From positions 192,001 to 256,000 of the forward strand of contig CAVTHK010000011.1 in the NCBI GenBank assembly GCA_963734495.1: a stretch of DNA of 64,000 bases, written 5' to 3'. A model generated the notes under the pieces. It was given only the letters and a program-made list of their open reading frames with translations, did not search any database and was not told the origin of the DNA. The translations under genes and the position numbers were made by a program. This DNA comes from an uncultured Spirochaetota bacterium (GTDB lineage: Bacteria > Spirochaetota > Spirochaetia > SZUA-6 > CAVTHK01). Numbering within the stretch: the first letter of the stretch is position 1; every line of letters begins with the position of its first letter. This document shows positions 1 through 64,000 of the stretch, piece after piece.

Positions 1-871
1 GGTAGCCGTACCGGCGCTCGAGCGCGAGGAGCGCGGTGATCATCGCGGAGGCGATCACCAGCAGGATCCACGCCATCGTCGACGCGTACCCCATCTTGAA
101 GTACTGGAAGGCGTTCTGGTAGAGATACAAAGAATAGAACAGCGTCGAGTTCTCTGGGCCGCCCTGCGTGATGATAAAGGATTCCGCGAACGACTGGAAG
201 ATGCCGATCACGTACAGCACCACGTTGAACAGGATCACGGGCGAGAGCAGCGGGATCGTGATGCGGAACGTGCGCTGGAAGAAGCTGGCGCCGTCGATCG
301 CCGCGGTCTCGTAGAGGGACTCGGGGATGTCCTGCAGGCCCGCCAGGTAGATGATGACCGCGCCTCCGGAGGTCCAGAGGAACATCATGATAAAGGCGGG
401 CTTCGCGAGCCTGGGGTCCGCGAGCCAGCCCGGGCCCTTGATCCCGACGTACGAGAGGGCCGTGTTGAGCAGGCCGGACTGAGGCTGAAGCATCCACACC
501 CAGAGGATGCACAGGATGACGAGGGGCACCAGGGTCGGGATAAAGAAGACCACCCGGTAGAAGGGTATGCCGGGTATGCGCTTGTTGTTCAGGATGATGG
601 CGATCGTGATCGTGACCAGCGTGATCACGGTCGTCCCGACGCCGATCATGTACAGCGTGTTCGCCAGCGCCTTGCGGAACACGTCGTCGGAGCCGATCAG
701 CTCGATGTAGTTCTGCAGCCCGCGGAAGACCGGGGCGTCGATCACCGTGTACTTCGTGAACGAGTAGTACAGCGAGCTGAAAATCGGGAACGCTGTGAAA
801 ACGAGGAAACCCACGGCCCACGGCGAGATGAACAGGAGCCCGTTGACCAGATTCCTCCGCTCCTGCCGCAT
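1..871 (-). CDS. Carbohydrate ABC transporter permease (CUT1, MalF/UgpA-like); runs off the left edge
   Basis: Manual translation from ATG at 871: MRQERRNLVNGLLFISPWAVGFLVFTAFPIFSSLYYSFTKY..., with the EAA loop YLAGLQDIPESLYETAAIDGAS. Not in the ORF track because there is no stop inside the window. Confidence 0.9.
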   Translation of the reverse strand, partial: MRQERRNLVNGLLFISPWAVGFLVFTAFPIFSSLYYSFTKYTVIDAPVFRGLQNYIELIGSDDVFRKALANTLYMIGVGTTVITLVTITIAIILNNKRIPGIPFYRVVFFIPTLVPLVILCILWVWMLQPQSGLLNTALSYVGIKGPGWLADPRLAKPAFIMMFLWTSGGAVIIYLAGLQDIPESLYETAAIDGASFFQRTFRITIPLLSPVILFNVVLYVIGIFQSFAESFIITQGGPENSTLFYSLYLYQNAFQYFKMGYASTMAWILLVIASAMITALLALERRYGY

Positions 872-878
872 GGTCGCC

Positions 879-1736
879 CTACCCCTTGATCCCGGACATC
901 GCGATCCCCTGGATAAAGTATTTCTGGAGCAGGAAGAAGAGGATCAGGACCGGCACGGTCATCAGCACGCCCAGGGTCAGCAGCATGTCCCACCGCGGGT
1001 CGAGGGCGTGCATGATCTGCTGCGCCCCGAGGGAAAGCGTGTACAGCTTGTTGTCCGTGAGAAAGATCAGCGGCCCCGTGAAATCGTTCCAGCTCCTCAG
1101 GAACGAGAAGATGACCACCGTCGCCACAGCCGGCCTGGCCAGCGGGAGCACGACGCGGCGGTAGATCATGAACTCGCTCGCTCCGTCGATCTTGGCGGCG
1201 TACGAGAGCTCGTTCGGGATCGACATGTAGAACTGGCGCAGGAGGAATATGAAGAACGCGTTGCCGAAGAACCCGGGCACGGTGAGCGGCAGGAACGTCC
1301 CGATCCAGTGGAAGCTGTGGAACATGATGAACAGAGGGATCATCACGACCTGGAACGGCAGGATCATCGTCCCGAGCACGATGAGGAAGACCCTGTCGCG
1401 CCCTTTCCACTCGATCTTCGAGAAACCGTAGGCGACGAGGGTGTTGGCGAGCACCGCGCTCACGATGTTCGTGATCACCAGGATCATCGTGTTCCGCAGG
1501 TCCAGGAGAAAGGGGAACTCGCCGAGCACCTTGACGTAGTTGTGCCACTGCGGGACCTTCGGGAGCCACTGCATGGGCTGCACGAAGAGCTCCGCCGGCA
1601 CCTTGAGGGAGCTGACGGCCATCCACACGAACGGCACGATGTAGGCGATCGAGAGCAGGACCAGCACGAGCGTCGTGGCGACGATCTCGCCCCGCTCCAT
1701 GTAGACCGCCCGCTTGTTCCTTCTGCCTCTTACCAC
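879..1736 (-). CDS. Carbohydrate ABC transporter permease (MalG/UgpE-like)
   Basis: Hydrophobic helices and EAA-type motif ELSYAAKIDGASEF; C-terminus QKYFIQGIAMSGIKG. The start may be the ATG of MERGE. Confidence 0.92.
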   Translation of the reverse strand: MVRGRRNKRAVYMERGEIVATTLVLVLLSIAYIVPFVWMAVSSLKVPAELFVQPMQWLPKVPQWHNYVKVLGEFPFLLDLRNTMILVITNIVSAVLANTLVAYGFSKIEWKGRDRVFLIVLGTMILPFQVVMIPLFIMFHSFHWIGTFLPLTVPGFFGNAFFIFLLRQFYMSIPNELSYAAKIDGASEFMIYRRVVLPLARPAVATVVIFSFLRSWNDFTGPLIFLTDNKLYTLSLGAQQIMHALDPRWDMLLTLGVLMTVPVLILFFLLQKYFIQGIAMSGIKG

Positions 1737-1762
1737 TTGATTTGTTGGCTCCGGGACCCGGA

Positions 1763-1800
1763 CGCGCGGCCGGAGGCGGCCGATGCCGCTCCGGCGCGCG
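1763..1800 (-). terminator. Imperfect GC-rich hairpin after the SBP gene (mRNA stabiliser or attenuator)
   Basis: CGCGCGGCCGGAGGCGGC-cgat-GCCGCTCCGGCGCGCG between the SBP and permease genes. Confidence 0.45.
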
Positions 1801-1813
1801 TTCCCTGGCCGCG

Positions 1814-3133
1814 CTACTGCGCCAGCATCTTCTCGAACTTGCTCTGCAGCGCCTGCAGCAGCGGCAGGGGGTCCTTGTTGCTGTAGATCACCTCGTCACG
1901 CAGCGCGTTGAGGTCGTTTCCGAGCTGCGCGCTCACTTTCGTCAGCGCGGGGTGGCCGGAATTGGGCGAGTTCGCGAGCTCGCGCTCCAGCTTGTAGACG
2001 GGGTCGCCCTTGATCGTCCAGCTCACCTCGTCGAACTGCTTGTCGTTCGTGGGGATCGACCGCCAGATGTCGAAATCGTTCGCCAGGATCTGGGTGGTCT
2101 CGCCGAAGTTGAAGAAGCGGATCGCGAGGCCCGGATGCTTCGCCCCCTTGGGCAGGCCGTATACGTTGGAGTTGAACACGGTGCCGCCGACCCTGCCGCC
2201 GGACGGAGCCGGCACTTTGGCGACCGTGTACTCCACGTTCGGGGCGTAGATCCGCAGGGCGTTGGTGAACCAGTTGCCGTTGACGTCCATTCCGATCTTG
2301 CCCGTCATGAACGAGTGATCGGGGGAGAACAGCGCGCCGAATCCGGAGACGAAGGTCTTGATCTCGGTGGGGCTGCGCTTCTGAGCGTACTTCGCCATCC
2401 AGCGGTAGACGTCCACCATCGGCTGGTCCGAGACAGACAGCTTGTTCGCCTTGCCGTCGTAGATCGTGGAGCCGAACATCCAGGGCCAGTAGAAGGCCTG
2501 CCCGCCGTAGTCGAGCCACGGCAGGAAGCCGAACCTCTCGATGCCCGACCCGCTCATCCGGTCGACCTTGCCGGCCATCGCGTCGAGATCGGCGATCGTG
2601 GCGGGCGGCCTGGCGGGGTCCAGCCCCGCTTCGCGGAACATCCTGGAGTTGATGAACAGCAGGATGACATTGGAGTCAGCGGGCAGCAGGTAGGTCTTGC
2701 CCTGGTACTGAGTCACGTCCTTCATTCCGGGCAGCAGGTCCTTGACCTGCAAGGTGAGGCGGCTCGCGTAGGGGTCCCACGGCTGGAAGGTCCCGTTTGC
2801 CGCAAACGAATAGGCCGCGCTCGCGTTGGAGGCGAGCACCAGGTCCGGCGGATCGCCGCCCGCGACGGCCGCCAGCAGCTTGCCGCTGCCCATGCCCGCG
2901 TCGGGCACGAAGACCACGTTGACCTTGACATCGGGGTTCGCCTTTTCGAACTCCCCGATCCGCCACTGGTCCCACTTGGCGGAGTCGCCGCCGAACGGAG
3001 ACCAGTAGGTGAGCGTTCCACCCTTCTCGTCGGTCGCCGCCGCCTCCTTGCCCCCCGAAGCCAGCACGGGGTAGGCAAGCAGGACGAGCAGCAGGCCTAA
3101 ACTCGCAGCGGTAGCCCTTCGCCTCCAGGCCAT
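1814..3133 (-). CDS. Sugar ABC transporter substrate-binding protein (SBP_bac_1)
   Basis: Signal peptide (MAWRRR...VLASGGKE), then LTYWSPF, GDPPDLV and LFINSRMFREAGLDP motifs. Confidence 0.92.
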   Translation of the reverse strand: MAWRRRATAASLGLLLVLLAYPVLASGGKEAAATDEKGGTLTYWSPFGGDSAKWDQWRIGEFEKANPDVKVNVVFVPDAGMGSGKLLAAVAGGDPPDLVLASNASAAYSFAANGTFQPWDPYASRLTLQVKDLLPGMKDVTQYQGKTYLLPADSNVILLFINSRMFREAGLDPARPPATIADLDAMAGKVDRMSGSGIERFGFLPWLDYGGQAFYWPWMFGSTIYDGKANKLSVSDQPMVDVYRWMAKYAQKRSPTEIKTFVSGFGALFSPDHSFMTGKIGMDVNGNWFTNALRIYAPNVEYTVAKVPAPSGGRVGGTVFNSNVYGLPKGAKHPGLAIRFFNFGETTQILANDFDIWRSIPTNDKQFDEVSWTIKGDPVYKLERELANSPNSGHPALTKVSAQLGNDLNALRDEVIYSNKDPLPLLQALQSKFEKMLAQ

Positions 3134-3205
3134 TTCCGCCTCCTCATCTGCAGATGCGGACTTACCACGCAAGCTCACGGCTTGCTCGAAACGCTGTGTG
3201 CTTTT

Positions 3206-3248
3206 CCGCGGCCGGCCCGGGCCAAAGATCGCTTGCGGGCCGGCGCGG
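3206..3248 (-). terminator. Imperfect hairpin between the tandem SBP genes
   Basis: CCGCGGCCGGCCCG...CGGGCCGGCGCGG inverted repeat. Confidence 0.4.
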
Positions 3249-3254
3249 TGGAAG

Positions 3255-4586
3255 TTACTTGAGAATCGTGTCGACGGCCGAGGTCATGTCCCTGCCCGCC
3301 TGCTCCGGGGTCTTCTGCCCCAACAGGACCTTCTGAAGCTCCTTGATGATGAGCGGAGACGCTTCGCCCCACTTTGCCGTCTTCGGGGTCAGCCTGCCCT
3401 TGAGCGCCGCCTTGAGGATCTCCTGATGCTGCGGCTGGTTCCAGGGCGCAGCCAGGGACCAGGCGCCAATGACCGACGGCTCGACCGCGTCGAGCGTGGA
3501 CTGGACGTCGGGCTTCGCGAACCACAGCAGGTAGTCCACGGCCTCGTTCTTGTGCTTTGCGGACACGGGGATCGTGTACGACCATCCGCCGGTCCGGTTG
3601 AACCCGCTCGGCGCCTGCACGAGGTCCCACTGGAGCCCCGGGACCTTTTTGAAAGCGTCGATCCCGTTGACGCCGAAAGGCAGCATCGCCACCTTGTTCG
3701 CGGAGAACAGCGGCACCACGTCCCTCGACACGGTGTAGTTGATGCTGCCTTCGGGGACCACCTTGTACTTGGTGTAGAGCTCCGTCCAGAACGTGATCGC
3801 CTTGATCGCTTCCGGCGTGTTCATCGTCGTCCTGGTGGCTTCGGCGTTCATGAAATCCCCGCCGAACGCCCACAGCACCGGGCCGAACGACGTCCAGACG
3901 TTGTTCGGGTCGCTCAGATCGGCCGCGATGCCGACCCCGTACTTCTGTCCCGGCACCGTGATCTTGCGCGCTTTGGCGAGCAGGTCATCGTACGTCCAGC
4001 CTTCCCTGGGGTAGGCTTCGCCCACGTCGTCGTACATCTTCTTGTTGTAGAAGTACACGCTGGCCGAGGCCCGGTTCGGCATGCCGTACAGCTTGCCCTG
4101 GAAGTGGCTGTAGTCCCACGGGATCTTCACGAAGTCCGAAGCCTTGAGCTTCGACTCCACGTCGGCGGTGATGTCCGTGAGCAGATTCTTGCCCACAAAC
4201 GTCGCGATCTGCGTGAAGTCGATGTCGAGAATGTCCGGCGGGCTGCCGGCCAGGATTGCCGCGACCGCGTTGTCCACGTACCCGTTGATCGGCAGCAGGT
4301 CGGGCTTGAGCGTGTACTTCGGGTAGAGCTTGGCGAACTCCTTGACGATCAGCGGCGCCTTCTCGTTCCACCAGCTGCCCATCCACACCGTGAGCTCCGT
4401 CGGCCCGGATACGGCCGGAGCCGAGGCGCCCTCTTTGGTGCCTTCGGCCATCACCGCAACCCCCGCGGCCATGGACAGCACGACCACAAGTGCGAAAACG
4501 GGTGCGGTCCGCCGCGCCCGGACTTGCCGCTTCGGCGTCGGCAGCTGCCTGCCCGGCCTGCGACGGCCTGCTGGAACCTTCTTCAC
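3255..4586 (-). CDS. Sugar ABC transporter substrate-binding protein
   Basis: Signal peptide, ELTVWMG, GSPPDI and YFYNKKMYD motifs; AAGGAG RBS upstream of the GTG start. Confidence 0.92.
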   Translation of the reverse strand: MKKVPAGRRRPGRQLPTPKRQVRARRTAPVFALVVVLSMAAGVAVMAEGTKEGASAPAVSGPTELTVWMGSWWNEKAPLIVKEFAKLYPKYTLKPDLLPINGYVDNAVAAILAGSPPDILDIDFTQIATFVGKNLLTDITADVESKLKASDFVKIPWDYSHFQGKLYGMPNRASASVYFYNKKMYDDVGEAYPREGWTYDDLLAKARKITVPGQKYGVGIAADLSDPNNVWTSFGPVLWAFGGDFMNAEATRTTMNTPEAIKAITFWTELYTKYKVVPEGSINYTVSRDVVPLFSANKVAMLPFGVNGIDAFKKVPGLQWDLVQAPSGFNRTGGWSYTIPVSAKHKNEAVDYLLWFAKPDVQSTLDAVEPSVIGAWSLAAPWNQPQHQEILKAALKGRLTPKTAKWGEASPLIIKELQKVLLGQKTPEQAGRDMTSAVDTILK

Positions 4587-4771
4587 GTGCCTCTCCTTGA
4601 GTCGTTTCCCCGAGATTCTCCACCCGCCTGCACGGAAGGTATTGCCGCGGCGAAGCCGCAGTCAAACCGGCACGAGGCGGCGCGGCGGCCAATCGCCGGA
4701 ATCCGCCGGATGGAGGAGGCGACGGTCGTGACCCGTCGGCGGAGCGGTGGCCCGCAGGCGCGAGCAGACTG

Positions 4772-6964
4772 TTACGCCCGCGGCGGGAACGCGGCGACGA
4801 GCGCGGCGAGGACCGCGTCGGCGCGCTCGGCGTCTTCGACGGTGAACACGTTCAGGTTGTCCATGGCGCGGGTCATGCCGACGTAGACGAGGTTGCGCAC
4901 GAGGCGGTCGCCCTGCGTCTCGTCGAGGTGCTCGCGGCGGGGCAGGTAGGGCAGGTACATCAGCACCACGGGAAAGTCGAGCCCTTTGCTCGAGTGCAGC
5001 GTCGAGAGTCGCACCCGGCCCGCATCGCGAAAGGTGAAGGGCTCCTCGGTGATGTCGACCCCCTCCCAGCCCGCGGCGGCGAGCGCGGCGAGCATCGGCG
5101 CCATCTCCAGGTTGCGGGGCACGAGCACGCAGACGTTGTCGGCCTCGTAGCCGAGGGGGCCGACGAAGAGGAGCAGCTTTTCCACCAGGAGCCTGCGCGC
5201 TTCCTCCGCATCGGCGGCCAGGTACAGCTCGGGCGCCGGTCCTTCGCGAAAGGCGAACGGCCGGCTCTCGCCTTCCCACCCGAGGCCCGCGGAGCGCTCG
5301 CGGAACCGCTCGGCCAGCGCGTGGATCTGCGCGGTGTTGCGGAAGTTGGTCCGCAGCACGCGCGTGACGCCGCGCATCGACAGGCCCGCCCGGCCGAACG
5401 GCGACGCGGCGTTGTAAAGGCTCTGGTCGGAGTCGGCCGCCATCACGATGGACGCGCGCGTAAGCTCGCGCAGGATCGCGAGCGCGGCCGGCGTGAGGTC
5501 CTGCGCTTCGTCGAGAAAGAGGTGGCTGATGTCGCGCAGGCTCCGGTCCCCGGGGTGCGCTCGCAGGTGCTCGAGCAGCTTGAGACGCCCGTAGCCCGTC
5601 GTGTACACGCGGCGCGCCTCCATCTCGGCCGCGATCTCGTCGCGCACGCGCCAGACCTCCTCGCGCTGCCGCCGCGTCAGGCGCCGCCGCATCCCTTCGC
5701 GAAGGATGATCTCCTCCACGTACTCCTGCCGCGTGAGCGCCCACCCGAACAGCAGCGTCTCGATCTCCGCGCGCAGCTCCTCGGGCGTGAGGAACGCGGG
5801 CGCCCGCTCGGGGGTAACGAGCTTGTCGAGCAGCGCGAAGTCGTACACGACCCCGGGCTCGATGGTCTGGAGCTTCTCGAAGAACAGGGCATCCACCGTC
5901 GCAATGACCTCGAGCGGAACGTCGAGTCCCATGATCTCCGCGATGTAGCGATCGTACCTGACAAGAGTACGGGTGAAGGTAATCAGCACCGCGCGCTCGC
6001 CCTGACCGAAGTCGAGGGCGTGCTGCCTGGCGGCGCGCCTGAGCGATTCCAGCAGGACCAGCGATTTGCCCGTGCCGGGCCCCCCGCGGATCAGATAGGT
6101 CCCGTGAAGCCTCACCGCCTGGGCGGCCTCCTCCTGCTCCGGGGTCAGTTGCGCGAGCGAGCGCTCGTAGTCCATGCGGGTCCGCGTGTACACGGAGAGG
6201 CGGCCGAGGTAGCGGAGGTAGCGCTCGAGCTGGTCGAACTCGGCGAGCCGGCCGAGCAGTCGGTTGCGCTCCTGCGCCAGGGCGTTGCGCTCGCGCCGCA
6301 GCTCGTCCAGCCGCTCGTGCCTCCGGTCGGCGACGCCGCGCGCTTCGGCGAGCGCGCGGTCCGAGGCCGCGACCTGCGCCTGCAGCCCCTCGAGCTCGGC
6401 CGAAAGCTCCTCGTACTGCGCGCGCTGGCCGAGCAGGTCCTTGTTGCTCGCGGCGAGGCGCTCGATCTCCGACTGCAGGCCGCGGATTACGGCGCCCTGC
6501 TCGAGCGGCGTGGCGCGCTGCTTCCAGGCGTCGAGGTGCTTCTCGAGCAGGCCGAGGGCGGCGCAGCGGTCGAGGTCCGCCAGCCGGCAGAAGGTCAGGA
6601 ACAGGTGGGTGGCGGCCACGGCCTCCTCGGGGTCCAGCGCCTCGAAGGCGTGGCGCACCTTGTTCGCAAAGACGTGCTGATGACCGAGGCGGCCCAGGCA
6701 GGAGAGCCCCTCGATGAACGCGTCGCCGCGGGAGTCGAGCAGCTCGTTGCGGAACGCCCAGGTGAGCTCGCCGAACTCGGGTCCTGCGCCGTAGCCCTTC
6801 TCGTAGCGCAGCCAGTATTCGACAAAGCTGTGCAGCGCCAGGACGTAGAAGCCCTCGTCCGTGCCGATCATGCGCGTGAGGCGCTCGAGCTTGGCCTCGA
6901 TCGGCTCGCGAGCCGGGGTCTGCTCCGAGGGTGATTGCCGCGGATCGTGGCTCGTTTCGCGCAC
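4772..6964 (-). CDS. SF1 (UvrD-like) helicase with N-terminal helical (possibly HEPN-like) domain and coiled coil
   Basis: Walker A GGPGTGKS, Walker B FLDEAQD, plus NFRN, STLHSSKGLDF and YVGMTRA motifs; about 100 aa coiled coil before the motor. GTG at 6964 with a GGAGG RBS is preferred over the ORF-track start at 7543, which overlaps merR. Confidence 0.85.
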   Translation of the reverse strand: MRETSHDPRQSPSEQTPAREPIEAKLERLTRMIGTDEGFYVLALHSFVEYWLRYEKGYGAGPEFGELTWAFRNELLDSRGDAFIEGLSCLGRLGHQHVFANKVRHAFEALDPEEAVAATHLFLTFCRLADLDRCAALGLLEKHLDAWKQRATPLEQGAVIRGLQSEIERLAASNKDLLGQRAQYEELSAELEGLQAQVAASDRALAEARGVADRRHERLDELRRERNALAQERNRLLGRLAEFDQLERYLRYLGRLSVYTRTRMDYERSLAQLTPEQEEAAQAVRLHGTYLIRGGPGTGKSLVLLESLRRAARQHALDFGQGERAVLITFTRTLVRYDRYIAEIMGLDVPLEVIATVDALFFEKLQTIEPGVVYDFALLDKLVTPERAPAFLTPEELRAEIETLLFGWALTRQEYVEEIILREGMRRRLTRRQREEVWRVRDEIAAEMEARRVYTTGYGRLKLLEHLRAHPGDRSLRDISHLFLDEAQDLTPAALAILRELTRASIVMAADSDQSLYNAASPFGRAGLSMRGVTRVLRTNFRNTAQIHALAERFRERSAGLGWEGESRPFAFREGPAPELYLAADAEEARRLLVEKLLLFVGPLGYEADNVCVLVPRNLEMAPMLAALAAAGWEGVDITEEPFTFRDAGRVRLSTLHSSKGLDFPVVLMYLPYLPRREHLDETQGDRLVRNLVYVGMTRAMDNLNVFTVEDAERADAVLAALVAAFPPRA

Positions 6965-7067
6965 AGGCTGCCTCCGCGCCGGCTCCATTCTATAGCGGTT
7001 AAGGCTGCAGATCGAACGCGGGTCCGGGCGGGGCAGGCGCCGTCGGCTCCGGCTCCCCGAAGACATA

Positions 7068-7096
7068 TTGACAGTGACACTGTCACTGTATATAAT
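7068..7096 (+). promoter_or_regulatory. Consensus sigma70 promoter with a perfect palindromic operator overlapping the -35 box and spacer
   Basis: TTGACA (7068-73), 17 bp, TATAAT (7091-96); inverted repeat ACAGTGACA-C-TGTCACTGT at 7071-7089. Confidence 0.9.
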
Positions 7097-7114
7097 CATC
7101 GTGTGGAAGGGCAG

Positions 7115-7639
7115 ATGACGATCCAGGAGCTCAGCCGGCGGTCCGCCGTTCCGGTCCGGACAGTGCGCTACTACATCGGCGAAGGGCTGCTGCCCAGCGC
7201 CGAAGGGCGCGGCCGCGCCGCGAGCTACACGCAGGATCACCTGCTGCGGCTCGAGGTCATCCGGAAGCTGGTCGAGCTGCGGGTGCCGCTCAGCGACATC
7301 CGCGGCCAGCTCGGGTCGCTCTCGACGCCGGAGCTGCAGAGGATGCTTGCGGAGGAGCGGCGGCGCAGCGCCGGCGAGGAGCAGGCCAGGGCGCGGTCGC
7401 CGCGCGACTACGTGAGCTCGCTGCTCACCCGGGCGCACGCCGAGCGGAGCCCCGATGGGTTGGAGTCGCCGGCGCCGGTCCAGCAAGCGCAGGGCGGCGA
7501 GACCTGGCGCAGGTTCGTCCTGGCGCCGGGCGTCGAGCTGCACGTATCCGCCGCCGCGCAGCGCCGCGAGCGGGATCTGATCGAGGTTCTGCGGGTCGCG
7601 GCGCGCAGCGAACAGGCAACGGGAGGAGGAGACTCATGA
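7115..7639 (+). CDS. MerR-family transcriptional regulator
   Basis: MTIQELSRRSAVPVRTVRYYIGEGLL is a MerR HTH; short C-terminal WRRFVLAPGVELHV segment. Confidence 0.9.
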   Translation: MTIQELSRRSAVPVRTVRYYIGEGLLPSAEGRGRAASYTQDHLLRLEVIRKLVELRVPLSDIRGQLGSLSTPELQRMLAEERRRSAGEEQARARSPRDYVSSLLTRAHAERSPDGLESPAPVQQAQGGETWRRFVLAPGVELHVSAAAQRRERDLIEVLRVAARSEQATGGGDS

Positions 7640-8941
7640 AGGAAAGGGATGCGAACGGTCATGGTGTGCGGCTCTCCGCAGCCTGTGAGAGGCGGCTGGT
7701 GAGACCGCAGGGCAGCCGCAGGCACGTTGTCTTCACGGTTCGCGGCCCGGCGAGCGAGCTTTCGGCGGAAAGGCCGCCGATGTCGCTGGCGCTCGTGCTC
7801 GACCGATCGGGATCGATGGCGGGGGGCAAGCTCGAAACCGCAAAGGCCGCGGCGTTGATGGTCCTCGACCGGCTGGACCAGCGGGACACCGCCTCGGTCG
7901 TCGTGTTCGACAACCAGATCGACGTGCTGCTGTCCGCGGCGGCGGTGGACGCCGCGTACAGAGACGGCGGGCGCAGTCGCTGCTTGCCGAGGTGGCGGCG
8001 CGCGCGAACACGGCCCTTCACGAGGGTGGCTCACCGGCTGCCGAGCGATCGCGCCGGGCGACTCGGAGGCTGCCGGCGGCAGGATGTCCCGCTGCTGGCT
8101 GCTGACCGACGGCCTCGCCAACGTCGGCTTCACGGACACGGAGCAGATCGCGGCGCAGGCGGCCGATATCCGGCGGAATGCCGGGATCTCGACGAGCACC
8201 TTCGGCGTGGGAACGGATTACGACGAGACTCTGCTCGGGCCTATGGCGGTGGCGGGCGGCGGGCAGTTCCACCACCTGAGGACCGAGACGGAGATCGCGG
8301 CCACGTTCTCAGGCGAGCTTGCGGAGCTGTTCCGCGTCGCGGCGCGCGGCGTCAGGCTCGAGATCGAGCTCGACCGCGGGACGAAGGCGGAGGTCATCAG
8401 CCCGTACTGGTCCGTGGCCTCCGACGACGGGCAGCGGCTGCGTATCGACATCGGCGACCTCCTGCCGGACGAGGAGCGTCGCGTCGTCGTTCGGCTCGGC
8501 TTCGACAAGGTGCCCGAAGGGGCGCTCGTGCCCGTTCGCGCGAGGGTCTTCTTCCGGGGCGAAAGCGGCGAGATCGAGGGAGATGCCGCGGCGCTCTCGT
8601 TTGAGGGAGCATCCGACGCGCGCTGCGACGCCGAGGCGCGCGACGCAGCGGTCATGCACTGGGTGGGGCTGCACCACGCGGACCGCGCGCGCATCGAAGC
8701 CCTGCGCCTGTGTCGCGACGGCGATGAGCGCGGCGCGCTGAGTGTGCTCGACCGCGTGATCCGGCGTCTCGCGGAATATGCGACCGGCGACCAGGAGCTG
8801 GTGAGCGCGCTCGAGCGGCTGCGCGACCTGCATCGCGAGATCAAGGAGCGGCGTCTTTCGGCTGCGGTCGCGCATGAAACCTACTACCAGTCCCAGACGC
8901 GCTCCCGCGGCCAGCGCGACCACAGGGGCGGATCCGCGTAA
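7636..8941 (+). CDS. VWA (von Willebrand A) domain protein, YfbK-like; frameshifted at about 7960-8030
   Basis: MIDAS motif VLDRSGSM in one frame, NTALHEG in a second, LLTDGLAN and STFGVG in a third; ATGA overlap with merR. Confidence 0.8.
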
Positions 8942-8942
8942 G

Positions 8943-9929
8943 CTACATCGTGCGGCCGTAGATTGCGGTCGGGCGATACACGCGGACGAGCTGCCAGCCG
9001 GCCTTGACCGCGCTGGTGAGACCGCCTACGCGGTAGTAGTCGATGGGCACGTACCAGCCGTCGGCCAGCGCTGTCCCATCCTCGGCGCGCCACCCGCGCA
9101 GCTCGAAGGCGGCCTTGCCCGCGGGCCTGGCGGACTGGAGAACGAGGCACACGGCGTGGCCGCCGCTGCCGCGATCGGGGGCGAACGAGCCGACATAGGC
9201 GCTCTTCCCCCAGAACTGCAGGAGCCCCGCCGTGACGAGCGCCCAGTCCTCGCAATCGCCGCTTCCCTCCGCCAGGAACTCGTCGGGCCGCAGCGCGGGG
9301 GTGTTCTCGCGGTATGAGTAGCGGTCCCAGAGCGCCTTCTGGAATGCGACGACCTCGCTCCAGTCGAGGTCTCCGTCGAGATTGCCGTCCGCCTCGGCGT
9401 AGAGGCGCTCGAGCGCTTCGCTCGCGATCCCGGTGGCTTCGCGGAACGCGCGCGTCCGTCCCGCAGGGCCCGGCCGCGCCGGCGGCAGTGGTTGCGGGCG
9501 GTAGACAGCCGGCATCGGCTGCGGCGCCGGCGGCAGCGCGTTGGGCGAATGCGACCCGCCGAAGATCGCGAATGTGATCGCGAGGCCGACCGCCACGCCG
9601 ACACAGCCGCCGAATCCGGACCCCGACCGCGCCTGAGGGGCAGCGACGCGAGGCTCGAGGCGGGGCGCGGGCGTCTTTGGCGGGATGCGGAGCGCAGGCG
9701 GCGCCGGCAGGTCGTCGACCCTCAGAAGCTGCATCCGGTCGGCGCGGAAGGTCCGCTCCGCGCCGCGCAGCCGGCACCACCCCCGCACGTAGATCGCGCC
9801 GTAGCGCGCGTGGACCGTCGGAGAGTCGACGGTGCGGACGGTGCGCTTCCCTTCATTATCCACATAGGAGAAGGTGAGCGTGGCCCCTCGGGACGCGGCC
9901 TCCCTGACGAGGGTGACGGCGCAGGACAT
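8943..9929 (-). CDS. WYL domain - transmembrane helix - EF-hand - transglutaminase-like cysteine protease fusion
   Basis: N-terminal LTFSYVDNEGKRTVRTV...YVRGWCRLRGAERTFRADR (WYL); TM GCVGVAVGLAITFAIFGG; DGNLDGDLDWSE (EF-hand loop); GDCEDWA...GHAV...PID (Cys-His-Asp triad). Confidence 0.75.
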   Translation of the reverse strand: MSCAVTLVREAASRGATLTFSYVDNEGKRTVRTVDSPTVHARYGAIYVRGWCRLRGAERTFRADRMQLLRVDDLPAPPALRIPPKTPAPRLEPRVAAPQARSGSGFGGCVGVAVGLAITFAIFGGSHSPNALPPAPQPMPAVYRPQPLPPARPGPAGRTRAFREATGIASEALERLYAEADGNLDGDLDWSEVVAFQKALWDRYSYRENTPALRPDEFLAEGSGDCEDWALVTAGLLQFWGKSAYVGSFAPDRGSGGHAVCLVLQSARPAGKAAFELRGWRAEDGTALADGWYVPIDYYRVGGLTSAVKAGWQLVRVYRPTAIYGRTM

Positions 9930-9942
9930 CGCTCACTGAGGG

Positions 9943-9959
9943 AGCAAGGGCCGTGCCAG
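9943..9959 (-). promoter_or_regulatory. sigma54 (-24/-12) promoter for the WYL-protease gene
   Basis: Minus strand reads CTGGCACGGCCCTTGCT, matching YTGGCACG-N4-TTGCW. It lies immediately downstream of a sigma54 activator gene. Confidence 0.85.
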
Positions 9960-9984
9960 CGGTTGTGAGGCGCCCCGCAGCCCC

Positions 9985-10009
9985 CCTGCGGCCGCGCTCG
10001 GGCCGCAGG
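9985..10009. repeat. Inverted repeat upstream of the sigma54 promoter (candidate activator site or terminator)
   Basis: CCTGCGGCC-N7-GGCCGCAGG; overlapping CCGCAG-N5-CTGCGG at 9975-9991. Confidence 0.45.
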
Positions 10010-10049
10010 CCGTCACTGCCGTAGCCGTCGCCGGAACCGCGGTTGCCTT

Positions 10050-11645
10050 TCAGCCTTTCTCTTCGTCGCCCTCTTCGGCGCGGGGCGCGAGACCGAACCG
10101 CTCCCGCGCCGCCTTGCGGAACGCCGGGCCCTTGAGCCCGAGCAATCGCGCGGCCGCTTCGCCGTTGCCGCCGGCGCGGGCGAGCGCCTGCTCGTAGTAC
10201 TCGCGCTCGATCGCGTGCAGCACCGCGCGCAGCTCCACCCCCTGGGGCGGCAGCGCGAAATCCCGCAAGCCGACCGCGCGCCCGCGCCTGAAGTGCGCGA
10301 GGAGCCTGACCGGAAGCAGGTCGACCGGCACCTCATCGGCCTGCGAGCCGGCGCAGGCCGAGATGACGGCGTTCTGCAGCTCGCGGACATTCCCGGGCCA
10401 GGGATAGGCGACGAGCAGCGAGGCGGCCTCGTCCGAGAGGCGCTTGCTCTCGCCGCACTGCCTGTTCCAGTCCGCGAGGAAACGGCGCATGAGCAGCGCG
10501 ATGTCCTCGGGCCGCTCGCGCAGGGGCGGGACGGTGATGGTGAACTGCGCGAGTCGCTCGTAGAGGTCGCGGCGGAACGAGCCTTCTTCCACCATCTTCT
10601 CGAGGTCGTGGTTCGTCGCCGCGAGGATGCGCACGTCGACCTTGCGCTCGCGATCCTCGCCGACGGGGATCAGCGTCTTCTCCTCGAGCACGCGCAGCAG
10701 CTTGGGCTGGATGCCGGGCGGCAGGTCGCCGACCTCGTCGAGCAGGACGGTGCCGCCCTCGGCCGCGCGGAGCAGGCCGAGCCGCGCGCTGTCGGCGCCC
10801 GTAAAGGCGCCCCGCCCGTGGCCGAAGAGCTCGCTCTCCACGAGCGTGGGCGTGAACGCCGCGCAGTTCAGGGGGAAGAAGGGCGCTTTGGCGCGGTCGC
10901 TCGCCTCGTGGATCATGCGTGCGATCAACCCCTTGCCGGTCCCGGTCTCGCCCTGGATCAGGACGGAGATCGAGTAGCGGGCTGCCCGCTCGGCGCGTTC
11001 GAGCGCGGCGCGGAACGCGGGGCTCTCACCCACGACGCCTTCGGCCGCGGCGCGGGCGATCCAGCGGGGCGAAGCGGCGGGCGAGGTCGCCCCGTCGGGC
11101 TCGGCGATCCTGACCTCGGGCAGCACGCTGCTCGCGAGGTTGACCTCCTTGACCTTGTACACGCCGGCTGCAAAGCGCGGCGGTATCCCCTGCAGCAGCC
11201 TCGCCTTGAGGAGCCCGGAGCGGGCGAGCAGGAACCACGCGGTCTGCATCTGCGGCGTTCCGGGATCGAGCAGCACCCAGAGCTCCGGCGAGCGGTGGGC
11301 GAGGCTTTCGATCACGCGGCCGGCGGCATCGCGGAGGCGCGCGAAGATCTCCTCGTAGTCGATCGGCGACGCGAGGTCGATCTGCACAAAGGAAAACACG
11401 GGGGGCCGCTCGATCTCGACGCCCGCGATCTCCTCGACGTCGCGCGCGCGAACGAGGTAGTCCGGCCCGGTGCAGAAGAGGAACACGCGGTCGAAGCGGC
11501 GGGCGCCTAACAGGCTGAGCACGGGGCCCGGCTCCAGACCTTCCGGCCCGTCCGCGCGGCGGGGATCGCGGTTGCCGACAAAAGAGAGGAGGACGCGTTC
11601 GGGTGGGGCGGGCCCGCTCGGCTCCGTCGCTTTTCCGGGTGCCAT
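10050..11645 (-). CDS. RtcR-like CARF-domain sigma54-dependent transcriptional activator (bEBP)
   Basis: N-terminal VLLSFVGNRDP...GPVLSLL...FDRVFLF...SPIDYEEI...DPGTPQMQTAW (RtcR/CARF-like); AAA+ GETGTGKG, ESELFGH, GAFTGA, LLDEVG and WPGNVREL; C-terminal HTH AAARLLGL. Confidence 0.88.
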   Translation of the reverse strand: MAPGKATEPSGPAPPERVLLSFVGNRDPRRADGPEGLEPGPVLSLLGARRFDRVFLFCTGPDYLVRARDVEEIAGVEIERPPVFSFVQIDLASPIDYEEIFARLRDAAGRVIESLAHRSPELWVLLDPGTPQMQTAWFLLARSGLLKARLLQGIPPRFAAGVYKVKEVNLASSVLPEVRIAEPDGATSPAASPRWIARAAAEGVVGESPAFRAALERAERAARYSISVLIQGETGTGKGLIARMIHEASDRAKAPFFPLNCAAFTPTLVESELFGHGRGAFTGADSARLGLLRAAEGGTVLLDEVGDLPPGIQPKLLRVLEEKTLIPVGEDRERKVDVRILAATNHDLEKMVEEGSFRRDLYERLAQFTITVPPLRERPEDIALLMRRFLADWNRQCGESKRLSDEAASLLVAYPWPGNVRELQNAVISACAGSQADEVPVDLLPVRLLAHFRRGRAVGLRDFALPPQGVELRAVLHAIEREYYEQALARAGGNGEAAARLLGLKGPAFRKAARERFGLAPRAEEGDEEKG

Positions 11646-11728
11646 CGCACCCAAGCCTAATCGCTGCGGCGGGGGCCCGCAAGCGTCAGGCCGTGCGCCG
11701 GGCCCCGCTGGCCGCTTCAACGACCGCC

Positions 11729-12649
11729 TCACCGCCGCGACCGCGGGCGCAGGCGCACGACCTCCTCGACGGCCGCCGGATCGTCGGGGAACAGGCCCGC
11801 GCGGGCCAGGCGCGGCACGAGATCCGCCCAGCGGCCATCGGCCGCGAAGAGCCTGCGGAACAGCCGAAGCGCCTCGGGCCTGCGCCCGCCGGTGTACATC
11901 GCGAAAGCCGCCCAGAACTGCAGCTCGCTCACTTCGGGCGCTAGACCGGCGGCCGCTTCGTACGCCGCGAGCGCCTCCGCCGGCCGCCCCTCGGCGACGA
12001 AGCTGTCGCCCCTGTCTTCGAGCAGGTAGGCGCGCCGGAGGCGCGTCAGGCGGCGGAGCTCCTCGAGCGGCTCGGGGCTGTCGTCCACGCGGAGGTCGAA
12101 GGTCCGGTCCATCCACGGCTTGCCCGAAGGCTTGCCGCTCACCACCAGGATCGCCGCCGACTGCCTGCCGCGGATGTCGCCGCCGGCCTTCTCGCCTGCC
12201 TCGAGGGCCCGCAGCAGCCGCTCGGCGAGGTCGCCGTCGGCGCTCTCGAACGCATCCTTCATCGCGGGCCACACCGAGGGATTCGCCATCATGTTGGCCT
12301 GCACGGAGAACTGATCGCCGGTGAGGTGGCCGGCGTCCGGGATGCAGCCGGGGCCCGTCCAGGCCGCGACTCCTCCCGCGGCGTCCACCATCGCCACCTG
12401 CCGGCCCTGGGGATGGGCATCGGTCGCAAGCAGCGAGTCGAGCGCGTCGCGCGCCGCGAGGCCCGAGCGCATCTTCTCGAGCCCCAGCGGACCGTAGTCG
12501 GGCAGCACGAGCGACTGCGTGGCGACGACGCCGACGCCCGACTCGGCCCAGGGCACCACCGCGCCCACGGCGAAGTAGTGCGACTGCACCGCCGCTCCCA
12601 GCTCGCCGGTCTGCCGGTCGCGCGCCACGATCGAGTAGGTGTGGACCAA
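11729..12649 (-). CDS. DUF1028 Ntn-hydrolase-like protein with C-terminal TPR
   Basis: TYSIVARD...GAAVQS, RQVAMVD, GGDIRGRQSAA and DLRVDD motifs. Confidence 0.85.
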   Translation of the reverse strand: MVHTYSIVARDRQTGELGAAVQSHYFAVGAVVPWAESGVGVVATQSLVLPDYGPLGLEKMRSGLAARDALDSLLATDAHPQGRQVAMVDAAGGVAAWTGPGCIPDAGHLTGDQFSVQANMMANPSVWPAMKDAFESADGDLAERLLRALEAGEKAGGDIRGRQSAAILVVSGKPSGKPWMDRTFDLRVDDSPEPLEELRRLTRLRRAYLLEDRGDSFVAEGRPAEALAAYEAAAGLAPEVSELQFWAAFAMYTGGRRPEALRLFRRLFAADGRWADLVPRLARAGLFPDDPAAVEEVVRLRPRSRR

Positions 12650-12662
12650 GCGAGCCTCCCTG

Positions 12663-13613
12663 TCAGGCGCGGCCTGCTCTGCCGGCAGCCTTCCCGACGA
12701 CCGTGAGCAGCGACCTGAACGCAGGGTCGCTTCCCGACTGCACGGCCATCCACTTTTCCCGCAGCCGCGAGGTCACGGGTCCTATCCCTCCCTTGCCGAC
12801 GAGTCGGGCATCCACCTCTTTGACGGGGGCGATGAAAGCCGAGGTGCCGGCCGCGAAGACCTCGTCGGCCACGTACAGCTCCGTGAGGTCGACGGGGCGT
12901 TCCAGCGCAGGTATGCCCATGGCGGCCGCGAGCTCGAGCACGGTCCTCCGGTTCATCCCCTCCAGGATGTCGGCCGCCGTGTCCGGCGTGATGACCGTCC
13001 CGCCGCGGACGATAAAGATGTTGGCCGCGGAAAGCTCGCAGACGTGGCCCGCCGCGTCGAGGAAGATGCAGTCGTCGTAGCCCGAGTCGATGGCGTCCTG
13101 CTTGGCGAGCACCGAGTTCACGTAGGCGCCGTTCACCTTGGCGCGCGAGGGGATCGCGTAGTCGGGCACGCGGCGCCACACGCTCGTCTTGAGCCGGGCC
13201 CCGTCCTGCGGAACGATCGGCGTCGCCTCGTAGACGAACATGCTGAGGAGTGTCGAAAGGCCGCGTGACCGCGTGCCGGGCACCAGGTCGGTCACGTGCA
13301 CGGTGGCGCGCACGAACACCCGCTCGCCGATCGCGTTGGACGCCACGAGCTGCCTGACGGCCTGCACGAAGCGCTCCCTGGGCCACGCCGGCTCGAACGT
13401 GTCGATCCCGATGATCCGCGCCGAGTTCACAATGCGCACGTAATGATCGTCGAGCCTGAAGGCCGCCAGGTCGCCGCCGTCCGTCACGTTGACCGGGAAC
13501 ACCGTGTAGACGCTGAGACCATACATCACGGCCGAGCTCGCGATGCTCAGCCTGGCCTCCTCGATCGGCCTGATCGAATCACCGAAGAACGCGCTGCCGT
13601 AGATTCGAGCCAT
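12663..13613 (-). CDS. Branched-chain amino acid aminotransferase-like protein (class IV PLP enzyme)
   Basis: MYGLSVY, FRLDDH, RAKVNGAY, ELSAANIF, ILEGMNRRTV and ADEVFAAGT motifs. Confidence 0.88.
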   Translation of the reverse strand: MARIYGSAFFGDSIRPIEEARLSIASSAVMYGLSVYTVFPVNVTDGGDLAAFRLDDHYVRIVNSARIIGIDTFEPAWPRERFVQAVRQLVASNAIGERVFVRATVHVTDLVPGTRSRGLSTLLSMFVYEATPIVPQDGARLKTSVWRRVPDYAIPSRAKVNGAYVNSVLAKQDAIDSGYDDCIFLDAAGHVCELSAANIFIVRGGTVITPDTAADILEGMNRRTVLELAAAMGIPALERPVDLTELYVADEVFAAGTSAFIAPVKEVDARLVGKGGIGPVTSRLREKWMAVQSGSDPAFRSLLTVVGKAAGRAGRA

Positions 13614-13794
13614 GTCGCACCTGCCTGGGCCACCGCGGCGCGCGGTGGCTACGTGATCATCGTCGATCCCGGCCGGGAGTTCAACAGAGGCGGTCCGCGG
13701 GGCGGCGTGACACGTGTTTGTCATTCCGCGATGGCGCGACTACGTGCAGGATCAATGGGCGACTCGACGATGGAACGTCGGAGGAGGCGCGGCG

Positions 13795-14670
13795 ATGACA
13801 GTCCTTGGCAGAAGGGGAGCGTGGGCGATCCTGCTCGCGCTGGTGCTGACCGCAGGTGCCGCGGCGCAGACCATCCGCGAGAACGGGCTGGTCTATGCCC
13901 GCGCCGGCGACCTGGAGCTCAAGCTCGACCTCGCGCGGCCTCTCAAGCCCGCGGGGCCGGCGCCGGCGATCGTCTTCGTGTTCGGCGGCGGCTTCCGAAC
14001 CAACAGCCGGAGCCAGTGCTACCTGTACGTCGACGAGGCGGCGAGCAAGGGATACGTGGCCGCCGCGGTCGACTACCGGCTCACGAGCGTGAAAGACGCG
14101 AACGGGAAGCCCAAGTACCAGTTCCCGGACCAGGTCCACGACGTGAAGGCGGCCGTCCGCTGGCTGCGCGCGAACGCGGCTCGCTACGGCATCGACCCCG
14201 ACCATATCGGGATCGTGGGCTGGTCTTCCGGGGCGAACCTTTCTCTGATGGTGGGCGATGACGGATCCCTCGGACGGGCTGGAGGGGAACCTCGGCAACC
14301 CGGGCTACTCCAGCAGAGTGCAGGCTGTCACGAGCCTGGCGGGCCCGTGCGACATGGCGCTCCACTATCGAGACGGCGAGCCAGTTCATAGGGCCCTACC
14401 TCGGCGGGACGCCGAGCCGAGATGCCCGAGCGGTACCGCGCGGCGAGCGTCATCACCTACGTGACCCGCGACGACCCGCCCGTCCTCGCGATCCAGGGCA
14501 GCAAGGACACGTTGTGCGTGCCGAAGCAGCTGGAGATCCTCGGCAACCGGATGCGCGAGCTCGGGCTCTCGCACACGGTTGTCATGAAGGAAGGCATGGA
14601 GCACGCCGTCCCCTGGAACGACCCTGCGATGTGGGAGTTCTTCGGCCGAACGCTCAAGGGGGCGCCGTAG
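13795..14670 (+). CDS. Secreted alpha/beta hydrolase (esterase, BD-FAE-like); frameshifted at about 14257 and 14390-14420
   Basis: Signal peptide, FGGGF, VDYRL, DVKAAVRWLR and GWSSG nucleophile elbow; continues in other frames as SSRVQAV and PPVLAIQGSKD...GMEH. Confidence 0.8.
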
Positions 14671-14718
14671 GGGGAGACGGACTCGGGGCCCGGCCGCGCG
14701 CGTCGACCGGGCCCGCCG

Positions 14719-15273
14719 TTACTCGGGCTTGAAGGTTGCGCGGACGTCGGTCACGAGCCTGCCCAACTTCTCAGCGCCGGCAGGTTGGTATGTGGCCTGC
14801 GCCTGCGACGCGTCGGGCTGCTTGCCCACAGTGATCCGCCCGGTCCACAGCACCGTGTTTTCCCACTGCAGGTTGCCTTCGATGCGGTAGACGTAGACGC
14901 CGTCGGGGACGCGCCTTCCCTGCGCGTCGGTGCAGTCCCACGCAAGACTGATCTGCCCGGGTTTCTGCGTCGCCCCGCTGACGGCGTCGATCTGCGCCTG
15001 GGTCCAATCGGCGATCCCCGCGGTCCTGACCCAGGTGGGAACGCTCTGGGCCCGTTTGAGAAAGCCGCGCTTGCGTGCCGTGAAGTCCGTGGCGAACAGG
15101 GTCCGCACGTGACGGCCGTTCTCGTCCTCGATCCACACGGCGATCTGGTTGCTTGCAGTCTTGCCGATGCGATCGAGCCTGTACGTGATCGCCACCCGGC
15201 CGGCCTGAGCCTCCACCCGGGAGGCAAGCCCGAGTCCGAGAGCGAGGAGAATGAGCCCGGTGGCTGCCTTCAT
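14719..15273 (-). CDS. DUF2271-like secreted protein (FlgD Ig-like)
   Basis: Signal peptide; QIAVWIEDENG...VRTL, DAVSGAT and WDCTDAQG...DGVY. Confidence 0.75.
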   Translation of the reverse strand: MKAATGLILLALGLGLASRVEAQAGRVAITYRLDRIGKTASNQIAVWIEDENGRHVRTLFATDFTARKRGFLKRAQSVPTWVRTAGIADWTQAQIDAVSGATQKPGQISLAWDCTDAQGRRVPDGVYVYRIEGNLQWENTVLWTGRITVGKQPDASQAQATYQPAGAEKLGRLVTDVRATFKPE

Positions 15274-16163
15274 TTTTCGCCTCCTTTCTCCTGGTTCGCC
15301 ATCCGGTCATAGGCGCGGTACAGGCACTGGTTGCCGAGCGAGCCTTCGCCGTGCGCCCGCGTCTCGAGGAATAACGAAGAGCACAGCATCGTTCCCGGGA
15401 CCGGGACGTTGCGCCTGAATGCGGCGTCGATGACGATCTTGAGGTCCTTGGTATGAAGGTCGATGCGGAAGTTCGGGCGCGTGTCCCGCTCGAGCATCAG
15501 GGGGCCGAGGTTCTCGAGGATCCAGGAGTTGGCGGCGCCGCCCTTGAGCACCTGGTGCAGGCGGGGGAGGTCGATGCCCTCGGCCCGCGCGAGGGCGAGC
15601 GCTTCGGCGACCGCCTGTATGTGCATGGCCGTGATCAACTGGTTGCACATCTTGGTGCACTGGCCGGCGCCCGCCTCGCCCATCCACGTGATGGTCGTTC
15701 CCATGGCCTGCAGCACCGGGAGGATGTGCTGGAATGCGCTCTGCGGGCCGCCGGCCATGATCGAGAGCGTGCCTTCGATCGCGCCCTTGGCGCCGCCGCT
15801 CACTGGAGCGTCGAAGAAGGTGATCCCCCGCTGCGCCAGCGCTTCCGCGATCTCGCGGGTCACCTGGGGCGAGATGGTGCTCATGTCCACCACGGTGGTG
15901 CCCTTCTTGAGGGTCTCGATCGCGCCACCGGGGCCGAGGATCACGGCGCGGACGTCCGGCGAGTCGGGGAGCATCGTGATGAGCTTGGAGACGCCGGCTG
16001 CGATGTCCCGCACCGACGCGCCTGCTGTGGCGCCGCTCCGCACGGCGTCGCGTACCGCTTCGGCGTTCAAGTCATACGCGACGACCTTGTAGCCGGCCTT
16101 GATGAGGTTGCGCGCCATCGGCCTTCCCATGACTCCGAGGCCGACAAATCCGATCGTTTCCAT
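15270..16163 (-). CDS. NAD(P)-dependent beta-hydroxyacid dehydrogenase (tartronate semialdehyde reductase-like)
   Basis: IGFVGLGVMG, DMSTISP, DAPVSGG and GAGQCTKMCNQ motifs. Confidence 0.9.
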   Translation of the reverse strand: METIGFVGLGVMGRPMARNLIKAGYKVVAYDLNAEAVRDAVRSGATAGASVRDIAAGVSKLITMLPDSPDVRAVILGPGGAIETLKKGTTVVDMSTISPQVTREIAEALAQRGITFFDAPVSGGAKGAIEGTLSIMAGGPQSAFQHILPVLQAMGTTITWMGEAGAGQCTKMCNQLITAMHIQAVAEALALARAEGIDLPRLHQVLKGGAANSWILENLGPLMLERDTRPNFRIDLHTKDLKIVIDAAFRRNVPVPGTMLCSSLFLETRAHGEGSLGNQCLYRAYDRMANQEKGGEK

Positions 16164-16535
16164 GCATTCTCCTTGCCGCGTGCGCGACGGCTGAGTGCCC
16201 GGCAGCGCCGCGGGCCACCGCCACATTGCGCGGGGAGCAGCGCGTGCGCAAGCGCGTCTTGCCCTTCGGCGCTGCCGCGTTTGGGACCGGGGCCCGGGCG
16301 GGGGGCGGGGCCGGTATTGCCGGCGCCTCAAGGCTTTCGAGCCCGCGCCCTGGAGGCTCCGCCGGAAAGGTGGGGGACCTGACGCCGCACCCGCAACGGT
16401 GAATGTGAACTTGGTTATATTCACGCTGAAACGAATGGCTATCGGCAACCGTGCGTTGCGGGTGATGCTCCGAAAAACTGCTTCTCATAGGTACGGGCGC
16501 GCGACCTGATAGTCACGCAATGCGCAGGAGGATCA

Positions 16536-17267
16536 ATGGCAGCTCACAAGACGGTGACGCACGAGCAGTGGCTGGCCGCGCGCAAAAAGCACCTCGTCAA
16601 GGAGAAGGAGTTCACGCGACTTCGCGACCAGCTCAGCAAAGAACGGCGCGAGCTCCCCTGGGAGATAGTCGAGAAGGAATACGTCTTCGAGGGTGAGCGC
16701 GGCCGTCAAACCCTCGCGGACATGTTCGATCGGCGCAGCCAGCTCGTCATCTATCACGCGATGTTCAATCCCGAGACCGCTGGACCGGACACGACCTGGA
16801 CTGCGGACGCGATCTGCTTTGCCTGCTCGTTCTGGATGGACAACTTTAACGGCATCACGGTTCATCTGAATCACCGCGACATCACCATGGCCGCCGTGTC
16901 GCTGGCGCCGTATCCAAAGCTGGCCGCGTACAAGAAGAGGATGGGCTGGACGTTCCCCTGGCTCTCGTCGGTGGGCAGCGATTTCAACTTCGACTACCGC
17001 GTTTCGTTCACCAGAGACGAGCTCAAAGCGGGCAAGGCCGACTACAACTACCGGGTCGATTCCGCGTCGATGTCGGAGGCGCCGGGGATCAGCGTCTTCC
17101 TCAAGGACGAAGACGGTCGGATCTATCACACGTACTCCACGTACGCGCGCGGACTCGACATGCTCAACGTGGCCTATCACTACATGGACCTGGTGCCGAA
17201 GGGCCGCGATGAGGAAGGCGATGGCGGCATGTCGTGGCTTCGACGCCGCGACGAGTATCGCGACTGA
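16536..17267 (+). CDS. DUF899 thioredoxin-like protein
   Basis: WLAARKKHLVKEKEFTR...RRELPW, CFACS, RMGWTFPW and YHTYSTYARG; AGGAGG RBS. Confidence 0.9.
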   Translation: MAAHKTVTHEQWLAARKKHLVKEKEFTRLRDQLSKERRELPWEIVEKEYVFEGERGRQTLADMFDRRSQLVIYHAMFNPETAGPDTTWTADAICFACSFWMDNFNGITVHLNHRDITMAAVSLAPYPKLAAYKKRMGWTFPWLSSVGSDFNFDYRVSFTRDELKAGKADYNYRVDSASMSEAPGISVFLKDEDGRIYHTYSTYARGLDMLNVAYHYMDLVPKGRDEEGDGGMSWLRRRDEYRD

Positions 17268-18079
17268 TGTCCACTATCAAGCTGCTGTCCGCGATCGGGC
17301 TGCTCCGGCCGGCGCGAGGGCGCGCGTTCTGTCCCGCGTGCAAGGGGTGGCTGGGAGGCGACGATGGCGGGAGCGCGGCGTCGGCGCGCGAGATCGCGCC
17401 GCCCGCGCTGGCCGCCGGGGTGGTTCTTGTCGCAGCCGTAGTCGCCTGGATCGTAGTCATCGAGCAGTCGAGGTCGACGGGCGACATGGCGATGGGCCTC
17501 GGATCGCCGGGTTCTTTCGCCGCGGGGTGGCTGCTGATGATGGCGGCGATGATGCTGCCGTCAGCGCTCCCACTGGTGTTCGAGTTCGCGCACCATTCAG
17601 AGCGCCGCCCAGGCTGGCAGGTCGCCACCGGCCTTCTCAGCGCCACCTATCTGGCCGTCTGGCTTGCCTTTGGCGTCGCGGCCTACCTCGTGTACGGCGC
17701 CCTCCGAATGCCCTGGGCCGATCAGCGCCTGATCGGCGGCGCTTCGCTGGTGCTCGCCGGCATCTATGCGGTCACGCCGCTCAAGCGCGCGAGCGAGGCG
17801 CGCTGCCGTGAGCTGTGCGCGCTGCATGGCCCGCTGCCGTTCAACCTGCACCGCAGCGCCGTGCTGGCGGGAGCGCGGTACGGTGTCAGCTGCATCGGCT
17901 GCAGCGCGGGGCTGATGGTCGCGGCGGTCCTGATCGGGATGTCCAGCCTCGGCTGGATGGCGGTCCTCACCGGGCTCGTGATCCTCTACAAGCTGGCTCC
18001 GGCGGGCGGTACCGGGCCGAGGACCGTGCTGGCGGTTGCGGTGGCGGCGCTCGGCGTCCTCTACGCGTTCGGCGCGTAG
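17267..18079 (+). CDS. DUF2182 predicted metal-binding integral membrane protein
   Basis: WLLMMAAMMLPS, TPLK...C and GVSCIGCS; TGATG overlap with the DUF899 gene. Confidence 0.85.
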   Translation: MSTIKLLSAIGLLRPARGRAFCPACKGWLGGDDGGSAASAREIAPPALAAGVVLVAAVVAWIVVIEQSRSTGDMAMGLGSPGSFAAGWLLMMAAMMLPSALPLVFEFAHHSERRPGWQVATGLLSATYLAVWLAFGVAAYLVYGALRMPWADQRLIGGASLVLAGIYAVTPLKRASEARCRELCALHGPLPFNLHRSAVLAGARYGVSCIGCSAGLMVAAVLIGMSSLGWMAVLTGLVILYKLAPAGGTGPRTVLAVAVAALGVLYAFGA

Positions 18080-18184
18080 TCGGAAGACCCGGTAAGCCTC
18101 GGCTGCCTCGGGTTCCGTGGCGCAATGGCGGCCAGCAGCGCGGCCACGCGACCGTGCGCAACATGGCCGCCCAGGGAGGACCCG

Positions 18185-18418
18185 ATAGACCGCAAGACTT
18201 TGCTCGATGGCCTCGAGCTGAACCCGCGGGTGCTCGCGGAGCTCGTGTCCGCGACCGGAGCGGACGCTCCATCTCGCAAGACCGCAGTGCACCCGGAGTA
18301 CGAGAGAAACGGCTTTGAGCTCCTCGTGCGACACATCGCGCTGCACGACGGCATGCACCTCGCGCGGATCGAGGACCTCTGGCTTCTCGAGGACGGAAGC
18401 CTCAAGCCCACGGAGTAA
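18185..18418 (+). pseudogene. DinB-family remnant (start codon apparently ATA, internal deletion)
   Basis: RBS AGGGAGGA followed by ATA-GAC-CGC; N-terminal DRKTLLDGLELNPRVL joined directly to C-terminal HPEY...RHIALHDGMHLARIE. The central part, including the first His motif, is absent. Confidence 0.6.
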
Positions 18419-18715
18419 GGGCGGAGCTTCTCGCGCAGATTCATGGCGCACTTCGGGGAGCCGTCGCCGGCCCGGTCGCGCGGTGCGCCTGCCCCTTGGC
18501 CGCGCCGGCGGTCACGCCGGCAGTGATTCCCTCGCTGAGCACGAAGTAGAGAAACAGCTCCCTCCTCGAACGCCGCCGTCAGGCCGCCGTCAGGCGGGCA
18601 TAGCGTTTGGTGCCGATCTCGGTCGCCCTGAGCACGGTTCTTGACCATCTGAGTAATCATAGCGATCTTTTGACGACGCCAGCGCTCGCTGAATAGACAT
18701 AGGAGGACGAGACCG

Positions 18716-20143
18716 ATGAGCTCGATGACTGTGGTCCGCCGGGATGGAGCTCCACTCGAACTGGAGTTGAAACAGGTCGATGCACTGAAGGCCGCGCTGC
18801 GAGGGACACTGCTGCGCTCGGGCGACGACGGGTACGCCGACGCGCGCTCGGTCTGGAACGGGATGATCGATCGCCGGCCCGCGCTCATCGCACGCTGCGT
18901 CGGCGTCTCCGACATCCTGGCCGGCGTCAAGTTCGCGCGCGAGACCGGAATCGCGCTGTCGATAAAGGGCGGCGGGCACAACATCGCCGGCCTCGCCGTC
19001 GCCGAACGCGGGCTCATGCTGGATCTCTCCCTGATGCGCGGGGTGTGGGTCGACGCCAAGGCACGCGTTGCCGGCGCCCAGCCGGGCTGCCTGCTCGGCG
19101 ACGTGGATCGTGAGACCCAACTGCACGGCCTGGCGGCCGTCCTCGGCTTCGTCTCGATGACCGGGATCGCCGGGTTGACCCTGGGAGGCGGCTTCGGCTA
19201 CGCGTCGCGGCGTTTCGGGTGGACCGCCGACAATGTCCGCTCGATGGACCTGGTCACCGCAGATGGCAGGCTCGTACATGCCAGCCAGGAGGAAAACACA
19301 GACCTGTTCTGGGGCCTGTGCGGCGGCGGCGGGAACTTCGGCGTTGTGACCAATATCGCGTACGACCTCCATCCTCTCGGGCCCGAGATCTTCGGCGGTG
19401 GGATCGCGTGGCCAGCGGCATCCGCGCCGGATGTGCTGTCGATGTTCCAGGAGGTCGCGGAGTCGGCGCCCCCGGAGCTCACCGTCGTCGCCGTCCTGCG
19501 GATCGCGCCGCCCGCGCCGTGGATCGACAAGGAGTCTCACGGCAAGCCCATCATCGCGGTGTTCGCGTGCCACACCGGCAAAGTGGAAGACGGCGAAAAG
19601 CTGCTGGCGCCGGTCAAGCGGTTCGGGAAGCCGGTCGGCGACATCATCCAGCGCCGATCGTACGTCTCGCAGCAGAGTCTCCTGGACGCTACGCAACCAA
19701 AGGGACGGCGCTACTACTGGAAGTCGGAGTATCTGCCCGGGCTGTCTCACGAGCTGCTGGACTCCGCGATCGAAAACGCGCGCAGCCTCCGGTCCCCGCA
19801 CTCCGCCATCATCCTTTTCCAGCTCGGCGGGGCCCTCGCAAAACACAGCAACGATCACTCGGCGGTCGGAAACCGCGATGCGGCCTTCGTGCTGAACATC
19901 ACGGCGGCCTGGGACAAGCAGGACGACGACAACGCCAACGTCGAGTGGGCGCGCGCCGCCTGGCGCGACATGAAGCGATTCTCCACCGGTGGCACCTACA
20001 TCAACTTCCTCACCGAAGAGGAGGCCGACGGGCGCATCCAGGCGGCGTACGGCGCCAACTTCGCGCGCCTCACGCAGCTAAAGGCGGACTGGGACCCGCT
20101 CAATCTCTTCCGGATGAACAAGAACATCGCGCCGGCGAGGTAG
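18716..20143 (+). CDS. FAD-binding oxidoreductase (berberine-bridge / FAD_binding_4 family)
   Basis: RPALIARC, KGGGHN, GLTLGGGFG, DLFWGLCGGGGNFG, YINF and WDPLNLF; AGGAGG RBS. Confidence 0.93.
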   Translation: MSSMTVVRRDGAPLELELKQVDALKAALRGTLLRSGDDGYADARSVWNGMIDRRPALIARCVGVSDILAGVKFARETGIALSIKGGGHNIAGLAVAERGLMLDLSLMRGVWVDAKARVAGAQPGCLLGDVDRETQLHGLAAVLGFVSMTGIAGLTLGGGFGYASRRFGWTADNVRSMDLVTADGRLVHASQEENTDLFWGLCGGGGNFGVVTNIAYDLHPLGPEIFGGGIAWPAASAPDVLSMFQEVAESAPPELTVVAVLRIAPPAPWIDKESHGKPIIAVFACHTGKVEDGEKLLAPVKRFGKPVGDIIQRRSYVSQQSLLDATQPKGRRYYWKSEYLPGLSHELLDSAIENARSLRSPHSAIILFQLGGALAKHSNDHSAVGNRDAAFVLNITAAWDKQDDDNANVEWARAAWRDMKRFSTGGTYINFLTEEEADGRIQAAYGANFARLTQLKADWDPLNLFRMNKNIAPAR

Positions 20144-20189
20144 CGGAGGCGCCTATCGATTCCTCTCCGTGTCTCCAGGAAGGGATCTC

Positions 20190-21413
20190 CTACTCGACGC
20201 TCGTCGAGATGCTGAACGTGAGCCTGTTTCGGAAGGGGAGGACGAGCAGCTCACTCGGCTCCTCGGCGGACGCGCGAAACGCGTGAGCCACCTCGTAGCG
20301 AGCGGCCAACGACGTCCCCTGACGAAGCTCCCATTCGAGGTCGACGGCGAGCCGGGCGAGCAGGCTCTCGATGCCCAGTATTCCCGACACTCCCAGCAGG
20401 AGAGGGCGCGCGACTGCGACATCGGCGAGCGCGACGGAGGCATAGTGACGCCGGAATCCTCCGAGGGCAGAGAGAGAGCCCGGTATCTGCGCGCCGGCCG
20501 GAGATCCCGCCGCCTGCCACCCGTCGTAGCGGGAGACGAACGTTCGCGCTTCCTGCGAGGTGAAACCATCTCCGTTGAAGAAGTACTCCATGACCAGTGT
20601 CGCGGGCCGCGTGAGGCCAAGATCCACCTGTACGAGCGCTCCTCCCGCGGCTCTGACGACGGCATGGTTCCTGCCGTCTAGATCCTCCACCGCGCCCATG
20701 CCGGGGAACAGATACGAGCTTTCCCTTCCCCAGCGCAGCTCCGATTCCTCGTAGAAGACGACGGGACCCACCGACCACGCGCTGTCGCTCAGGAGCCCGA
20801 GCCGGTCCGAGCGATCCGGGTCTCCGTACTTCACGACGCCGAGCCCGAAATCGAGTCCGGCGTCCTTGATCACGTACTCGACACGCGCCGCTGCCCGGCT
20901 CCAGCGCAGCTCGGATGCCGGCAGCGCCGCGAGACTCACGCCGAGACTGTCGTTCGGAAAGATGTCGAGCTTGATCCCCGAAACACCGGGGAGGAAAGGA
21001 CGCACGTCGAGCGGATTGGCCCGGGCTTCCAGGATATCGATCGGCGCAAAGACCTTCGCCGTCCCCCAGTTCAGGCGCTGTCGGCCCGCCGAAACGCTCA
21101 TGCCCTCGGCGGGAGACACTTTCACGAAGAGCTGAGCGATCAGCGCGTCGGGGGAAGGCGCCGTGTCCAGCTCCAGCGGGACGACAAAGTCCCCCACGAC
21201 CTCCAGGCCGAGGGGTGTGCGGACGTTGAGCGATACACCCGCTTCCTGGCTCCCGGTCCACGAGTCGCTCGCGTTCACCGTGTCGCTGGCGGCAAGCTGG
21301 TAGTAGGCATCGCCCCAGATTCTGGGTGCCGATGTTCCTGCCTGCTCCTCCGCGGATGACGCGGCGGCCACAGCCGCGAGCATCACCAAAATGAAGGTTC
21401 CGTTACGCATCAT
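20190..21413 (-). CDS. Putative outer-membrane beta-barrel protein
   Basis: Signal peptide, SAGRQRLNWG motif, alternating beta-strand pattern; overlaps the ABC ATPase gene. Confidence 0.6.
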   Translation of the reverse strand: MMRNGTFILVMLAAVAAASSAEEQAGTSAPRIWGDAYYQLAASDTVNASDSWTGSQEAGVSLNVRTPLGLEVVGDFVVPLELDTAPSPDALIAQLFVKVSPAEGMSVSAGRQRLNWGTAKVFAPIDILEARANPLDVRPFLPGVSGIKLDIFPNDSLGVSLAALPASELRWSRAAARVEYVIKDAGLDFGLGVVKYGDPDRSDRLGLLSDSAWSVGPVVFYEESELRWGRESSYLFPGMGAVEDLDGRNHAVVRAAGGALVQVDLGLTRPATLVMEYFFNGDGFTSQEARTFVSRYDGWQAAGSPAGAQIPGSLSALGGFRRHYASVALADVAVARPLLLGVSGILGIESLLARLAVDLEWELRQGTSLAARYEVAHAFRASAEEPSELLVLPFRNRLTFSISTSVE

Positions 21414-22077
21414 GGACCACTCCGTCTACTATCCGCACCACGCGGTGAGCCATCCGCATCACTTGCTCGTCGTGGCTGGCGATGACGAACGTGGTGCCCT
21501 GCTCCCCGTGCAGCCGCTTCACGAGCTGGAGGACGGCGGCCCCATTCACGGAGTCGAGGTTGGCAGTCGGCTCGTCGGCGAACACCACCTGCGGCTGCGT
21601 GACCAGCGCTCGCGCGATGGCAACCCTCTGGCGCTGGCCGCCCGAGAGCTCGTCGGGACGGTGGCGGAGATGCTCGCTGATGCCGACCTCCTGCGACATG
21701 GCGAGGATGCGCCGGCGTCGCTCCGCCGCCGGCACCTTCTGGACGATGAGCGGGAACTCGATGTTCTCGTAGGCGCTCAGGACCGGCACAAGGTTGAAAG
21801 ACTGGAAGATGAAGGCGATCCGCTCGCGGCGGAACCGGTGCCTCGCCCGGGAATTGAGGGATGCAACCGCGACCCCGTCGAACAGGAAGTCGCCGCTCGT
21901 CGGCTCGTCCAGCAGCCCGAGGATGTTGAGCAGCGTCGACTTGCCGGCTCCGGAGGGTCCCACAACGCAGAGGTGCTCGCCTCTGGCAATGTCCAGGGAG
22001 ACGCCACGCAGCGCGCGGACCGTTGTCCTGCCCAGTGGGTACTCCTTGACGATATCCCGAGCTGAAATAAAGCCCAT
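21403..22077 (-). CDS. ABC transporter ATP-binding protein (LolD/MacB-like)
   Basis: GPSGAGKS, LSGGQRQRVAIARAL and ADEPTANLD motifs. Confidence 0.95.
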   Translation of the reverse strand: MGFISARDIVKEYPLGRTTVRALRGVSLDIARGEHLCVVGPSGAGKSTLLNILGLLDEPTSGDFLFDGVAVASLNSRARHRFRRERIAFIFQSFNLVPVLSAYENIEFPLIVQKVPAAERRRRILAMSQEVGISEHLRHRPDELSGGQRQRVAIARALVTQPQVVFADEPTANLDSVNGAAVLQLVKRLHGEQGTTFVIASHDEQVMRMAHRVVRIVDGVVHDA

Positions 22078-22078
22078 C

Positions 22079-22834
22079 TCAGTACCTCTCTTCCAGGCGC
22101 GCCTCGAGATTGCGGCGGTTGAACACGCTGTCGGGCAGATCCATCGGCTTCTCCCTCAGCAGAGTGAGGGTGTTCACCGCGCCCGGATCCAACGGCGAGA
22201 TGACGGTCACTACCACGGGCTTGGGGCCCGCCCCGATATCTTTCACGTCGGAATAGCGGATCTCCTTGACCACGCTGCCGTTGCGGGCGTAGCAGACTCC
22301 CCGGACCGGCCATCCGCCCTGGCGCGCAATGTTCAGAACGATCCTGTAGTACGGTGCGTTGCGGTCCTTCGCGACGAGATCGAGCCTGTATGCCTCGCGG
22401 TCGGAGGACACGAGAGTCGCCGTGTAGTTGTCGGAAAAGTTGAGCCGCACGACGTCCCCGTACGAGAATCCCGTGCCGCCGAAGGATTGATTGGATGGCA
22501 CCTTCATCACCCGGTTGATCCGTCTCTCGTACGCCCACACGTTCTGCTCGATCATGAGGAGATCGTTGCCGGCGTCCGCCGGGGGCGCGGTCATTCGCAC
22601 GATGATCTTTTGATTCCTGTCGCGCGTGTAGTAGGTCGCGGCGTGGTCCTCCGTTCTGCCGTCGGCAGCCCGGAAGTGGAGGACCGCTTCGGCTCGCGCG
22701 TTCGGGTACATGATCCGCTCCGCCCGCCGGATCAGCTCGTCGGGATCCACGGGGCCCGCTTCCTGGGCGGAGACACTGCCGGCCAGCACGGCGGTCGAAA
22801 GAAGCGTGGCGAAAAAGCATGTCTTGGCCTTCAT
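22079..22834 (-). CDS. Outer-membrane lipoprotein-sorting (LolA-like) protein
   Basis: Signal peptide; QSFGGTGFSYGD motif; C-terminal LPDSVFNRRNL. Confidence 0.8.
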   Translation of the reverse strand: MKAKTCFFATLLSTAVLAGSVSAQEAGPVDPDELIRRAERIMYPNARAEAVLHFRAADGRTEDHAATYYTRDRNQKIIVRMTAPPADAGNDLLMIEQNVWAYERRINRVMKVPSNQSFGGTGFSYGDVVRLNFSDNYTATLVSSDREAYRLDLVAKDRNAPYYRIVLNIARQGGWPVRGVCYARNGSVVKEIRYSDVKDIGAGPKPVVVTVISPLDPGAVNTLTLLREKPMDLPDSVFNRRNLEARLEERY

Positions 22835-22839
22835 GGGAA

Positions 22840-24105
22840 TCACTCCGTCTCCCGCAGCGCGGCGAGTGGTGGAACGCGCAGCCGTGCTCTCAGCGTCGTC
22901 ATCGCGGTGACCGCGGTGAGGGCGGTGGTTACGCCGAAGATGAAAAGCAGAGTTCCGGGACTGAAACCGAGCGAGATGCTGCTCCCCCCGATGAGGAGCT
23001 GGAACCCCGGGTTCTCGGTCGTAAGGGCCAGGCCGTTGACCGCGGCCCGCGCGACGAGGCCGAGGACCACTCCGGCCAGCGTCGCGCACAGGTTGATCAC
23101 GAGGATCTCCAGCGTGTACAGCGCAACGAGCGGGCCTTTGTCGCTGCCCAGGCAGTAGAACGTGCCGATCTCGCGCTTCCTGTCGAAGAGGTTCACGGAG
23201 ACCACGCTCATGATGCCGAACGAGGTGACGCCGATGATGAGGAGGCTGGCCGCCATGAACACGAGGCGCAGCAGCTCGTAGATGCCGAACGTGTCGCGCG
23301 GGATGTCCTTGAAGTCCCAGAACTCGAGGTCCAGCCCGCGGCGCTCCGCCCAGGAGCGCAGCTGCTGGATCGCTCGGCCGCGGCTCGCGCCCTGCTTGAG
23401 GTCGACGAAGAGGGACATTGTCTCGTCCGGGGAGAAGCCGGAGATGAGGGCGTAGGCGGTCCTGTTCATGAACGCGTGGTCCACGAGATAGGGCATGTCC
23501 TGCCTGGGAGCGTAGAAGCCCGTGAGGAGCGCGTCCTGGACGACGACCTGCCCGAACAGGTCCTTTCCGACGATCTTTACCGGGTCTCCCGGTCGTATCC
23601 GCATGGTCGACGCGGTTCGCCAGTGCAGAATGACCTCCGGCCTGTCCTGGGAATCGAAGAACGATCCCTCGGTCATGCGGACGTAGTCGCTTACGATCCA
23701 GCCCTCTGACGGATCGACGCCCCGGAACAGGAAGTCGCGGTACTTGCGGCCGCCGGCGAAGACGCTGAGCGAAAGCGGTGTGGTGGGAGCGCAGGCCCTG
23801 CGGACGAACGGCATCGCGCGGAGGTCATCCAGAAGCGCGGGATATCCCTTGATGCTCATCGTCGAGGCACGACGCCATTCCTCGCCCTCGTCCTCCGCGG
23901 CCTTGAGGCCTCGTGCGTAGACCGCAACGTCCGCCGACGGGCTCAGCAGCGCGAGAAACCCCTTGCGCGCGTTCTCCATCTGTCCGTCCGAGAACGTCAT
24001 GAAGATGAAAACGACAAGGACGGCCAGGCCGACCACGGTTGCCATGATGAGACTCCGCTGGCCGTGCGCGAGAACGTTGCGAAGAGCGAGCTTGAGCGTC
24101 ATCAT
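22840..24105 (-). CDS. FtsX/LolE-like ABC permease
   Basis: KLALRNVL N-terminus, DRKREIGTFYCLG, and RVPPLAALRE C-terminus. Confidence 0.88.
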   Translation of the reverse strand: MMTLKLALRNVLAHGQRSLIMATVVGLAVLVVFIFMTFSDGQMENARKGFLALLSPSADVAVYARGLKAAEDEGEEWRRASTMSIKGYPALLDDLRAMPFVRRACAPTTPLSLSVFAGGRKYRDFLFRGVDPSEGWIVSDYVRMTEGSFFDSQDRPEVILHWRTASTMRIRPGDPVKIVGKDLFGQVVVQDALLTGFYAPRQDMPYLVDHAFMNRTAYALISGFSPDETMSLFVDLKQGASRGRAIQQLRSWAERRGLDLEFWDFKDIPRDTFGIYELLRLVFMAASLLIIGVTSFGIMSVVSVNLFDRKREIGTFYCLGSDKGPLVALYTLEILVINLCATLAGVVLGLVARAAVNGLALTTENPGFQLLIGGSSISLGFSPGTLLFIFGVTTALTAVTAMTTLRARLRVPPLAALRETE

Positions 24106-25721
24106 CAGGACGCCTCCTTGAGCAGCTCGACAGGCGAAGCACGCACGAGACGCCGCAACGGGATAAGCGAGGCGACTGCCGACAGCAGGACGAAGAGGCC
24201 GAGGCTGATCCCGAGGTGAGACGGCGTAAAGTCGAGAAAGAGCCTGCCTTGCGGCATGAAAATGATTCCTGGAACTCCCACGACATGGAACACGAGGATG
24301 ACACCGACTCCCAGCGCGGAGCCGACGACCCACGATACGCAGACGAGCGTGAGCGTTTCCCCGAGGAGGACCATCGCGTTGGCGCCCGGCGAGAGCCCGA
24401 GCGCGATCGCGGTCCCGATCTCCCGCCTTCGCCTGATGAGCGAGAGGAGCACCGAGTTGACCGTGAAGATGGCCACCGCGGCCATGAACAGCCCGATGAG
24501 GACCATCGTGAGAATACGGAAGCCCGAGGCCGCGGAGAGGAAGAGCTGGCCCAGCTCCACGTAGTCCCGGACTACCAGCCCTTTGCCGTAGAGAGAGAGC
24601 CACTGCTCGATCTCACGCTTCGCAGCCGCAGTATCCTCGTTCGATTTCAGTCGGACGTAGATGCTGGTCCCTGCACGATCCGCGAGCCCGAGCCACCCCC
24701 TCAGGGCCCGCGAGTCCACGTAGTAGTTGTAGAAGAACATGGGCAGCCGCTGGACGTACGCCGTGATCCTGATCGGAATCACGGCGGGTTTCGCGAGAGG
24801 GTCGTCGCCGCGCGCGGCGGGCACGGCCATGGTGTACGAGACATTCAGGTTGATCGTGTCCCGCACGGGCGTGATCGCGTCGGGATACACGGACTCGAGG
24901 AGGCGCTTTCGAAGCACTCTGACCTGCGATGCCGCGCGCTGTGTATCGGTGCCGGGCTCGAAGGACGCGAGCGCTGCCTGCGCATCGTCGATGCGGTAGT
25001 CGTAGCCCTCTCGGGTCCGCGCCGGAAGGAGATCCGGAAGGTCCGCTCGACCGAGGGCGCGGTTCATCGCGGACAGAAACGCCTCGTCAGTCATGCCCTT
25101 TGCTCCAGGGAACAGCGCGGGCATCTCGGCGAGGACGCGTGCCTTGAACGCTTCCCACGCAGGCCCCGTCAGCCGGAAGTTTCTGCGCGTGAACTGATCG
25201 TTGTCGCGGATGACCTCCCAGAACTCCAGCGGAGGCCGGAAGACGGGAACGTCGGGCATTCCCTCGCGCCACGCCAGATCGCGTGAACCCTCGAGGACCG
25301 TCACGCCGGGGAGGGTCTGCGGAAGATCCTCCGGGTCCACGCCGACGAGCGACGGCGCGAAGCTGGTCTGCTCCCCTTCGATCGTGAAGATCGCAGCCCG
25401 GGTCTCCACCGCGAGCATGGCGTGCGACACTCCTGGGAGCGAGGAGAGGAAGCTCTGGAGATCGGGGGAGTAGTCCAGGAGCGCCAGTCCCTCGCGCTGG
25501 TCGGCGAACGCCATGTCCAGGACCTTCGGCGACTCGGACGGCAGGATCTGCAGGTGTGCCGTCGCCGCATCGATTCCGAGATGCCGGAATTGACTGACAA
25601 AGCTGTCGCGGAAGGACAAGCAGAACAGGACCGCCGCGCTGCAGGCAGCCAGCAGGACGAAGAGACGCTTCCCCGCGGCGCGGTGTCGCTGAAGGCCGCG
25701 CACCATGAGCTTCAGGTACAT
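24105..25721 (-). CDS. FtsX/LolE-like ABC permease with enlarged periplasmic domain
   Basis: RRRREIGTAIALG and SPVELLKE; about 120 aa longer than the neighbouring permease. Confidence 0.85.
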   Translation of the reverse strand: MYLKLMVRGLQRHRAAGKRLFVLLAACSAAVLFCLSFRDSFVSQFRHLGIDAATAHLQILPSESPKVLDMAFADQREGLALLDYSPDLQSFLSSLPGVSHAMLAVETRAAIFTIEGEQTSFAPSLVGVDPEDLPQTLPGVTVLEGSRDLAWREGMPDVPVFRPPLEFWEVIRDNDQFTRRNFRLTGPAWEAFKARVLAEMPALFPGAKGMTDEAFLSAMNRALGRADLPDLLPARTREGYDYRIDDAQAALASFEPGTDTQRAASQVRVLRKRLLESVYPDAITPVRDTINLNVSYTMAVPAARGDDPLAKPAVIPIRITAYVQRLPMFFYNYYVDSRALRGWLGLADRAGTSIYVRLKSNEDTAAAKREIEQWLSLYGKGLVVRDYVELGQLFLSAASGFRILTMVLIGLFMAAVAIFTVNSVLLSLIRRRREIGTAIALGLSPGANAMVLLGETLTLVCVSWVVGSALGVGVILVFHVVGVPGIIFMPQGRLFLDFTPSHLGISLGLFVLLSAVASLIPLRRLVRASPVELLKEAS

Positions 25722-25807
25722 GAGCGATGCTCCTCCGGCCGGCCTCCGTTCGCGAGTCGTCGGCGCTTGTACGCTCGTGGCAAAGCCGGTAGACTCGCCG
25801 GGACACA

Positions 25808-26467
25808 ATGGAACTGAGTGAGCTGCTTGGCGGGCACGAGGACATTTCGCGCTATCCGCCGGAACGCCGGATCCTCATCGCCACCCTCGATTGCATCCAC
25901 GAGCTCGGCCTGGAGGCCGCCACCGTACGGGCGATTGCGGCGCGCGCGGGCGTCAATCCCGCCGCCGTCAACTACTACTATCGCTCCAAGGACCGGCTGA
26001 TCGAGGAGGCTCTCCGGGGAGCGTGGTCCCACGTTGCCGACGACATCGCGCTGATCATCAAGGAGAGCGTGGACGCCGACGCAGCGGCGCGCTTCGTGGT
26101 CCGGTACCTCATGGAGGGCACGATTAGGAGCCCCCGGGTCGTGCACGCCATCGTCGTCCAGCACCCGGCGCTCCACGCCGAGGTGGGAGCGTTCTTCAGA
26201 GCGCTGTTCGCCCGGCTGGAGCAGGCGGGACGCCGGCAGAAAACGAGCCTCACGGCCCTGCTTCTCCTCGCCGTTTCCGTCTTTGTCTCCGTGGCGCCGG
26301 AAGCGGCCGGCGCTCTCTGCGGAGCGGACTTCGCCAGCGAGCGGACGCGCGGGCGTCTGTGGAACGACCTGAGCGATCTGTTGCTCGCCTCCCCCGGCGT
26401 CCCTTCGCGACGGGTCCGTGCCCGCGCTTCGCGCGCGCATCAGAAGGCCTCCCCAAGGTTGAAGTAG
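25808..26467 (+). CDS. TetR/AcrR-family transcriptional regulator
   Basis: RILIATLDCIHELGLEAATVRAIAARAGVNPAAVNYYYRSKDRL HTH; divergent from the permease operon. Confidence 0.92.
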   Translation: MELSELLGGHEDISRYPPERRILIATLDCIHELGLEAATVRAIAARAGVNPAAVNYYYRSKDRLIEEALRGAWSHVADDIALIIKESVDADAAARFVVRYLMEGTIRSPRVVHAIVVQHPALHAEVGAFFRALFARLEQAGRRQKTSLTALLLLAVSVFVSVAPEAAGALCGADFASERTRGRLWNDLSDLLLASPGVPSRRVRARASRAHQKASPRLK

Positions 26468-27522
26468 AAGTCGGCCCCGCTTTCCCCCATCGCGACGTCG
26501 GCCCGGAGCCCGGCGCCGGATTCCTTGTCCAGGACGAACCGCAGGCCGACTCCGGCCGCGAGCTTGAAAGCGCGCAGGTCGAATGCGAGAGGATCGTGAG
26601 CGACCTGACCTGCCGCGGCAAAGATCGCAACGCCGAATCTCCGCCAGACGGGGATCCGGGCCTCCGCCTGCAGCGCCACGAGAGCGTTGTCCCGGTAGCG
26701 GCCGTCGTAGTAGCCGCGGAGGAGCTTGTCGCCGCCGAGGCGCGGAAGCTCCTGGAACGGCGGCGTGCCGCCCGCCACGGCCCCGTAGAACTGACCGGCA
26801 AGCACGATCTTCCTGCCTGCAAAAGGAGCGAGGTACGCACGCGCGTCGATGATCATCGAGGGATAGCTCGAGCCGCCGCCGAAAGTCGGGAAGGACCAGC
26901 TCCCGCACAGCTCGGCGAAGAAACCGCTCGAAGGGGCGACGGAAGAGTCGCGTCCCTCATAGGTCAGGCGGAACCCGGGCGCCAGGATCCCCGCGCCGTC
27001 TGCGCCGGGGACCGAAGCGTTCGCCAGAGCCCCGCCGGCCTCCCGCTCCTGCATCCACGAGCTGAACCAGCGCAAGCGCGGTCCCAGGTACAGGCCCGGG
27101 ACTACGAGAAAGCCCGCGGTGCCGTCCGCGGCGCACTCGAACGGCACGTAGTCCTCTTCCGATCGCGCGTCAGGACCGATTCCGAAGAACTTGTTCGGAT
27201 ACCGCGCCGCATAGCTGTCCAGGGCGAGCCGCATTCGGTTGTCGGGCAGGAAGTATTCACCGGAGACGAAACCTTCCGCCTGGCCGTTCAAGGTCGCAAA
27301 GCCGCCTCCCCGCGTCACGTTCTCGTGCTGGTTGGCATCCTGAGGATCCGAGCTTCCCGTAGCCATGAGGATCAGGCCTCCGGCGAGGCTGGTCTCCGGC
27401 GAATAGAACACGTAGGGGAACAGGACAAAGGAGTCTTTCTCAACCTCTGCGCTCGCCAGCGGCGCGCGGAGGCCCATGACGACGAGCAGGGCGAGGGCGG
27501 TGAACACGCGTGATCGACTCAT
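26440..27522 (-). CDS. Omp85/BamA-TamA-family outer-membrane barrel (no POTRA domains)
   Basis: PYVFYSPETS, LGGDKLLRGYYDGRYRD, GVGLRF and C-terminal YFNLGEAF. Confidence 0.85.
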   Translation of the reverse strand: MSRSRVFTALALLVVMGLRAPLASAEVEKDSFVLFPYVFYSPETSLAGGLILMATGSSDPQDANQHENVTRGGGFATLNGQAEGFVSGEYFLPDNRMRLALDSYAARYPNKFFGIGPDARSEEDYVPFECAADGTAGFLVVPGLYLGPRLRWFSSWMQEREAGGALANASVPGADGAGILAPGFRLTYEGRDSSVAPSSGFFAELCGSWSFPTFGGGSSYPSMIIDARAYLAPFAGRKIVLAGQFYGAVAGGTPPFQELPRLGGDKLLRGYYDGRYRDNALVALQAEARIPVWRRFGVAIFAAAGQVAHDPLAFDLRAFKLAAGVGLRFVLDKESGAGLRADVAMGESGADFYFNLGEAF

Positions 27523-27536
27523 GTGAAGGCAGCCAG

Positions 27537-29110
27537 TTAAAACATATGTATAACACAGTTGTTTAAGAACTTCAAGAACGACCCCTCCCCCTCGGGCATG
27601 GGCCAGCCGTAGTTGGCGCCGCGCGCCCCGAGATCCACCTCTTCCACCGCGGTCGAGTAGTCGTTACCCCCGACATCGCCGACGAACAGCCTGCCGGTCG
27701 GAACGTCATAGTAGGCGCGGTACGGATTGCGGAGACCGATCGCCCAGATCGAATCCCAGTTGGGTCCGGCTCCATCGTAGAAAGGGTTGTCCGTCGGGAC
27801 GGTGCCGTCGGGATTGATGCGGTGGATCTTTCCGCGCGGGTTCGTGAGAAGTTGCGAGTCGCCGGCGACGAAGTGCTCGCCCGTCGTGAAGTAGAGCTTT
27901 CCGTCGTTGCCGAAGGCGATCGCGCCTCCGTGGTGCTCCGCGTTGGCGTCTTCGGGGTCCTGATAGAGCACGAGCTCGCTCCCCGCGATCGTGCCAGTCA
28001 GCGTGGAGTCGGCCGTGAAGCGGGAGAGGCGATCTCGATTGGGCGTCCCGAGCGTGTAGAAGATGTAGTAGTAGTGATTGTTGGCAAAATCCGGATCGAA
28101 GGCGATGTCATAGACTCCCTGCTGCACTCCTGCGGAACCGACGTTCGTGAGCTGCAGGAAAGGAGTCGGGTCGGGTTGCGTATAGGGCGGAGACATGACC
28201 CAGATCACGCCCGCGAGGGTCACGACCAGCAGACGGCCGTCGGGGAGGAACTTGATCGCGGTCGGGAGGGTGAATCCGGTCGCCAGGATCTCATTCTGGA
28301 AGTAGCTGGTGTTCGACACGGTGACAGTCACCGGTGCGGACAGCGCAGCGTTCCCGCTCGTGTCGTAGGCGCGCGCCGTGAGCACGTGAGCGCCGTTGCT
28401 GACGGTCCGCGTGTCCCACGTCAGCGCGTAGGGCGCGGCCGTATCCTGCGCACCGCTCGCCACGCCGTCCACATAGAAGACGACTCCGGCGACGCCCACA
28501 TCGTCGCTCGCGGAGGCTTGCACCTGGACGATGTCGCTGACGACCGCGCCATCGCCCGGCTGCGAGAGGCTGACGTTCGGCGGATTGACGTCGGAAGACC
28601 CGACGGCGCCTACGGGAGTGGCCATGTCGGTCTGGATCTCGGCGAGAGTGAGGGCGCGACTGTAGATCCTGACCTCATCGATGAGCCCCGCAAACTCAAA
28701 GCCCGTCCTGCCTGCCCGCCGCCCGATCGTCACGTTTTCCGCCGACCCCTGCTGCGATGCCGAGACCGTCCCCACCAGCGCGCCATCGTCGAGCTGCCCG
28801 TTCAGATACACGTGCAGGCTCTGCGTCGCAGCATCGTAGACGCCGGCAACGTGATACCAGCCGTTGACCTGAAGAGCCGTCGCGCCATAGCGGAACATCG
28901 CTCCCCCGGAGCTGTTCGTCAGCTTGAACCCGATCGTCCGCGGCCCCCGGTCCACCGTCACATCCAGCTGGTACCCAAACTCTCCCACGGCGCGTTTGGA
29001 CACGACCGCCGCATCATCCACCGGGAACGAGCGGGCATACACCCAGCCGCTGATCGTCATGCTCCCGGTCATCTGCAGCGCGGCCGGATTGCCCAGATCG
29101 ACGTAGTCGT
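27537..29110 (-). pseudogene. Fragment of a LamG + bacterial Ig + PQQ-dependent sugar dehydrogenase (GSDH) multidomain protein
   Basis: LamG (WYHVAGVYD...IDEVRIYSRAL), Big domain (VAGVVFYVDG...APYALTWDT), GSDH (HHGGAIAFGNDGKLY, GLRNP, NYGWP). No signal peptide; LamG sequence DYVDLGNPAALQ continues upstream of the first ATG, and the propeller ends right after NYGWP in an AT-rich tract. Confidence 0.65.
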
Positions 29111-29754
29111 GCGGGTGGCAGGCGCGAGGAACAGGAGGGCCAGCATGAGAACAGCCACTGTCACGGTTTCCTCCGTCGACGCGCGTCGACTTTCCAAGAT
29201 ACCGAAAAGACTGCGTGGAGAGGGCAAAGGAGCCAGGAAGTGTCAGCTCGGCCGCGCTGCGAAGTGGCTATACAGGCGTTACGCTGATCTCAAGCGCGGC
29301 GGTTCCCAGGTGCTTGCGTCGGCCCGAAAGCCTCAGCGGTGGGCGCGACGCGCCGCCCTCGTCCCGAGGAGAGCCTGCGGGCTTCGGCCAGTCACTAGGA
29401 AATAGCCTTCGAGTCCGAGCCTCGAGAGCTCCTCGCCGATCGACGGGCGGGGGCCGACCCCCGGCTCGGGAGTGGTCCGCAGCCCGCGAGGCAACCAGTA
29501 CGCTCGGACTGCGAACACAGACCCCGCAGCCTTCCATCGGTGGCGTGGCGCGCATGCCGTGACGACGCGATGAGGCGGCTAACTTCGACGCAGAGCCAGG
29601 GATGGAAACGGCAGGCTGGGCGCAGGGCTCGGGCAACGGTTGAAGGCGATCGATTCCGATGGGGCAGCGGAGCGCGAGCCAGCGGCTCAACTGGAACCCG
29701 CGGACGCCAGCCTGCGCCACTGCAGGCGAGTGGCGGCGAAGCCGCACGGCGCGC

Positions 29755-31566
29755 TCACGGCGTGGATTCGAGGAACTCGCGGATTTCTGCCATGAACGCC
29801 GGGCCGTACTCGGCGAGCTTCTGCCGCCCGACGCCGGGGCAGGCGAGGAATGAGTCGGCATCGGTCGGTTGGCCACGCGCCATCGCACGCAGCGTCTTGT
29901 CGCTGAACACGATGTAGGGCGGAAGGCCGCGCTTCGCGGCGATGCTCTTGCGCAGGGCCTTGAGGCGCCGCATCAGCTCCTCCTGGGCGCCCGGCGCCAC
30001 AGGCGCGACGACCTCATCGATCAGCACGGGCGCTTCCTCCTCGACGGGCAGCGCGGTGTGGAAGCGCTCCTTGCCGCGCAGGAGCAGCCGCCCGCGCTCC
30101 GAGAGCCGGAGCCCCGCCTTCTGCCCCTCGCCGCGCACCAGCCAGTCGTCGGCCGCGAGCTCCTGGATGAGCCGCAGCCACCAGCCGCGTTCGTGGTCTC
30201 TCCCCACGCCGAACGTCGGCAGCGCCTGGTGGCCCCGCTCCATCACCTTGTCCGTCGCCTTGCCGACCAGGATGTCCGCGAGGTGCGCGGCGCCGAAGCG
30301 CTCGCCCGTGCGGACCGCCGCGGAGAGCGCCTTCTGTGCGGCCACCGTCGCATCGACCCGCCTGACCTGCCCCGCGCAGACGTCGCAGCGGCCGCAGGCG
30401 CCGGGATGACGCTCGCCGAAATAGGCGAGCAGCAAAGTGCGCCGGCACGCGCTCGAGGCGACGTAGCGCAGCATCGCGGCGAGGCGCGCTTCGGCGCGCT
30501 CGCGCTCGTCGGGGTCCTCGGTCTGGCGGATGCGCCAGCGGATGCCCGCGACGTCGCCGGCGCCGTGGAGCAGCAGCGTCTCCGCGTCCTCGCCGTCGCG
30601 CGCCGCGCGGCCCGTCTCCTGGTAGTAGCCTTCGAGGCTCCGGGGAAGGTCGGCGTGCACGATCCATCGCACGTTCGACTTGTCGATGCCCATTCCGAAA
30701 GCGATCGTGGCGACGACCACCGTGGCCTCGTCCCGCACGAACGCCTCCTGCCGCACGCGCCGCTCCTCGTCGCCGAGGCCGGCGTGGTACGCGACGGCCG
30801 AAACGCCAGCCGCGCCGAGGTGCGCAGCGGTCGCCTCCACGGCCTTCCGCGTGCCGCGGTACACGATGCCCGGCTCGCCGTCGTGGCGGCGCACAAAGGC
30901 GAGCACCTGCGCGTCGCCGTTGCCTTCCTTCCCCTGGACCCTGTAGAAGATCTCCGGCCGGTCGAAGCTCGCGCGCACGAGCAGCGGGTCGCGCAGCGCG
31001 AGCAGCCGCACGACGTCGTCCTGCACCTGCCGCGTGGCGGTAGCGGTGAACGCGGCTATGGGGACATCGGGAAACTCCTGCCTGAGGAGCCCGAGCGAGC
31101 GGTAGTCGGGCCGGAACTCGTGGCCCCACTCCGAGATGCAGTGCGCCTCGTCCACCGCGATGAACGACAGGCCGAGCTCGCCGAGCGAGCGCCTGAAGTC
31201 CGGGAACGAAAGGCGCTCCGGCGAGACGTAGAGGAGCTTGATGCTGCGCGCTGAGAGCGCGCGCCAGGTCGCTTTGGCCTCGTCGGCCGAAAGGGTGCTG
31301 TTGAGGACCGCTGCCGGGATGCCGTCCTCGCGCGCGCCGTCGACCTGGTCCTTCATGAGCGAGATCAGCGGGCTCACGACGACGCTGAGCCCCGGACGGA
31401 TGAGGGCGGGGAGCTGATAACAAAGAGACTTGCCGCCGCCGGTCGGCAGCGCGGCGAACGCGTCGCGTCCCGCGAGGATCGCCTCGATGACCGGCCGCTG
31501 ATTCGGCCGGAACGACGAGAACCCGAAGTGGTCCTTGAGCGCGCGGTCGAGGTCCAGCGCCGGCAT
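29755..31566 (-). CDS. recQ: ATP-dependent DNA helicase RecQ
   Basis: PTGGGKSLCYQ, DEAHCISEWGHEFRP, ATIAFGMGIDK, YYQETGRAARDG, RQC Zn cysteines and HRDC domain. Confidence 0.95.
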   Translation of the reverse strand: MPALDLDRALKDHFGFSSFRPNQRPVIEAILAGRDAFAALPTGGGKSLCYQLPALIRPGLSVVVSPLISLMKDQVDGAREDGIPAAVLNSTLSADEAKATWRALSARSIKLLYVSPERLSFPDFRRSLGELGLSFIAVDEAHCISEWGHEFRPDYRSLGLLRQEFPDVPIAAFTATATRQVQDDVVRLLALRDPLLVRASFDRPEIFYRVQGKEGNGDAQVLAFVRRHDGEPGIVYRGTRKAVEATAAHLGAAGVSAVAYHAGLGDEERRVRQEAFVRDEATVVVATIAFGMGIDKSNVRWIVHADLPRSLEGYYQETGRAARDGEDAETLLLHGAGDVAGIRWRIRQTEDPDERERAEARLAAMLRYVASSACRRTLLLAYFGERHPGACGRCDVCAGQVRRVDATVAAQKALSAAVRTGERFGAAHLADILVGKATDKVMERGHQALPTFGVGRDHERGWWLRLIQELAADDWLVRGEGQKAGLRLSERGRLLLRGKERFHTALPVEEEAPVLIDEVVAPVAPGAQEELMRRLKALRKSIAAKRGLPPYIVFSDKTLRAMARGQPTDADSFLACPGVGRQKLAEYGPAFMAEIREFLESTP

Positions 31567-31572
31567 CCCGCG

Positions 31573-33335
<1,763 letters not shown>

Positions 33336-33393
33336 CGGCCGTGACTATATCCGGTGCGCCCGCAGGAGAACAACGGACGCGTGCGCCCCGGCC

Positions 33394-34239
33394 TCAGCCC
33401 TTGACCGCGCCGGCGGTCAGCCCCGACACGTAGTACTTGACGAAGAAGGCGTACAGGAACGCGATGGGAAAGGAGCCCAGGACCGCCGAGGCCATCAGCG
33501 AGCCCCAGAACAGCGTGTCCGCCTTGATCAGGTCGCTGACCGTGCCGACGGGGATGGTCTTCATGCGGCCGGAGGACATGAAGATCAGCGCGTAGAGGAA
33601 CTCGTTCCAGCAGAGGGTAAAACAGAATATCGCAGCGGAAAGCAGCCCGGGGACCGACAGCGGGAGGATAATGCGCAGCAGAGTCACCAGGCGGGGGCAG
33701 CCGTCGGCCATCGCGCTTTCCTCGATCTCCTTGGGGATGGTGCGGAAGTAGCCCATGAGCAGCCACGAGGCAAAGGGGATGAGCTGCGTCGGATAGGTGA
33801 GGATGAGCGCCCAGTAGGTGTTGTTCAGGCCGAGCCGGCCGACGACCTGGGCCAGCGGAAGGAACAGCAGCGTCGGCGGCACCAGGTACGCGAGAAAGAT
33901 CCCGACGCCCAGGAAGTTGCTCCCCGGGAAGCGCAGCCGCGCCAGGGCATAGCCTATAAAGATGCTGCACGTCACCGACAGGATCGTCGACCACGTCGAA
34001 ACGACGATCGTGTTCTTGACCCAGACCGGGAAGTCCGTGTTCTGGAACAGATACAGATAGTTCTCCAGCGTGTAATGGCGGATCCCGAAGGGATTGACCT
34101 TGAGGTCGAACAGGTCGTTCGTCGGCTTGAGCGACACGATCGTCATCCAGTAGAAGGGGAAGAGCAGGAAGATCAGGAAGAGAACGAGGGGAAGGTAAAC
34201 GACCAGGATCCGCCGGCCCGGGGAATCGCTGCCGACCAT
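33394..34239 (-). CDS. Carbohydrate ABC transporter permease (MalG-like)
   Basis: EIEESAMADG EAA loop; C-terminus GLTAGAVKG. Confidence 0.93.
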   Translation of the reverse strand: MVGSDSPGRRILVVYLPLVLFLIFLLFPFYWMTIVSLKPTNDLFDLKVNPFGIRHYTLENYLYLFQNTDFPVWVKNTIVVSTWSTILSVTCSIFIGYALARLRFPGSNFLGVGIFLAYLVPPTLLFLPLAQVVGRLGLNNTYWALILTYPTQLIPFASWLLMGYFRTIPKEIEESAMADGCPRLVTLLRIILPLSVPGLLSAAIFCFTLCWNEFLYALIFMSSGRMKTIPVGTVSDLIKADTLFWGSLMASAVLGSFPIAFLYAFFVKYYVSGLTAGAVKG

Positions 34240-34243
34240 ACTT

Positions 34244-35173
34244 TCAGTCCCTCTTCCGCAGGTAGACGAGCAGCAGGATCGCGAAGAGCGCCAGGATCGG
34301 GAACATGTACAGGGCGATCGCGGCCCCCATTCCGATCTGCGTGGCGGACAGGCCGATCTGGTACGTGTAGGTGCCGAAGATGTGCGTGGTGTTCGCGGGT
34401 CCCCCCTTTGTGAGGACGTAGATGAGCTGGAAGTCGGCGAAGGTCCAGATCATCGAGAGCAGGGTCGCGATGAGGACCACGCCTTGGATCGCCGGCACCG
34501 TCACGTGGCGGAAGCGATGCCATGCCGCCGCGCCGTCGATGGAGGCCGCCTCGTGCAGCTCCTGCGGGACGGCCTGGAGGCCGGCGAGGATCACGATGCC
34601 GAAGAATGGGGTGCCGCGCCAGATGTTGGCCAGGCAGATCGAGGAGATGGCGAGGATCGGGTCCCCGAGAAAGTTGATGTTCTCCTTGATGAAGCCAAGG
34701 CTCCGCAGCAGCCACGAGATCGGGCTGAAGACGGCGTCGAAGATCATGAACCAGCCGAGGGAGCTCAGCGCGGTCGGCACGATCCACGGCATCATGACCG
34801 CGGCGCGGATGGGATTGCCGAAGCGGAACCGGTTGTTGAGGATCAGCGCGAGGGCGAGCCCCAGGGCGGCTTTGAAAGGGACGGTCACCATCGCGTAGAT
34901 CATCGTGTTCCCCGCGGTCTGCAGGAAGACGCTGTCGGTGAGCAGGTCGGAGAAGTTGCGCAGCCCGATAAAGGAGCCCATGCGCCCGATCGAGCTGTCG
35001 GTGAGCGAGAGCCAGATGCCGAGGAGGAAGGGGTACGCCATAAAGACCATCAGCAGCAGCGCCCCCGGCAGCATCAGGAGGACCCCCAGGCTCGCCTCGC
35101 GCTCGAGCAGGCCATGGATGGAGAATCGCTGCTTGCGCCGCACCGCGGCCGGCCTGGCCAATCGCACCTCCAC
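34244..35173 (-). CDS. Carbohydrate ABC transporter permease (MalF-like)
   Basis: LAGLQAVPQELHEAASIDGA motif; start position uncertain. Confidence 0.92.
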   Translation of the reverse strand: MEVRLARPAAVRRKQRFSIHGLLEREASLGVLLMLPGALLLMVFMAYPFLLGIWLSLTDSSIGRMGSFIGLRNFSDLLTDSVFLQTAGNTMIYAMVTVPFKAALGLALALILNNRFRFGNPIRAAVMMPWIVPTALSSLGWFMIFDAVFSPISWLLRSLGFIKENINFLGDPILAISSICLANIWRGTPFFGIVILAGLQAVPQELHEAASIDGAAAWHRFRHVTVPAIQGVVLIATLLSMIWTFADFQLIYVLTKGGPANTTHIFGTYTYQIGLSATQIGMGAAIALYMFPILALFAILLLVYLRKRD

Positions 35174-35174
35174 G

Positions 35175-35204
35175 AAAAGGGGCGGCCGCTCGGACGGCCG
35201 CCCC
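35175..35204 (-). terminator. Intrinsic terminator-like hairpin after the SBP gene
   Basis: Minus strand: GGGGCGGCCG-6 nt-CGGCCGCCCC followed by TTTT. Confidence 0.7.
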
Positions 35205-35221
35205 CGCTGTCTCGCGAAGAG

Positions 35222-36598
35222 CTACACCCCGTAGGTGCGCTTGAGCTGATCCGCCCCCCACTCGATCGCGGCCTTGGCGTCGCCGCTCTGGACGGCTTTG
35301 GCAAATGTGTCCACCACGATGAACTTGGACCAGGCGAGCGCCGCTTTCTGGTTCGGCGGGCCCGCGTACCCCTGGTTGAGCCCGTACTTCGGCTGCTCGC
35401 GGAACGGCGACATCTTGGGATCCTTGAGCCACACCGGGTCGTTGTAGTACTTGGTGACGGGCTGCAGCATGTAGCCTTCCTGCAGGCGCCACCAGTCGCC
35501 GAACTGCTTGTCCTGGAACCACCACTTGAGGAAATCCTTGGCACCGGCGATGTTCTTGGAGTTCTTGAGGATCGCGAAGGTCCGCGTCTCGAACCAGTAG
35601 AACCGACCAGCCGGCCCCTTGGGGATCAGCATGTGGTGGGTGTCCGCGGCGATCTCGGGCTTGTCCTTCTTGGCGGCGAAGTAGATGCTGGAGCCGTTGT
35701 AGGTGCTGGAGATCTGCTCGGCGAGATACGCCCTGTTGTTGTTGCTGTCGTCCCACGAGGTCCCGGTCTCGTCGTAGCCGTCCTTCCAGGCCTGGATGAA
35801 CTTCTTCATCCCGTCGACGAACTCCGGCTTGTTGAACAGGATGTTCTTGCCGTCCTTGTCGACCTCCATGGCCCCGTAGGCCCACATGTAGGGGTAGCAG
35901 TAGCCCGGCGGGTCGCCGGTGCTGTGGCCGAGCGCCTGGCCGAAGGGCTTGCCCTTCGCCTTGAGCTTCTTGGCCACGGCGAAGTACTCCTCCCACGTCA
36001 GGTCGACCTTGTTCCCGTCGCTGGCGTTGGGGACTCCGGCCTCGGTGAACCACTTGATGCGGTAGGCCATCGACGCGTTGCTGTGGCCGTGCGGGACGCC
36101 GAGCCAGCGGCCGTTGACCTTGCCGGAGACGAGCACGAACTTCTCGAACCCGCCGTTTCTCTTGCCGAAGTCCTCGGCGATGTCGCCCACCTCCACGAGG
36201 TTGTCTGCGTACAGGTAGTTCCATCCCGGCCATAGCTCGACGATGTCGTAGCCCCCGGCCTGCACGGAGGCGGCGATCTTGGGCTGCAGGTCCGGCCAGT
36301 TCAGGAAGTCGCACGAAACTTCGACCTTGTTGGCCGCGCCCCACTCGGCCGCCTGCTTCTTGTAGAGCTCCTGGCCCGGAGCGATGAAGTAGGTGCCCTG
36401 CAGGATCGAGAGCTTGGTCCCCCTTGTTTGTTCGGAGGCCGGCGCTCCGAACACCCTGCCGGGAAGCGCGGCGGCGGCGGCCACCCCCAGGCCCGTGGCC
36501 CCTGCGGCCTTGATGAACTGGCGGCGGCTCATCCGCGCGTCCATCAGGGAGGAGGCCTTCTTCTGCCCCTTCTTCTTCCGTCCGTTCTGGTCACCCAT
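35222..36598 (-). CDS. Sugar-family ABC substrate-binding protein with Tat signal peptide
   Basis: Twin-arginine motif SRRQFIK followed by a hydrophobic stretch; SBP_bac_1-like body. Confidence 0.9.
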   Translation of the reverse strand: MGDQNGRKKKGQKKASSLMDARMSRRQFIKAAGATGLGVAAAAALPGRVFGAPASEQTRGTKLSILQGTYFIAPGQELYKKQAAEWGAANKVEVSCDFLNWPDLQPKIAASVQAGGYDIVELWPGWNYLYADNLVEVGDIAEDFGKRNGGFEKFVLVSGKVNGRWLGVPHGHSNASMAYRIKWFTEAGVPNASDGNKVDLTWEEYFAVAKKLKAKGKPFGQALGHSTGDPPGYCYPYMWAYGAMEVDKDGKNILFNKPEFVDGMKKFIQAWKDGYDETGTSWDDSNNNRAYLAEQISSTYNGSSIYFAAKKDKPEIAADTHHMLIPKGPAGRFYWFETRTFAILKNSKNIAGAKDFLKWWFQDKQFGDWWRLQEGYMLQPVTKYYNDPVWLKDPKMSPFREQPKYGLNQGYAGPPNQKAALAWSKFIVVDTFAKAVQSGDAKAAIEWGADQLKRTYGV

Positions 36599-36772
36599 TC
36601 TGAAACCCCCTGGCTTACATGGTACGTGAGACGATGCAGCGCACAGAGGCAAGTCTAAGGCGGCCCATTGCAGCGGTCAAGCATGAGTTCGCCGCGCCCC
36701 GCGAAGGGGCAGCGGTCCGCCTGGTGCGACGAGCGTGGTCCCCCGGGAGCTGTCGCGGCCGAGAGCGCTTCG

Positions 36773-36949
36773 CTACGCCTTCTTCTTTTCGGCGTCTTCG
36801 TCGTCGTCTTCGGAAGGCTCGCCCTTGAGACCCTTCTCGAACTCCCTCTTGGCTTTCCCCAGGGACCTCGCGAACTTCGGTATGGCCGTGGCCCCGAAGA
36901 GAACGAAGATCACGCCGCCGATGACCAGCCACTCACCCGCTCCAATCAT
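36773..36949 (-). CDS. tatA: Twin-arginine translocase subunit TatA
   Basis: Manual translation: MIGAGEWLVIGGVIFVLFGATAIPKFARSLGKAKREFEKGLKG... (58 aa, below the ORF-track cutoff); GGAGG RBS. Confidence 0.9.
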   Translation of the reverse strand: MIGAGEWLVIGGVIFVLFGATAIPKFARSLGKAKREFEKGLKGEPSEDDDEDAEKKKA

Positions 36950-36958
36950 GGATCCCTC

Positions 36959-37246
36959 CTACTCTCTCACCCCGTCCGACGGCTGCCCGCCGTCCCCGTC
37001 GTGCTTCTCGATCCTGTCGGGCTCAGCGCCCGCCTGCGCGGACGCCGCCTCGACCGGCGCGGAAGACTCGCGCTCGACCTCGCGTTCCACCTCGGAGAGC
37101 GATCTCGTGACCTCGTCCCTGAGGCTGCGGAGCTCCGCGAAGAACTTGCCGGCCTTGCGCAGCAGGGCAGGCAGGTCGCTCGGCCTGACAAAGATCAGCG
37201 CCACGATGACGATGACGACGATTTCCCAGGGCCCGACACCGAACAT
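36959..37246 (-). CDS. tatB: Twin-arginine translocase subunit TatB
   Basis: MFGVGPWEIVVIVIVALIFVRPSDLPALLRKAGK. Confidence 0.88.
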   Translation of the reverse strand: MFGVGPWEIVVIVIVALIFVRPSDLPALLRKAGKFFAELRSLRDEVTRSLSEVEREVERESSAPVEAASAQAGAEPDRIEKHDGDGGQPSDGVRE

Positions 37247-38034
37247 CAGGGCTCACCGCCGAACCCGAAGATCTTCGCCACCAGGATGGTCAGGAAGTAG
37301 AGGATCATCAGGGGAATGGCAACCGCCAGCTGGGACACGACGTCCGGCGGAGTGATCACGGCGGCCACCACGAATACGGCCACGATGACGAAGCGGGTGG
37401 AGCGCAGGAGCGCCCCGCGCGTGACCACGTGCATGTAGAGCAGGATCTCGAGCACGACCGGGACCTGGAACACGATGAGCGAGGCCAGCATCAGTTGCAG
37501 CGCGAAGAAGATGTTCTTCTCGTAGCCCAGGATGAGCCCCACGTTGGGAGGAATGAACCCGGAGCCCGTCAGGAACCAGGCCGAAATGGGGACGATGCTG
37601 AAATAACTGTAGTACACGCTCGCGACGATGAGAACGAAGCTCGAGAACAGGGCCGCGACGACGACCCTCTTTTCCGCGGTCTTCAGCGCCGGAAACACGA
37701 ACCTGATCGTGTTGTAGAGGTGGACGGGAATCGAGAGGATGATGCCGGCGAGGAGCGAGATCCTGATCTTGGCGACGAATCCCTCGGCGAGGGTGGTCAT
37801 GAAGAGCTTGGGTCCGGCCGGCGCCCCCTGGATGTGCTCGAAGGGCCTGAAAAGGATCGCGACGATCTGGTCATAGAAAATGAATGCAGGGATGGTGCAC
37901 AACGCGATCGCTGCGACCGAGCTGATGATCCGGACCCGCAGCTCGGCGATGTGCTCCAGGAGGGTCATCTCGCGCGCAGGCCCGGCTTCGGCCTTTTCAG
38001 ACCCCCTTTGCGAACCCATGCGCGAGGCCCCCAC
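37246..38034 (-). CDS. tatC: Twin-arginine translocase subunit TatC
   Basis: MTLLEHIAELRVRI, FQVPV and AAVITPPDVVSQ motifs. Confidence 0.95.
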   Translation of the reverse strand: MGASRMGSQRGSEKAEAGPAREMTLLEHIAELRVRIISSVAAIALCTIPAFIFYDQIVAILFRPFEHIQGAPAGPKLFMTTLAEGFVAKIRISLLAGIILSIPVHLYNTIRFVFPALKTAEKRVVVAALFSSFVLIVASVYYSYFSIVPISAWFLTGSGFIPPNVGLILGYEKNIFFALQLMLASLIVFQVPVVLEILLYMHVVTRGALLRSTRFVIVAVFVVAAVITPPDVVSQLAVAIPLMILYFLTILVAKIFGFGGEP

Positions 38035-38229
38035 AAACGCCGCGGACGCTTCGACAGCGCACGGTCCGCGGCGAAAGCACGATCATTGTAGGGTACGACA
38101 CCCCCGGGGTCAACTCGCGCGCTTCGCTCTCTTCGCGCGCGTCGCTTCGCGGGGCGCTTGCCGGCGCGGCGGAACCGCGCGCCGCTTGCCCGATCGGCGG
38201 CATCGGGCGCAGTGTAGCGGCGAGGGGGC

Positions 38230-39716
38230 ATGCGCGTGAAAGCCATCATGGTGATGTTCGACTCGCTGAACCGCCGGTACCTGCCGCCCTACGGCTGCGA
38301 CTGGATCCAGGCGCCCAACTTCGCGCGCCTGGCCGAGCGCACGGTGACGTTCGACAACGCGTAGGTGGGCAGCATGCCCTGCATGCCGGCGCGGCGGGAC
38401 CTGCACACCGGGCGGCCGAACTTCCTGCACCGCAGCTGGGGGCCGATCGAGCCGTTCGACGACTCGATGCCCGAGATGCTCAAGACAAGCCGGCGTCTAC
38501 ACGCACCTCGTCACCGACCACTACCACTACTTGGAAGAAGGCGGCTGCAACTATCACACCCGCTACACCTCGTGGGAGTGCAGCCGCGGCCAGGAGGGGG
38601 ACCCGTGGAAGGGCGAGGTCAAGGACCCCGTGCTCCCCGCCTTCGCCCCGGGCCTCGACCGGCAGAAGAACCGTCAGAACTGGGTCAACCGCAAGTACAT
38701 GGACACGCCGGAAAAGATGCCGCAGGCGGTGACTTTCGACCAGGGCCTGGAGTTCATCGCGACCAACAAGCGCGAGGACAACTGGTTCCTCCAGATCGAG
38801 ACCTTCGACCCGCACGAGCCCTACTTCACCCCGCGGCAAATACAAGGACCTCTATCCCCACGAGTACTCCGGCGGCCACTACGACTGGCCGCACTACCGC
38901 AAGATCATCGAGGAGGACCGCCGCGCCATCGAGCACGTGCGCTACGAGTACGCCTCGCTGCTGTCGCATGTGCGACGAGCATCTCGGCCGCGTGCTCGCC
39001 GCGATGGACGAGCAGGACCTGTGGAAGGACACGATGCTGATCGTGTGCACGGACCACGGCTTTCTGCTCGGCGAGCACGACTGGTGGGGCAAGAACCGCA
39101 TGCCGCTGTGGAACGAGATCGCGCACATGCCGCTCTTCGTGTGGGACCCGCGCTGCGGGGAAAGCGGGCGAGCGGCGGCGGTCGATCGTGCAGCTCATCG
39201 ACTTCGCGCCGACGCTGCTGCGCTACTTCGGCTGCGAGCCGACCGCCGGACATGACCGGCCGCGACCTCGCGCCGGTGATCGCGCGCGACGAGGGCGGCC
39301 GCGAGCACGCGATCTGGGGCATCTTCGGCGGCCAGGTCAACATCACCGACGGCCGCTGGGTCTACATGCGGGGCCCGGTGCGGCCGGACAACACCCCGCT
39401 GCACGAGCACACGCTCATGCCCACCCACCTGCTGCACACCTTCGACGTCTCCGAGCTGCAGGACATCCGACTGGCCGAGCCCTTCTCCTTCACCAAGGGG
39501 TGCCGCACGATGAAGATCGCGGCGCGCAACGTGCACCGGTCGGTGCAGCACGAGTACGGGACGCTGCTGTACGATCTCGAGAGCGACTACGCGCAGGAGC
39601 ATCCGCTCAAGGACGCGGCGGTCGAGCGCCGCATGGCCGAGGCGCTGGCGCGCGAGATGAAGCTGGCCGACGCGCCGGCGGAGCAGTACGAGCGGCTCGG
39701 GCTCGAACGGCCGTAA
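38230..39716 (+). CDS. Sulfatase (formylglycine-dependent); interrupted by an in-frame TAG (38362) and several frameshifts
   Basis: KAIMVMFDSLNR, catalytic motif CMPAR, FDPHEP, TDHGFLLGEH, IDFAPT and LYDLESD spread over several frames. Confidence 0.85.
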
Positions 39717-39727
39717 GGAGTCGGGGC

Positions 39728-40676
39728 ATGAGCGACAGCGGCGCCCTTGAACTTACCGGGACCTTTCTGGACGAGATCTCGCACGACATCCCCCATCAGA
39801 ACTGGGGGCCTGTCGAGTGGGAGCACGACTTCGAGGCCATGCGCGCGATCGGGATCGACACCGTCATCCTCATCCGCTGCGGCCACCGGAAGTGGATGAC
39901 GTTCCCGTCGAAGGTGCTGGCCGACCGGGAGGGATGCTTCATGCCGCCCCTCGACCTGGTCGATCTCTTTCTCGACCTGGCGGCCAGGCACGGCATGGCG
40001 TTCTACTTCGGGACCTACGACTCGGGCCGCTACTGGCGCGACGGCGACTTCGAGCGCGAGGTCGAGCTGAACCTCGCCGTGGTCGACGAGGTGTGGGCGC
40101 GGTACGGGTCGCGGGCCGGCGTTCCGCGGGTGGTACCTCTCGCAGGAGGTCAGCCGCAGGACGCGCGGCATCGTCGACCTCTACGCGCGCATGGGCCGCC
40201 GCTGCAAGGAGATCTCCGGGAACCTGCCCACCCTGATCTCGCCGTACATCGACGGGATCAAGCAGGTCTCCTCTTTCGGGAGCGCCATCACGCGCGCCGA
40301 CGGCATCACGCCCGAGCAGCACGAAAAGGAATGGAATGAGATAATCGAAGGCATCCGCGGCGCGGTCGATATCGTGGCCTTTCAGGACGGCCACGTCGAG
40401 TTTGACCAGCTTGCGGGCTACCTCGAGCTGAACAAGCGGCTCGCCGAGCGGCACGGCCTGCGCTGTTGGACCAACGCCGAGACCTTCGACCGCGACATGC
40501 CGATCAAGTTCCTGCCGATCAAGTGGGAGAAGCTGCTGCTCAAGCTGCAGGCCGCCCGCGAGGCCGGGCTGGAGAAGGCGATCACCTTCGAGTTCTCCCA
40601 TTTCCTCAGCCCCCACTCCGCATACCCGCAGGCGGGGCATCTTTACAACCGGTACAAGGAGCACTTCGGTCTGTGA
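39728..40676 (+). CDS. DUF4434 domain protein (GH-like TIM barrel); frameshift at about 40115
   Basis: TGTFLDEISHDIPHQNWG...GIDTVILIRCG, then FRGWYLSQE...AFQDG...WTNAETFDRD...ITFEFSHF. Confidence 0.8.
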
Positions 40677-41413
40677 GCTCTCGATTCGTGCGCGACCTCC
40701 TGGAGCTGGGCGTGCGGCCGGGAGGGATCCTGCTGGTGCATTCCTCGCTCAAGGCGTTAGGACCGCTCGCGGGCGGGCCTGCGGACGTCATCGCCGCGCT
40801 GCGCGAGGCGCTCGGACCGGGCGGGACGCTGCTCCTGCCCGCACTTTCCTACGCGACAGTCACCCGCGAGAATCCCGTGTTCGACCAGCGGCTGACTCCC
40901 TCGTGCGTGGGGATCATCCCCGAGACGTTCCGCCTGATGCCGGGCGTACGGCGGTCGCTGCACCCGACACATTCGGTCTGCGCGATCGGTCCGCTCGCCG
41001 GCGAGCTGCTCGACGCCCACGCCTCGGACAGCACGCCCTGCGGTCCCGCATCGCCGTTCCGAAGGCTGCCCGAGGCGGACGGCCGGATCCTGATGCTCGG
41101 CTGCGGCCTCAAGCCGAACACGTCCATGCACGCGATCGAAGAGCTCGCCGTGCCGCCTTACCTCTTCGGGGCGCGGATCGAGTACATGCTGGTGCGCGAG
41201 GACGGAGCTCGCGTGGTCAAGCGCTACACGCCGCACGATTTCGCAGGCTGGAGGCAGCGCTACGACCGCGTCGAGGCGCTGCTCGGCCCGGCGGGGCTGC
41301 GCACCGGGCGCGTTCTCGAGGCCGAGGCGCACCTGCTCGACGCCGCCGCGCTGCGGGAGGCGGCGCTCGCCGCCCTGCGCCGCGACCCGCTGGCCTTCGT
41401 CGAGCGCCGATAG
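40673..41413 (+). CDS. AAC(3)/YokD-family N-acetyltransferase
   Basis: LLVHSSLKALG, GTLLLPA, GIIPETFR, RSLHPTHS and NTSMHAIE; GTGA overlap with the DUF4434 gene. Confidence 0.88.
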   Translation: MSSRFVRDLLELGVRPGGILLVHSSLKALGPLAGGPADVIAALREALGPGGTLLLPALSYATVTRENPVFDQRLTPSCVGIIPETFRLMPGVRRSLHPTHSVCAIGPLAGELLDAHASDSTPCGPASPFRRLPEADGRILMLGCGLKPNTSMHAIEELAVPPYLFGARIEYMLVREDGARVVKRYTPHDFAGWRQRYDRVEALLGPAGLRTGRVLEAEAHLLDAAALREAALAALRRDPLAFVERR

Positions 41414-41520
41414 CGCCTTGGCGCCGGGCTCGTGCAGCCGCGCCCCCGCGGCCATCGCCTGCCACTGCCTCCAGACGCGGCGCAGGGCTTTCGCCGTCGG
41501 GGCCCGCGGGTAGGCGCGGG

Positions 41521-42288
41521 CTATCGCCGCGCGGGCCGATAGCCCAGCTTACGGAACTCCTCGGCGATGGCCGCCTTGCCCTTGTCGCTCGGATGTCGTC
41601 CGTCGTATGCGAGATAGCCCTGTTCAGCCGGATCTTCGTCGCCGGAAGGGCCGTGGAAAGCGCGGAAGACCCGCGCAGTCGGGATCCCGTACCGTCGACC
41701 CGCCTGCACGATGCAGTCATTGAACGCCAGCACGCCTATCTTTGTGGTGCTCCAGATGTCTTTCCGTTTGTGCTCCTGGACCCAGGGATAGTAGAAATCC
41801 ATGAGCCGGATGACCGCCGTGGGCTGCGCCAGCGAGACGACCTCACGCAGGACCGCATCCAGGTTCTTCCGGAACCCCTTTGCTTCCTCCGCCATCCGGC
41901 GGCTGTCGTTCTGTCCGTCGGCGCCATAGATCAAGATCGCGTTGCTCATGTCACTATGCCCGATGCCGATCGTTATCAATTCGGCTCCCTTGATGTCGTT
42001 CCGAAGGCGCTCGATGTCAGTGACATTCCGCAGGAGCCCGACAACCACCTGATTGGCGACGAAGTAGTAGTGGTACGAGATCCTGACTCCCAGATCGGAC
42101 TCCACGAGCTTCCCGTACTCCTCGTGCCACCACGTGCCGATCGAGCTGCCGAGAACGACGTAGTCCCAGGTCTGGCCCGCGACGTTCGGCAGCGCAGCCC
42201 CGTCCGCAGGCTGCGACGTCGCGCATGCTGACAGGAGCAGCGCCCCCGCGATCAGACCCGACACCAGCACCGCGTTCATACCTCTCAT
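41521..42288 (-). CDS. SGNH/GDSL-like hydrolase lipoprotein
   Basis: Lipobox LLSAC, YVVLGSSIG, ITIGIGHSD and DGRHPSDKG; GGAGG RBS. Confidence 0.8.
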   Translation of the reverse strand: MRGMNAVLVSGLIAGALLLSACATSQPADGAALPNVAGQTWDYVVLGSSIGTWWHEEYGKLVESDLGVRISYHYYFVANQVVVGLLRNVTDIERLRNDIKGAELITIGIGHSDMSNAILIYGADGQNDSRRMAEEAKGFRKNLDAVLREVVSLAQPTAVIRLMDFYYPWVQEHKRKDIWSTTKIGVLAFNDCIVQAGRRYGIPTARVFRAFHGPSGDEDPAEQGYLAYDGRHPSDKGKAAIAEEFRKLGYRPARR

Positions 42289-42485
42289 GCCGCACCTCCT
42301 TCGGCCGGACCGCCGGATGAGACAATCGTCGACCCGGCAAGCCTGCCGCGCCATGGCTAGAACTGACTACGTTTGCGCGGCAGCTCCGCGACGCGCATCG
42401 CCGCCCGCGCGGGCCGGCCTCACTCGCTTCTGGAGCAGCGGCCGGGCGGCATCCCTAAAGGGGTAGCAGACCCGGCGGTGCGCGC

Positions 42486-43613
42486 CTACCGCGAGTAGGG
42501 GTCAGCGGCGTCGCGGAGGCCGTCGCCGAGGAAGTTGAAGGCGAGCACGGCGACGATCACGAAGAGGACCGGAAGCAGGAGCCAGGGGTAGAGGGCGACG
42601 GTCCGCACGTTCTGCGCCTCCTGCAGCAGCACTCCCCAGCTGGTGACCGGCGGCCGCAAACCGACGCCCAGGAAGCTGAGCGCCGTTTCGGCGAGGATCA
42701 TCTGCGGAATTGAGAGCGTGATCGACACGATGATGTGGCTCAGGAACGACGGGAGGAGGTGCTTCACGATCACGGTCATCTCGCTCGCGCCCGAGATCAG
42801 GGCCGCCAGCGCGAACTCCTCCTCCCGGAGCGACAGCAGCTTCCCCCGGACCACCCGGGCGAGCCCGGTCCATCCGACGAACGAGAGGATGATCGTGATC
42901 CCGAAGTAGACCTTGAGCGGCGACCAGTGGGGAGGGAGAGCGGCGCTGAGCGCCATCCACAGCGGGATCGACGGGAACGACCTGAGGAGCTCGATGAGCC
43001 GCTGGATCACCACATCGGCGGCGCCGCCGTAGTATCCCGAGACGCCGCCGAGGATCAGCCCCATCAGGAGGCTGAGCAGGACCCCGATCAGGCCTATCGA
43101 CAGGGAGACTCTGGCGCCGTAAAGCACCCGGGAGAGCACATCGCGGCCCATCCGATCCGTTCCGAGCACGAAGAGCGTGCCTTCGCCTTCGACGCCGAAG
43201 AGGTGGACATCCCCTCCCCAGAGTCCCCAGAGCTTGTACTTTTCGCCGCGAGCAAGGAGCCGTACCCGAAACTGCCGGCTCGGGTCCTCGCGGAAGGTCT
43301 TGCGGAGCGTCTCCCTGTCGATCGCGGATTTCATGTCGTACACGAAGGGGCGCAGGTGAAATCCGCGGGAGTCGAAGAAGTGGATCCTCTGCGGAGGCGC
43401 GAACACGTACTTGATGTGCCTCGCCTCGGGATCGTACGGAGACACGAACTCGCAGAACACGCCGAGGAGGTACAGAAGCACGATGAGGAGGCCGCTCGCG
43501 ACGGCCGGCTTGTGCCTCGTGAACTTCCACCACATCAGCCTCCACTGGGAGGCGACGTAGTAGTCCTCATGAGCGTCGGGGCGCTGTTTGGCGGCCGCCG
43601 CGTGCTGCGCCAT
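42486..43613 (-). CDS. Opp/Dpp-family ABC permease (OppC-like)
   Basis: LGTDRMGRDVLSR, EEFALAALISGAS and GDGLRDAADP. Confidence 0.93.
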   Translation of the reverse strand: MAQHAAAAKQRPDAHEDYYVASQWRLMWWKFTRHKPAVASGLLIVLLYLLGVFCEFVSPYDPEARHIKYVFAPPQRIHFFDSRGFHLRPFVYDMKSAIDRETLRKTFREDPSRQFRVRLLARGEKYKLWGLWGGDVHLFGVEGEGTLFVLGTDRMGRDVLSRVLYGARVSLSIGLIGVLLSLLMGLILGGVSGYYGGAADVVIQRLIELLRSFPSIPLWMALSAALPPHWSPLKVYFGITIILSFVGWTGLARVVRGKLLSLREEEFALAALISGASEMTVIVKHLLPSFLSHIIVSITLSIPQMILAETALSFLGVGLRPPVTSWGVLLQEAQNVRTVALYPWLLLPVLFVIVAVLAFNFLGDGLRDAADPYSR

Positions 43614-43617
43614 CTCT

Positions 43618-44613
43618 TCATGCCCCTCTGCTTCCGAACCTGATCCGCGGGTCGGCCCATGCGAGCAGGATGTCCGACACGAGGGTGCCGAGCACCGTCA
43701 TGGCCGCGAGCATCATCACGAACGTTCCGGCCAGGTACATGTCCTGGCTCATCAGCGCGCGAAGGAGCAGGGGCCCGGTCGTCGGAAGGCTCAGCACCAC
43801 TTCAACGATCGTGGAGCCCGATATGAGCGCCGGCAGCAGCCAGGCGATGCTGCTGATCAGAGGGTTGATCGCGATGCGAACCGGGTACTTGAAGAGGAGC
43901 GTTCGTTCGTCCAGGCCCTTGGCCCTTGCGGTTACCACGTACTGTTTCCGCAGCTCGTCGAGGAGGTTCCCGCGCATGATGCGGATGAGGGACGCGGTCC
44001 CCGATGCGCCGACCACCGCGACGGGGATCCAGAGGTGCTTGAGCAGATCGAATACGCGCGCAAGCGTCCACGGAGCGTCGACGTATTCCGCCGAGAAGAG
44101 CCCGCCGACGCTCACGCCAAACGCGCTGTAGGCGACAAACATCAGGACCAGCGCGAGCAGGAGGCTCGGCGTGGCCAGGCCGATGAAACCGAGCAGCGCA
44201 AGGACATGGTCCGCGAGCGTGTACTGGTGGGTGGCCGAGTAGACGCCGATCGGGATCGAGACGACCCAGGTAAAGAGCAGCGTGAACAGCGAGATCACGA
44301 CAGTCAGCAGCAGCCGCTCGCCGATCAGCTCCGCCACCGGCTTATTCCACTCGAAGGACTGGCCGAAGTCGCCGCGGAAGAATCCCGTGATCCACTTGAA
44401 GTATTGCGTGTACAGCGGCGCTTCGAGCCCGTAGCGCGCCTTGAGGCTGGCGATCTGGTCCTCGCTGACGCTCTCGCCGCTCTGGGAGAGCTGCGCGATG
44501 TACGTGGTGAGATAGTCGCCGGGCGGAAGCTGCATGATGACGAATGACACGACCGAGATGAGAAAGAGCGTCGGAAGCATGAGGACAATCCGTCGAGCCA
44601 CAAACGAGAGCAT
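43618..44613 (-). CDS. Opp/Dpp-family ABC permease (OppB-like)
   Basis: LPPGD, GDFGQSF, YVVTARAKGL and DPRIR. Confidence 0.93.
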   Translation of the reverse strand: MLSFVARRIVLMLPTLFLISVVSFVIMQLPPGDYLTTYIAQLSQSGESVSEDQIASLKARYGLEAPLYTQYFKWITGFFRGDFGQSFEWNKPVAELIGERLLLTVVISLFTLLFTWVVSIPIGVYSATHQYTLADHVLALLGFIGLATPSLLLALVLMFVAYSAFGVSVGGLFSAEYVDAPWTLARVFDLLKHLWIPVAVVGASGTASLIRIMRGNLLDELRKQYVVTARAKGLDERTLLFKYPVRIAINPLISSIAWLLPALISGSTIVEVVLSLPTTGPLLLRALMSQDMYLAGTFVMMLAAMTVLGTLVSDILLAWADPRIRFGSRGA

Positions 44614-44669
44614 GATCCTGCTCCCCGCGCCGAGCGGTCATCGCGGCTAAGCCAACGCGCGACTTCGGA

Positions 44670-44698
44670 ATGTTATGCTGCGCCCTCTCTGCTGTCAA
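44670..44698 (-). promoter_or_regulatory. sigma70 promoter for the Opp permeases
   Basis: Minus strand: TTGACA, 17 bp, TAACAT. Confidence 0.65.
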
Positions 44699-44807
44699 AC
44701 CGACGGCGATACCTGAGGATTATGATGAGCTTTGCAGGGCCTGTGATGCCGGGCAGGCGCGAGTAGTTCCCGAGCGGGAGACGTGAGGCGCGCCCGGCTG
44801 CGCATCG

Positions 44808-44837
44808 TTGACGGCGCGCTGGAGCGTCCCGTAGAAT
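44808..44837 (+). promoter_or_regulatory. sigma70 promoter for the SBP / QueG-like operon
   Basis: TTGACG, 18 bp, TAGAAT. Confidence 0.55.
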
Positions 44838-45092
44838 GTGCACGCCGAGACGGGTCCCGCACGGCGGCCGCAACGCGACGGGTTCGTGCATCTTCGTGCG
44901 TCGGTGCACACGCCACGAACACGCGCATTCCGGAAGCCGAAGCGGGTGACTCGCGCAGCTCTTTGGCACCAGGAGTGAGGAGGCGCAGCCGGAATCAACA
45001 TGCCCGTCGGGGGAGGGAGGGGCCGGTTCCGTCATCTGCAACGTGTGGAGCTGGAGAGAAACCTGGCTCTGCAGAACAAGGAGATGGCTCAC

Positions 45093-47042
45093 ATGGCTCA
45101 AAGGACGTGGTTCGTAGCGGTCTTTGTGGTAGCTGTGTCTTGCCTGTGCTTCGCCGGCCCGCAGAAGGAGCAGCCTGCGGCCGGAGCGAAACCTGCCGCA
45201 ACCCCAACGGAAAAGCTCGCCGAATCCCCTGCGCTCGCCGATCTGGTCAAGTCCAAGGCGATCCCCGCCGTCGCGCAGAGGCTCCCCGAGAATCCGCTTG
45301 TGGTCCAGCCGGTCGAAGCGGTCGGGCGCTACGGCGGCAACATGCGCATGGGGCTCCTCGGGCCCGCCGACAGGGCGACGCAGTTCTGGACGTTCCTGTA
45401 CGAGCCGCTCGTGCGCTGGAACCGTGCGGGAGGCGAGGTCGTCGAGAACATCGCGGAGAAATGGACCGTCTCGGATGACGGCCGCAAGTACACCTTCAAC
45501 CTTAGGAAAGGGATCAAGTGGTCGGACGGAGACCCGATGACGTCGGGCGACCTCATGTTCTGGTACCAGAAGATCCTGCTCAACAAGGAACTCACGCCCG
45601 TGGTCCCCGGCTGGCTCGCGAGCGGGAAGGAGCCCGTCAAAGTCACCGCGCCCGACCCGAATACCGTCGTGTTCGAGTTCGCGCAGCCGAACGTGCTGTT
45701 CCTCGAGAACATCGCCTTCAACGGAAGCGCGCCTGGCGCCAACATCGTGCGGCCCGAGCACTACCTCAAACAGTTCCACCCCGACTACGTGCCGCTCGAG
45801 ACCCTCAAGGCCAAGGCGAAGGAGCGCGGGTTCGACCAGTGGTACAAGCTCTTCCTCGACCGCGCCGACTTCCTGCAGAACGGCGACTATCCCGTGCTCA
45901 CGGCCTGGAAGGTCATGGGCCCGCTCACGGAGAACCAGCAGAAGCTCAAGCGCAATGCCTTCTACTGGAAGGTCGATCCGGCGGGCAAGCAGCTTCCCTA
46001 CATCGACGACATCACCGTGCAGGTCGTGGAGAACCCTGAAGTATTGATGATGAAGGTGATCTCCGGCGATCTCGACTTCGACTTCGGGCACCTCACGCTC
46101 CCCAACTACCCGATGCTCAAGGAGAACCAGCAGAAGGGCGGCTACCGCGTGCTCCTCTGGAAGAAGGTGATGGGGACGCAGCTCGAGTTCATGCCGAACC
46201 TCAACCACCAGGATGCGGCCAAGCGCGAGATCTTCAGCAACAAGAAGTTCCGCGAGGCGCTCTCGCTCGCGATCAACAAGGACGAGATCAACGAGCTCTG
46301 CTTCATGGGGCTCGCGGAGACCCGCAACGCGACGGTCGCGAACGCGTGCCCGTACTTCACGCCCGGCATCGACAAGCTCTTCACCGAGTACAACGTCGAC
46401 AAGGCCAACAGGATGCTCGACGAGATCGGGCTCAACAAGCGGGACAGGGACGGCTTCCGACTCCGGCCGGACGGGCAGCCGCTGATGCTCACGATCGAGT
46501 ACCCGCCGCACACCGAGTTCGGCCCGTGGCAGGACATCGTGCACCTCGTGGGCGGCTACTGGAACAAGGTCGGAGTCCGCACGGCGGACAAGTCCATCGA
46601 CCGCTCGCTGTACGAGATCCGCACGCAGACGACGGAGATCGACTTCGTGCTCTGGACCTGGGGCCGCGGCATGCACCCGCTGATCGATCCCGCGTTCGTG
46701 TTCCCGATGAGGGCGGGCCACTTTACCGGCGCGCCCACGTACGCGATGTGGTACTCGACGCGGGGCAAGAGCGGCGAGAAGCCTTCGGGCGACATCCTCA
46801 AGGCGATGGACCTCTACGACAAGTTCACCGTGACGGTGAACCCCCAGGAGAGGCTCGCAGTCGGCAAGGAGATCATCAAGATCGCGGCGGAGAGCTGCTG
46901 GGGCATCCCTACGGTCGGGCTGGCGCCCGCGGTCGAAGTGGTCAAGGAGACCATGGGCAACGTGCCCAAGGAGAGCCTGCACGAGTGGGTTCTCATGCAG
47001 TTCGCTCACGTGAACCCGGAGCAGTTCTACTTCAAGAAATAG
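45093..47042 (+). CDS. ABC substrate-binding protein, family 5 (OppA-like, long oligosaccharide-type subgroup)
   Basis: Signal peptide, QRLPENPLVV..VGRYGG, LRKGIKWSDG, RNAFYWKVD..GKQLPYID and PEQFYF; AAGGAG RBS. Confidence 0.93.
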   Translation: MAQRTWFVAVFVVAVSCLCFAGPQKEQPAAGAKPAATPTEKLAESPALADLVKSKAIPAVAQRLPENPLVVQPVEAVGRYGGNMRMGLLGPADRATQFWTFLYEPLVRWNRAGGEVVENIAEKWTVSDDGRKYTFNLRKGIKWSDGDPMTSGDLMFWYQKILLNKELTPVVPGWLASGKEPVKVTAPDPNTVVFEFAQPNVLFLENIAFNGSAPGANIVRPEHYLKQFHPDYVPLETLKAKAKERGFDQWYKLFLDRADFLQNGDYPVLTAWKVMGPLTENQQKLKRNAFYWKVDPAGKQLPYIDDITVQVVENPEVLMMKVISGDLDFDFGHLTLPNYPMLKENQQKGGYRVLLWKKVMGTQLEFMPNLNHQDAAKREIFSNKKFREALSLAINKDEINELCFMGLAETRNATVANACPYFTPGIDKLFTEYNVDKANRMLDEIGLNKRDRDGFRLRPDGQPLMLTIEYPPHTEFGPWQDIVHLVGGYWNKVGVRTADKSIDRSLYEIRTQTTEIDFVLWTWGRGMHPLIDPAFVFPMRAGHFTGAPTYAMWYSTRGKSGEKPSGDILKAMDLYDKFTVTVNPQERLAVGKEIIKIAAESCWGIPTVGLAPAVEVVKETMGNVPKESLHEWVLMQFAHVNPEQFYFKK

Positions 47043-47054
47043 GGGATGCGGCAG

Positions 47055-47082
47055 CGAGGGGAGGGATCTGTCCCTCCCCTCG
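47055..47082 (+). terminator. Perfect 12-bp hairpin without U-tract after the SBP gene (mRNA stabiliser or partial terminator)
   Basis: CGAGGGGAGGGA-tctg-TCCCTCCCCTCG. Confidence 0.65.
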
Positions 47083-47121
47083 GCCGCCGCAAGCGCGATC
47101 GCACCGAAAAGGAGGCTGCTG

Positions 47122-47898
47122 ATGACGCGTGCTGCGCTCGAGGGGTTCGTGCACGATCTCGGGCTCGATCTCGTGGGCGTTGCGCCGATCGAGCGCTTTG
47201 CGGGCGTTGCGCCGGAGAGGCATCCCGCAACGATCTTTCCCGAAGCGAAGACCGTCGTTGTGATCGGGCTGGAGATCCCTCGCGGGACCTTCAGAGGAAT
47301 AGAAGAAGGAACCCTCTGGACTCGGGCGCCGCGGCAGCTCCCGCCCAAACAGACCTATCAGGTCGCGCGTTTCCTCGAGCAGGACGGGTGGGAGGCGGTG
47401 CCCGTTTCACCGCTCGCTCCCGAGCGGTGGCCCGACGGCGTCCCGGTGGCGGAGGGCAAGGTTCCGCCTAACGTGTCGCCGTCGCTCGAGAACGCGGCGG
47501 TTTCCGCCGGCCTCGGCGAGATCGGGCTGTGCGGGGTGTTCCTCACGCCGCAATTCGGGCCGCGCCAGTCGCTGGCGATGCTGATCACCGACGCCCCGCT
47601 CGAGCCGGGCCCCGCGCACGCGGGGACCATCTGCGACGGGGCGAGCTGCGCCGCGTGCGCGGCGGCTTGCCCACTCGGGGCCATCGACGTCAAGACTGCG
47701 ACGGTGAGCAGGAGAGCCTGCCGCCTCTGTCCCAACGGCGTGTTCGCCGACGAGACCTCGAAGCAGGCGGTGCCGAACTTCCTCACGGCCGCCTGCGTGC
47801 GCGCGTGCATCGCGCACCTCGAGGAAGCGGGCAAGCTCACCAAGCGCTACAACAGCCCGTTCCGCAAGCGCAAGCCGTGGGCCCAGGGCCTGGTCTAG
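47122..47898 (+). CDS. QueG/reductive-dehalogenase-like cobalamin 4Fe-4S protein, paralog 1
   Basis: GLDLVGVAPIERF, HP..IFPEAKTVVVIG, AAVSAGLGEIG...LTPQFGPRQ...ITDAPLEP and CxxxxCxxCxxxCP; AAGGAGG RBS. Confidence 0.8.
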   Translation: MTRAALEGFVHDLGLDLVGVAPIERFAGVAPERHPATIFPEAKTVVVIGLEIPRGTFRGIEEGTLWTRAPRQLPPKQTYQVARFLEQDGWEAVPVSPLAPERWPDGVPVAEGKVPPNVSPSLENAAVSAGLGEIGLCGVFLTPQFGPRQSLAMLITDAPLEPGPAHAGTICDGASCAACAAACPLGAIDVKTATVSRRACRLCPNGVFADETSKQAVPNFLTAACVRACIAHLEEAGKLTKRYNSPFRKRKPWAQGLV

Positions 47899-47908
47899 AG
47901 GAGGCCGC

Positions 47909-48886
47909 ATGCTCACCAGCAAGATGGTCAAGGAGTTGGCGGTCAAGGCGGGCTTCGACCTGGCAGGCGTTGCGAACATCGAGCGCTTCGACGATGCTCC
48001 CCCGGAGATGCACCCCTGCACGATCTTCCCCGAGACGAAGAGCGTCGTGGTCATGGCCACGCGCATACTTCGCGGCTCCTACCGCGGCGTGGCGGAGGGG
48101 ACGGAGTGGTCCACGTACTGGATCTTCGGCTACGGCGCGGGGATCTACGGCATCCTCAACGAGGCGACGCGCCAGGTGCAGAGCTACATCGAGTCTTTCG
48201 GGTGGGAGGCGGTCCAGGCGCCGGGCAGCGCCACGCTTCCCGAGATGGGCCCGCTGCGGGAGCCCGTCGCTCCCGGTAAGCTCGCGAGCGACGTCACCGT
48301 TTCGTTCCGCCTCGCTGCCGCTGCCGCCGGCCTGGGCGAGCTCGGGCATGCGAAGGTCTTTCTCACGCCGCAGTTCGGCCCGAGGCAGCGGTTCGCCGTG
48401 GTCCTCACCGACGCGAAGCTCGAGCCGGATCCCCTCTTCGAAGGCACGCTGTGCGACGACTGCCGCAAGTGCGTCTCCGCGTGCCCCGGCGGCGCGATCG
48501 GCAAGAGCCGGACGGTTTCGACCGAGATCGACGGCCGCAAGTTCAAGTGGGCGCCTCTCGACTACGGCAAGTGCAAGCTCACCCACTGGGGGTTCAACAA
48601 GGCGGCTTCGCCCTTTGTCGCCAGGGACCTGCCGGGGCTCGTCCTGCCGATCGGCAGCCAGCGCATGAAGTGGAGAGAGGCGTACGATTTCGGGTGGACG
48701 CTCGCGAACCGGGTCGGATACATCCAGGTCGTCTCCAGGGGCATCACGGAGATCGAGCAGCCTGGCCGCCCCGGATCGATCTGCGCGGCCCGAGGCTGCA
48801 TCCAGGCGTGCGACGCCTGCCTCTCGGCTTCGGGCGTCATCCCGGGGAAACGAAGCGCGACGAGGGCATCGAGGAGGGCGAATTAA
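47909..48886 (+). CDS. QueG/reductive-dehalogenase-like cobalamin 4Fe-4S protein, paralog 2
   Basis: AAAAAGLGELG...LTPQFGPRQRF...TDAKLEPD, CDDCRKCVSACP, and a second cluster KC...CAARGCIQAC. Confidence 0.82.
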   Translation: MLTSKMVKELAVKAGFDLAGVANIERFDDAPPEMHPCTIFPETKSVVVMATRILRGSYRGVAEGTEWSTYWIFGYGAGIYGILNEATRQVQSYIESFGWEAVQAPGSATLPEMGPLREPVAPGKLASDVTVSFRLAAAAAGLGELGHAKVFLTPQFGPRQRFAVVLTDAKLEPDPLFEGTLCDDCRKCVSACPGGAIGKSRTVSTEIDGRKFKWAPLDYGKCKLTHWGFNKAASPFVARDLPGLVLPIGSQRMKWREAYDFGWTLANRVGYIQVVSRGITEIEQPGRPGSICAARGCIQACDACLSASGVIPGKRSATRASRRAN

Positions 48887-48887
48887 G

Positions 48888-49778
48888 ATGAAGGGCGGCA
48901 GTCTCGCCGACGACGTCAAGAAGCTGGCCCGCGAGCTGGGCGCGGACCTCGTGGGGGTCGCGTCCGTGGATCGCTTCCAAGGGGCCCCGGACGAATACCA
49001 CCCCGACAGCCTGCTCCCGGGAACCATGAGCGTCATCAGCATTGCGATCCGCATCCTCCGGGGCGTGCAGATCCCGCAGCAGAGCCTGAAGCAGAACTAC
49101 CAGTACCAGATCTTCGGCTACGGGTGGCTGAGCCACATCCGGCTCAACTGGATCGCCTTCGAGGTCGCGCGCTTTCTGGAGGACCAGGGCCACGTGGCCC
49201 TGCCGTTCCCCTCGTTCTGCGACGACCAGTACGGCGACAAACATCCGTCATGGTTCCGGCGCACGAAGCCTTCGATCTCCAATCGGCACGCCGCGGTCGC
49301 CGCGGGTATCGCTCGGCTGGGATGGAGCAATCTCGCGATGACGCGGCAGTTCGGCACGCGGCAGCGGTTCGTGACGATCATGACGACCGCGGAGATCGGC
49401 CCCGATCCGCTCATCGAAGAGGATCTCTGCGACAAGTGCATGATCTGTGTGAAGGCGTGCCCCGGCAAGGCCATCTCGGGTTCCGAGGCGGTCAAGTACA
49501 GCCTGGCGGGCCTCGCGGTCGAGACGGGCGCGCTGAACAGGCCGAAGTGCTCTTGGTTCCACGATGGAATCGCGACGGAGACGTTCGGCACCGTGCCGCT
49601 CGCCCAGCCGCCTGACGTGACGTGGGAGCAGTTCCGGGAGGCGAGGCGGATCGTGGACTACGCGTCGCCGAGCCAGTTCGCGGGCAGAATCACCACGTTC
49701 ACGACCGGCGGCCATTGCGGCTTGTGCATCCTGTCGTGTCCCAAGGGCACGCAGTGGCGGCCGGGGAGGGCCCCATGA
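48888..49778 (+). CDS. QueG/reductive-dehalogenase-like cobalamin 4Fe-4S protein, paralog 3
   Basis: SNRHAAVAAGIARLG...TRQFGTRQRF, CDKCMICVKACP and KC...CGLCILSCP. Confidence 0.82.
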   Translation: MKGGSLADDVKKLARELGADLVGVASVDRFQGAPDEYHPDSLLPGTMSVISIAIRILRGVQIPQQSLKQNYQYQIFGYGWLSHIRLNWIAFEVARFLEDQGHVALPFPSFCDDQYGDKHPSWFRRTKPSISNRHAAVAAGIARLGWSNLAMTRQFGTRQRFVTIMTTAEIGPDPLIEEDLCDKCMICVKACPGKAISGSEAVKYSLAGLAVETGALNRPKCSWFHDGIATETFGTVPLAQPPDVTWEQFREARRIVDYASPSQFAGRITTFTTGGHCGLCILSCPKGTQWRPGRAP

Positions 49779-50725
49779 TCAGCTCAAAAGAGCTCAAGGC
49801 TGTCGCGAAAACCCACGGCGCGGACCTCGTCGGCATCGCATCGATGGACAGGTTCGAAGGCGCTCCCGTGCAGATGGACCCGCGACGCATCTTCCCGGAT
49901 GCGAGGGCGCTGATCGTCTGCGCCTGCCGCATCCCGCGTGGCGTGCTCATCGGGATCGAGGAAGGCACGTACTTCAACTCCTACTCGATGATGGGATACG
50001 CGGGCATCAACTTCGTTCGCATGCCGATGGTGCTCTGGAGCGTGACGAACTACCTGGAGGACGACGGGTACGACGCGCTCCCGATGGCGAACCATTTCCC
50101 CTGGTCCGCCATCTCGCTCGACAACGGGCGGATGCGCAAGTGGTGGAGCCGTCCCGTGGCTCCCGACAAGCCCGCGCCCGACGTCAGCGTGCACTTCCGG
50201 ATCGCCGCGTTTGCGGCGGGCCTCGGGGAAATCGGCTATAGCAAGGTTTTTCTCACGCCGCAGTTCGGCCCGCGGCAGCGTTTCGGGCTGATCCTCACGA
50301 ACGCCCCGCTGGAGCCCGACCCGCTGTTCGACGGCCGCATCTGCGACCGCTGCATGCTGTGCGCGCGCAACTGCACCGGCGACGCGATCAGCACGACGGA
50401 GACGGTCAAGGTCGCGGTCGCCGGCAGGCAGCTCGAGTGGGGCAAGCTGGACGAGGCCCGCTGCCGGATGGGGTTCCGCGGCGGCAATCCCGAGGCGAAC
50501 CCTTTCTTCGTGGACCAGCCGGAGCACATCTTCTGGCACGGCGAGGCCATCGAAGGGGCGGCGGGCTGCATCAGGGCCTGCATGCTCCACCTCGAGGAGA
50601 AGGGCGTCGTTGGAAACAAATTCCAGGAGCCGTTCCGGCGCCGCCCGCCGTGGTCGCTTCCGCGGGACTGGAAAAAGGACATCGCGCCCACGGCGCCGCG
50701 GCTGGAGCCACGAGAGGATCGTTGA
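49775..50725 (+). CDS. QueG/reductive-dehalogenase-like cobalamin 4Fe-4S protein, paralog 4
   Basis: ATGA overlap with paralog 3; FRIAAFAAGLGEIG...LTPQFGPRQRF, CDRCMLCARNCT and RC...GCIRAC. Confidence 0.82.
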   Translation: MISSKELKAVAKTHGADLVGIASMDRFEGAPVQMDPRRIFPDARALIVCACRIPRGVLIGIEEGTYFNSYSMMGYAGINFVRMPMVLWSVTNYLEDDGYDALPMANHFPWSAISLDNGRMRKWWSRPVAPDKPAPDVSVHFRIAAFAAGLGEIGYSKVFLTPQFGPRQRFGLILTNAPLEPDPLFDGRICDRCMLCARNCTGDAISTTETVKVAVAGRQLEWGKLDEARCRMGFRGGNPEANPFFVDQPEHIFWHGEAIEGAAGCIRACMLHLEEKGVVGNKFQEPFRRRPPWSLPRDWKKDIAPTAPRLEPREDR

Positions 50726-50729
50726 GCCG

Positions 50730-51764
50730 ATGAGGTTCTCGGTCGGCTACCGCGTGATGCCCGGCGATCCCGACTTCTTTGCGGACATCGTCGAAGACTA
50801 CAGGGAGCGCGTCGACGAGGTGTACTTCGCCTGGCCGGAAGATCCTTCGGGGAGAACGCCCGTGCCGGCCAGCGCGCTCTCGCAGCTTCTCGAGGAGATC
50901 GCGCACATCGCGTCGCTGGGCGTCGGGCTGAACCTGCTCTTCAACGCTTCCTGCTACGGAGACGCGGCCCTTTCCGCGTCGCTGCGTGATCACGTCGTCG
51001 AGCTGGTGTCCCGCCTCTCCGAGGCGGGCCTGACGGCGGTGACAACGATGTCTCCGGTCATCGCCCGGGCGGTCAGGGCCGCGTTCCCGCACCTCGACGT
51101 GAGGGCTTCGGTGAACATGCGCCTGGGCACGGTCAGGGCAATGGAATACGTGTCGGGCCTGTTCGACAGCTACAACGTTCAGCGGGAGTACAACCGCAGA
51201 CCCGACCGCCTTTCGGAGCTCGGCAAGTGGGCGGGAGAAAACGGCAAGAAGCTCCACGTGCTCGTCAACAGCGGATGCCTGAGCTTCTGCTCCTTCCAGA
51301 CCTTTCACGACAACGTCGTGGCGCACGAAGCCGGGGTCAACCGCAACCGCAACGTCGCGGCCGCGCCGACTCTCTGCCGGGAGCTCTACTCCGACCGCGG
51401 GCGGTGGCCCGCCTTTCTGCAGGGATCGTGGATACGGCCGGAGGACATCGCGAAGCACAGGGCCTTCTTCGACGGCGGCTACAAGATCGCCGCCCGGATG
51501 CACGACAATCCGAGGATGGTGATCGACGCCTACGCGAAGGGGAGGTACTACGGGAACCTCCTGGACCTCATGGAGCCGGGCTTCGGGCCGGTCTTCGCTC
51601 CCCACGTGGTGGACAACCGCCGCTTCCCATCGGACTGGTTTTCGTCTACAACAGGATGTTCGTCGGACTGCGCGCGCTGCACCTACTGCGCGGACACGCT
51701 CGAGCGAGTGCTCGTCGACGTGGACACTCTCGCCGGCGCGCGGCGCGAGGAGGCGGTGACGTAG
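50730..51764 (+). CDS. Peptidase U32-like Fe-S protein (UbiU/TrhP superfamily)
   Basis: GLNLLFNASC, DVRASVN, QREYNR, LVNSGCLSFC...C, WIRPED, YKIAAR and C-terminal CxxxCxxCxxC. Confidence 0.7.
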   Translation: MRFSVGYRVMPGDPDFFADIVEDYRERVDEVYFAWPEDPSGRTPVPASALSQLLEEIAHIASLGVGLNLLFNASCYGDAALSASLRDHVVELVSRLSEAGLTAVTTMSPVIARAVRAAFPHLDVRASVNMRLGTVRAMEYVSGLFDSYNVQREYNRRPDRLSELGKWAGENGKKLHVLVNSGCLSFCSFQTFHDNVVAHEAGVNRNRNVAAAPTLCRELYSDRGRWPAFLQGSWIRPEDIAKHRAFFDGGYKIAARMHDNPRMVIDAYAKGRYYGNLLDLMEPGFGPVFAPHVVDNRRFPSDWFSSTTGCSSDCARCTYCADTLERVLVDVDTLAGARREEAVT

Positions 51765-51767
51765 CCT

Positions 51768-52001
51768 ATGCCGATCTACGAGTTCCGCTGCCGGGGATGC
51801 GGAGACGAGTTCGAGCTGCTCCTCAGGCGCGATGAGACAGCGGTCAAGTGCCCCGAGTGCTCGAGCGCGGACGTGGTGCGGAAGTTCAGCGCCTTTGCCG
51901 TCAAGTCCGGCGCTTCCAGGAATGACCTGTCGATGAGCTCGAGCGCGGGCGGCAGCTCCTGCGCCGGCTGCTCAGGCGGCCACTGCTCGACCTGTCACTG
52001 A
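51768..52001 (+). CDS. FmdB-family zinc-ribbon protein
   Basis: MPIYEFRCRGCG.EFE...CPECSS plus C-terminal CAGCSGGHCSTC. Confidence 0.9.
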   Translation: MPIYEFRCRGCGDEFELLLRRDETAVKCPECSSADVVRKFSAFAVKSGASRNDLSMSSSAGGSSCAGCSGGHCSTCH

Positions 52002-52028
52002 CCGCGGGCCCGGCAGGTCCGACAACCG

Positions 52029-52361
52029 CTACACTACGTACTCCGGTCTCATGGGCGTGAAGCACTCGATGACCTCGGAGTCTTCGAGGACCTCCGCGCT
52101 GTGGGTCTCCATCGAATCGAAGATGTAGCTGGCGCCCGGCTTCATGACCGCGCTCGAGCCGTCGCCGAACGTGAAGCGCACCCGCCCGCTCATGAGGTAT
52201 CCGACCTGCACCGCGGCGTGATTATGGGGCGGCACTTTGGCGCCCTTCTTCATCTTGAAATGACACAGCATGGTCTCGGCGTTGTAGGACATGGTCTTCC
52301 GGAAGATCCCGGGAAAGACTTCCACCTGCTTCAGCGCCTCGACGTTCGTGCTCCCGCCCAC
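52029..52361 (-). CDS. Cupin domain protein
   Basis: PPHNH..Q.GY..SG and ETHSA...IECFTP.R; GGGAGG RBS before GTG at 52361. Confidence 0.85.
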   Translation of the reverse strand: MGGSTNVEALKQVEVFPGIFRKTMSYNAETMLCHFKMKKGAKVPPHNHAAVQVGYLMSGRVRFTFGDGSSAVMKPGASYIFDSMETHSAEVLEDSEVIECFTPMRPEYVV

Positions 52362-52416
52362 CTCTCGTCCTCCCTTCCGATGCGACCTCGCGGCTTGCAG
52401 GCGCCTGTGCGCCGCC

Positions 52417-53472
52417 TCACGCGATCGCCTTGCCGGTCCTCTGCTGGCGAACCAGGTCCAGGACCTGCGTCCACCCTTTGATGAAGCTGTCGCGGAACTT
52501 GACCACGGGACCGTAGCCCGCGTACTGACTCCTGGCGAGCCCGTCCTCGAGGTAGGCGCAGGCGAAGTCCGGCAGTCGCGCCAGCAGCTCGTCCACGAGC
52601 GCGCGGGGCTCCGGCGCATCGATGCGGCGGACGACGGGGCCGTCCTGCTCGATCAGCTTGTCCGCGGTTCCCTTCCAGTTGATCGTGATGTCGACCTCTC
52701 CCCCGACGAAGTCGGTAAAGTGGGCGAGCCCGCGCGCACCGCCGCCGAGCAGGATCCCCGGATAGCCCCGCTCCTTCATCAGGTGATACTGCTTGCGGGC
52801 GACGACCGCGCCGGCGATCGCGAGCGCGTCCGGCGAGACGGCGATGCGTTTTCGCTCCGCCGTCTCCTTGAGGTATTCGTCGAAGATGCCCGTGATGTGC
52901 GTCACGAAGAACGCGGGGCTGCTGCCGCTTTCGCGCGCGGCCCGCCGGTAGAGCTCGCACGCAGCGACGGCCTGCGCGATCGCCATGATCTCGGTCGCGA
53001 TGACGGGAACGTTCCGCCGCAGCAGCGCGTCCATCGCCGCGAGCCCGGCCTCGGTGGTCGGAATCTTGGCGATGAAGTTGGCGCCCAGCTTCGCGTGGCG
53101 CAGCGCCTCGTTTACGATGCCATCGGCGTCGGTGTCTTTCAGCGGGTTGCCCTGAATCGAGACGAACCCCTCGCGCCGGGGAGCGGCCTCGTGCAGCTCG
53201 AGGAACTCGGCCATGATGCGCCGGGCGAGACGCTGCTGCACCAGGTCGACCGCTTCCTGATCGTCGTCGGCCTCCGAGACCGCCCGGGCGACCGCCCGCG
53301 TCACCTCGGCCCCGTCGGATTCCGCTGTCAGCAGCTTCGAGGCGTACGACGGGTTGGTCGTGCAAGCGATAGCGCCTGCCGCAATCGACTTGCGCGCCTC
53401 TTCCACGGTCGGGTTGTTGATCCACAGCCGCGTCGGCGTCTGTTCCGCTACCCGCTGAAAGTAGCCCTTCAT
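52417..53472 (-). CDS. Transaldolase-family protein (divergent)
   Basis: WINNP, TTNPS, VSIQG, Schiff-base Lys in AKIP and LGGGARG; ATGA overlap with the transketolase C subunit. Confidence 0.82.
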   Translation of the reverse strand: MKGYFQRVAEQTPTRLWINNPTVEEARKSIAAGAIACTTNPSYASKLLTAESDGAEVTRAVARAVSEADDDQEAVDLVQQRLARRIMAEFLELHEAAPRREGFVSIQGNPLKDTDADGIVNEALRHAKLGANFIAKIPTTEAGLAAMDALLRRNVPVIATEIMAIAQAVAACELYRRAARESGSSPAFFVTHITGIFDEYLKETAERKRIAVSPDALAIAGAVVARKQYHLMKERGYPGILLGGGARGLAHFTDFVGGEVDITINWKGTADKLIEQDGPVVRRIDAPEPRALVDELLARLPDFACAYLEDGLARSQYAGYGPVVKFRDSFIKGWTQVLDLVRQQRTGKAIA

Positions 53473-54455
53473 TTTCGCCCCTTCTTGCGGGCATGCGCTT
53501 CGCGCATGGCGGCCACGATGTCGCCGACCCCCATCGCGTACCTGTCGAGCAGTGCCTCGGCTTCGCCGGACTCGGGGAAGGTGTCCTTGAGGCCGACGCG
53601 CGCGAGCGGCGTCGGGCAGAGGTCCGCGGCCGCTTCCGCGATCGCGCTTCCGAGCCCTCCGATGATGTTGTGGTCCTCGACGGTCACGGCGGCGCCGGCG
53701 CGCGCGAGGATGTCCGCCACCCCCGGGGCGTCCAGCGGCTTCAGCGTGTGCACCTCGACCACCGTCGCCTTGAGCTCGTCCTTGATGCTCTCGGCCGCGG
53801 CCAGCGCGCGCTTGAGGATGGGCCCGCACGCGAACACCGCCACATCGCGCCCGTATTCCCGCATCACGCGGATCCTGCCGAATTCGAACGGCACGCCGGC
53901 GTCGAAGATCACGGGTTCCCTTCCGCTTCCGAGCCGGAGGAACCCCGGGCCGGGGCGCCTGGCGAGCGCGAGAGTCGCCTGCCTGGTTTCCGCCGCGTCG
54001 GCGGGCACGATCACGTCGATGCCGGGAATGCTTCGCAGGATCCCGAGGTCTTCGAAGAACTGGTGCGTCACGCCCTCGCGCTCGCCGCCGTAGAGCCCGC
54101 CGTTGAGGCCGACGAACTTGACCCGCAGCCCCGGGTAGGCGACGAACGTCCGCACCTGCTCGCACGCCCTCATCGTGATGAAGCCGGAGTACGTGCCGAC
54201 GAACGGCAGGACCCCGCACGATGCCAGGCCCGCGGCGACGGCCACCGCGCTCTGCTCGGCGATGCCGATCTCGAACAGGCGGGCGGGGTACGCATCGGCG
54301 AACCTGGTCGCGCGCAGCGCCTTGAGCGAGTCCGCGGACACCAGGGCAACCGAGGGGTCGGCGGCGGCCAGCTCCATCAGCGCGTCGACGAACGCTTCGC
54401 GGGTGCTTGCCATCTTCGCGGCGGCGGCGGGTTCCGTGGTCTTTCGCTCAGCCAT
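53469..54455 (-). CDS. Transketolase, C-terminal (pyrimidine-binding) subunit
   Basis: EIGIAEQ, RACEQVR, GVTHQ, TLKPLD and EDHNIIGGLG. Confidence 0.92.
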   Translation of the reverse strand: MAERKTTEPAAAAKMASTREAFVDALMELAAADPSVALVSADSLKALRATRFADAYPARLFEIGIAEQSAVAVAAGLASCGVLPFVGTYSGFITMRACEQVRTFVAYPGLRVKFVGLNGGLYGGEREGVTHQFFEDLGILRSIPGIDVIVPADAAETRQATLALARRPGPGFLRLGSGREPVIFDAGVPFEFGRIRVMREYGRDVAVFACGPILKRALAAAESIKDELKATVVEVHTLKPLDAPGVADILARAGAAVTVEDHNIIGGLGSAIAEAAADLCPTPLARVGLKDTFPESGEAEALLDRYAMGVGDIVAAMREAHARKKGRK

Positions 54456-55275
54456 TGGCCGCCTCCAGACACTCGATCGCCCTGGCCAGCTCCTCTTTCG
54501 TCGGCACCCGCTTGTGCCAGCTGTTGTCCCGCTCCATGAACGGCACGCCCTTGCCCTTGATGGTGCGCGCCACGATCACCGACGGCCGCGGGTCCGCGCG
54601 CGCCGCATCGACGGCGTTCAGGATCGCGGCGACGTCGTGTCCGTCGATCTCCTGCGTGTGCCACCCGAACGAGGCGAACTTCGCGGCGATGTCCCGCATG
54701 CCGCTGACCTCTTCGATGAGGCCGCCGCTCTGGTAGCCGTTGTAGTCGACGAACGCGATCAGCCGGCCGAGCTTCTGGTTGGCCGCGGACTGGGCCGCCT
54801 CCCACACGATTCCTTCGTTGAGCTCGCCGTCGCCCGTCACGACGAACACGTGGTAGTCCTGCTTCTGCATCCGGCCTGCCAGCGCCATCCCGGTGCCGAC
54901 CGCGAGCCCGTGCCCCAGCGAGCCGGTCGTCATGTCGATGCCGGGCGTCTTGCCCATGACCGGGTGTCCCTGCAGGATCGACCCCAGGCTGCGCAGCGTC
55001 GGCAGGAGGTCAGGGGAGAAGTAGCCCCTCCGTGCGAGCGCCGCGTACACGACGGGGCAGGAGTGCCCCTTTGACAGGATGAAGCGATCCCGCAGCGGCC
55101 AGCCCGGGTTGGCGGGATCGATCCGCAGCACCTTGAAGTACAGCACCGCCACGATGTCGGCGGCCGACAGAGCCGGTCCCGGATGCCCGTCGCCCGCGAG
55201 GTGCACCATCGTGAGCACGTCCCTGCGCAGCAGGTTGCCCGTTCGGGCAAGCTCCCTGTTGGATATCTGGTTCAT
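54448..55275 (-). CDS. Transketolase, N-terminal (TPP-binding) subunit
   Basis: GHPG, RDRFILSKGH, TGSLGHG, GDGELNEG and TIKGKG. Confidence 0.93.
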   Translation of the reverse strand: MNQISNRELARTGNLLRRDVLTMVHLAGDGHPGPALSAADIVAVLYFKVLRIDPANPGWPLRDRFILSKGHSCPVVYAALARRGYFSPDLLPTLRSLGSILQGHPVMGKTPGIDMTTGSLGHGLAVGTGMALAGRMQKQDYHVFVVTGDGELNEGIVWEAAQSAANQKLGRLIAFVDYNGYQSGGLIEEVSGMRDIAAKFASFGWHTQEIDGHDVAAILNAVDAARADPRPSVIVARTIKGKGVPFMERDNSWHKRVPTKEELARAIECLEAANG

Positions 55276-55341
55276 TGGCGTCTGCCCGCCTTCTCCTTGG
55301 TCCGAGGCCCGGCGTGATTGTGTCCGGTCAACCTTGTGGAG

Positions 55342-57390
55342 TCAATCCAGCGGCAGCCAGATCGCCATCTCGGTTGACCCGCTGCGGTTGTCCCAGCAGA
55401 AGTACGGGATCATCCTGACTTTGGCCCGCCGCGGCGGCGCGCCGCTCACCTCGCGGTAGAGGTCGGTCCCCCAGTCCCTGTGCTCGTACTTGAGGGCCTC
55501 CCCTTCGAGCGCGATCACAGGCGCTCCCGCGATCGCATGCTTTGCGGGCTGGAGCTCGATGTCCCGCGGAATCGCCAGGTCGAAGATGTCGCCGCCGTCG
55601 GCGCGCATGTCCGCAGACTCGATGCAGTAGACCACGGGGCCGCGGAGCACGGCGACCTGGCCGCGGGTCTCCTCGAGGAGGTGATGGCCTTCGACCAGGC
55701 GCGTCCTCATGGGCAGGGAAAGCTCGACGACGTCTCCTGGCGCCCATTGCCTCCGCAGCTCGAAGAACCGCCCGGCCTCGGGGCCCGCCTTGTGGAGCTG
55801 CTTGCCCGCGCGGGACTTGACGACGAGCGACGCGGCATCGGCCCACTGCGGGATGCGCAGCATGAGCGCGAACTCGGTCGCCTTGGCAACGTTCACGGTG
55901 ATCGCGATTTCGCCGCTCCACGGGTATTCGGTCTTCTGCTCGAGGGTAACCTCGGTGCCGTTCACGAGCGAACCCTTCCAGGTGTTGGCGCCGTACAGGA
56001 CGGCCCAGACCGCGTCGTCCGTCACGCAGTAGGCGTAGCAGTTGGTCTCCGCGATCGTGCGCGCGATGTTGGGGGGGCAGCAGTAGCAGGCGATGTGGCC
56101 CTGCCTCTCTGTCGACCACCGCATCGGGAAAGGCACGCCCTTGGATCTCTTGAGCGCATTCGAGTAGAAGTACCGCGTGCCGTCCAGGCTGATCGTGGAC
56201 AGGATTCCGTTGATCAGAGTGCTCTCCAGCAGGTCCGCGTACTTGGCGTCGCCGGAGATCTGGAGCATCCGCCAGTTCCAAAGAGCGCTTCCGATGGTCG
56301 CGCAGCTTTCGTTGTAACCGGTCAGGTTGGGCAGCTCGTACTCCCTGCCGTACGACTGCTGCACGAAGTGAACGGCGTTGGGTCTCGGGGCCTGTTTGTC
56401 CTCCCTCTCGGGGTGAGGCTGATCGCCCTTGGCCATCAGCTCGTGGTGCAGGAATGTGCCATGAGTGCTGGGCGACGTTCCCGTGTTCAGCGCTCCGGTG
56501 GCGCCCGTCACGTAGAGCTTGTGCGAGACCAGGTCGTCCCAGATCGCGTGCAGCGCCGAGAGCAGGCTCTCGTCCCCGCTCTCCGCGTAGACGTCAGCCG
56601 CGCCCGCGTAGAGGTAGTTCGCCCTGACGCCGTGTCCGACCGCCTTGGTCTGCTGGCGGAACGGCAAGCGTTCCTGGTTCATATCCGTGCCGTTCTCGAC
56701 CAGGTCGCGCATATCGATGAACTTCTTTCCGAGCTCCAGGTAGCGGGAATCGCCCGTCGTTCGGTACATCTCGATGATGCCCATGTAGTGTGAAGGGCAG
56801 ATATCGAAACGCGCCAGGTCCGGCGTCGGTTTGGCGAACGCCTTGCACAGGAAGTCACTCAGCTTGATCGCGATGTCCAGCAATGTCCGCTTTCCGGTGA
56901 TCCTGTAGTGCAGGCAGGCCGCAGTCATCAGATGCCCGCAGTTGTACGTCTCGAACTCGATCGCCCGTTCGAACGGCCTGGCCTCCGCGCGGCCCCGCAC
57001 CTTGTCGAGCGCGAGCCGCGTGTATATGTAGCCGTCCCCCTGCTGGACCTTGCCGATCACCGAGATGACGGTGTCGATCAGTCTTTCGAGCTCCGAATCG
57101 CGGCTGATGTTGTACACTGCAATGGCGGCTTCCAGCCACTTGTAGAGGTCACCATCGGAGAATCCATATCCCTCGTGCTGATGTCCTTCTTTCTCCCCGA
57201 CGGCCCTGAGGAAGTTCCCGTAGTGCGGGTTCTGCATCTCCTGCCAGAGGTGCTTGATGGTGGCACTGGCGCAGGCGTCGAACCGCTCGGCCCACAGCCC
57301 CGACGTCCAGCGGACCGAGTCGACGTCGACGCTCTTGAGCTTCATGTGCGGAGTCTGCAGGTTGTTCGTGATGCCCTTGCCCTTTTTCAC
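55342..57390 (-). CDS. GH127 glycoside hydrolase (beta-L-arabinofuranosidase-like)
   Basis: DGDLYKWLEA, ETYNCGH, GHGVRANYL, YNESCA and CYCCPPN (Zn/Cys catalytic motifs); GAGGAGG RBS. Confidence 0.92.
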   Translation of the reverse strand: MKKGKGITNNLQTPHMKLKSVDVDSVRWTSGLWAERFDACASATIKHLWQEMQNPHYGNFLRAVGEKEGHQHEGYGFSDGDLYKWLEAAIAVYNISRDSELERLIDTVISVIGKVQQGDGYIYTRLALDKVRGRAEARPFERAIEFETYNCGHLMTAACLHYRITGKRTLLDIAIKLSDFLCKAFAKPTPDLARFDICPSHYMGIIEMYRTTGDSRYLELGKKFIDMRDLVENGTDMNQERLPFRQQTKAVGHGVRANYLYAGAADVYAESGDESLLSALHAIWDDLVSHKLYVTGATGALNTGTSPSTHGTFLHHELMAKGDQPHPEREDKQAPRPNAVHFVQQSYGREYELPNLTGYNESCATIGSALWNWRMLQISGDAKYADLLESTLINGILSTISLDGTRYFYSNALKRSKGVPFPMRWSTERQGHIACYCCPPNIARTIAETNCYAYCVTDDAVWAVLYGANTWKGSLVNGTEVTLEQKTEYPWSGEIAITVNVAKATEFALMLRIPQWADAASLVVKSRAGKQLHKAGPEAGRFFELRRQWAPGDVVELSLPMRTRLVEGHHLLEETRGQVAVLRGPVVYCIESADMRADGGDIFDLAIPRDIELQPAKHAIAGAPVIALEGEALKYEHRDWGTDLYREVSGAPPRRAKVRMIPYFCWDNRSGSTEMAIWLPLD

Positions 57391-57433
57391 TCTTGATTCC
57401 TCCTCTTTGCAGCGCAGCGCGTGAAAAAGCCTG

Positions 57434-57462
57434 TTGACATCCAGCCTAACATGCTATAGAGT
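57434..57462 (+). promoter_or_regulatory. Putative sigma70 promoter for the GntR-ABC operon
   Basis: TTGACA, 17 bp, TAGAGT in the divergent intergenic region. Confidence 0.5.
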
Positions 57463-57481
57463 GCGCGTCAAGCGAGGCCGG

Positions 57482-58261
57482 ATGTCGCGCGCAATGCGGC
57501 CGCGGCGGCGGCTCCCGGAGGCGGGGGTCGCGCGCCGGGACCCGCCCCTGGATGACTCGAACAAGGAACCCCTCGATCGCTCCCGGTACGGCTCGCAGGC
57601 GAAGCGGGCGTACGAGGAGATCAGGATGGCCATCATCACCCAGGAGGTCCTGCCCGGCACTCCGATCACCGCCGAGCTCTACGCGAACCAGCTGGGCATG
57701 AGCCGCACGCCGGTCCGCGAGGCGATCGTGCGCCTGGCGCACGAGGACCTCGTCACGGTCGTCCCTCGCAAGGGGGCCTTTGTCCGCGTTTTCACCTCCG
57801 AGCAGATCAGGCACAACTACGAGATCGCCGAGGCCCTCGAGGGGATGATCGTCTACCTCGCCACGCCCCGGATCACGCGCGACGCCGTGAATCACCTCGA
57901 AAAGCTGATGACGAACATGGAAAAATCGCTCGAGCGCCGCGACATCGAAACATGGGTGCGGCTCGACGAGGAGTTCCACACCGTCCTGAACTCGTTCTGT
58001 GACAACGGCTACCTGGTCCACAACCGCGCGAGCATCCAGAGCCAGATCCTGAGGTCCAGGCTTCTGCGGGTCCCTTCGTGGGTGGACAAGGTCGAGTCCA
58101 ACCGCGATCACAGGCGCATCTGGGAAGCGGTCAAGCGGCGCGACGCCGGCGGCGCGCGCGACGCCATGCACGCCCACTGGGAGCGGATCAGGGAGGAGTT
58201 CGTCCGCATATCCGCGGACGTAGCCAGCGCCGCGAACGCGGCGGCCCGCAGGGCGAGGTAG
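57482..58261 (+). CDS. GntR-family (FCD) transcriptional regulator
   Basis: LGMSRTPVREAI..L..E.LV...PRKG HTH; FCD domain DEEFH...DHRRI...AMHAH. Start uncertain. Confidence 0.92.
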   Translation: MSRAMRPRRRLPEAGVARRDPPLDDSNKEPLDRSRYGSQAKRAYEEIRMAIITQEVLPGTPITAELYANQLGMSRTPVREAIVRLAHEDLVTVVPRKGAFVRVFTSEQIRHNYEIAEALEGMIVYLATPRITRDAVNHLEKLMTNMEKSLERRDIETWVRLDEEFHTVLNSFCDNGYLVHNRASIQSQILRSRLLRVPSWVDKVESNRDHRRIWEAVKRRDAGGARDAMHAHWERIREEFVRISADVASAANAAARRAR

Positions 58262-58371
58262 GAGCGCGGCGCAGGAGCGTGGGGCCGGCGCCGCATCGAT
58301 CGATGGAACGCGGAGCCCGCCCGTACGGGTGAGGCAGAAAAGACATGCGCGTGAGTGCAAGGGAGGTGGCA

Positions 58372-59655
58372 ATGAGGAAAGCACTGCTTCTCGCGGTTGC
58401 GCTGCTTGCGGCGCTCGGACCGGCGTTCGGCAGCGGGCAGCCGGCCAAGGAGACGCCCAAGGAGCTCGTGGTCTGGCACCAGGCCGACACGCCGCTGACG
58501 CTCAAGGCCCTGGAGATGGTCATCGCCGAGTTCGAGAAGAAGAACCCCGGCCTCAAGATCAAGTACCAGCTCATGGACATGCAGAACATGAAGCAGAGCA
58601 TGAGCACCGCGGTTCCGAGCGGGCTGGGCCCGGACATCTTCGGCAGCTCGATCGGCGCATACCTGTGGTCCGTGATCGATGCCGGCCTTCTCTATGACAT
58701 GACGGACGCGTATGCGAAGAACAAGTGGGAGCAGCGCGTGGTCCCCTGGTCGAAGCCGTACACCAAGTACAAGGGCCGCTACTGGTCGGTCCCGAACGAG
58801 GCCGAGCTCGTCGACGTCTTCTACTATCACAAGGAAATCTTCCAGCAGAAGGGCTTCGCGGTCCCGACTCAGTGGGAGGACCTGATCGTCCTCGCGGACA
58901 AGCTGAAGAAGGACGGCGCCGCGACAGCGATTGCCGCGCCGGGGGCCTTTACCGTGTTCAACGCGCACTGGGAAGCGATGACGCATGGAGTCGGCGTTTC
59001 GCAGGAGCTCCTGGACCAGACCTGCTTCAACAAGGGCAGCTGGGACAGGCCCGAGTTCGAGCGCGGCTTCGGGCTGCTCAAGGACCTCAACGACCGGCAG
59101 CTCTGGGGCAAGGACTTCAACGCGGTCCAGTACCCCGAGGCGCTCAGCCTCTTCGTCACGAAGAAGTCGCCGATGTACCTCAACGGCACCTGGGTGCTGA
59201 ACACTCTGATCCAGGACAAGACCCTTCAGTTCGACTTCTTCGTCCCGCCCCCTCTCAAGGGCGTCAAGGGAAGGCCGTCGATCAACTGCGGGTCCGGGTG
59301 GCAGATCTCGGCAAAGGCCAAGAACACCGACATGGCGCTCAAGTTCCTCGACCTCGTCATCAGCGAGTGGGGAGAGAAGACCTGGCTCGAGAACACCCAG
59401 TGGGTGCCGCCGACGCGGGTCAACACCAGCACTGTCAAGCTCAGCGAGTACCAGCAAAAGGTCCTCGCGGCTACGACGCTTCCCGCCGTCGCCTACAGCA
59501 TGTTCAACATCATGCCGGAGGATGTGAACAAGGCCACCTGGGCGAAGATGCAGGAGATGTACCTGGGCAAGGCCACTCCGAAGCAGGTGGTCGAGACCAA
59601 GCAGAAGGTGTGGGAGACCGCCATCAAAGAGGGCAGGGTTCCTGACCCGAGGTAG
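58372..59655 (+). CDS. Sugar ABC transporter substrate-binding protein
   Basis: Signal peptide, ELVVWH, GPDIF, FYYHKEIF and MYLNGTW. Confidence 0.92.
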   Translation: MRKALLLAVALLAALGPAFGSGQPAKETPKELVVWHQADTPLTLKALEMVIAEFEKKNPGLKIKYQLMDMQNMKQSMSTAVPSGLGPDIFGSSIGAYLWSVIDAGLLYDMTDAYAKNKWEQRVVPWSKPYTKYKGRYWSVPNEAELVDVFYYHKEIFQQKGFAVPTQWEDLIVLADKLKKDGAATAIAAPGAFTVFNAHWEAMTHGVGVSQELLDQTCFNKGSWDRPEFERGFGLLKDLNDRQLWGKDFNAVQYPEALSLFVTKKSPMYLNGTWVLNTLIQDKTLQFDFFVPPPLKGVKGRPSINCGSGWQISAKAKNTDMALKFLDLVISEWGEKTWLENTQWVPPTRVNTSTVKLSEYQQKVLAATTLPAVAYSMFNIMPEDVNKATWAKMQEMYLGKATPKQVVETKQKVWETAIKEGRVPDPR

Positions 59656-59673
59656 CTCGACGAAGTCGTCGCG

Positions 59674-59704
59674 GTGGGTCAGAGGCGCGCAGCCTCTGAC
59701 CCAC
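59674..59704 (+). terminator. Perfect 13-bp hairpin after the SBP gene (no U-tract)
   Basis: GTGGGTCAGAGGC-gcgca-GCCTCTGACCCAC. Confidence 0.7.
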
Positions 59705-59731
59705 TCGATCTGGCAGACGAGGTGACCGGTG

Positions 59732-60652
59732 ATGCGCGCGCTACGGACCCGTGGTTTCGTGCGGAGAGTGCTGGCCCCCAGGACCTTCGAGGACAGGCTG
59801 CTGCGGGCCGGCTATGCGTTCGCGCTGCCCGCCCTGATCGTGTACTGCGTGGTCGTCGTGTACCCGACGATCTCCACCACGATCCTCAGCTTCTACAAGT
59901 GGACCGGGTTCACGAAGAGCCGCGAATGGGTCGGGCTCGGCAACTACGTGCGGCTGGCGAACGACGAGCTCGTGCGACAGGCGTTTGTCCACAACCTGGT
60001 CTGGGTCGTGGGGGCCGTGTGCTTTCCGCTGTTCTTCGGGCTCATCGCTTCGGTCCTGATGACAAGCAACATCGCGGGCCGCTACTTCTTCAGGGTCGTG
60101 TTCTACCTTCCGATGATCTTTCCCCCGGTCGTCACGGCCATCGTCTGGCAGTGGATGTTTGCGACGAGCATCGGGCTGGTCAACTCGTTCCTGAGGTTCA
60201 TCGGGCTGGGGTTCCTCGCGCAGCCGTGGCTCGGCCGGCCGGAGACGGCGCTGCTGGCCCTGATAGGCGTCTTTGCCTGGATATTCTTCGGCTTCTGCGT
60301 CGTGATCATACTGGCTGCGCTGCAGACGGTGGACCCCAACCTCAAGGAGGCAGCGCGCATCGACGGGGCTAACGCGCCCCAGATCACGATCTACATCACG
60401 CTTCCCTCGATCAGGCACGAGCTGGAGTTCATGGTCCTCTTCATGGTCATCACGGCGATGAAGGTCTTTAACCTGCCCTACATCATGACCGGCGGTGGCC
60501 CCGGTTACGCGACCGAAGTGGTGGCGACCGTGATGTACCAGAAGGCGTTCGGCGAGAGCCAGATGGGCTACGGGGCCGCGATCGCCACGGCGCTGATGGT
60601 CGTCGTGGTCGCCGCCTACGCGCTCAGCCGCATGCGGCGCAAAGAGGCCTAA
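59732..60652 (+). CDS. Carbohydrate ABC transporter permease
   Basis: LAALQTVDPNLKEAARIDGA and MTGGGPG motifs. Confidence 0.93.
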   Translation: MRALRTRGFVRRVLAPRTFEDRLLRAGYAFALPALIVYCVVVVYPTISTTILSFYKWTGFTKSREWVGLGNYVRLANDELVRQAFVHNLVWVVGAVCFPLFFGLIASVLMTSNIAGRYFFRVVFYLPMIFPPVVTAIVWQWMFATSIGLVNSFLRFIGLGFLAQPWLGRPETALLALIGVFAWIFFGFCVVIILAALQTVDPNLKEAARIDGANAPQITIYITLPSIRHELEFMVLFMVITAMKVFNLPYIMTGGGPGYATEVVATVMYQKAFGESQMGYGAAIATALMVVVVAAYALSRMRRKEA

Positions 60653-60655
60653 GCC

Positions 60656-61510
60656 ATGACAGCGCTGTTCATGAGACGCGGGCGCCTGAAGAAGCTGGCG
60701 TCGCTGGGCCTCGTCTACCTCATCCTGATCGGTGTCTCCCTGGCGATCGTGTCGCCCATGCTCTGGATGGGACTCACGTCGTTCAAGGAAAGCATCGAGA
60801 TGTTCAAGGACCCGTTCGGGCTCCCCAAAGAGTGGCACTGGGACAACTTCCCGAAGGCCTGGTTTCAGGGCCGGTTCAACTCCTACTTCCTGAACACCGT
60901 GCTGGTCACCCTTCCCGCGGTGGCCGGCGGGGTGTGCCTTTCGTCCGCATGCGGGTACGCGCTGGGAAAGATGTCCTTTCCGGGAAGATCGGCCATCACC
61001 ACGTTCGTGGTGGCGGGGCTCGCCATCCCCTTGTACTCCATAGTGATCCCCCTGTGGTTCGTGCTCCGGGCGCTCGGGCTCGTCGAAAACCTCCGGGGCG
61101 TCGTCGTCGCCCAGATCGGCACCGGTCTCCCGTTCGGCATCATGCTCATGAGGGCCTTTTTTCTGGGCGTGGACAAGAGTTACGCGGACTCCGCCCGCGT
61201 CGACGGGTGCAACGAGTTCGTGACGTTCTCCCGCGTCGTTCTGCCGCTGGCGAAGCCGGCGGTGCTCGCGCTGATCATCTTCGAGTTCCAGTCGAGCTGG
61301 AACGCGTTCCTGCTTCCACTGCTGATCACGCACGACGAGTCCAAGCGCGTGCTCAACATCGGACTGATGTTCTTCAAGTCGCGTTACGAGACCGATTACT
61401 CCCTGCTGGCTGCGGGGGTGATGATCGCGACGATCCCCATCGTGATCGTCTACCTCGCGTTCAGCCGTTACTTCGTCGAGGGGATATCCGCGGGCGGCCT
61501 CAAGGAATGA
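60656..61510 (+). CDS. Carbohydrate ABC transporter permease
   Basis: DSARVDGC loop; C-terminus FVEGISAGGLKE. Confidence 0.93.
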   Translation: MTALFMRRGRLKKLASLGLVYLILIGVSLAIVSPMLWMGLTSFKESIEMFKDPFGLPKEWHWDNFPKAWFQGRFNSYFLNTVLVTLPAVAGGVCLSSACGYALGKMSFPGRSAITTFVVAGLAIPLYSIVIPLWFVLRALGLVENLRGVVVAQIGTGLPFGIMLMRAFFLGVDKSYADSARVDGCNEFVTFSRVVLPLAKPAVLALIIFEFQSSWNAFLLPLLITHDESKRVLNIGLMFFKSRYETDYSLLAAGVMIATIPIVIVYLAFSRYFVEGISAGGLKE

Positions 61511-61573
61511 CCTCGCGGAGGACCTTTCGACCGGGATCCACAGCACAGATCGCGCAACTGAGGTGAGGCGGAA

Positions 61574-63277
61574 ATGATTCCTGACACTCTCAATCTCGAA
61601 CAGCGGGCGGCGCTCGCCGTGGTCAGCATGTGCGGAGTGGCCGACGAGGGCTACGACTACGTCCCCTACATGCACGCGGACCTGACCGCCCGCCCGGCGA
61701 TGCTGCAGCATTCGCCGTGGGACTACGGGCACAGCGTCGGCCGCCTGGTCGACGGGATAGCGCTCGCGCGGCACATGTCGGGGACGACCCATGGAAGCGA
61801 GGTCGAGGAGAAATACCGCGACCTGCTCCTGCGGCTCTTCAAGCCCGACGGGCTGAGCTACCGCCGCGCCTCGGCGGTGAATGACGAGATCGCCAACATG
61901 CACGACCAGACCCACGTGCTGGGGGCGCTCACCGTATGGCACATGCTCACCGGCGAAAGACGCGCCCGGGATGCGGCCGACCGGCTGTGCGAGGCGATGA
62001 AGCGGATCTCGTCAAAGGACCGGGGCTTCTGGTACCTGCCCTCGGTGGAATACACGGAAAAGGGCTGGCCTTCGCGCGACGCGCTTTTCATGCACACTGC
62101 CGCGGACCCGGCGCACACGAACGGCCGGATGATCAATCCCCTCATCAAGTACTACGAGGTGAGCGGGAACCGCGACGCGCTCGAGCTCGCGGAGAACTAC
62201 GCGGCGCAGGTGGTGATGCACTGCGGGGCCTACAACGCGGACGGGAGCTTCAACAGCTCGATGGAGTTCCGCAACGGGCACTTCCACAGCCGCAACGTGA
62301 CTCTCGCCGCGGTCACCAGGTACGCGAAGTACGCGGGCAACGCCTTCTACCTGGACTGGGCCCGGCGGATCTACGACTGGGTGCTCCGCCAGTGTACGCA
62401 GTTCGGCTGGACGCCCGGGGGGCTCAAGCCGAACAAGGCGTACCTGCACGAGACGTGCACCCTGACCGACGTCATCGAGACAGGAATCCTGCTGGCGCAG
62501 TCGGGCTGGCCGGAGTACTGGAACCAGGTCGAGCGCTTCGTCCGCAATCACCTCGTCGAGGCGCAGCTCGTGCGCGTCGACTGGGTCGAAGAGTCGAGCG
62601 ACCGGAGCAAAGACGAGCGCGGCGAGCGCACCTTCTACAAGGTCGGCGAGCGCATGCTGGGCGCGTTCGCGGGATACGGAGCTCCCAACGACTTCGTGTG
62701 CGAGCAGGGCCACCGAGGCGGGTACCGCTGGGACGTCCAGACCTGCTGTCTCGGGAGCGGAACGAGGGGACTGTTTCTCGCCTGGAGCAACGCAGTCACG
62801 GAGCAGGCGGGGCGAGTGAGCGTAAACCTTCTCATAAACCGTTCCACGAAATGGGCGGACGTGCACAGCTATCTGCCCCACGAAGGGAAGGTAGAAGTCG
62901 TGCTCAAGCAGGATCTGCCGGAGCTGCTCGTGCGCGTGCCGGACTGGGCGGGCTACGACCTGGTGGAGACTACGCTTGCCCGGGAGGGAAGCGCGGCCCA
63001 GCCGTGCGCGCACGGCTGGGGCTACAAGGAGGCGCACGTCACGGTCGGGCCCCTCAAGCGGGGTGACACGGTGACCGTGGCATTTCCCGTGCGGAAGCAG
63101 AAGACGCGGGAGAAGGCCGTGGATTTCGTATACGAGACGGAGTGGCGCGGCGACGACGTGGTGGGGATCAGCCCGGGCGGCACCCATTACCCGCTGTACG
63201 CTTCACGGAAGGTGCTGGACAAGGCCCCTATGAAGAAGGACGACCTGCGGAGAAACGAGCGGGAGATCCGCTGGTGA
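61574..63277 (+). CDS. Divergent GH127-like (alpha/alpha)6 glycoside hydrolase
   Basis: HETC and TCC motifs equivalent to the GH127 Zn/Cys site; C-terminal beta-sandwich with VRVPDWA. Confidence 0.65.
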   Translation: MIPDTLNLEQRAALAVVSMCGVADEGYDYVPYMHADLTARPAMLQHSPWDYGHSVGRLVDGIALARHMSGTTHGSEVEEKYRDLLLRLFKPDGLSYRRASAVNDEIANMHDQTHVLGALTVWHMLTGERRARDAADRLCEAMKRISSKDRGFWYLPSVEYTEKGWPSRDALFMHTAADPAHTNGRMINPLIKYYEVSGNRDALELAENYAAQVVMHCGAYNADGSFNSSMEFRNGHFHSRNVTLAAVTRYAKYAGNAFYLDWARRIYDWVLRQCTQFGWTPGGLKPNKAYLHETCTLTDVIETGILLAQSGWPEYWNQVERFVRNHLVEAQLVRVDWVEESSDRSKDERGERTFYKVGERMLGAFAGYGAPNDFVCEQGHRGGYRWDVQTCCLGSGTRGLFLAWSNAVTEQAGRVSVNLLINRSTKWADVHSYLPHEGKVEVVLKQDLPELLVRVPDWAGYDLVETTLAREGSAAQPCAHGWGYKEAHVTVGPLKRGDTVTVAFPVRKQKTREKAVDFVYETEWRGDDVVGISPGGTHYPLYASRKVLDKAPMKKDDLRRNEREIRW

Positions 63278-64000
63278 GCGCGATCGGATCGGGCGCGAAG
63301 GCGCTCGCGAGGGTCCGCGGCGGCGAAGTGCCGGACACCCTCGTGCTTGAGGACCGAGCGGCGCTGGCCGTCAACGCGCTCGAAGGCTGCGTGGACCAGG
63401 ACCACGGCTCTATCCCGTACATGTTCGTCGACCTTGTTTCGAAGCCGGCGACGATGAGCCACTCCTGCTGGGACTACGGATCGAGCACCGGAAGGCTCGT
63501 GGATTCGCTCGTTCTTGCGAGGGCGATGGTGGGGAACGACGAGCCAAGCGACGTCGAAACGGCGCTCCGCCGCAACCTGCTCGGCTTCCTGCACGAAGAC
63601 GGTCTCAGCTACCGAAGGCGCTCGGCTTTCAGCGAGCCCAACGCCAACATGCACGACCAGCGCGCCACGCTCCTCGGCCTCACGAGCTGGTACTCGGCCG
63701 AAGGCGATGAGACGGCCCGGGCGGCGGCGGACCGGCTCTGCGGGGCCCTCAAGCGGATCTCGCTCAAGGAGAGCGATTTCTGGTACTTCCCGTGCGTCGA
63801 ATACACGGAGCACGGCTGGCCTTCGCCCGACACGCTCTACATGCACACCGCCGTCGACCCCGCTCACACAAACGCGCGGATCATCAACCCGCTGGTGAGG
63901 TTTCACCGCGCGAGCGGCAACAGCGAAGCGCTCGAGCTTGCCGAGAACTACGTCCGGCACACGGTCCACTACAGCGGGGCGTACAACCGCGACGGAAGCT
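63274..64000 (+). CDS. Paralog of the 61574-63277 protein; runs off the right edge
   Basis: GTGA overlap; PDTLVLEDRAALAV...WDYGSSTGRLVD...ANMHDQ...LYMHTAVDPAHTNARIINPL closely parallels the upstream protein. Confidence 0.75.
   Translation, partial: MSAIGSGAKALARVRGGEVPDTLVLEDRAALAVNALEGCVDQDHGSIPYMFVDLVSKPATMSHSCWDYGSSTGRLVDSLVLARAMVGNDEPSDVETALRRNLLGFLHEDGLSYRRRSAFSEPNANMHDQRATLLGLTSWYSAEGDETARAAADRLCGALKRISLKESDFWYFPCVEYTEHGWPSPDTLYMHTAVDPAHTNARIINPLVRFHRASGNSEALELAENYVRHTVHYSGAYNRDGS

What the first reader, a model, noticed from the sequence alone, without database searches (positions are those of the whole stretch)
8943..11645. CARF-type sigma54 activator wired to a WYL-membrane-protease gene through a -24/-12 promoter: candidate nucleic-acid-damage signalling module
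Seen in sequence: an RtcR-like bEBP (CARF-like N-terminus, intact GAFTGA, HTH); 90 bp downstream of it, a near-perfect sigma54 promoter CTGGCACGGCCCTTGCT (9959-9943, minus strand); then a single co-oriented gene encoding WYL-TM-EF-hand-transglutaminase-like protease. Established: RtcR's CARF domain senses damaged RNA (2',3'-cyclic-phosphate ends) and activates the rtcBA RNA-repair genes, and WYL domains bind nucleic acids. No rtcA or rtcB is present in the window. Inference: a two-tier circuit in which RNA damage or phage attack induces a second nucleic-acid sensor that controls an extracytoplasmic protease. I do not know of a described system like this.
Basis: partly seen in the sequence, partly recalled or inferred. 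Interest (0 to 1): 0.85.

Follow-up and report, generated by a model that had tools for sequence, protein, structure and literature searches.

The report
CARF sigma-54 switch driving membrane protease
A ligand-sensing sigma-54 activator of a spirochaete is wired, through a conserved promoter and binding sites, to a previously undescribed membrane protein that joins a cytoplasmic nucleic-acid-sensing WYL domain to a calcium-type cysteine protease facing the periplasm, probably as an inducible stress or anti-phage module.

Summary
Window 10050-11645 (-) encodes a CARF-AAA+-HTH sigma-54 activator. A perfect -24/-12 element lies at 9943-9958 (-). Window 8943-9929 (-) encodes a WYL / one TM helix / EF-hand / LapG-like Cys-His-Asp peptidase.

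The activator is not RtcR proper. It belongs to the catalogued RtcR_PspF2 CARF family, and its CARF model is closest to cA6-binding Csm6 (Z 16.7).

The wiring is supported by comparison:
- The peptidase family is almost confined to Spirochaetota.
- 20 of 27 loci carry a -24/-12 element directly upstream of it.
- 14 of 29 loci hold the activator alongside.
- 15 of 21 promoters are preceded by an AAC-N4-GTT palindrome, often as a pair 21 bp apart.
- In 16 of 21 the start codon lies 0-4 nt from the predicted start site, implying a leaderless mRNA.

The same cassette drives other cargo elsewhere: ARPP-1, a PrsW protease, PEGA proteins and the activator itself.

RtcR-like CARF activators ahead of defence genes were predicted in print in 2014 and 2024. 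What looks new is the WYL-TM-peptidase cargo, the binding site and the leaderless layout. The ligand, the substrate and any role in defence remain inferred.

The parts
10050..11645 (-). Gene for the CARF-AAA+-HTH sigma-54 activator (bEBP), 531 aa, of the RtcR_PspF2 family
   Evidence: Translation. Pfam finds the Sigma54_activat, RtcR and HTH_8 domains. PADLOC RtcR_PspF2--CARF_AAA_HTH matches at 428 bits over residues 17-506.
11106..11600 (-). CARF sensor domain (about residues 16-180)
   Evidence: AlphaFold model with pLDDT 89.2. Foldseek top hit is Csm6 with a cA6 analogue, E 4.8e-7. VIA-align gives Z 16.7 to Csm6' with cA6, and all 50 rows listed are CARF proteins. PADLOC CARF1 E 8.8e-13 and Csx1/Csm6 E 9.4e-11.
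10536..11033 (-). AAA+ sigma-54 interaction domain with GAFTGA (residues 205-370)
   Evidence: Pfam PF00158 at 219.6 bits. The motif can be read in the translation.
10134..10214 (-). C-terminal Fis-type HTH (residues 478-504)
   Evidence: Pfam HTH_8 at 21.8 bits, just under its cut-off of 22. The stretch is conserved in the 30-sequence alignment.
10033..10046 (-). Candidate activator binding site GCAACCGCGGTTCC (nnAAC-N4-GTTnn), 88 nt upstream of the promoter and 4 nt after the activator's stop codon. A degenerate second copy, GCTACGGCAGTGAC, lies 21 nt further on at 10012-10025.
   Evidence: The motif is present upstream of 15 of 21 promoters of this gene family, in 9 of them as a pair 20-22 bp apart. 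Its density is 4.74 per kb there, 0.30 per kb over the loci and 0.032 per kb in the own genome. The sequence was read.
9943..9958 (-). Sigma-54 -24/-12 promoter TGGCACGGCCCTTGCT, with a predicted transcription start near 9932
   Evidence: Only match in the window, against 0.05 expected. The genome holds 6 sites at this top score. Conserved upstream of the orthologous gene in 20 of 27 loci. rpoN is present in the genome.
8943..9929 (-). Gene for the WYL / TM / EF-hand / transglutaminase-like cysteine peptidase (328 aa). Its ATG lies 3 nt after the predicted start site, so the mRNA would be leaderless.
   Evidence: Translation. AlphaFold model with pLDDT 84.7. The leaderless layout is found in 16 of 21 loci.
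9717..9914 (-). WYL domain (residues 6-71), predicted to be cytoplasmic
   Evidence: Pfam WYL at 47.8 bits. Z 10-12 to BrxR, PafBC, CapW and DriD. PafC matches by sequence at E 2e-4.
9561..9617 (-). Single transmembrane helix (about residues 105-123), oriented N-in / C-out
   Evidence: Helix 109-123 in the model. The 19-aa window has mean hydropathy 2.05, with 3 K+R before it and 0 after. Across the family, 88 of 114 members have such a window, with 3.34 K+R before and 1.44 after.
9354..9389 (-). EF-hand calcium-binding loop DGNLDGDLDWSE (residues 181-192)
   Evidence: The sequence fits the 12-residue EF loop, flanked by helices 171-178 and 190-203. D181 and E192 are invariant in 29 sequences. 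Pfam EF-hand_5 matches 9 of 114 family members.
8946..9437 (-). Periplasmic transglutaminase-like (LapG-like) cysteine peptidase domain with C226, H258 and D297
   Evidence: Z 9.5 to L. pneumophila LapG (131 residues aligned, rmsd 3.8), 8.9 to CPR-C4 and 8.4 to PeiP. Foldseek LapG E 5.4e-4. The triad is invariant in 19 sequences.

Best explanation
This is a self-contained, ligand-gated transcription switch with a new kind of cargo.

Proposed mechanism:
1. The CARF domain of the activator binds a small nucleic-acid-derived signal (inferred).
2. The activator assembles on AAC-N4-GTT sites just upstream and uses ATP to open the sigma-54 promoter at 9943-9958.
3. Transcription starts about 3 nt before the ATG, giving a leaderless mRNA.
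4. The product sits in the inner membrane. Its WYL domain is in the cytoplasm and its calcium-type Cys-His-Asp peptidase is in the periplasm.
5. The most likely reading is a two-step response. The first signal makes the protein; a second cytoplasmic ligand on the WYL domain (single-stranded nucleic acid, by analogy with PafBC, DriD and CapW) changes its assembly and so the activity of the outside peptidase. The peptidase then cuts an envelope target.

By the company this activator family keeps, the module most likely belongs to a phage- or damage-triggered conflict response.

Shown by comparison: the domain identities, the promoter, the site motif, the leaderless layout and the conserved pairing. 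Inferred: both ligands, inside-out control, the substrate and the defence role.
For: Domains:
- CARF fold: pLDDT 89.2 and Z 16.7 to Csm6' with cA6.
- PADLOC RtcR_PspF2 at 428 bits over the full length.
- WYL Z 10-12 and LapG Z 9.5.
- The catalytic triad is invariant in 19 sequences.

Wiring:
- 20 of 27 loci have a -24/-12 site scoring 18 or more directly upstream of the WYL-peptidase gene. The background is 55 such sites in 530,432 positions of the same loci, true sites included.
- The CARF activator lies within the locus in 14 of 29 loci.
- In the order-level sample, all 7 genomes with a strong WYL-peptidase match also have a strong activator match.
- Gene order varies between tandem, divergent and reversed, but the promoter always faces the peptidase gene.
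- The UAS motif is found in 15 of 21 promoter loci, paired in 9.
- In genome G021 the activator is unlinked. Its own sigma-54 promoter and both WYL-peptidase genes nevertheless carry the same twin site.
- From the activator's side, 80 metagenome loci hold 48 promoter-plus-motif pairs, several as divergent pairs sharing one twin site.

Leaderless layout:
- Seen in 16 of 21 loci, and also for an ARPP-1 cargo.
- Other strong sigma-54 promoters of the own genome are followed by ordinary leaders with AGGAGG-like sites.

Topology:
- 88 of 114 family members have a TM window, and 67 of those 88 have more K+R before it than after.

Conflict context:
- Related activators in the same order or in metagenomes precede an MTase-STAND gene, a reverse transcriptase, ARPP-1 with a Schlafen-like helicase, and an AbiEii-like ATPase.
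- The module is missing from the same-genus genome G001, which is 99% complete.
- The published predictions were read as passages in PMC4012209 and PMC11090510.
Against: - There is no experimental datum of any kind: no transcript, no binding, no phenotype.
- Many loci come from related or duplicated assemblies. L027, L040 and L115 are one contig, and L039 and L049 are near-identical. The counts therefore overstate independence.
- 7 of 27 loci lack a good promoter, and 6 of 21 promoters lack the exact motif.
- 4 of 5 genomes with an unlinked WYL-peptidase gave no CARF-activator match. One of them (L051) still has a strong promoter, so another activator can serve.
- From the activator's side, only 8 of 80 metagenome loci hold the peptidase.
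- The window itself is not an obvious defence island. Its neighbours are a DUF1028-TPR gene, an aminotransferase, a MerR regulator and a VWA gene.
- Several other cargos are envelope proteins (PEGA, PrsW, a signal-peptide protein), which fits an envelope stress response as well as defence.
- P0002 itself is below the Pfam cut-off for Transglut_core.
- No Cas10 was found in the genome, so a cyclic-oligoadenylate source is not evident.
- The transcription start is predicted from spacing, not measured.
Confidence: 0.6

Rival explanations
1. The circuit is the same, but its purpose is envelope remodelling rather than anti-phage defence. The periplasmic peptidase would act like LapG, releasing or processing a surface protein or cell-wall link, for example to detach or reshape the cell when nucleic-acid damage is sensed.
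For: - The closest solved folds of the C-terminal domain are LapG, an adhesin-releasing periplasmic protease, and the wall-cutting PeiP and PeiW.
- Other cargos of the same switch are envelope proteins: PEGA, a PrsW intramembrane protease and a signal-peptide beta-rich protein.
- Two further own-genome sigma-54 promoters with the same motif precede a lipoprotein and an outer-membrane beta-barrel.
- PMC3162934 argues that sigma-54 mainly controls the cell exterior. Only its title and the start of its abstract were seen, in the listing.
Against: - CARF and WYL are both chiefly known from defence and DNA-damage circuits (PMC4012209).
- Relatives of the activator drive a reverse transcriptase, an MTase-STAND gene and an AbiEii-like ATPase.
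- The distribution is patchy and accessory.
- No LapA-like substrate or LapD-like partner was seen beside the gene.
Confidence: 0.25
2. The WYL-TM protein is mainly a regulator of the switch and not an effector. By binding the same or a related nucleic-acid ligand at the membrane, or by binding the activator, it would feed back on the CARF activator, as RtcA and RtcB do on RtcR.
For: - RtcA and RtcB bind the RtcR CARF domain and are needed for activation. This rests on the start of the abstract of PMC9650030, seen in the listing.
- In some loci the WYL-peptidase gene and the activator form one sigma-54 operon, or the activator has its own sigma-54 promoter, so feedback loops exist.
Against: - The peptidase triad and the EF loop are invariant, which would not be expected if only the WYL part mattered.
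- The WYL domain here carries no DNA-binding domain.
- The same switch works with cargos that have no WYL domain.
Confidence: 0.1
3. The adjacency is incidental. The activator is a true RtcR whose target is the distant rtcB, and the -24/-12 element serves another activator.
For: - Pfam RtcR matches above its cut-off.
- The genome has about 10 activators of this class.
- Some WYL-peptidase genes with a sigma-54 promoter lie in genomes that gave no CARF-activator match.
Against: - The NCBIfam RtcR score is 311.5 against a cut-off of 650.
- rtcB lies beside an archease and has no -24/-12 site scoring 17 or more and no motif upstream.
- rtcA was not found.
- The pairing, the promoter and the motif are conserved across families.
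Confidence: 0.04

Closest known systems
RtcR_PspF2-type CARF-AAA+-HTH activators. The name is that of the PADLOC model. RtcR-like regulators linked to R-M systems are described in Makarova et al. 2014 (PMC4012209), and RtcR homologues heading CoCoNuT superoperons in Bell et al. 2024 (PMC11090510).
   Same: The domain order is the same and the profile matches over the full length at 428 bits. The regulator is unlinked to rtcBA and sits next to variable, often conflict-related cargo behind a sigma-54 promoter.
   Different: The cargo is a single WYL-TM-peptidase gene, not restriction or McrBC-type genes. The site motif and the leaderless start are not mentioned in the passages read. The clade is spirochaete-specific.
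RtcR of E. coli and Salmonella, the activator of the rtcBA RNA-repair operon
   Same: It has a CARF-like N-terminus, an NtrC-type AAA+ domain with GAFTGA and a Fis-type HTH, and its target is sigma-54 dependent. Like RtcR it lacks a basic residue in the loop after strand 4 (GTPQMQT; the property of RtcR is stated in PMC4012209).
   Different: It scores below the equivalog cut-off (311.5 against 650). There is no rtcA, and rtcB is elsewhere without a sigma-54 promoter. Its CARF domain matches CRISPR-type CARF profiles and folds directly.
LapG / BTLCP, the calcium-dependent periplasmic transglutaminase-like cysteine proteases of the LapD-LapG inside-out signalling system
   Same: The catalytic domain has the same fold (Z 9.5), a Cys-His-Asp triad, a predicted periplasmic location and a calcium site. 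The logic is also the same: a cytoplasmic signal controls a periplasmic protease.
   Different: Here sensor and protease are one polypeptide. Calcium would be bound by a canonical EF loop. Pfam Peptidase_C93 matches only 2 of 114 family members and not this protein. No LapD-like or LapA-like gene is nearby.
WYL-domain regulators of defence and DNA-damage responses: BrxR, CapW, PafBC and DriD
   Same: The WYL beta-barrel is the same (Z 10-12), with 25-28% identity to DriD in the fold alignments and conserved arginines in the YxxxxCxLRxxxRxFRxDR stretch.
   Different: Those proteins carry a wHTH domain and act on DNA. This one has no DNA-binding domain and is tethered to the membrane with an extracytoplasmic enzyme.

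Membership tests
RtcR (NCBIfam NF038308, equivalog) | Whole-protein score at or above the curated cut-off of 650 bits | tested here: not met
   The score is 311.5 bits, covering residues 86-505 only.
RtcR (NCBIfam NF038308, equivalog) | Genomic linkage to rtcB and/or rtcA behind a sigma-54 promoter | tested here: not met
   rtcB is on contig C9 beside an archease. No -24/-12 site scoring 17 or more and no motif lie upstream of it. rtcA was not found in the genome, which is 83% complete.
RtcR (NCBIfam NF038308, equivalog) | CARF-like N-terminal domain, NtrC-type AAA+ domain with GAFTGA, and a C-terminal HTH | tested here: met
   Pfam RtcR scores 28.5 bits (cut-off 23.1) and Sigma54_activat 219.6 bits. 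HTH_8 scores 21.8 bits, marginally under its cut-off of 22. The CARF fold is confirmed.
RtcR_PspF2 CARF_AAA_HTH (PADLOC PDLC01995) | Full-length match to the family profile that is better than the match to sister profiles | tested here: met
   The match is 428.1 bits over residues 17-506 (profile positions 2-468 of 481), against 237.7 bits for RtcR_PspF1 and 213.9 for RtcR. This library gives no curated cut-off.
CARF superfamily | Rossmann-like CARF fold with conserved loops after strands 1 and 4 | tested here: met
   The model has pLDDT 89.2. Z is 16.7, 15.8 and 14.9 to Csm6 proteins, and all 50 rows listed are CARF proteins. V23, D27, P28, G129, T130 and M133 are invariant in 14 sequences, and G24 and P131 nearly so.
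CARF superfamily | Binding of a cyclic oligoadenylate or an RNA ending in a 2',3'-cyclic phosphate | not testable with these tools
   No ligand can be assigned. There is no basic residue after strand 4, and no Cas10 was found in the genome.
Sigma-54-dependent promoter | GG and GC elements 10 nt apart matching TGGCAC-N5-TTGCW, placed upstream of a gene, in a genome with rpoN | tested here: met
   The match at 9943-9958 is perfect, against 0.05 expected. rpoN is present. The element is conserved in 20 of 27 loci.
Sigma-54-dependent promoter | Transcription that depends on rpoN and on an activator | not testable with these tools
   No run on record as RNA was listed for this stretch. A reporter experiment is needed.
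WYL domain (PF13280) | Score above the gathering cut-off, with an Sm-like beta-barrel fold | tested here: met
   The score is 47.8 bits against a cut-off of 21.8. Z is 10-12 to BrxR, PafBC, CapW and DriD.
BTLCP / LapG (Peptidase_C93, PF06035) and Transglut_core (PF01841) | Profile match above the curated cut-off | tested here: not met
   Transglut_core scores 18.8 bits against a cut-off of 23, and Peptidase_C93 does not match P0002. Among 114 relatives scanned at E <= 0.001, 40 match Transglut_core and 2 match Peptidase_C93.
BTLCP / LapG (Peptidase_C93, PF06035) and Transglut_core (PF01841) | Papain-like transglutaminase fold with a Cys-His-Asp triad | tested here: met
   Z is 9.5 to LapG (4fgq; 131 residues aligned, rmsd 3.8). 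C226, H258 and D297 are invariant in 19 sequences.
BTLCP / LapG (Peptidase_C93, PF06035) and Transglut_core (PF01841) | Periplasmic location and calcium dependence | tested here: inconclusive
   The TM helix and the positive-inside rule predict a C-out orientation, and the EF loop is conserved. Neither location nor calcium dependence has been measured.

The most novel reading that the evidence does not exclude
A portable cassette exists in spirochaetes. It consists of a twin AAC-N4-GTT site, a sigma-54 promoter and a start codon placed at the transcription start.

In this reading a CARF sensor of damaged or alarm nucleotides writes leaderless mRNAs. These can still be translated when Shine-Dalgarno-dependent initiation is crippled by rRNA or tRNA damage or by phage takeover.

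The main cargo would be a new class of inside-out effector. A cytoplasmic WYL domain that senses single-stranded nucleic acid would switch on a periplasmic calcium-dependent peptidase, which cuts the envelope to abort infection.
Probability: 0.2. Interest if true: 0.8.

Novelty: new variant of a known kind. Interest (0 to 1): 0.55.

Why it matters
Sigma-54 activators with a CARF sensor are a predicted but untested route from nucleic-acid alarm signals to gene expression.

This spirochaete clade offers an unusually clean case for testing it. The module has one activator, one defined site motif, one promoter and one cargo gene, and the pairing holds even when the genes are unlinked.

The cargo is of interest in its own right. 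WYL domains are known as parts of DNA-binding regulators and nucleic-acid enzymes. A WYL domain tethered to the membrane and fused to an extracytoplasmic protease would be a new way to carry a cytoplasmic nucleic-acid signal across the membrane.

The conserved leaderless start after a sigma-54 promoter is easy to test. One full-text search returned one paper holding all three terms, a Chlamydia pneumoniae transcriptome study seen as a listing only; none of the 12 papers listed of the 275 holding at least two of the three terms appears, by title and start of abstract, to address leaderless sigma-54 transcripts.

Tried and rejected
- Binding of the CARF domain to the WYL domain: complex prediction gave no answer. 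This is neither support nor evidence against.
- Expression data: no RNA holder was listed for 8900-11700, only two small-share DNA runs.
- Phage origin of the cargo: tblastn of P0002 against 50,697 phage records found nothing. The scan of IMG/VR found 6 weak partial matches (27-52% identity over 29-95 residues) and no orthologue. A protein-atlas look-up pointed to small phage transglutaminase-like proteins at scores of 0.90-0.91, which is only a lead.
- Type III CRISPR as the source of the ligand: the Cas10 profiles TIGR02578 and TIGR02577 gave only weak HD-type matches or none in the own genome, which is 83% complete.
- A third conserved component: a ~200-aa protein with a signal peptide lies between the promoter and the activator in 6 loci. 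It has no tblastn match in the own genome and no detectable relation to the own genome's sigma-54-driven outer-membrane barrel (hhalign probability 0.2%).
- The Makarova et al. 2020 CARF classification could not be read. The origin of the name RtcR_PspF2 in that work is therefore recalled, not seen.
- Sequence search of the solved structures with the CARF part alone gave nothing meaningful. Only the fold search identified it.
- Sigma-70-type promoter and terminator scans of 8700-11900 found nothing relevant.
- Earlier scan notes by place and by sequence gave nothing.
- Supplementary files of the papers are closed. The loci lists of PMC4012209 and PMC11090510 may already contain spirochaete examples.

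Full report
WHAT IS THERE

The window is part of a 5.38-Mb, 18-contig genome with 67-69% G+C that is 83% complete. Its relatives in public collections are titled Spirochaetales, Spirochaetaceae or Spirochaetota.

Two genes follow each other on the minus strand.

The first, 10050-11645, encodes a 531-aa protein.
- Pfam finds Sigma54_activat (219.6 bits), an AAA lid, the RtcR N-terminal family (28.5 bits; cut-off 23.1) and HTH_8 (21.8 bits; cut-off 22).
- GAFTGA is intact in the translation.

Ninety nucleotides after its stop codon lies TGGCACGGCCCTTGCT (9943-9958, minus strand).
- It is the only match to TGGCAC-N5-TTGCW in the window. Shuffles give a mean of 0.05, and 5 of 100 shuffles had one match.
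- It is one of six sites in the whole genome that reach the top value of my weighted score.
- The genome has rpoN and about ten activators of this class.

Thirteen nucleotides after the element starts the second gene, 8943-9929, which encodes 328 aa.

THE ACTIVATOR

A model of residues 1-195, built on 30 aligned relatives, has pLDDT 89.2.
- Foldseek places it among CRISPR-associated CARF proteins. The best hit is Enterococcus italicus Csm6 with a cA6 analogue (E 4.8e-7), and 47 chains have E <= 0.001.
- The second look gives Z 16.7 (149 residues, rmsd 2.6) to Streptococcus thermophilus Csm6' with cA6. All 50 listed entries are CARF proteins.
- No RtcR structure appeared among them. Hughes et al. 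state that structural work on the RtcR CARF domain was still needed (PMC7790460, passages read).

At the sequence level:
- The NCBIfam RtcR equivalog is missed by a wide margin (311.5 bits against 650).
- The PADLOC profile RtcR_PspF2--CARF_AAA_HTH matches over the full length at 428 bits, twice the score of the RtcR profile.
- The CARF1 and Csx1/Csm6 profiles match the N-terminus at E 8.8e-13 and 9.4e-11.

The protein is therefore a member of a catalogued CARF-AAA+-HTH family that is distinct from RtcR.

The loop after strand 4 reads GTPQMQT, without a basic residue. Makarova et al. 2014 note this property for the RtcR family and suggest it points to a distinct ligand (PMC4012209, passages read).

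Nothing links the activator to RNA repair genes.
- The genome's only rtcB is on another contig. It reads in two frames and is followed in frame by an archease.
- It has no -24/-12 site scoring 17 or more and no binding motif upstream.
- rtcA was not found.
- No Cas10 was found either.

THE CARGO

A model on 29 aligned relatives has pLDDT 84.7, with two confident domains joined by a low-confidence linker that holds one helix, 109-123.

Residues 1-75 are a WYL barrel.
- Z is 10-12 to BrxR, PafBC, CapW and DriD.
- PafC matches by sequence at E 2e-4.
- Pfam WYL scores 47.8 bits.

Residues about 165-328 are a transglutaminase-like papain fold.
- Z is 9.5 to Legionella LapG (131 residues, rmsd 3.8), 8.9 to the CPR-C4 protease and 8.4 to the pseudomurein endoisopeptidase PeiP.
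- C226, H258 and D297 are invariant in a 19-sequence alignment of the domain.

Before the peptidase domain lies a helix-loop-helix whose loop, DGNLDGDLDWSE, fits the 12-residue EF-hand pattern. D181 and E192 are invariant, and Pfam EF-hand_5 matches 9 of 114 relatives.

An exhaustive HMMER search with the C-terminal profile found 175 cluster representatives at E <= 1e-30, always with the domain at the C-terminal end.
- I scanned 114 of the 150 listed rows. The 36 rows left out were 32 mostly short proteins (134-347 aa, most under 260) and four ids seen before.
- 85 of the 114 carry WYL at E <= 0.001, and no other N-terminal sensor domain occurs.
- 88 of the 114 have a hydrophobic 19-residue window between the two domains, with a mean of 3.34 K+R in the 15 residues before it and 1.44 after. 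67 have more before, 11 the same and 10 fewer.

This predicts that the WYL domain is inside the cell and the peptidase outside.

The family is nearly confined to spirochaetes. Of 29 loci found in one genome per species of 185,579 species, 26 are titled as spirochaetes, 2 as Bacteroidales MAGs and 1 as 'uncultured bacterium'.

IS THE WIRING REAL?

Seen from the cargo's side:
- The CARF activator lies in the same fetched locus in 14 of the 29 loci.
- Three loci (L057-L059) matched over only 25-39 residues and were left out of later counts.
- In 20 of the remaining 26 loci plus the window, a -24/-12 element scoring 18 or more of 20.5 lies directly upstream of the WYL-peptidase gene.
- Such scores occur 55 times in 530,432 positions of these loci, true sites included.
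- Gene order differs. It is tandem in the window, divergent in most loci, and cargo-then-activator in one operon in L027/L040. The promoter always faces the cargo.

In a sample of the window's own order:
- The seven genomes with a strong cargo match (61 genomes) all have a strong activator match (92 genomes).
- The same-genus genome G001, 99% complete, has neither. It shares only flanking genes, at about 77% DNA identity.

Reading the upstream regions revealed a palindrome, nnAAC-N4-GTTnn.
- It is present in 15 of 21 promoter loci, and in 9 of them as two copies 20-22 bp apart, 46 to 226 nt before the promoter.
- Its density is 4.74 per kb there, 0.30 per kb over the loci and 0.032 per kb in the own genome.
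- In the window the site is GCAACCGCGGTTCC at 10033-10046, with a degenerate second copy 21 nt further on.

The most telling case is genome G021.
- The activator lies on another contig than the two cargo genes.
- All three genes have a sigma-54-type element preceded by the twin site. The elements score 19.0, 19.5 and 17.0.

Seen from the activator's side:
- 80 metagenome loci hold 102 promoter-like sites. 48 of them have the motif within 260 nt, several as divergent promoter pairs around one twin site.
- The first ORFs behind these 48 fall into the following groups: the WYL-peptidase (8 loci, two of them near-identical), the activator itself (7), small PEGA-domain proteins (5), a ~200-aa protein with a signal peptide (4), a PrsW-type intramembrane protease (2 near-identical), an AAA_15/AbiEii-like ATPase (2), a group of two of which one was scanned and is ARPP-1, and singletons.
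- Only 8 of the 80 loci hold the peptidase domain.

The activator clade therefore has exchangeable cargo, and the WYL-peptidase is its commonest but not its only partner.

Two points count against a strict pairing.
- Four of five genomes with an unlinked cargo gene gave no CARF-activator match; their completeness is not known.
- Seven of the 27 loci lack a good promoter.

Many loci come from related or duplicated assemblies, so all these counts overstate independence.

A CONSERVED ODDITY

If transcription starts 12 nt after the C of the GC element, the first in-frame start codon lies 0-4 nt from the start site in 16 of 21 loci (3 nt in the window).
- Two of the five exceptions look like frame breaks between the N- and C-terminal matches, with an ATG at the same spacing.
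- The ARPP-1 cargo of L085 has the same layout.
- Other strong sigma-54 promoters of the own genome are followed by leaders of 20-40 nt with AGGAGG-like sites.

The cassette thus appears to write leaderless mRNAs. This is a prediction from spacing, and no RNA data could be found.

HOW IT MOST LIKELY WORKS

1. The CARF domain senses a nucleotide-type signal.
2. The activator, bound at the twin site, opens the sigma-54 promoter.
3. A leaderless mRNA gives a membrane protein.
4. Its cytoplasmic WYL domain probably binds single-stranded nucleic acid, as do its nearest solved relatives CapW and DriD, whose entries are titled as ssDNA complexes.
5. That binding sets the state of a periplasmic calcium-type cysteine peptidase.

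The domain identities, the promoter, the site, the layout and the pairing are shown by computation. Both ligands, the coupling across the membrane, the substrate and the biological role are inferred.

The role is most likely a conflict or damage response.
- CARF and WYL are hallmark sensor domains of defence systems (PMC4012209, abstract and passages).
- Relatives of the activator in the same order precede a methylase-STAND fusion, a defence-type reverse transcriptase, and ARPP-1 with a Schlafen-like helicase.
- The module is accessory.

An envelope-remodelling role without any link to phage is a serious rival.
- Several cargos are envelope proteins.
- Two more own-genome sigma-54 promoters with near-identical sites precede a lipoprotein and an outer-membrane barrel.

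COMPARISON WITH WHAT IS KNOWN

Makarova et al. [quoted passage not shown] They also described a general co-occurrence of CARF and WYL genes.

Bell et al. 2024 described RtcR homologues heading CoCoNuT defence superoperons. They proposed that RNA fragments with cyclic phosphate ends induce those operons.

Earlier notes of this scan report the same activator family ahead of various defence genes. Those notes are unchecked leads. I re-tested only the family assignment for this protein.

The principle is therefore not new. The following seem to be new, within the limits of my searches:
- The WYL-TM-EF-hand-peptidase architecture as a family of at least 85 clusters. One search found one paper holding 'WYL domain', 'transglutaminase' and 'transmembrane', and it was unrelated.
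- Its dedicated sigma-54 control.
- The AAC-N4-GTT twin site.
- The leaderless layout. One search found one paper with all three search terms, a Chlamydia transcriptome study seen as a listing only.

The supplements of the two key papers could not be opened and may list such loci.

VERDICT

This is a new variant of a known kind and a clean experimental entry point. Interest is 0.55.

Noticed in passing
G000:C13:391560-391575 (-), locus L095 about 5465-7694: A second top-scoring sigma-54 promoter, TGGCACGCCCGTTGCT, has the same site type (GCAACCGGAGTTGC) 140 nt upstream. It precedes a 318-aa lipoprotein with an LPGC lipobox and no Pfam match. The gene just upstream encodes a Clp1-type polynucleotide-kinase P-loop protein (PF16575, 105 bits). 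This may be a further member of the same regulon.
   Followed up: partly
G000:C16:113349-113364 (+), locus L096 5423-6139: A sigma-54 promoter, TGGCACGCCCCATGCT, is preceded by twin sites CGAACCACGGTTGC and GCAACCGCGGTTGT 20 bp apart. The second shares 12 of its 14 bases with the window's site. The promoter precedes a 238-aa outer-membrane beta-barrel protein (OMP_b-brl_2).
   Followed up: partly
G000:C9:323877-325191 (-), locus L091 5438-7378: The genome's only rtcB reads in two overlapping frames (profile positions 1-228 and 222-426). The first frame runs on into an archease domain. This could be a frameshift, an assembly error or a fusion. No sigma-54 promoter is nearby.
   Followed up: partly
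window 4772-7543 (-): A UvrD-like SF1 helicase has about 460 N-terminal residues without any Pfam match. It gives weak PADLOC matches to GajB and to a NERD+UvrD model (61 bits). The long ORF overlaps the MerR gene on the other strand, so its true start is probably near 6900.
   Followed up: no
window 6935-8941 (+): A MerR-family regulator (6935-7639) is followed by a VWA-domain ORF (7636-8604). That ORF overlaps a second long ORF with coding-like G+C pattern in another frame (8084-8941). This may be a frameshifted VWA gene converging on the WYL-peptidase gene.
   Followed up: no
window 11683-11698 (-): A weaker sigma-54-like element, CGGCCTGACGCTTGCG (score 16.5 of 20.5, scored by hand from the sequence read using the weights), lies about 35 nt upstream of the activator's ATG. 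Autoregulation is clear in other loci but only hinted at here.
   Followed up: partly
L088 10229-14083; L090 9834-15249; L089 5899-9303; L085 7914-12370: More distant CARF activators of the same order (26-42% identity in the CARF part) sit before top-scoring sigma-54 promoters. These drive a 1255-1278-aa N6-methylase-STAND fusion plus a second STAND ATPase, a defence-type reverse transcriptase, or ARPP-1 (leaderless) followed by a Schlafen-like helicase.
   Followed up: partly
L107 3274-3867; L112 5322-5927; L116 1334-1924; L121 2082-2708; L029 9836-10522; L026 3681-4301: A family of ~200-aa proteins has a signal peptide, beta-rich sequence and a conserved C-terminal W-K. It has no Pfam match. 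In several loci it lies between a sigma-54 promoter and the activator gene, in loci that also hold the WYL-peptidase. It gave no tblastn match in the window's genome.
   Followed up: partly
L043 (G034) and L085 (G080), CARF parts: Two activators that share a distinctive CARF variant (FVGFHDP, SGTPQMHA) carry different cargo: the WYL-peptidase in one and ARPP-1 in the other. This suggests that cargo is swapped within a subclade.
   Followed up: no

Follow-up and report, generated by a model that had tools for sequence, protein, structure and literature searches.

Organization of the locus

The window analyzed here is a 64,000-nucleotide stretch of DNA from an uncultured Spirochaetota bacterium. 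At 45093..52001 on the + strand it contains seven open reading frames, all found at the positions given by the original prediction. The first encodes a family-5 solute-binding protein (SBP; 45093..47042; PF00496). It is followed by four tightly coupled genes, denoted g1 (47122..47898; 258 aa), g2 (47909..48886; 325 aa), g3 (48888..49778; 296 aa), and g4 (49775..50725; 316 aa), and the predicted intergenic gaps of 10, 1, and -4 bp were reproduced. A gene for a putative divergent U32-fold TIM barrel, hereafter the U32-like gene (50730..51764; 344 aa), begins after a gap of 4 bp. The cassette ends, after a further 3 bp, with an FmdB-type zinc ribbon with a Cys-rich tail (51768..52001; 77 aa), whose expected identity is borne out by a TIGR02605 score over the cut-off.

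The SBP and the enzyme genes are separated by a GC-rich hairpin (47047..47091, + strand), which lacks a U-tract as predicted. The region 47040-47125 has a folding energy of -48.4 kcal/mol (z -4.25), and equally stable shuffled sequences were found in 0/200 cases. The hairpin is probably an mRNA-stabilising or step-down element. Divergent from the operon, two ABC permease genes were found on the - strand, one OppB-type (43618..44613; PF00528 and PF19300) and one OppC-type (42486..43613; PF00528 and PF12911), the latter a probable partner of the operon SBP. Divergent sigma-70-like sites were located at 44670..44837, on the + strand (44808-44837, 10/12) and the - strand (44698-44670, 10/12); three such sites were found versus 0.6 ± 0.8 in shuffled sequences, as matches to the consensus only.

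No Tat signal was found in g1-g4 or the U32-like protein, and no RdhB-like anchor among the ORFs in 44600-52100, as had been claimed. The five proteins also have no membrane helix, and the same interval contains no small membrane-anchor ORF. The RRxF string of g4 (37-40) is part of a conserved DPRxIFP segment.

A B12-type family outside QueG and RdhA

The structural model of g4 indicates the class III B12/2x[4Fe-4S] fold, in which a nitroreductase-like module is followed by a two-cluster ferredoxin. The best structural matches were QueG (5d6s, Z 17.4) and RdhA (8q4h, 17.1; 4uqu, 17.0; NpRdhA, 15.9), and at a Z of about 17 the model is equally far from both. By homology to g4, the other three are predicted to have the same fold, with pairwise identities of 30-47% among g1-g4. 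g1 appears to be a short degenerate subunit, g2 and g3 complete proteins, g3 from a different sub-branch, and g4 represents the widespread type of the family.

We constructed a phylogenetic tree with FastTree (66 rows, 252 columns), which serves as the final tree, an earlier quick tree having carried long-branch warnings. The QueG (support 1.0) and RdhA (0.995) clades were separate, and 0/42 family rows fell inside either. The deep supports of 0.7-0.9 serve this exclusion, and not rooting or proof of a single clade. g3 was found to group with three other paralogs of the same genome (support 0.987), and a plasmid search with g3 as query gave 2 weak matches. The claim that these proteins are neither QueG nor respiratory RdhA is upheld. 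In addition to lying outside both clades, g1-g4 lack the defining features of QueG and RdhA.

The family shares with QueG (5d6s, 5d08; TIGR00276) the core fold, a cytoplasmic location, and an Arg, R142 in g4, found in 8/9 QueG references. Unlike QueG, it has no DYH motif (present in 8/9 QueG references, one truncated), no catalytic Asp, and no C-terminal HEAT-repeat tRNA-binding domain. The column holding the QueG Asp (D in 9/9 references) or the RdhA Asn has Pro, Ala, and Ser in g1-g3 and Asn in g4. The g4 model aligns only to 5d6s residues 1-247 and ends in coil, and g1-g3 have lengths of at most 325 aa. The family is also multi-copy and has no linkage to tRNA-modification genes. Homologs are often labelled QueG in databases, and in the genome (83% complete) tgt genes are present but no protein passes the QueG cut-off. 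However, the TIGR00276 scores are 24-39 bits (g2, 32) against a cut-off of 200, and genomes G062 and G074 have a true QueG plus 8 and 5 family members, respectively. It is extremely unlikely that these are QueG paralogs for tRNA epoxyqueuosine reduction.

With RdhA (PceA 4uqu, 8q4h; catabolic NpRdhA 4ras/6zxu; TIGR02486), the family shares the nitroreductase-like module and two-cluster ferredoxin, the GADLVG, AGLG, and TPxFGPxxR segments, and the equivalent of PceA R305. The latter is R169 in g4, with R in 48/48 g4 homologs and R or K in 15/15 RdhA; it is present in g2-g4 and missing in g1. In contrast to RdhA, g1-g4 have 260-325 aa and a Glu (g4) or shifted Cys (g1) at the corrin-proximal cluster, and the family has degenerate partner subunits, a U32-like partner, and sugar contexts. 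rdhA genes form multi-copy arrays with individual regulators, which the arrays of this family resemble. Together with the retained Arg and profile E-values nearer RdhA (3e-17 to 5e-11) than QueG (5e-6 to 2e-4), this would suit catabolic non-respiratory dehalogenases that act on halogenated organic compounds after import and have multiplied in the manner of rdhA arrays. Such a role is nevertheless unlikely. The TIGR02486 scores are 39-52 bits (g2, 50) against a cut-off of 160, the proteins lack a Tat signal, anchor, dehalogenase Pfam, and fused reductase domain, and they are encoded next to genes for sugar transport and glycan use.

The motifs described as shared by g1-g4 were mostly confirmed, with exceptions in g3, g1, and g4. 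g3 has AGIARLG and TRQFGTRQ in place of AGLGE.G and TPQFGPRQ, and all eight cluster Cys are present. g1 has the Cys spacing Cx4Cx2Cx3C instead of CxxCxxCxxxC; it keeps 8 Cys, one shifted, with a subfamily-specific CxxC. It also lacks the Tyr segment and equivalents of R142, K157, and R169, and has a 13-residue beta-hairpin deletion relative to homologs, across which a related-strain contig runs without a gap. g2 has the 8 cluster Cys plus Y70/Y75/R134/K149/R161. g4 has 7/8 cluster Cys, with Glu260 at the sixth position. With cluster ligands assigned after section 23 of PMC4646009, Glu260 is predicted to stand in for a Cys that ligates the corrin-proximal cluster. Glu260 was rejected as an invariant residue, the position being E in 27/48 and C in 21/48 homologs. 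Active-site positions also differ among paralogs (82 Y/R/F/L/H; 106 N/H; 260 E/C), and the placement of the active-site Tyr depends on the aligner: MAFFT puts it at Y75, whereas a weak HMMER segment puts it at position 82.

The g1-type subunits lack conserved pocket residues, and according to PMC4646009 there is no motif by which class III B12 binding can be recognised. These points could suggest that B12 use was lost and that the proteins are Fe-S electron-transfer or sensing proteins. We regard this as very unlikely, as the nitroreductase-like module is intact in g2-g4, which also retain the Arg of 8/9 QueG, and many polar residues are invariant.

The U32-like partner protein

The model of the U32-like protein (pLDDT 85) had Mk0906 (5d88) as first match in both structure searches (E 5.8e-8), with a Z of 19.0 and an rmsd of 3.2 over 226 residues; the next match had a Z of 13.2. 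PF01136 gave no match for the window protein and weak matches in 18/48 homologs at E <=0.01 (best 7.5e-6), and a sequence search of solved structures gave nothing. The proposed U32-like identity is thus confirmed by the fold and by the weak PF01136 matches in homologs.

Eight Cys are conserved (C75, C183-x3-C187, C216; C310-x3-C314-x2-C317-x2-C320), kept in 47-48 of 48 homologs. The protein shares the TIM barrel with UbiU/UbiV, TrhP, RlhA, and Mk0906 and, with UbiV, four conserved barrel Cys, one far upstream. It differs from these proteins in the pattern C75...C183-x3-C187-x28-C216, in the second, C-terminal four-Cys site, in scoring below the Pfam cut-off, and in being paired with B12-type enzymes. 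Neither the UbiV-type CXnCX12CX3C motif nor CX6CX15CX3/4C, given as the usual U32 pattern in parts of PMC6747719, was found, and the spacing differs. Characterised U32 proteins, as sections of PMC10990095 describe them, hydroxylate without O2 and require an unidentified oxidant. This chemistry is not simply transferable to the U32-like protein because the usual Cys motif is missing.

The fold, the O2-independent hydroxylation by its relatives (PMC10990095, in part), and the tight gene linkage (57/69 loci, see below) could point to the U32-like protein as the catalyst, a prephenate-type hydroxylase with the B12/Fe-S proteins as substrate-binding or electron-accepting partners. Against this, the Cys pattern deviates from the one described (PMC6747719, in part), and with only one copy set against numerous diverse paralogs, specificity is better assigned to the B12 proteins. 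No recurring prephenate gene lies beside the pair, chorismate synthase being found only near L009/L010. We consider such a catalyst rather unlikely.

Modules, linkage, and copy number

In 57/69 metagenome loci with at least 600 bp upstream, the gene immediately preceding the U32-like gene was of the g4 type, and the reverse search recovered the pairing in 20/47 loci. The U32-like partner accompanies the B12-type family in many bacterial phyla, and in 60 same-order genomes the two occur in the same 2. Of 23 genomes without a U32-like gene at the g4 locus, 17 carry one elsewhere, one close copy each; the other 6, with incomplete assemblies, have paralogs but no U32-like match, and therefore the partner may not be obligatory. 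Genomes have 1-22 B12-type paralogs beside the U32-like copy, which behaves as a one-per-genome partner common to many paralogs. The idea that it is needed only for Glu260 enzymes was rejected, Glu types being present in genomes without a U32 match (L027, L031).

A short g1-type subunit precedes a complete g2-type subunit in 13/13 cases, and the two probably form a heterodimer with g1 as a predicted inactive partner. The third module is the binding protein, whose orthologs (53-57%) head related cassettes in three other loci (L062, L071, L083). g3 and FmdB are local additions: both are missing from the other cassettes examined, FmdB having no match at E 1e-4 in loci L001-L047 or L056-L135. The predicted conserved 4+1+1 cassette was accordingly rejected, and the operon is assembled from modules. 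As for the proposed cytoplasmic multi-step or hetero-oligomeric system, the cytoplasmic location stood and a hetero-oligomer is plausible through g1 and g2. A single four-step pathway found no support, given the one-per-genome partner and the local g3 and FmdB.

The next structural matches of the g4 model were MMACHC (Z 10.2) and CblD (Z 7.9), which form a complex according to the title of 9mrs. MMACHC/MMADHC (CblC/CblD) resemble the family in the B12-binding fold and in pairing related subunits of unequal completeness, and URO-D-family genes adjoin 7 loci. The operon might thus encode a CblC/CblD-like chaperone pair that processes or reactivates cobamides for other B12 enzymes, for example URO-D-family methyltransferases, with the SBP importing corrinoid. 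However, MMACHC/MMADHC lack the ferredoxin part, serve eukaryotic cofactor processing, and match at a Z of only 8-10. The genome's only cobalamin riboswitch found lies on another contig, the neighbours scanned include no B12 transport or synthesis genes, and 8-22 individually regulated paralogs suit substrate variety more than cofactor upkeep. Such a function is improbable.

Binding protein and sugar context

The nearest structures to the SBP were 5ipw and pectin-binding SPH1118. The stacking Trp594 is retained as W632, and the uronate-binding Arg57/Arg496 are missing, for which reason a pectin-type uronate was rejected as ligand. The ligand is probably a neutral (oligo)saccharide.

In the same genome, 4/5 paralog loci lie <=6 kb downstream of an ABC binding-protein/permease gene, versus a background of 8.9% measured in this genome only; glycan genes are in any case abundant in these lineages. 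Paralogs of the family follow genes for sugar transporters, for glycosidases, and for IclR regulators of their own. In genome G068, an IclR gene adjoins 6/14 paralog loci, and the neighbours include sugar kinase/aldolase, rhamnose mutarotase, fucosidase, and GH36-type genes. Against a sugar reading, many g4/U32-like pairs stand among housekeeping genes. Among 123 clustered loci (122 related plus the window), no recurring substrate-specific gene was found; the commonest non-core neighbours were IclR (14), a PF12831 FAD protein (11), AraC (10), Gfo/Idh/MocA (9), and URO-D (7). The original prediction of an imported substrate is supported, and of its candidates the contexts favour a modified sugar and not a nucleoside, corrinoid, or organohalide.

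A PALP gene, presumably cysteate-synthase-like by sequence, occurs in 3 related Prolixibacteraceae loci, and AGE-family genes at L142 and L129, the latter assigned by us from sequence. Desulfonation of sulfoquinovose or other compounds was rejected, the cases being too few and related.

Proposed function

We propose, with a probability of about 0.5, that the B12-type proteins work in the cytoplasm as Co(I) enzymes, each specific for its substrate. They would reductively cleave a C-O or other C-heteroatom substituent from modified sugars taken up by the cell, and one U32-like Fe-S protein would serve them all. The operon would be an inducible anaerobic catabolic unit for a chemically modified sugar, with the ABC system importing the (oligo)saccharide. 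g4 would probably act as a homodimer and g1-g2 as a heterodimer with one inactive subunit, while g3 would add specificity. The enzymes would bind base-off cobamide, reduction to Co(I) would run through the two Fe-S clusters, and reductive cleavage, with Tyr/Arg as proton donors, would remove the substituent blocking ordinary sugar catabolism. Each paralog would take a different substrate. The U32-like protein may feed electrons to the enzymes or reactivate them, tailor their cofactor, or deal with a product that they share.

A more specific and tentative version, which we consider unlikely, is oxygen-free demethylation of O-methyl sugars. Each B12 paralog would attack the methyl ether of one sugar via Co(I). 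The U32-like protein would remove the cobalt-bound methyl by stripping, oxidising, or reductively releasing it (perhaps as a C1 product, formaldehyde for example, or even methane), resetting the enzyme. A possible functional analogue is the carbohydrate O-demethylating P450 of Zobellia, which removes a blocking methyl from one sugar and is encoded among glycan genes, as described in parts of PMC6292453. The P450 has an unrelated fold and depends on O2, and the likeness is one of analogy only.

Our search of the main texts of open-access papers found no study of this B12-type family or of the U32/B12-reductase pairing. Only two reactions are established for class III enzymes, and the QueG structure paper (PMC4646009) allows for additional families and notes how little is understood of their redox partners. 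The present family is a widespread class III branch, with 8-22 copies in glycan-degrading lineages, and the U32-like protein is a candidate dedicated partner from the poorly understood U32 family. Family members in databases are routinely mislabelled QueG or ferredoxin, and the numbers of queG and rdhA genes reported from metagenomes would be corrected once the family is recognised. If the demethylation reading is true, class III B12 enzymes would gain a third type of reaction, and the carbohydrate-demethylating P450s an anaerobic counterpart. O-methyl sugars are described as recalcitrant in parts of PMC6292453. With its conserved SBP as a built-in ligand probe, the operon makes testable how anaerobes handle such breakdown-resistant modified sugars, and it points to a new oxygen-free step in their breakdown.

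Architecture of the operon

The operon lies on the + strand and, as the original prediction had it, comprises a gene for a family-5 solute-binding protein (SBP; 45093-47042), four tightly spaced class III-type genes, g1 to g4 (47122-50725; intergenic gaps of 10, 1 and -4), a U32-like gene (344 aa; 50730-51764) and an FmdB-type gene (51768-52001). The hairpin without a U-tract that the original prediction placed after the SBP gene was confirmed and is stable. The locus showed neither a Tat signal nor a membrane helix, and no small ORF for an anchor was found, in agreement with the expected lack of a Tat signal and an RdhB-like anchor. Upstream, two ABC permease genes are in divergent orientation, and sigma-70-like sites between them and the operon point both ways. 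Contigs of related strains from other runs (97-99% alike, no single piece spanning the whole stretch) cover g1 without gaps and run across the boundaries of the U32-like gene with g4 on one side and FmdB on the other. The gene order is therefore not a product of misassembly. At 52029-57390 (-), a convergent unit encodes GH127, a split transketolase, transaldolase and a cupin-domain protein, and a GntR gene and a sugar ABC system diverge from it. This unit may feed the B12 operon or may be unrelated to it.

Class III-type proteins outside the QueG and RdhA clades

The g1-g4 proteins share 30-47% pairwise identity. They score 39-52 bits against the reductive dehalogenase (RdhA) profile TIGR02486 (cut-off 160) and 24-39 bits against the epoxyqueuosine reductase (QueG) profile TIGR00276 (cut-off 200). 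The structure model of g4 (pLDDT 88) matched QueG 5d6s (Z 17.4), RdhA 8q4h (17.1), 4uqu (17.0) and NpRdhA (15.9), with MMACHC next after these class III matches (10.2).

We constructed a tree from 15 RdhA references, 9 QueG references and 42 family rows, the references coming from the 24 of 28 reference loci that gave a protein after a motif and length filter. QueG and RdhA formed two separate, well supported clades, and none of the 42 family rows fell inside either. The g1, g2 and g4 types clustered together (support 0.90), and g3 clustered with three other paralogs of its own genome (support 0.987). Database labels on homologs were hypothetical, ferredoxin or QueG; that the g-type proteins are QueG is very improbable.

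Judged by residues, the family combines RdhA-like and QueG-like features. R169 corresponds to PceA Arg305, a position that is R or K in all 15 RdhA; QueG has an aromatic residue or Ala there. R142 is shared with 8 of 9 QueG, the position being variable in RdhA. The QueG motif DYH is absent from the family. True dehalogenation by the g-type enzymes seems unlikely.

The corrin-proximal cluster is ligated by the fourth to seventh Cys, as described in PMC4646009. In g4, Glu260 replaces the sixth Cys in this predicted cluster; among 48 g4 homologs the position is E in 27 and C in 21. The same predicted region carries a shifted CxxC in all 95 g1-type and all 29 t1-type proteins. That the g-type proteins make no use of B12 is improbable.

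A degenerate gene paired with a complete one

A short g1- or t1-type gene was followed by a complete g2- or t2-type gene in all 13 cases having a downstream gene; this count includes the window, takes one frameshifted gene as one, and contains close relatives (loci L031/L032 and L068/L071). The g1-type proteins lack Y70/Y75, the segment being deleted in 94 of 95, and also R169; R142 and K157 are mostly absent. They retain the RGxxRGIEEGT segment and the predicted clusters. The simplest reading is that g1 and g2 form a predicted heterodimer with one inactive subunit.

Similar complete-plus-degenerate tandems also occur within the g4 type (L217, L218). In the family at large, domain fusions of about 740-810 aa are found. 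Three-part fusions, with a degenerate middle between complete parts, were found at L003:916-3132, L020:6263-8488, L024:7321-9759 and L047:10001-12289. At L062:10492-12839, a three-part arrangement is split over two genes.

A candidate U32-like partner of g4

The model of the 344-aa protein is a TIM barrel that best matched the U32 protein Mk0906 (Z 19.0 versus 13.2 for the next). Each of its eight Cys is present in 47-48 of the 48 homologs, and their spacing differs from that of the U32 Cys motifs described in PMC6747719. A U32-centred hydroxylation, for which PMC10990095, PMC5727448 and PMC11574389 give background, is an unlikely reading of the locus.

At 50% clustering, 288 representatives reach E 1e-30 with the U32-like protein. 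In the best 80 of 534 confirmed metagenome stretches, a set biased to close relatives and partly redundant, a family member accompanied the U32-like gene in 69 of the 80. Separately, of the stretches with at least 600 bp upstream of the U32-like gene, which also numbered 69, 57 had a g4-type gene immediately 5' of it. With g4 as the query, 47 loci in genomes were found under the names Verrucomicrobiota, Armatimonadota, Omnitrophota, Ratteibacteria, Bacillota, Lentisphaerota, Kiritimatiellia, Bacteroidota and Planctomycetota, and 20 of these also contained a U32-like gene. For 24 of the remaining 27 loci, we then searched the source genomes, 23 in all. One close U32-like copy was present elsewhere in 17 genomes, and no U32-like match was found in the other 6. 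Family members numbered 1-22 per genome in this set. In G068, the genome with 22 family matches, the U32-like gene is solitary; a 74-aa remnant lies behind one g4 (L208:5984-6208), with an intact copy elsewhere. Among 60 same-order relatives, close forms of g4 and of the U32-like gene occurred in the same two genomes. One U32-like partner for many paralogs argues for a shared service role.

A sister U32 clade (L144:7339-8421, L145:7125-8303; for L144, hhalign probability 99.8 to the U32-like protein and PF01136 over cut-off) is located in acyl-CoA ligase/carrier-protein-like clusters, which suggests O2-free tailoring in biosynthesis. Uroviricota was the commonest phylum in one ESM Atlas look-alike cluster of the U32-like protein (4 members with a record). 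In three Prolixibacteraceae loci (L022, L023, L026), the g4/U32 pair lies behind the genes for a sodium:solute symporter and for a PALP enzyme, which we take to resemble cysteate synthase.

Sugar genes and the solute-binding protein

In the window's own genome (G000), four of five family loci have a gene for an ABC binding protein or permease no more than 6 kb upstream, against a background of 8.9% (three of four when the window is excluded). Further class III-type genes are at G000:C2:49050-50087, C9:325933-326874, C11:674175-674942 and C11:413032-413754, three of them after sugar ABC genes. A corrinoid-binding protein gene lies about 6 kb from the C9 copy. Two B12-binding-domain genes and a single cobalamin riboswitch were found in the genome, all of them away from the SBP/g1-g4 locus. 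Cobamide processing is an unlikely role. A second tgt-like gene, in several frames and possibly frameshifted, is at G000:C10:95229-96326.

In a genome of the same genus (G001), a single run contains g4 and U32 together with sugar ABC genes and the gene for an AGE-family epimerase. In G068, a Pfam-confirmed IclR gene adjoins 6 of 14 family loci, and 43 selected neighbours included an FGGY kinase and aldolase, rhamnose mutarotase, alpha-fucosidase, GH36/31 and sugar dehydrogenases. Elsewhere, scans of 122 of 144 listed neighbours and of a selection from another 128 found sulfatases, heparinase II/III, GH2, GH4, GH9, GH28, fucose isomerase and sugar transporters. However, many g4/U32 pairs lie among unrelated genes, and no individual catabolic gene recurred in more than about one-tenth of clustered loci. 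The neighbourhood comparisons also rest on genes called with our own simple caller.

SBP orthologs (53-57% identity) come first in the related cassettes L062 (SBP, g1, g2, g4, g4, U32), L071 (SBP, SBP, g4, U32, g1, g2) and L083 (SBP, g4, U32); other family-5 proteins of the window's genome reach about 40% identity or less over long matches. The proposal that g1-g4, U32 and FmdB form a conserved cassette did not hold, as neither g3 nor FmdB is present again in the SBP-headed cassettes. The locus is better read as modules: a U32-like gene that as many as 22 paralogs would share as partner, a degenerate gene paired with a complete one, and the conserved SBP. The structures nearest to the SBP were 5ipw and SPH1118, described as a pectin-binding protein in PMC9314435. 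The stacking Trp of SPH1118 is present in the SBP but its uronate-binding arginines are absent, which weakly favours a neutral sugar as ligand.

Proposed function

Established class III enzymes hold a base-off cobamide beside two clusters, with a Co(I) nucleophile and Tyr-aided protonation of the leaving group (PMC4646009). By analogy, we put at roughly 0.5 the probability that substrate-specific class III enzymes remove, by cleavage, a C-O or C-heteroatom substituent from an imported sugar, assisted by the U32-like protein. The sugar would perhaps first be oxidised to a keto sugar by neighbouring dehydrogenases, and the U32-like protein would supply electrons, reactivate or tailor a cofactor, or handle a common product. 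O-methyl sugars are the leading specific guess at a substrate, a tentative one made because they are many, would need one enzyme each and are described as recalcitrant, and because the solution described in PMC6292453 is aerobic.

In the main texts of the open-access literature, we found no paper on this class III branch or on a U32/B12-reductase pairing. The locus contributes this reading in modules, with one U32 partner shared among up to 22 paralogs and a conserved pairing of a degenerate with a complete gene, and its conserved SBP offers a direct way to the identity of the substrate.
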